DNA of 19,780 bases from Promethearchaeota archaeon (GTDB taxonomy: Archaea; Asgardarchaeota; Lokiarchaeia; Sigyniarchaeales; SOKP01). A model generated the notes under the pieces. That model saw nothing but the letters and a program-made list of their open reading frames with translations, was not told the origin of the DNA and did not search any database. Each line of letters opens with the position of its first letter. Within the stretch, counting starts at the first letter, position 1. Both the position numbers and the translations under genes were made by a program. Positions 1-19,780 of this stretch are shown piece after piece. The DNA lies in the NCBI GenBank assembly GCA_048938025.1, contig JBHLMP010000007.1:1-19780 (forward strand), given 5' to 3'.

Positions 1-78
1 AGAATATCTATTGAATATTGGGTGGGGAATATTACTTCTTGGTTCTTATTGAAAAAAAGAAAACTTGAAAAAAAATAA
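1..78 (+). CDS. Possible 3' end of an upstream gene (partial, frame uncertain)
   Basis: Frame 1 is open from the window edge to TAA at 76-78 (RISIEYWVGNITSWFLLKKRKLEKK*). Frame 2 is also open to TGA at 50-52. Too short to identify. Confidence 0.3.
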   Translation, partial: RISIEYWVGNITSWFLLKKRKLEKK

Positions 79-158
79 TAATTTCTATAAAATTAATTTA
101 TTGTAAGAATTTTTTTAACTATATTATTATAATACTAAAAAATTTCTCCTGAAACAGC

Positions 159-232
159 GGGAGGGTAGTCTAGCTTGGTATGATTCTTGGTTTGGGACCA
201 AGGGGTCGGGGGTTCGAATCCCCCCTCTCCCA
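159..232 (+). tRNA. tRNA-Pro (anticodon TGG), no intron, CCA not encoded
   Basis: Acceptor stem GGGAGGG(159-165)/CTCTCCC(225-231), discriminator A232. D arm contains AGCTTGGT. Anticodon stem CTTGG/CCAAG with loop TTTGGGA (TGG at 193-195). T arm is GGGGG-TTCGAAT-CCCCC. It is a GC-rich island in AT-rich DNA. Confidence 0.96.
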
Positions 233-332
233 ATTCTTACATTTTAATATTTAATCAATTCTCTTTAAAAATATAATATAAAATAAAAGCGATTATTTGT
301 TTAATACGAATTTTAATTAAGTAGATAAGATT

Positions 333-635
333 TTATGATATTTCATCTTTCATTTCTAGTGGTTCTTGAATTTCTATTGATTCTTCTGTATTGAAATAAC
401 TTTCAGCGATTAACTCATGAACAGATGAGATTAGAGACAACATTATAGCAGGATTATTAGATGTAATTCTATAGTAGTCATAGATCCTACTTTTTATGGA
501 ATAATTTACTTGATCTTTGAAAAATCTTAAGATTTCTTCAATATCCTTATCAAAATCTTTATGTTTTTGTATCCAAGCGATAATAACTTTCTTATTATGC
601 TTTTTATCGGTTTTTACTTTAACTTTTACAATCAT
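333..635 (-). CDS. Hypothetical protein (100 aa, basic N-terminus, acidic C-terminus)
   Basis: ATG-started ORF of 100 codons in AT-rich DNA with a GGT motif just upstream. No recognisable family motif. Confidence 0.7.
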   Translation of the reverse strand: MIVKVKVKTDKKHNKKVIIAWIQKHKDFDKDIEEILRFFKDQVNYSIKSRIYDYYRITSNNPAIMLSLISSVHELIAESYFNTEESIEIQEPLEMKDEIS

Positions 636-988
636 TTTACCATTTACTTAGAATTTTTTGATTTAAATATGCTAAGGTCAACATTATTATATCTTAATAT
701 ATTTAAAGAAAAAGGATTTTAAATAAAAAAAAGAATTTTGAAAAATATTAAGTTTTTTTGATCTTTAATTAACAATTAGTTTATTCAATGCTATAAACAG
801 CCATCCATAATTACTGAAAATTTAGTATTAATATCTAGAATCAGTTACTTCGAAAAAATTTTTTGTAGAATAAAGAAAAAAAGGAGGAGTTGGATGTACA
901 ATACCTTTAAATATTAATTTTACTAAATTGTATATTGATATAATTTTTTACAAAATCGGAAAAGTCCAAAAATTAAAGGTGGAAAAAG

Positions 989-1471
989 ATTTCTGAAAAA
1001 GAAAGTGATACAGAGAAAAACCTCTCTGAAGATTTTAAAATTACTGATGAGAAAATAAAGAGAAATTATTATATATCTCTTATAATGGTTATCATTATGC
1101 CAATAGTTGCTGTTCTCTTCCTTAGTCCTTTATCTTCCGCTATCTTTGGATCTCTTAGTCTTTTTATACTTCCTATAGGAAGTATAATCATAATTGGAAT
1201 TTATAGATCATATCTAAAAAAGATGAGCGGAGAAACAAATAGAAATAAAGGGATAGTAGGAATAGTAAATGGGATAATTATTCTCAGTATAGGATTATCG
1301 TGGATTTACTTTTTTTTAATGATAATGATAGATACTTCTTGGCGGGGAACTGCTTGGGGTGTTGAATATGGTATTCTAATTTTAGGAATTATTTTTATTT
1401 TAATTGGATTAGTTATAACTCCTTACGGTATAATTGGTATTTATAAATCAATTCATGAAAGGAGAACTTAA
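989..1471 (+). CDS. Hypothetical multi-pass membrane protein (about 4 TM helices), probably starting at ATT 989 rather than ATG 1085
   Basis: Four long Ile/Gly/Leu-rich hydrophobic stretches. The frame is open back to TAA at 974-976. AGGTGG (977-982) lies 6 nt before ATT-TCT-GAA-AAA. The ATG at 1085 falls inside the first hydrophobic segment. Confidence 0.7.
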   Translation: MSEKESDTEKNLSEDFKITDEKIKRNYYISLIMVIIMPIVAVLFLSPLSSAIFGSLSLFILPIGSIIIIGIYRSYLKKMSGETNRNKGIVGIVNGIIILSIGLSWIYFFLMIMIDTSWRGTAWGVEYGILILGIIFILIGLVITPYGIIGIYKSIHERRT

Positions 1472-1719
1472 TCAAGCTAAGCTCATGATTCTTGCGAAAA
1501 ATTAATAGTCACAAAAGGACCATACTTGCAAGAGTTTCGGATATATTGGTTCTCTTTACTACTCCATTGCTAAATTCCTTCATATTTAATTTTACTCCAC
1601 AAGCTCCTTCTATCAATTTTGAAAAAAATATTTGAAAACAAGTTGTATTACATTTTTCTTAATCGGATTAGTGATAATTTAGTACAAAAAAGAGGTATCT
1701 ACTGATTCTAGCCTTAATT

Positions 1720-2784
1720 TTATTTATTTAAAGATTTCTTCAGTTCTTTTATTATCAGATCAGTTTTTTTATCTTTTATCCAATATCTTATTTTCGAGGA
1801 TTGTAGGAATTTTTGGACTTTTTCATTTAGTTCATTTAATTTTTTTCGATCTTCATCAGAAAGCTGAGGGATTTCTTCTTCTATTTTTTCTTTTACTTTT
1901 TTAACCTCTTCTTCAATAATAGGAATTTCTATTTGTTCTTTTCCATGAATAAGTCGTTTTCTTAAGATTTCTTTAATACCTTTTATCCACCCTTGGATCC
2001 ATGGAAAATTACCTTGTTTCTTTGGATCAATTATATCAATGTTTTTTCTAGCAACAATTATTAAATCATCAGGACAAGAATTTTCACATGCTCCGCAATA
2101 AAAGCATTCATCCTCATTACAAGCAATTTTTCCATATTTTTTTACATCTGCGGCACTTTCTGGGATAAAGAAAGATTCAGTAGGACATATATTCACACAT
2201 GCTTTACATCCCTGTGGATCACATTTATAAAGCATATTTTTTTTAATAATTACTTCTCCTTTAATAGGAGAATCAATATGAAAACATTGAGTTGGACATT
2301 CTTTTTCAATTCTATAGTAATCCTGAATGTTATTTCTAGTTCTAACATTTAAACATAGAATACATATCTCGTTTTTTTTATCCTCTATACATTTCTTTTT
2401 GTCAATATTAAAAAAATTTCCAATTGAAGGATATTCATCCATATCTATTTGCCCTTCAGGTTCAATAGATTCATGAAAAGCGTCATTTGGACATACTATT
2501 GCACATAACATACAATAACAACATTTATCATAATCTATTAAAATTTTAGGATTACTCTCATCTAAAATATTTTGGGCAATTTCAGGAATAGGTCCAAGTT
2601 CAATTGCATCAACAGGGCATACTAATTTGCATAAACTGCATCCAATACATTTTTTTATATCATATATAAGTTTTTTATTAACTTCTTTAAATTTCCAATT
2701 AAGAATGAGTTGTTCTGGAGTGATCTCGATATTTTTATTTATTTGTTCCTCTTGAGTTTCTTCTTCGGGAGACGTTTTTGAAAT
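1720..2784 (-). CDS. Polyferredoxin, FwdF-like 4Fe-4S protein (354 aa with the N-terminal extension)
   Basis: Motifs CIGCSLCKLVCP and CCYCMLCAIVCP (wholly or partly upstream of the track's ATG 2511), CDPQGCKACVNICP, CFYCGACENSCP and one degenerate central Cys cluster. The layout resembles formylmethanofuran dehydrogenase subunit F. The frame is open to TGA at 2791-2793. Confidence 0.85.
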   Translation of the reverse strand: MSKTSPEEETQEEQINKNIEITPEQLILNWKFKEVNKKLIYDIKKCIGCSLCKLVCPVDAIELGPIPEIAQNILDESNPKILIDYDKCCYCMLCAIVCPNDAFHESIEPEGQIDMDEYPSIGNFFNIDKKKCIEDKKNEICILCLNVRTRNNIQDYYRIEKECPTQCFHIDSPIKGEVIIKKNMLYKCDPQGCKACVNICPTESFFIPESAADVKKYGKIACNEDECFYCGACENSCPDDLIIVARKNIDIIDPKKQGNFPWIQGWIKGIKEILRKRLIHGKEQIEIPIIEEEVKKVKEKIEEEIPQLSDEDRKKLNELNEKVQKFLQSSKIRYWIKDKKTDLIIKELKKSLNK

Positions 2785-2881
2785 TTTTATTCAACCATTC
2801 ATTCCATTTTTCGAATCTATTTAACCTAAATAGTGCTTTATAATTAATTTTAATGTGCTAAATATTTAAAAAGAAGTTTTA

Positions 2882-3382
2882 TTAAGAGTAATAAGAGTAG
2901 CTTTCTTTATCAAAACCATAAATATATTCAATAGAAATTCCATCAGGTTGAAGATCTAAAGGAGCATAAATTAACGGCAAGTTCGGAAAGTAGGTTCCGA
3001 TTCCTTTCTTTGCTAATATTATAGCAGGATGATCTACATCATTATAAATTTCTTCGCTAATTATTAATGTTATCGCTCTACATTGTTGTTCATCTAAGAT
3101 TCCTAAAGAGTGGACATATTCATGTAAAAGGATATGATATGTATAAGCCCAGACTATATCGTTAGGTTGTTCTTCTAAAATGATCTTTAAAGGAGTTTTA
3201 TTTATGAGTATTTCTGTACCAGGGTAAAAGTGCATCCCACCTATAAAACCTCCACGAAATATACCCATCTCAACTAATCCTAAACTTAATCCTGCTCGAT
3301 GGCGTCCATATATTTTTCTAACATCTTTTTTTACTTTTTCAAAAATTTCTGGCATTATTTTTTTAAAATCATGAAGATTCAT
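2882..3382 (-). CDS. Small zincin-like putative metallopeptidase (HExxH)
   Basis: LLHEYVHSLGILDE gives HExxHxxGxxxE. A GAGGT ribosome-binding motif precedes the ATG. Confidence 0.75.
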   Translation of the reverse strand: MNLHDFKKIMPEIFEKVKKDVRKIYGRHRAGLSLGLVEMGIFRGGFIGGMHFYPGTEILINKTPLKIILEEQPNDIVWAYTYHILLHEYVHSLGILDEQQCRAITLIISEEIYNDVDHPAIILAKKGIGTYFPNLPLIYAPLDLQPDGISIEYIYGFDKESYSYYS

Positions 3383-3438
3383 ATAATAACCTCAAATAGT
3401 TATTTTAATAAACAAAATTAATGAAAAGTAAGACAATC

Positions 3439-4215
3439 TTATATATCAAAAAACCAATCATCTTCATCTTCTTTTAAAAAATCCATCAGATTAGACAAAT
3501 CTCTTAATAAATGTCTAACAGAAACTTTATTTTGATCCCTACTAATAAGATCCATGTCGGAAAAAAACATATCATCTAATAAGCTATCGATATTGATTCT
3601 CTTGAAATACTTTATTGGATTATAAAATAGTGTATAAAAAATTTCTTTTTCCAAAATAGAGCGTCCCTTCCTAAGTTGGCCTTCATATTGTTGTCCTATT
3701 AAATTTTTAAGCTCTACTATAAGACATTCTTTGTTTTGCAGTAAATCACTTCTTTCCTCTTCTAATTCTATAATGTTTTGTTCAATTTCTTTAATTTTTT
3801 CTCCTAAAAATCTTAATTTTTTGTTAGGGTTTTTAATTTTCTTGTAATCAACATTATATCCAATATCTTTTAGCTTAACAATTTCACTGTTTTCATCTAT
3901 TGTAGCAACATTATACTCAATATTATAATAATCCGGAGTTAAATCAATTCTTAAAGAGAGATTGCTCATTATCCGATATTTCCCACCTCTTGGTTTGGGA
4001 TCTATATTTTCAATTATACCATTATCAGATAAAATTTTCAATTGAGAATGAACTGCTTGACGAGAAATACCTAATGATCTCGCTAATTCTGAAGCACCAT
4101 GTGGTACTTTAGCTAGTTTTGCTAAAATAACTCTTCTTGTAGGATTACCTAATATTTCTAGTAAGGTATCTAAATTAATAATTTTATTTATGTTTTCTTG
4201 ATTTTCTATTACCAT
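3439..4215 (-). CDS. ArsR-family winged-HTH regulator, Phr/HSR1 heat-shock-regulator-like, with coiled coil
   Basis: ILGNPTRRVILAKL...ASELARSLGISRQAVHSQLKILSDNGII HTH signature, followed by the heptad-rich segment LGEKIKEIEQNIIELEEERSDLLQNK. It lies directly downstream of hsp20-cdc48, the same three-gene association as the Archaeoglobus HSR1 locus. Confidence 0.85.
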   Translation of the reverse strand: MVIENQENINKIINLDTLLEILGNPTRRVILAKLAKVPHGASELARSLGISRQAVHSQLKILSDNGIIENIDPKPRGGKYRIMSNLSLRIDLTPDYYNIEYNVATIDENSEIVKLKDIGYNVDYKKIKNPNKKLRFLGEKIKEIEQNIIELEEERSDLLQNKECLIVELKNLIGQQYEGQLRKGRSILEKEIFYTLFYNPIKYFKRINIDSLLDDMFFSDMDLISRDQNKVSVRHLLRDLSNLMDFLKEDEDDWFFDI

Positions 4216-4265
4216 ATTTAATCTCTCTTTTTTCGTAAATAACTTAGAAATTGATTATATTTTTA

Positions 4266-6491
4266 TTATCTATATAATTCCTCTGAAGGTTCATTTGAAT
4301 ATCTTTCATGAGATTTCTTTGCTTTATCTGCTGATTTTAATACTTTTTCAAATGCTTCATTAAATTCAGATTTAGAAATTTTCACTTCTTTTACAGATTC
4401 TGCGTCTCGAGTATTGATATTTTTATTAACAACTGCCTTTCGAATAGTTAGTAGAGTAGCTTCTTCACAAATTGCTTGAATATCTGCTCCTGTATAGCCT
4501 TCCATATCTCCCGCCATTTTATCAATATCCACATTAGCTGCCAATGGCTTGTTTCTAAGATGGATTTTAAAAATATCACTTCGTGATGTTTTATCTGGCA
4601 TAGGTATCTCAATATGCCTGCCAAATCTACCTGACCTTAATAAAGCTGGATCAAGCATGTCTGGTCTATTAGTAGCAGCAAGTAAAACAACATCTTTTAA
4701 CCCTTCTAATCCATCCATCTCTGTTAATAACTGTGATACAACTTGCTCTGTGACTTGAGAACTTGCAAATCTACCTCTCAAACCAGCTATAGCATCTATC
4801 TCATCAAAGAAAATTATACAAGGTGCTGCTGATCTTGCTTTTCGAAATGTTTCTCTCACTGCTTTTTCACTTTCACCAACCCATTTCGATAAAAATTCTG
4901 GACCTTTTACTGATATAAAATTTACTTCGCTTTCATGAGCTAATGCTTTGGCTAATAATGTTTTTCCTGTTCCGGGAGGTCCAAAAAGTAAAATCCCATT
5001 TGGAGGTTTTGATTTTAAATGTGAGTACAATTCAGGATATTTTAATGGCCACTCGATTACTTCTCTTAATTGGAGCTTAGCGTCCTCTAGCCCCCCAATA
5101 TCGTCCCAGGATTCAGTTGGTTGGCTAATTAATACTTCTCTTAAAGCAGATGGTTCGATACCTGTTAATGCTGTTTCGAAATGATTCATTTTAATTTGAA
5201 GATCCCTTAACATTTCAGGAGGAATTGGCTTATCTAGATTTATTTTAGGCAAAATTTCTCTTATGGCTAACATTGCAGATTCTTTTGCTAATGCCTCTAC
5301 ATCAGCACCAACAAACCCATGAGTCTTTTCAGCGATTAGCCGAAGATCAACATCTTCATATAAGGGCATTCCACGTGTATGGATTAATAAAATTTCATAA
5401 CGCCCATCAGTATCAGGAACTCCAATCACAATTTCACGGTCAAATCTACCAGGTCTTCTCAAAGCAGGGTCGATATCATTTACTCTATTTGTTGCGCCAA
5501 TTACAATAGTTTCACCACGCCCTTCTAAACCATCTAATAGTGATAATAATTGCGCAACAACCCTTCTTTCAACTTCACCAGTAACTTCACCTCTCTTAGG
5601 GGCTATTGAATCTAATTCATCAATAAAAATGATTGATGGTGAATTTTCTTTAGCCTCTTCAAAAACTTTACGAAGATTTTCTTCACTTTGACCGTAAAAT
5701 TTGCTCATAATTTCTGGCCCACTTATTGTTATAAAATGAGCTTCAGTTTCTCCCGCAACTGCTCTCGCTAATAATGTTTTTCCTGTTCCGGGAGGTCCAT
5801 GAAGTAAAACCCCTTTAGGTGGATCAATACCAATTCTTTTGAATAGTTCAGGATGTCTAATTGGTAATTCAATCATCTCACGGATTTTCTGAATTTCTTC
5901 TTCTAAACCTCCAATATCTTCATATGTGACTTTTCTTCTTTCTAATTCCTCAAATTCTTTATGTGTCTTTTCTGAAATAGTAATTTTAGTGTCTAAATAG
6001 ATCCTAACAGCCTCAGCTTTAGGATGGTAATCAATAACAACAAAATCAATTCTACGACCCATAGCATTAAAACTTAAAATATCTCCCTTAGTAACTACTC
6101 GGTTCTCTAGTATTTGTGTTATTTGTTGAGGGGTCCTCAATATAATGGACTCTTCTAAACCTGCAAATGTTATTCTTTCTGCGAGACTAGCTTCTATTTT
6201 ACGTATTTCTACTATGTCATCTAAAGAGGCATTTAAATTTCTTCGTAACGAAGAATCAATTCTGATGGAATTAGTACCTTTATCTTCCTCTTTTCCGGGA
6301 TACAACAACGCAGCTGTTTTCCTTTCTGCCACCGGATGTGAAATTTCGATTACATCACCAGTTCTGAGGTTTAATTCCTTAATTAAGTCTGGATCGATTC
6401 TGATTCTACCTCTTCCTGCATCTATCTTATAAGCGTCCTTTATTTTAACTTTTCTCCAATTCCCTTTAAATTCCCTTGTTATTCCACTCAT
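4266..6491 (-). CDS. cdc48: CDC48/VCP/p97-family AAA+ ATPase (VAT)
   Basis: N-domain ([10 protein letters not shown]) plus two AAA modules with Walker A GPPGTGKT twice, Walker B IIFIDE/IIFFDE, and SRH motifs [20 protein letters not shown]. The C-terminus is an HbYX-type tripeptide, LYR. Confidence 0.97.
4951..4983. repeat. 33-nt exact direct repeat, copy 1 (Cdc48 D2 Walker A)
   Basis: gctaataatgtttttcctgttccgggaggtcca, identical to 5767-5799. Confidence 0.9.
5767..5799. repeat. 33-nt exact direct repeat, copy 2 (Cdc48 D1 Walker A)
   Basis: gctaataatgtttttcctgttccgggaggtcca, identical to 4951-4983. Confidence 0.9.
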
Positions 6492-6569
6492 CTTTTATCA
6501 TCATCATATATTCGTGATAAATCCTATTTCTAAAATATTTATTAAAATGATTATTTTATAATTACTAAT

Positions 6570-7181
6570 TTATTTACTTAGTTTCTTCACTTTTATATAT
6601 GCAATTCCATTATTTACATCTAACTCATAGTTTACCTTTAATGACTTAGAAGGAAGATTAATCTTTTTAAAATATTTCCGATTTTTATTTTGAGCGGTAA
6701 GCAATAATATTTTACCATCAGCACTAAAATCTATCTTAACATCTCCTTTTTCAATCCCTGGAACTTCAATTAGAATCTCAATATATTCTTTATCTTCATT
6801 AATCTCAGTATATGGTTCTAAAACATATATTTCTTCATCTTGCTTTAATGTCTCTAATGTAAGTTCACTCGCATCAATCTCTTTTTTAGAGTGTGAATCA
6901 AATAGTTTCTTTAACTTTGGATATTTATTCATATCCACATTTTTTAAGAAGTCCTTAATTTTTTCATCATCAATATTACCTTCAATTTTTATCTCAGGTT
7001 TATCCATACCTGTTTCAAAATGATATGATATCTTAAATCCGTACAATTTTTTATCATAAGGCTTTAATCCTAAATCAATATCTTCTTCTGGAATAAATAA
7101 AACATCTATATCAAAAATATCTGAATCTACCTTAAAAAGCTTCTTAATCTCATCAATAATATCATCAAAATCATCCTGCAC
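6570..7181 (-). CDS. hsp20: Archaeal small heat shock protein (Hsp20/alpha-crystallin)
   Basis: YGFKI...KPEIKIEGN N-terminal region and the alpha-crystallin domain EPYTEI...IEVPGIEKGDVKI...YFKKINLP...NNGIAYIKVKK. The start is moved to GTG at 7181 because the track's GTG (7190) is part of the AGGTGA ribosome-binding motif 5 nt upstream. Confidence 0.9.
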   Translation of the reverse strand: MQDDFDDIIDEIKKLFKVDSDIFDIDVLFIPEEDIDLGLKPYDKKLYGFKISYHFETGMDKPEIKIEGNIDDEKIKDFLKNVDMNKYPKLKKLFDSHSKKEIDASELTLETLKQDEEIYVLEPYTEINEDKEYIEILIEVPGIEKGDVKIDFSADGKILLLTAQNKNRKYFKKINLPSKSLKVNYELDVNNGIAYIKVKKLSK

Positions 7182-7217
7182 AGTTTTCACCTTTGATTTT
7201 TATGATTTTAATTTTTT

Positions 7218-7257
7218 TGTCATTCCTCAATTGACATATGAACCTTTACATATAAAA
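7218..7257 (-). promoter_or_regulatory. Putative hsp20-cdc48 promoter: TATA box plus inverted-repeat operator
   Basis: The minus strand reads TTTTTATATG (TATA-like, about 7258-7249). TGTCA-N9-TGACA (7218-7236) follows at the expected transcription-start distance. Confidence 0.55.
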
Positions 7258-7383
7258 ATCTATTGGTTTTAGAAAAAAAGTGTTCTACTAGTCTTTTTTA
7301 AAAATATAATAGATATAAAATATAATTGAAATTTTTACAAAAATGTTTTTATATATAAGATTGATCTTTAATTACGAAAAATA

Positions 7384-9765
7384 ATGGATCGTAAAAGATT
7401 AATTTTTGCTATTTTCCTCACTAGTTCATTAATCTTTGCATTATCTTCTTTTGGAGTTGGAGAATCCTACCCAAATTCATCATATAATTATAATAATGAC
7501 GATCTTTACGACATAGAATATTTTGAGTTAATAAATAAAGCATTTGAATTAAAAAGTTCAGAAAAGCAATTATTAAACGATAATAAGTTTGTTGTTTTAA
7601 ATCGAATGGGAACGGACGATATATTAGATGCTTATAAGTTTTACTGGGAGAATGAGTTGCCCATTTTCATAACAACTGATACCATGCTTCATACATGGCA
7701 TTTAATCTTTGATTATACTCTTAAAAAGCTCGAAGAAAAAATCTTCTATCCTCTTCTTAGTGAACTAGCTGATAAGATTGCCTTAAATGCATTAATGGAA
7801 TATAATAATAATTTTTTAATGGGAGATACTCTAATTTATCTTATAGTAGCCTCTGAACTAGCGAACTCGACTTATAGTGAAGGACTCCCTCCAGATATTA
7901 AAAATGCTTCAGAAAAGATCTTAAATGCCATAATGGATGAAATTTCATTAGAATCAGCTATCTCTCAATTTGACACTGAATTAACAAGGCGATTTATTGA
8001 TGATTTCAGTCAATATAAACCAAGAGGACATTACATCCTTTCAGAAACCTTGCAAAGTTACTTCCGATTATTTAAATGGTTTTCTCGAATCCCTTTCTTT
8101 TTTGATGATTATCTAGGGAAATGCTTTCTTCAGACAAACCCAAATGATATGATTAAATCTACATTAGAGACTACATGGCTATTGAAAGAAACAACTATTA
8201 CATGGTTAGAGAATAATGTGTCTGGTCTCGAAATTTGGAATATATTTAAATCATTTTTAGATGTAATTGTTGGTCAAACTTATTCAATATCTCCACTTAT
8301 GATTGATAATATTTGTAAAGATCTTATAGGTGATTTATGGAATATTGGTGATATTGATAATAATTTAGTAACCCAGGTCCAAGAAAATGTATTAAATGAT
8401 CCAACAATTCCAAAACCTAAATCCCCTTTTATTATTGATGTTATAGCGGGTGCAAATTATTCTCCTAAAACATTTGTGGTGTTTGGTGAGCGATTAACCC
8501 TAGACAGCTATGCTCTTAATCACTTCGTCTATCCCTATGTTGGTAATTATAGATTTTTACCAACTAGTTTAGATTTCGCAGCAGCATGTTTAGAATCAGA
8601 CCGCTCATTTGAGCTTCTTATAAATGAATTTGATAAATATCCAGGATTACTAGAACAAATATTAGAGATGCAGGAGGAATTGGGTAATCTTACTGGATTA
8701 GAAAAACAAACTGCTCATTGGCAGTGGATTGAATCGTTAAAAAATATTGCTGTTACTGAACCTGAATGCAATGGAAGTATTATCCTGCCTGAATTCATGA
8801 ACTCATCTGCTTGGTTAGATGAAAAACTCACAACTATTATGGGTTCATGGACTCAATTGAAACATGACATGATCCTCTACTCAAAGCAATCAATGACAAC
8901 TCTTAGTGCAATAGTACATTATAACACACCTATAGGTTATGTTGAACCATATCCAGAATTTTACAGAACCTTAAATCAATTAAGTCAACTGTATAATTCT
9001 TCGTTAAAACCGTTAGAAACAATTGGATATAATTTTTCTACCAATGATTATGATTATTTTTGGGCATTAGATAATTTTTATGAAGCAGGTGTAATGCTTG
9101 AGACAATTTCTTACAAAGAACTAAACGGTTCACAGTTAACTGAAGAAGAAAAGCAATTTATTAAATCAACCTATGGAGAAGATTGGATTTCTGGAGATAA
9201 GGTTGTTGTTGGATGGTTAGGTGATATAATTAGGAAGCTTGATATAACTTACGGAAAAATAGAAATTTGGCCAAATACACGCACATCACTAGTTGCTGAC
9301 ATACATACGGACACAAATACAGGGGACATCTTACACTTAGCTACTGGTCTTTTAGAACCATTAATAGCAATCGTTCCTGGATGGGATGGTGAAGATATAA
9401 CTGTTGCAGGTCCAGTATTTTCTTTTTATGAATTTAATTTATCTGATTATACACGATTAAACGATTATGAATGGAGAGGAATCCTCAAATTATGGTTGGA
9501 AGGAGGCTGTGATAGTTGTGATTTTGAAAGATTTCAAAGGGGTTTTTGGGCTGAAAGTTATATGGTTTCAACAGAAATAACTACGAGTAGGATTTTTTAC
9601 GATTTTGAGGATTTTGAACCTCCAGAATGGTTTGAACCAGGACGCACTCTAGATGGAACTAAAAACACTATTTCAAGCTACAATATTCTAATAATACTTA
9701 CGTTCATTTCGGTAATTTTTGTGATTATAGTAGTTAAGATAAAATGTCAGTTAATAAATTATTAA
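7384..9765 (+). CDS. DUF3160-family secreted/surface protein with C-terminal membrane anchor
   Basis: Signal peptide MDRKRLIFAIFLTSSLIFAL. Family-like motifs PIFITTD, DFSQYKPRGHY, SWTQLKHDMILYSKQS, GYVEPYPEFY, VADIHTD and GPVFSFYEF. The C-terminus is ISSYN, then a TM helix, then KIK. Confidence 0.85.
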   Translation: MDRKRLIFAIFLTSSLIFALSSFGVGESYPNSSYNYNNDDLYDIEYFELINKAFELKSSEKQLLNDNKFVVLNRMGTDDILDAYKFYWENELPIFITTDTMLHTWHLIFDYTLKKLEEKIFYPLLSELADKIALNALMEYNNNFLMGDTLIYLIVASELANSTYSEGLPPDIKNASEKILNAIMDEISLESAISQFDTELTRRFIDDFSQYKPRGHYILSETLQSYFRLFKWFSRIPFFFDDYLGKCFLQTNPNDMIKSTLETTWLLKETTITWLENNVSGLEIWNIFKSFLDVIVGQTYSISPLMIDNICKDLIGDLWNIGDIDNNLVTQVQENVLNDPTIPKPKSPFIIDVIAGANYSPKTFVVFGERLTLDSYALNHFVYPYVGNYRFLPTSLDFAAACLESDRSFELLINEFDKYPGLLEQILEMQEELGNLTGLEKQTAHWQWIESLKNIAVTEPECNGSIILPEFMNSSAWLDEKLTTIMGSWTQLKHDMILYSKQSMTTLSAIVHYNTPIGYVEPYPEFYRTLNQLSQLYNSSLKPLETIGYNFSTNDYDYFWALDNFYEAGVMLETISYKELNGSQLTEEEKQFIKSTYGEDWISGDKVVVGWLGDIIRKLDITYGKIEIWPNTRTSLVADIHTDTNTGDILHLATGLLEPLIAIVPGWDGEDITVAGPVFSFYEFNLSDYTRLNDYEWRGILKLWLEGGCDSCDFERFQRGFWAESYMVSTEITTSRIFYDFEDFEPPEWFEPGRTLDGTKNTISSYNILIILTFISVIFVIIVVKIKCQLINY

Positions 9766-10301
9766 TTAATACTACTATATCATAATTAAGATTTTGTGAA
9801 TAAATAGGCTAATACATTTCGAATATTTATTTAGAATTGCTTGGTAGATTAAGCAATTTAAGAACTATCTTTACTTTTAAAAGAATGATTTCTCTTATTC
9901 CAGAATTAGTTGCTTATACATTAAGATATGGTATGAAAGTAAGTAATATACGTATTAGCCAACCGGATGCATTTTTTTACCCCAAAAGCTATTTTAAAAG
10001 GAATTATATGTGATTCAAATTGAAATTTTTGTTTACACGGATTACACGTTTGAGATTCAATTGATTTTCACATATTTTTAACCCCATTGACTAAATACGC
10101 AATATTACTTATGATACCTAACTAAAATACAGTTTAATATTTATATCGAGATTATCGGATTTTTAATTTATAAACATTTAAATATTCATATTGTTATGTT
10201 TATACATTTAATTAATATAGTGAAAAAAGAAATCAGATGTACTAGTTTAGAAAATAAACTATTTAAACTATGGGTTCACATTAGATAATGTAGATGAATT
10301 C

Positions 10302-10484
10302 ATGAGAGAAAGAAAGTGTTTTAGATGTGGTAAAGATTTAGATTTTGAGAGTTATATAAAAAATAGTAGTTCTAAAACTAGAGAACATTTAACTATGCTT
10401 TGGAATAGTGATTATATAGAGTTCTATTGTTGTCATTGCTATAATATTAAAGTGAAGTATCAACCTTACCTTGATTTAGATTAA
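10302..10484 (+). CDS. Small zinc-finger/zinc-ribbon-like protein (60 aa)
   Basis: CFRC ... CCHC Cys pairs and the segment LWNSDYIEFYCC. It is convergent with the next gene with a 20-nt gap. Confidence 0.7.
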   Translation: MRERKCFRCGKDLDFESYIKNSSSKTREHLTMLWNSDYIEFYCCHCYNIKVKYQPYLDLD

Positions 10485-10504
10485 GAACTCCACAAATAGT
10501 TTAA

Positions 10505-11569
10505 TTACTCCTTTTTTACCTCTTCAATGACTTCAGAAGTCCGATGCAACAATTCATAAGCCACTTCTGGCATATACCAGCCTGACAATCCACAGTCAGG
10601 ACCTACAAATTTTAAGTATTCTCCATAATGTTCTATAGCTTCAAGCAAATTATTTTTAATTCTTTCTTTTGAATCAATTAGACTCATTGTTCCTTCAATA
10701 GTTTTTAAAAAATCATATGAAACTCCTGAATCTAAAGCTTCTGCCATGATATTATTAACATTAGTCCTTGTAATACCGACACGGATAAATTTATCATGGT
10801 GCTCTAGTTCTCTTTTTGGAATTTTGTTAGTTTTGTTTGAAGCATATTCACAAGTTAAAACATCAAAATTTTTTGTTTGTAAAGGAATTGATGCTAAATT
10901 AAGAGTATGAATATGGAATTGATGTATAGCCTCAATTTTTTCTATAGTTTTGTCAAAAACTTGTATTAATTCATCATTATCAATATTAATTAAATCAACG
11001 TAACCAAAAGAAGGTTCATCGACAGAAATGATTGAAGTTTTCATGTATTTTGTATTGATAATGGAATTTTTTAAGAAAGAATTTATTGATTTAGCAAAAT
11101 TTAATGCCATATCTAAATAAATCGTAAAATTTAATTTCTTAATATACATTTCTATAGGTCCTGTTATACATAATTTAATATTGAGAGGCTCATCTGTTTT
11201 TTCATAGTATTCCACCGCAAATTTATCAAGCACGAACATTTCTGGAATAAAAGCTTTATCTGGATCTATTAAATTTGGCTCAGTTTCATAATCAGATAAT
11301 GGCTTTAAAAATTGTTTGTACATATCCATATGCTGGGGATAATTAACTATTTCTACTCCTGCTTTTAATTTAAACTGAAATGATTGAAGAAGTGGGTGAA
11401 TAAAATAATTATAAATTCCTCGATGCTCAAAAATATCCACTTTATTTATTATTGCTTTATAGGCAGTCCAATAAAACTGCTTAAACACTTCCTTATCCAC
11501 ATAATTCGGTAATGGAAAACTACCTACATCATCAAACTTAGGAAACTCACTCAATTTAGTTGACCACAT
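10505..11569 (-). CDS. Core (folate-independent) methionine synthase, MetE C-terminal-domain-like, MesC-like
   Basis: FDDVGSFPLP, NYPQ..DMY.QF, CITGP, SVDEPS, HIH, CEY and GPDCGL motifs. It is a single barrel of 354 aa lacking the MetE N-terminal folate-binding half. The subfamily call is from recalled similarity to methanosarcinal MesC and was not searched. Confidence 0.75.
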   Translation of the reverse strand: MWSTKLSEFPKFDDVGSFPLPNYVDKEVFKQFYWTAYKAIINKVDIFEHRGIYNYFIHPLLQSFQFKLKAGVEIVNYPQHMDMYKQFLKPLSDYETEPNLIDPDKAFIPEMFVLDKFAVEYYEKTDEPLNIKLCITGPIEMYIKKLNFTIYLDMALNFAKSINSFLKNSIINTKYMKTSIISVDEPSFGYVDLINIDNDELIQVFDKTIEKIEAIHQFHIHTLNLASIPLQTKNFDVLTCEYASNKTNKIPKRELEHHDKFIRVGITRTNVNNIMAEALDSGVSYDFLKTIEGTMSLIDSKERIKNNLLEAIEHYGEYLKFVGPDCGLSGWYMPEVAYELLHRTSEVIEEVKKE

Positions 11570-11849
11570 TTATAATTAAAATGTGAAAAAATCAAAAAAG
11601 AAAATTTCGCAACTGTATATTATTCTTTTGAATTCTTTTGCAATATTTGTTCTATAACTTTAAGATCTTTTAATTTATCAATGAAGAAGTCTTTTAATAA
11701 AGTATATATATTCATTTTTAGCATTATATATAAAGAACATGCTTTAAATAGCTGAAAGCTTTAAAAAAGTAGTAATCCATTATTTTATTCAAATAATATT
11801 AACAACTTGTATTGTAGTCAAAAAATAATTTTAGAAAGAAGTGAATATT

Positions 11850-12974
11850 ATGTCAAAAGCAGAAAAATTGCCCAAAGAATGTATAGAGTATATGACTCCA
11901 ATGGAAAGGATAACGGGTCTTTTATTACGAAAAAAACTGGATAGAGTTCCGTGCTTTCCATTCGTTTCAGCAGCAGCAGCTCAGCTTAGACGGTTAAACT
12001 ATGGAGAATATGCTACAAAACCAGATTTATTCTTAAGATGTCAAATAGAAGCTCAACAGCTTATTGGGTATGATGGTATTACAGCAATGCCAGATCTTTG
12101 CGTTGAGGCTCAAGGTTTTGGAGCAAAAATCATATATCCCCCAGATAACGCGGGTTATCCAGATCCTTATAATCCAGTTCTTAAATCTCCAGATGATTAT
12201 AAAAACATAGGTAAATTATTTGATTGGTCCCATGCTGACAGGATGAAAAATCAAATAAGAGTAGTTAAAACCATAAAGGAGGAATTACCTGATTTAATGA
12301 TAGGAGGGATGACAATAGGTCCATTAGGATTGATAAGCCGGCTTCGTAATATTAATGAACTCGTCCGAGATTTCACGTATCATAAAGACAAGCTCCATGA
12401 AGCTCAAGAAATTGTAACCGATATTCAAATAGAATATATTGAAAAACAAATTGAGGCAGGAGCTCGAACAATCATGGTTCCTGTAGTTTTAGCCGAAAGA
12501 GAACTTATGAGTAAGGAAATGTGGTTAGAATTGGATATGCCTTATCAAAAGAAGATTGCCAATTTTGTGAGAAAAAAACGAGTTTTTTATATGGTTCATA
12601 CTTGTGGTAGAGGTCCCTATTTTGATCTGTTAATTGAACATCTTCGACCAGTTCTTATTCAAAATGCATACTTACCTGATGGTATAAAAACTGAACAGGA
12701 AATGGTTGAAAAATATGGGAAGAAATTAATATTTTTAGGATTTTTAAGCGTTTCATTACTTGCATGGGCACATCCTTATGAAGTTATAGCGGAATGTAAA
12801 AGGCAACTTGAAGTTTTCGGAAAGTCACCCGCAGGTTATATTCTTGGAGCGTCTTGTGAATATCCACCCTATGCACCCTTATATAATGCGATGGCTGTTG
12901 TTAAAGCTGCTAGGACATATGGTAAAAATTTTCAAACTGGTAAGGGAGCCAATTATGAAGAAGAAGGAGGTTAA
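11850..12974 (+). CDS. MtaA/CmuA-type methyltransferase (uroporphyrinogen decarboxylase family)
   Basis: MTPMER...DRVPCFP, DLCVEAQGFGA, GPLG, and Zn ligands HTCG plus GASCEYP. It is adjacent to a corrinoid protein. The start is set at ATG 11850, 5 nt after AAGTGA. Confidence 0.88.
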   Translation: MSKAEKLPKECIEYMTPMERITGLLLRKKLDRVPCFPFVSAAAAQLRRLNYGEYATKPDLFLRCQIEAQQLIGYDGITAMPDLCVEAQGFGAKIIYPPDNAGYPDPYNPVLKSPDDYKNIGKLFDWSHADRMKNQIRVVKTIKEELPDLMIGGMTIGPLGLISRLRNINELVRDFTYHKDKLHEAQEIVTDIQIEYIEKQIEAGARTIMVPVVLAERELMSKEMWLELDMPYQKKIANFVRKKRVFYMVHTCGRGPYFDLLIEHLRPVLIQNAYLPDGIKTEQEMVEKYGKKLIFLGFLSVSLLAWAHPYEVIAECKRQLEVFGKSPAGYILGASCEYPPYAPLYNAMAVVKAARTYGKNFQTGKGANYEEEGG

Positions 12975-12979
12975 AAGCT

Positions 12980-13627
12980 ATGTCAGATGAAGAAATTTTA
13001 AAGAAGCTTAAGGAAAGTGTTCTAGATTTTGATGAAGAGACTGCTAAAGAAGCTGCTAAGGAAGCAATAAAGGCTGGAATTGACCCATTAAAAGCAATAA
13101 AGGAGGGACTATACTTGGGCTTAAAAGAAATTGCAGATCACTATGAAGACACTTTCTTTATAACAGATATGATAATAGCTTCAGATGTATTCTATGCGGG
13201 TGCGAATATTTTAAAATCTAAAATAGATCCAGAAAAAGCTAAAACAGATAGTAAAGGAACAGCTGTTATTGGCGTTGTGAAAGGAGATATTCATGATCTT
13301 GGCAAGAACATGGTGAAATACCTATTTGAAGCTGAAGGTTTCAAAATTATTGATCTGGGATTTGATGTTCCTGCTGAGAAATTTGTTGAAGAGGCAGAGA
13401 AAAACAATGCAGATTTTATCTTAATTTCGTTAATGCTAAGCTCAAGGTTTCCTGAAATCGGAAAAATCGTTAATTTAGCTAAAGAAAAAAAGTTACAAGC
13501 AAATGGAGTGAAAATTATGGCTGGTGGGGGCCCCGTTTCAGAAAAAATAGCCTATGAACAAGGTGCTGATGGATGGGCACTCACAGCGCCTTTAGCGGTT
13601 AAAAAAGCTTTAGATTTGCTTAAATAA
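12980..13627 (+). CDS. Corrinoid (cobalamin-binding) methyl-carrier protein, MtaC/MtbC-like
   Basis: N-terminal cap domain, B12 motif GDIHDLGKN (DxHxxG), IDLGFDVP, MAGGGP and GADGW. GGAGGT ribosome-binding site, 5 nt after the upstream stop. Confidence 0.93.
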   Translation: MSDEEILKKLKESVLDFDEETAKEAAKEAIKAGIDPLKAIKEGLYLGLKEIADHYEDTFFITDMIIASDVFYAGANILKSKIDPEKAKTDSKGTAVIGVVKGDIHDLGKNMVKYLFEAEGFKIIDLGFDVPAEKFVEEAEKNNADFILISLMLSSRFPEIGKIVNLAKEKKLQANGVKIMAGGGPVSEKIAYEQGADGWALTAPLAVKKALDLLK

Positions 13628-13651
13628 GATATCAAATAGGATTGATATTAA

Positions 13652-15487
13652 TTAACAATTATAGAAGAAGTTAAATAAGAGATTAATCTCTTTTTCTTTT
13701 ACCTTAAATAAATCGAAAATTAATTTATCAATTCTTACTTGAATTTCTTTTCTATTCCCGCTGGATAGAACTAATTGTTTTGTTAATTTTTTTATTAAAG
13801 ATATTTTCTTACAGTCCTTTTCTGATGTAAAGTTTTCTATAAAAGGGATGGGCAGATCATATTCTAATTTTGTCTTACTTCGCTTTATCCGAATATTTTT
13901 TGCGTTAAATAAAAAACGGACTAATTTAGAATTCAAATACGCTATCATAAATGTGTAATCAATAGATTTTTGGATAAATCTTGGCCATAAGAAATATGTA
14001 TCAGATGTAGCAAAATATGATGAATTTGAATATCCGAAAATATTCTCGTTAGATATATACTTAAAAAAGATCTTTGTACCCTTTTCATAAAAAGGTTCAA
14101 GATCAATTAAGGTTTCATTGGAATCATTTTCATTTCTCCGGATAAACGTCCCTCTTCTTGGAAAAAAATAATCATTTGGATTCTCTTTCGCATTAACTAA
14201 AATATTTTGTAATTCTGTTTTATATTGTTTTAGGTATTGAATTAGATTTGGATATTTTTCTTCAAAAAATCGATTTCTTTCCTCTATATTCGCACCATTA
14301 AATTCATTTTTATTAAAATAGATAGCATACCCGGTATGATCACCTTTATAATAACTGTAAGACTTTATTGATTTACTTTTATAAATTTTCTTAAGTCTTT
14401 CTTTCTCACTATCTAAAATCTTTACAAATTTATTATTAATTTTTATATATACATCTCGCTTCTCTATTTTAAGATTCTTTCCTTCATTTAAAATAAATAA
14501 ATTATCTTTAATAAAAATTATACCATTACGTACTATAAATCTATCCTTAAGATAAGAGATTTTACCATTAACGATACATTTTTTTTCAATATTATCAATA
14601 ATCTCCTTAATCTCTTCCGGATATAATAAGTTCCAACTTCGATCTGGTTTCAAATCATTATTAGTTATAGCAGATTTATACTTTCTTATGCTTCTATTAT
14701 CATCTCCTAATAATCCCTCTTTAAAAATCAATGTATTAAAATTTTCATTATTATTACTTGAATTTCCATTCTTTGTAATCTGAATTACTTGAATAGGTTC
14801 GTTTACGGATCGTTGCTTCTCCAGATCTGTTTTTTTCCTAAGAATAAAAATACAATTATGCTGCCCCTCTGCTCCTTTAAATAAAGTCATATTTGATAAG
14901 TCAATGTATTGAAGTAAAAAACATTCCTCTAATATATGGGGTTTTAATAATTTTATCCCTGTTTTTTTAGATTTTGTTAACCAATAATTTGTTGTAATAA
15001 ATGATAAAATTCCACCTGGTTTAAGCTTTAAAATCCCTAAATGGATAAAGTAATAAAATAAATCCATATTTCCTACAAAATATTTTTTACAAATTGGAAA
15101 TTTCTTTATATAATTTTTAAATACATCTGCGTTGTAATTTTGACCTAAATAAGGAGGATTTCCAATAATTATATCAAACTTTTCATTTAGATCTGAACCC
15201 AAAAAGTTTTCAAAAATAAATCTTACGTGAGGATAATTCTTTAAAAGATTATTCTTCAAACGATTATCCATTTCATAAGCAGTTATGTCTAAAAAGTTGC
15301 TTTGAATAAGATATTTCAGAAATATACCTTCTCCTACAGATGGTTCCAAAACTTTTAAATGATGAGTTTTTTTATCGGTCGTAATAAAATTAGATATGTT
15401 TTTAACCATAAATTTTGCGATATATTTAGGAGTAAATATTTGTCCTATTAAATTATATCCTCTTTTTTTATCATTTTTTAAAACCAT
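13652..15487 (-). CDS. N6-adenine DNA methyltransferase, gamma class (TaqI/Eco57I-like) with C-terminal target-recognition region
   Basis: GQIFTP (motif X), VLEPSVGEGIF (motif I, SAM binding), IIGNPPY (motif IV), DLFYYFI and LKPGGILSFIT. The C-terminal region has AYLNSKL. No N-terminal endonuclease domain is evident. Confidence 0.9.
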   Translation of the reverse strand: MVLKNDKKRGYNLIGQIFTPKYIAKFMVKNISNFITTDKKTHHLKVLEPSVGEGIFLKYLIQSNFLDITAYEMDNRLKNNLLKNYPHVRFIFENFLGSDLNEKFDIIIGNPPYLGQNYNADVFKNYIKKFPICKKYFVGNMDLFYYFIHLGILKLKPGGILSFITTNYWLTKSKKTGIKLLKPHILEECFLLQYIDLSNMTLFKGAEGQHNCIFILRKKTDLEKQRSVNEPIQVIQITKNGNSSNNNENFNTLIFKEGLLGDDNRSIRKYKSAITNNDLKPDRSWNLLYPEEIKEIIDNIEKKCIVNGKISYLKDRFIVRNGIIFIKDNLFILNEGKNLKIEKRDVYIKINNKFVKILDSEKERLKKIYKSKSIKSYSYYKGDHTGYAIYFNKNEFNGANIEERNRFFEEKYPNLIQYLKQYKTELQNILVNAKENPNDYFFPRRGTFIRRNENDSNETLIDLEPFYEKGTKIFFKYISNENIFGYSNSSYFATSDTYFLWPRFIQKSIDYTFMIAYLNSKLVRFLFNAKNIRIKRSKTKLEYDLPIPFIENFTSEKDCKKISLIKKLTKQLVLSSGNRKEIQVRIDKLIFDLFKVKEKEINLLFNFFYNC

Positions 15488-15583
15488 CTTACCTTAATAT
15501 TAGGTTATAAAGTCTAAATATTTGCTGGTTAATTCATTTTGAAAAGCAAAAAAGTAGGAAGAAAAAAAGATAGATGTATTGGA

Positions 15584-17116
15584 TTAATGATCATGATTAC
15601 GGTGATGCTCGTGATGCTCCATTTTAATATTTATCGGTTGTAAATTACCAATTGCCCAACCTGTCACCTCATTAAGTGAAGGATGAATAACCATAGAATG
15701 ATAAATTGGCATAAATGACCCACCTTCTGGACAAGCGCGGGCAACTTTAGGAATATTGACTTGTTCAACAGATTCTGGTAAAACGCAAGTAAATCCTGAA
15801 TTCATCAAATACACAAATGGTTGAACGAGAACGGCTGCATGAGGGCCAACAACATGGGCTCCTAAAATTCTATATGATTTATCAACTATTAATTTAACAA
15901 ATCCATCATCTTTGTCACCAGTTTTAAAACCCATGGCGAAACCTTTTGCTACGGTTGAGTAATTTTTTTTAGCTACATAAATCTCATGCCCTTTTTCTAT
16001 TGCTTCTGCTTGAGTCATTCCAACATGACCGATTTGTGGATAAGTGAAAATCGCCCATGGAACAGAAGAATATTCTACTGAACGCTTTTGATCTTCTGAA
16101 CCAAAAATATTATTAGTGCAAATTTCTGATTCATAATTTGCTTTATGACGAAATTGATACAGACCATTAGCATCACCGATGCACCAAATATTTTTTTTAT
16201 TTGTTTCCAAATATTTATTTGTTTCTATCCAACCTTTCTGATCCTTTTCGACACCAGTATTTTCAACCTTCAATAGATCTGCATTTGAACGTCGACCTGT
16301 AGCTACAAGAATTTCTTCTGCTGTAATTTCAACTTCTTGACCGGTCTCCATATTTCTAGCAATTACTATTTTTGTTTTTTCCTTTAATTTTGCTTTAATT
16401 GCTTTATGATTAACATAGACTTTCATATATTTCTTAAAATTTTGTTCTAAAAATTGACTGATTTCTGGTTCTTCAGTCGTCACTAAACGAGGAAGCATCT
16501 CGATGATTGAGACTTCTGTTCCCATAGCTGAGAATATATGAGCAAATTCCGCGGCAATTACACCTCCTCCAATAATTATAAGACTTTTCCATGGTTGATT
16601 TGGAAATTTGTCACCAAAAAAATTTTCATTAGTAATATAGCCTACATCTTCTAATCCTTCAATTGGAGGAATAAATGATCTCGCTCCAGAGGCGATAACA
16701 AACCTCTCACCTTTAAATTTACCAAGAATCTCCTTTCCATCAGTAGATTTTACTTGCATTTCATATTCTCCCGTAAATTCTCCAACACCTTTATATAATT
16801 TAAAATTGGAAACCTGTGATAAGCCTTCCTCTATCTGCTTACTTTCGTCAATTTGTGTCCACATCCTTTTGGAAATTAAATGCCAGTCGATTTTTTCTAC
16901 ATTAAAATGAACTCCCACTTTAACTGCATGTTGTGCCTCTCTAATCAAATCTGCAGGGTGAACTAAAACTTTTGAAGGTATACAACCCCGAGTTAAACAT
17001 GTCGCTCCTAGTTTTGTATCTTCTACAAGCGCACATTTCATGCCTACCTGGAGACCTACATTTAAAACATTCAATCCTGCTCCACTGCCTATAACAACTA
17101 AATCGTATGATTCCAT
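15584..17116 (-). CDS. Class I pyridine nucleotide-disulfide oxidoreductase (dihydrolipoamide dehydrogenase / mycothione reductase-like)
   Basis: FAD motif VIGSGAG, redox disulfide TCLTRGCIPSK, NAD motif IIGGGVIAAE..E, ATGR, IGDANG, and the C-terminal HPSLNE dyad. His-rich tail. Confidence 0.9.
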   Translation of the reverse strand: MESYDLVVIGSGAGLNVLNVGLQVGMKCALVEDTKLGATCLTRGCIPSKVLVHPADLIREAQHAVKVGVHFNVEKIDWHLISKRMWTQIDESKQIEEGLSQVSNFKLYKGVGEFTGEYEMQVKSTDGKEILGKFKGERFVIASGARSFIPPIEGLEDVGYITNENFFGDKFPNQPWKSLIIIGGGVIAAEFAHIFSAMGTEVSIIEMLPRLVTTEEPEISQFLEQNFKKYMKVYVNHKAIKAKLKEKTKIVIARNMETGQEVEITAEEILVATGRRSNADLLKVENTGVEKDQKGWIETNKYLETNKKNIWCIGDANGLYQFRHKANYESEICTNNIFGSEDQKRSVEYSSVPWAIFTYPQIGHVGMTQAEAIEKGHEIYVAKKNYSTVAKGFAMGFKTGDKDDGFVKLIVDKSYRILGAHVVGPHAAVLVQPFVYLMNSGFTCVLPESVEQVNIPKVARACPEGGSFMPIYHSMVIHPSLNEVTGWAIGNLQPINIKMEHHEHHRNHDH

Positions 17117-17138
17117 AAGTTCATTTTTATTAATATCA

Positions 17139-17153
17139 TTTTTAAAGTTTTTA
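17139..17153 (-). promoter_or_regulatory. Putative BRE/TATA for a leaderless transcript of the disulfide oxidoreductase
   Basis: The minus strand reads AAAAACTTTAAAAA ending about 23 nt before ATG 17116, and no Shine-Dalgarno motif is visible. The AT-rich background makes this weak. Confidence 0.35.
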
Positions 17154-17266
17154 TTAATGATTTAGAAATAAATTCGTAAATGAGTTCAAGCTTATTAATA
17201 AGAGCTTTACGTCTAAGAACATTAAAAAATAATCTTTCAAAAATAATAAAAATATAAAAAATTTAT

Positions 17267-18205
17267 TTAATTTGAACTTTTAATTACTGCCTCTAGCTTT
17301 GGAAAGATTCGAGGATAATGAACTGCCATACAATGGATTCCGCTAAGTAAATTCTTTCTTCTTAATTCTGTAATAAAGGGCTTAAAGAACTCATAATTTG
17401 CTTGATCATAAACCTCATTTTGCATTTTTTTGTCAGTAGAATATTCTGTTTTTATCGATTTCCATTTTGCTAGGATGTCCTTTGGAACAGAAACACCCGG
17501 AACGAATGTATCGAAACCTTTTGCAATTCCATAACTTTTCATAGGAAAAATTCCTAAGAGAACAGGAACTTTATATTTTCCTATTTCAGTTAAAAATTCA
17601 ATGGTTCGATCCAAATCATAAACTACTTGTGTTTGTAAAAATTCAGTACCTGCTTCAGCTTTGCGTCCAATTTTCAAGATTTCTGCTTCCATTGGTTCTG
17701 CATTCGGATTCGCTGCTGCCCCTACATGAAGAGTTGGTGGAGATTCAATTTCATGACCATTAATCTTACCAGTATCGACCATTTCTCTAACTATCTTTAC
17801 TAAAGTAGCGGAATCTAAATCAAAAACAGGTTTGGTTTCAGGCATATCACCTAATGCTGGGTGGTCGCCAGTTAATGAAAGGATGTTCCTTAATCCTAAA
17901 GCATGTCCACCCATAATCATACCAGCAATTCCAAGTTTATTAACATCTCGTACGGTTAATTGCCAAATAACTTCTAAATTTGCTTCTTTTTGAATAATAT
18001 GTGAAGCAGCCATACTATTAATTGTTACGATCCCAAGAGGACTATCTGTCACATTGGCAGCAATAACATAAGGTGCCATATCTTTTGCCTCTTGGATTGT
18101 ATGAGAAAGATCACATGTTTTTTCAGGTTCAAGTTCACCTGTGAGTATGAATTCACCATTTGCAAGTGCTTCTCCTAATTTTGAATATATTTTTGTCTCA
18201 GTCAT
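17267..18205 (-). CDS. metF: 5,10-methylenetetrahydrofolate reductase, MetF subunit
   Basis: GELEPEK, ANVTDSP, QLTVRDVN, NILSLTGD, KPVFDLDS, AGTEFLQTQVVYD and GIHCM motifs. The GGAGGT ribosome-binding site overlaps the metV TAG. Confidence 0.93.
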   Translation of the reverse strand: MTETKIYSKLGEALANGEFILTGELEPEKTCDLSHTIQEAKDMAPYVIAANVTDSPLGIVTINSMAASHIIQKEANLEVIWQLTVRDVNKLGIAGMIMGGHALGLRNILSLTGDHPALGDMPETKPVFDLDSATLVKIVREMVDTGKINGHEIESPPTLHVGAAANPNAEPMEAEILKIGRKAEAGTEFLQTQVVYDLDRTIEFLTEIGKYKVPVLLGIFPMKSYGIAKGFDTFVPGVSVPKDILAKWKSIKTEYSTDKKMQNEVYDQANYEFFKPFITELRRKNLLSGIHCMAVHYPRIFPKLEAVIKSSN

Positions 18206-18219
18206 TCTTTACATACCTC

Positions 18220-18891
18220 CTATCTAAATACAACTTCTTGTTGATGTCCACTTTCAGACCAATCTCTAGCATCACGTAGTTGACTAAATAGATCTAATCT
18301 ACCAATTGCTTTCAAGCGATTAAAAATTAAAACCCAACCGCAATCTTTTTCATAATTACCGACTTCACATTTACCATCAACCATACCACCACAAGGACCG
18401 TTCATGAGACCTTTAGCGCAGGTTGCAATAGGACAAATTCCACCTGTATAATTTAAATAACAATCACCACAGGCTCTACATCGCATATAAAACCTACCGA
18501 TTCTCTCAGTCATACCAATAAATTTTGTGTTATTGGAGACAAGAACTGGTTTTTTTGGATATTTGTTCTCTAGCACCTTTACTATACTCTGAACCCCTAA
18601 TCCACAACTAAGGGTTAAGATTGCTTCAGATTCTTGAATTTCGTCATCAATTTTGCGAAGATCCTTTTTCATAACTCGATTATCACATACATCCTCAGAA
18701 ACTATAACAGCAGTAACCTCATATCCTTTTTCTACTAAAAGGTCATTCCATTCTTTTGCACCTTCTGTCCCTCCAGTTTGACAAAGAGCAGCACAAGTAC
18801 CACAACTTACAATAGCTAATTTCTTGATTTTATAATTTTCCAACGCTTCGATTACTTCTTCAGTTGGTTTTTTTGTTGTTATAACAACCAT
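18220..18891 (-). CDS. metV: Methylene-THF reductase Fe-S/Zn subunit MetV (MTHFR C-terminal-domain family)
   Basis: CGTCAALCQTGG, SCGLGVQ and CRACGDCYLNYTGGICPIATCAKGLMNGPCGG..CEV..CGW. It lies directly upstream of metF. Confidence 0.92.
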   Translation of the reverse strand: MVVITTKKPTEEVIEALENYKIKKLAIVSCGTCAALCQTGGTEGAKEWNDLLVEKGYEVTAVIVSEDVCDNRVMKKDLRKIDDEIQESEAILTLSCGLGVQSIVKVLENKYPKKPVLVSNNTKFIGMTERIGRFYMRCRACGDCYLNYTGGICPIATCAKGLMNGPCGGMVDGKCEVGNYEKDCGWVLIFNRLKAIGRLDLFSQLRDARDWSESGHQQEVVFR

Positions 18892-19280
18892 TTTAAGTTA
18901 ACCATATTTATTTATATTCTATAAAGATATCCTTAAAAAGGGAAATTAACAAATACATAAAAAATTAATTATTATTTTTTATCATATTTATTAAATTGCA
19001 TAGTTCGAAAAGACTAAATTTATTATTATATTGATAAAAATCATATTCATTTTGTAAGAATTATACACTTTTGTTGCTTTTAGAAAGATAATTAATGAAA
19101 TTTAATCATATTATTTTTCAAATTAAGTAATTAATTTATAGAAAAGTTAAAGAAAAAAAGAAATCTAAAAGGAGGCTAAGGGTAACTATAAATTCTTCAA
19201 AAAATAGTATTATTGAGATAATAAGTTGAGCGAATTTATTATTTTTAGAAAAAAAGGAAAAAAAGAAAAGTCAAAATTAT

Positions 19281-19780
19281 TTATAGTAATGCTGGTAAAA
19301 TCCTTGCCAGAGGAACTGCTAAACCGCCGATTAATGAGCCAATAGAACTGAATTTTTTAAGATAATCCTTAACATTTTTTGTAACTTTTACTGTTCTCGT
19401 CTTACCCTCGATAATTGTACCATCTGAAGAGAGTAGAAAGATTTGGACTGTTTGTTCTCCTGTTTCTCTTGGTTCTAAGGTTAACCATGTTGTGTCCCCA
19501 TTCTCTAACATCGAAGATAACACACCAGCAATATCAGTACTCCCAGAAGAAATTAATGGTATAGGCTTATCAGGAATCATAAATGTACCACGCCCTTCAA
19601 CTTTAATGTCAAGAACCATCTCAGTAGGATCAAATCCAGGTGCCACTATTTTTACAGTATACTTTTTACTTTCAGGGGCGTTATTGTAAAGAAAAACCAT
19701 TATATTTAACTCAGAATTTAGGTAAACAACTTCCTGTGCTGTTGAATCCATATATATTGGATCTTTTGACATCCGTTCAA
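19281..19780 (-). CDS. 3' part of a hypothetical protein (beta-rich, possibly Ig-like domain, with amphipathic/hydrophobic C-terminus), probably truncated by the window edge
   Basis: The frame stays open upstream of ATG 19772 (CGG, GAA) to the window end. Alternating beta-strand-like segments, ending SIGSLIGGLAVPLARILPALL. Confidence 0.7.
   Translation of the reverse strand, partial: ERMSKDPIYMDSTAQEVVYLNSELNIMVFLYNNAPESKKYTVKIVAPGFDPTEMVLDIKVEGRGTFMIPDKPIPLISSGSTDIAGVLSSMLENGDTTWLTLEPRETGEQTVQIFLLSSDGTIIEGKTRTVKVTKNVKDYLKKFSSIGSLIGGLAVPLARILPALL

Follow-up and report, generated by a model that had tools for sequence, protein, structure and literature searches.

The window, i.e., the whole stretch of 19,780 nucleotides that was analyzed, represents contig C67 of a 3.5-Mb genome assembly of an uncultured Loki-type archaeon, consisting of 88 contigs (26-34% G+C). 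On its minus strand it harbors a reading frame (2790..1720) which directly follows a TGA stop codon at 2793-2791, begins with ATA AAA ATT (2784-2782) TCA AAA and remains open to a TAA at 1722-1720. An initial annotation had assigned this frame to a polyferredoxin and had proposed that translation initiates at the ATT codon. The features on which this proposal was built were all found as described (Table 1): No in-frame ATG, GTG or TTG occurs over the 93 codons following the TGA, the first ATG (2511-2509) encodes the methionine of KCCYC-M-LCAIVCP and lies inside the second Fe-S motif, a complete motif is encoded ahead of any canonical start, and an SD-like sequence, GGTTGA, precedes the ATT by 6 nt. 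Also the two sites used for comparison, GGAGGTTA-AAAGCT-ATG-TCA at 12980 and AGGTGA-AAACT-GTG at 7181, were given correctly. Two further features had been overlooked, an in-frame ATG (2802) AAT GGT ahead of the TGA, which forms a mini-ORF of three codons, and a TTG within GGTTGA (2794), which is out of frame and reaches a stop after 19 codons.

Table 1. Positions of features of the polyferredoxin gene within the window
Feature	Position	Strand	Basis or remark
ATT, proposed translation start (Met from initiator tRNA)	2782..2784	-	ATT/ATC in 21/21 genus orthologues
GGTTGA, weak Shine-Dalgarno-like site	2791..2796	-	overlaps in-frame TGA 2791-2793
Spacer ATAAAA, 6 nt	2785-2790	-	between SD-like site and ATT
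Re-called CDS (proposed), 354 aa + stop, FwdF-like polyferredoxin	1720..2784	-	Pfam, PDB match, dN/dS
First cluster motif CIGCSLCKLVCP	2614..2649	-	Pfam Fer4; upstream of any canonical start
Second cluster motif CCYCMLCAIVCP	2488..2523	-	contains first ATG 2511-2509, used by ORF listing and public calls
Mini-ORF ATG AAT GGT TGA, in frame	2791..2802	-	also in L003
TTTAAATA, possible TATA box	2863..2870	-	read from sequence; in 97-nt gap after upstream gene

The gene is neighbored by those for an ArsR-type regulator, a 166-aa protein and Cdc48, and the arrangement of ArsR-like regulator, 166-aa protein and polyferredoxin is conserved within the genus. The gap between the genes for the 166-aa protein and the polyferredoxin (window 2785-2881) comprises 97 nt in both the window and the sister genome, and several hundred to about 800 nt in most congeners (L004-L022). 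If the possible TATA box within this gap is real, the mRNA would possess a leader carrying the SD-like site. A query for RNA data covering 2300-3300 listed none. In addition, the window contains a tRNA-Pro (TGG) gene at 159-232 (+), a URO-D-type methyltransferase gene beside that of a B12-binding corrinoid protein at 11841-13627 (+), and genes for MTHFR and its C-terminal-domain partner at 17267-18891 (minus); methyl-transfer and C1 genes are co-located in this stretch.

The polyferredoxin possesses five cysteine-rich motifs, of which four end in CP. Its C-terminal tail, about 110 aa long, is rich in Lys and Glu. A Pfam analysis of the stop-to-stop frame (P0001) identified a Fer4 domain at aa 43-64 and a Fer4_7 dicluster domain at aa 47-104, the latter spanning the position of ATG 2511. 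The best PDB match (E 6.6e-31) begins to align near the N-terminus, and the alignments with solved FwdF structures begin at query residue 34. Therefore, the protein must start upstream of 2511. The structures of FwdF, the polyferredoxin subunit of tungsten formylmethanofuran dehydrogenase (5T5I chain F and 9SW6 chain H), share with the window protein the tandem ferredoxin-like domains with CxxCxxCxxxCP motifs but not the Lys/Glu-rich tail. However, the score against the FwdF family NF042909 (NCBIfam) was 129.2 bits and, thus, stayed below the curated cut-off of 375, and no Fwd match occurred among the other window ORFs scanned, i.e., the locus does not display the neighborhood of a formylmethanofuran dehydrogenase.

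The initial annotation had proposed to determine which codon occupies the ATT position in related genomes. To this end, 40 relatives were searched, which resulted in 21 evaluable loci of the genus, counting the genome of the window and L022; two genomes with matches cut by contig ends and two without an orthologue-level match were left out. The aligned codon was ATT (18) or ATC (3) in all 21 orthologues and never ATA, a count that overstates independence as the orthologues share ancestry. In each case the codon was located 45-48 codons ahead of the first Cys motif and was followed by a codon for Ser, Thr or Pro. Purine-rich SD-like sites (GGAGGA, GAGGG, GGTGAGGG, GGTGA-type or similar) occurred about 4-10 bases upstream, and those at the equivalent place in the orthologues are stronger than the GGTTGA of the window. 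Eleven of the 21 orthologues lacked any in-frame ATG, GTG or TTG from the upstream stop to the first cluster motif, and in seven a stop codon was positioned 2-4 codons before the ATT or ATC. In L005, L006, L009, L012 and L022 a canonical codon is present 2-5 codons upstream, where it forms part of the SD-like motif itself, and L020 has an ATG three codons downstream; in these 6 of 21 orthologues the nearby canonical codon may be the start. Four orthologues from three other families (L023-L026; 35-43% identity) possess an in-frame ATG just before the conserved N-terminal region, which in L023 is preceded by GAGGAG and 6 nt. Considering the ATT or ATC present throughout the genus, ATT is, thus, a derived state that became fixed in this genus.

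The choice of the codon was compared with that at other isoleucines. The polyferredoxin has 36 other conserved Ile columns, in which 374 of 732 codons were ATT, 237 ATA and 121 ATC, and none of these columns consisted of ATT only. When the start columns of three genes were pooled, ATT was counted 56 times, ATC 5 times and ATA not once; among 62 other conserved Ile columns ATA made up 426 of 1227 codons (35%), none was ATT-only and five were free of ATA. By this comparison, the start codon is conserved beyond the amino-acid requirement. Codons 2-91 yielded dN/dS values of 0.09-0.20 in seven orthologue pairs, compared to 0.04-0.12 in the remaining codons, and dS was near or above 1 for most of these pairs. 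As the synonymous sites approach saturation while dN/dS of the leader remains low, the ATT codon has been retained over saturating divergence and the startless part is likely translated; judged from these ratios, the stretch downstream of the ATT is under purifying selection. Taken together, these data support the AUU initiation put forward earlier, which we regard as highly probable, and indicate with similar likelihood that the product of the gene is an FwdF-like polyferredoxin of 354 aa translated from the AUU at 2784-2782. As a caveat, GGTTGA is an imperfect SD sequence and failed the filter for strong SD sites in the genome-wide scan described below.

Several other modes of starting the protein were considered. 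Initiation could occur at another in-frame near-cognate codon, since both ATA 2790-2788 and ACG 2775-2773 fall into this group and ATA opens other ORFs of this genome. However, ATA 2790-2788 directly abuts the SD-like site with zero spacer, it is absent from the conserved start column, and in L007, L008 and L014 only AAG or AAA is found between the stop and the ATT or ATC, whereas the ACG, which lacks conservation, is separated from the SD-like site by 15 nt. A start at either codon is therefore very unlikely. Alternatively, translation may begin exclusively at the internal ATG 2511, as chosen by the ORF listing and by public gene calls (P0096), which would result in a 263-aa protein minus the first cluster and would render the upstream frame the decaying remnant of a truncated or start-loss pseudogene. 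Yet this ATG splits both a CxxCxxCxxxCP motif and the Fer4_7 dicluster domain, the upstream 90 codons evolve under constraint like the rest of the gene, and the upstream frame is open in 21 genomes, in which the first canonical codon is located anywhere between codons 4 and 95. The decay of the gene after loss of its start, which the initial annotation had named as an outcome that would overturn its proposal, is thus at odds with the purifying selection on the startless part, and we consider a sole start at 2511 highly improbable.

A further possibility is that translation starts at ATG 2802 and proceeds by readthrough or recoding of TGA 2793, or that re-initiation is coupled to the three-codon mini-ORF. 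Both the window and L003 contain the in-frame ATG AAT GGT TGA, and L007 and L008 exhibit other short upstream ORFs that end in TAA just before the ATT. Against this, the intervening stops vary across the orthologues (TGA, TAA, TAG), with two in tandem in L014, most orthologues are devoid of any upstream start (e.g., L004, L015, L017, L019, L021), and the long conserved ORFs of the window end normally. The variable stops, the double stop in L014 and the scarcity of upstream starts make readthrough from an upstream ATG unlikely; a conserved upstream start combined with one conserved recodable stop, as expected for recoding, was not found among the orthologues. As the mini-ORF is not conserved among the orthologues, it is probably incidental, and the chance that it takes part in starting the polyferredoxin, by either route, appears very slim.

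With respect to sequence accuracy, contigs from two other studies (run X4 record 14; X5 records 20 and 21) bridge positions 2730-2895 and retain the ATT. Among the best-supported differences listed (depth 4-11), none affected 2782-2784 or 2788-2793 and none was an indel; the only nearby differences listed were 2785 T>C (AAA to AAG) and 2775/2776. The sister genome, which was assembled independently (L003, 94% protein identity), likewise reads TGA ATA AAG ATT. The assembly error that the initial annotation had raised as a threat to its own reading is therefore contradicted by the contigs of other studies and by the sister genome, and although the region is rich in homopolymers and one base fewer would bring the TTG of GGTTGA (2794) into frame, a canonical start hidden by a start-codon substitution or an indel in an A-run has a negligible probability given the contigs without a listed indel, the same frame in L003 and the recurrence of non-canonical starts across 21 assemblies.

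The genome was also scanned for further SD-led near-cognate starts, a check which the initial annotation had proposed and which gave a positive outcome. The start-site profile of this genome displays GGTGA at -11..-7, and the 16S 3' end of a congener (G023) reads ...GGATCACCTCC, a canonical tail; the 16S 3' end is absent from the present assembly, and G006 gave no SSU match. All strong SD 5-mers were considered with an aligned spacer of 5-7, a stop no more than 12 codons upstream and an ORF of at least 120 codons; for non-canonical codons, a lack of canonical codons for 25 codons was additionally required (Table 2).

Table 2. Codons behind strong SD sites in the genome-wide scan
Codon	Qualifying sites / all SD sites with that codon
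ATG	87/288
TTG	26/268
GTG	11/79
ATT	9/550
ATA	5/382
ATC	3/231
CTG	3/124
ACG	1/48
AAA	0/719
AAT	1/570
TAT	0/490
TTA	0/366
TTT	0/563

ATT, ATA and ATC jointly qualified at 17 of 1163 sites, compared to 10 of 9293 for 51 other sense codons (Fisher p 1.6e-10), and AT-only control codons at 1 of 2708. When the spacers were set out of register, the near-cognate signal fell, and the same was observed for ATG. The polyferredoxin itself does not count towards the 17, as its weak GGTTGA did not pass the strong-SD filter; the number is, therefore, a minimum. An upper guide is given by the 69 of 3124 non-shadowed ORFs that possess startless leaders of at least 40 codons, although some of these ORFs are spurious or contain N-runs. 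A Pfam analysis of 21 near-cognate candidates identified nine in which the domain begins before the first canonical codon, two were borderline, three uninformative and seven unmatched. The nine comprise a ferredoxin, the zinc ribbon of TFB, ThiF, an AFOR, an E2-like protein, GatB/E, a NiFe-hydrogenase-type small subunit, an ETF-ferredoxin fusion and a V-ATPase AC39 subunit. At the loci L027, L032, L036, L040, L044, L045 and L046 (G000) the candidate start codons are all positioned behind a strong SD, and the Pfam domain precedes the canonical start; the candidates are ATT for a ferredoxin and ThiF, ATA for the aldehyde ferredoxin oxidoreductase, ATC for the E2-like UQ_con protein, CTG for the hydrogenase small-subunit-like protein, CTG or ATA for the ETF-ferredoxin fusion and ACG for V-ATPase AC39.

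Three further genes were followed across relatives. For TFB (L030/L047, G000:C14:29692-30660 (+); orthologues L048-L065), the start column contained ATT (17) or ATC (2) in all 19 loci of the genus, within the context AGGTG, 6-7 nt, ATT/ATC and TCA, often with a stop in between. In the genome of the window, the first canonical codon corresponds to residue 76, and starting there would delete the zinc ribbon; in 8 of 18 loci a canonical codon occurs at the variable residue 7, and other families have an ATG nearby. For aIF1 (SUI1; L092/L093, G000:C24:2575-2913 (minus); orthologues L094-L122), ATT was found in all 22 genus loci evaluated, with one more locus (L115) not being evaluable. The layout in the genus is GGTTGTGA, a stop, two or three codons and then ATT AAA GA. 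None of the 22 has a canonical codon ahead of the zinc knuckle, and the first canonical codons are scattered over residues 22-87; in the alignment with the solved aIF1 of M. jannaschii, the matched region extends from residue 3 of that protein to a point immediately ahead of the knuckle. Whereas the second Ile codon of aIF1 varies between ATT, ATC and ATA, the first one is invariably ATT (22/22). At the equivalent position, seven loci from other families have ATA, GTG or TTG, and six of these lack an in-frame upstream ATG, L122 being the only one to have it. A different pattern was observed for GatB/E (L043/L072, G000:C27:30267-31727 (minus)), which has CTG where about 11 of 14 same-genus orthologues have TTG and single ones ATG or GTG. 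As the sister genome still has TTG, the comparison indicates that CTG is a recent, sporadic near-cognate substitution at the start. In all likelihood, the polyferredoxin, thus, belongs to a group of genes whose non-AUG starts are conserved throughout the genus.

How could an AUU be used? In the mechanism we propose as the simplest, the SD-like site would position the small ribosomal subunit over the AUU, and the ordinary initiator Met-tRNA (anticodon CAU) would pair with it despite the mismatch at the third base, so that Met would be the first residue of the polyferredoxin. A candidate for an initiator-type tRNA is located on G000:C55 near 10639 (+). It has A1, the anticodon CAU, an intron after position 37 and three G-C pairs (GGG/CCC) in the anticodon stem, and was missed by both ARAGORN and the Rfam scan. 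The tRNA inventories obtained by these tools (32 and 25, respectively) fall below a full set, probably due to introns. A motif search of the genome for an intron-less initiator anticodon arm returned T-loops only, and searches of this incompletely detected tRNA set yielded no special AUU initiator tRNA.

Starts of this kind have been described in bacteria, where infC (IF3) of E. coli (review PMC4705826) and ebpA of Enterococcus faecalis (PMC4447247) start at an SD-led AUU. These systems and the present case have in common an AUU placed by an SD, a normal initiator tRNA, a codon retained in evolution, a downstream ATG wrongly annotated as the start and an expected weaker expression. They differ in that the window belongs to an archaeon with aIF1/aIF2 in place of IF3, and in that the codon is fixed genus-wide in an ordinary redox protein. 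For archaea, reviews give AUG, GUG and UUG as starts (PMC7531240), and ribosome profiling in Haloferax identified about 30% near-cognate putative alternative sites, which were set aside (PMC7261190). Our literature search retrieved no systematic account of archaeal ATT starts and nothing on an AUU start of aIF1 or a corresponding loop; the single Asgard case it returned was anecdotal: An article of 2026 (PMC13394414) mentions a 'likely rare ATT start codon' for atubA, a tubulin gene from Kariarchaeaceae. As in the window, the deposited atubA protein is too short and an upstream ATT follows a ribosome-binding site with plausible spacing. In contrast to our data, this is a remark on a single gene made in the context of cloning, without conservation or genome-wide analysis, and it concerns a different Asgard lineage.

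The suggestion of the initial annotation that the weak codon could lower or regulate expression may be extended. Because of bacterial infC and the finding that Sulfolobus aIF1 rejects AUU (as stated in PMC4705826), we infer that initiation at the AUU would be weaker than at an AUG and that the output of the polyferredoxin would depend on aIF1. Autoregulation of a fidelity factor via its own weak start has been described for the infC AUU in bacteria (same review) and for the poor Kozak context of eIF1 in eukaryotes (PMC6237735), and an aIF1 gene with a conserved ATT provides the layout such putative feedback needs. As a tentative idea, which we regard as possible but rather doubtful, aIF1 made from its conserved AUU may form an infC-like feedback loop that determines how stringent initiation is in the cell and, thereby, how much is made from a fixed group of genes starting at AUU, TFB and the polyferredoxin among them; the AUU starts would then be a regulatory class and not annotation noise, and the polyferredoxin a co-regulated passenger. 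If true, aIF1 would be a third, independent fidelity factor gauging itself by a weak start, and this in the archaeal lineage to which eukaryotes are most closely related. The review PMC4705826 leaves open whether weak starts exert control in archaea, and since AUU is fixed on aIF1, TFB and redox genes within one genus, this question becomes testable.

As had been predicted, standard gene callers miss the ATT start, and public calls begin inside Fe-S motifs. P0096, a public call of 264 aa with 95% identity, begins at the ATG of the second motif, and of 120 public homologues, at least 26 have their annotated start within the conserved N-terminal region or the Fe-S motifs. The starts of the public calls (P0002-P0121) precede the first Cys motif by anything between 3 and 84 residues, and four calls (P0096, P0116, P0118 and P0121) begin inside or after it. 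Such scatter is to be expected from callers that search for the closest canonical codon. Callers limited to ATG, GTG and TTG would, thus, cut or shift the polyferredoxin, and we estimate that comparable mis-calls concern something like 1-2% of the genes of the genus, including those for TFB and aIF1. For Asgard archaea, such mis-calls have consequences for predicted structures, for expression constructs and for the counting of genes in pangenomes.

A second ATT candidate occurs in the window at 989-1471 (+), where AGGTGG and AAAAAG precede ATT TCT and a TAA is located four codons upstream. A Pfam scan of this candidate gave no match, and the only syntenic counterpart in the loci fetched was a weak one in L006. 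Used as a start, the ATT at 989 would add 32 residues to a membrane-protein ORF that was called at 1085.
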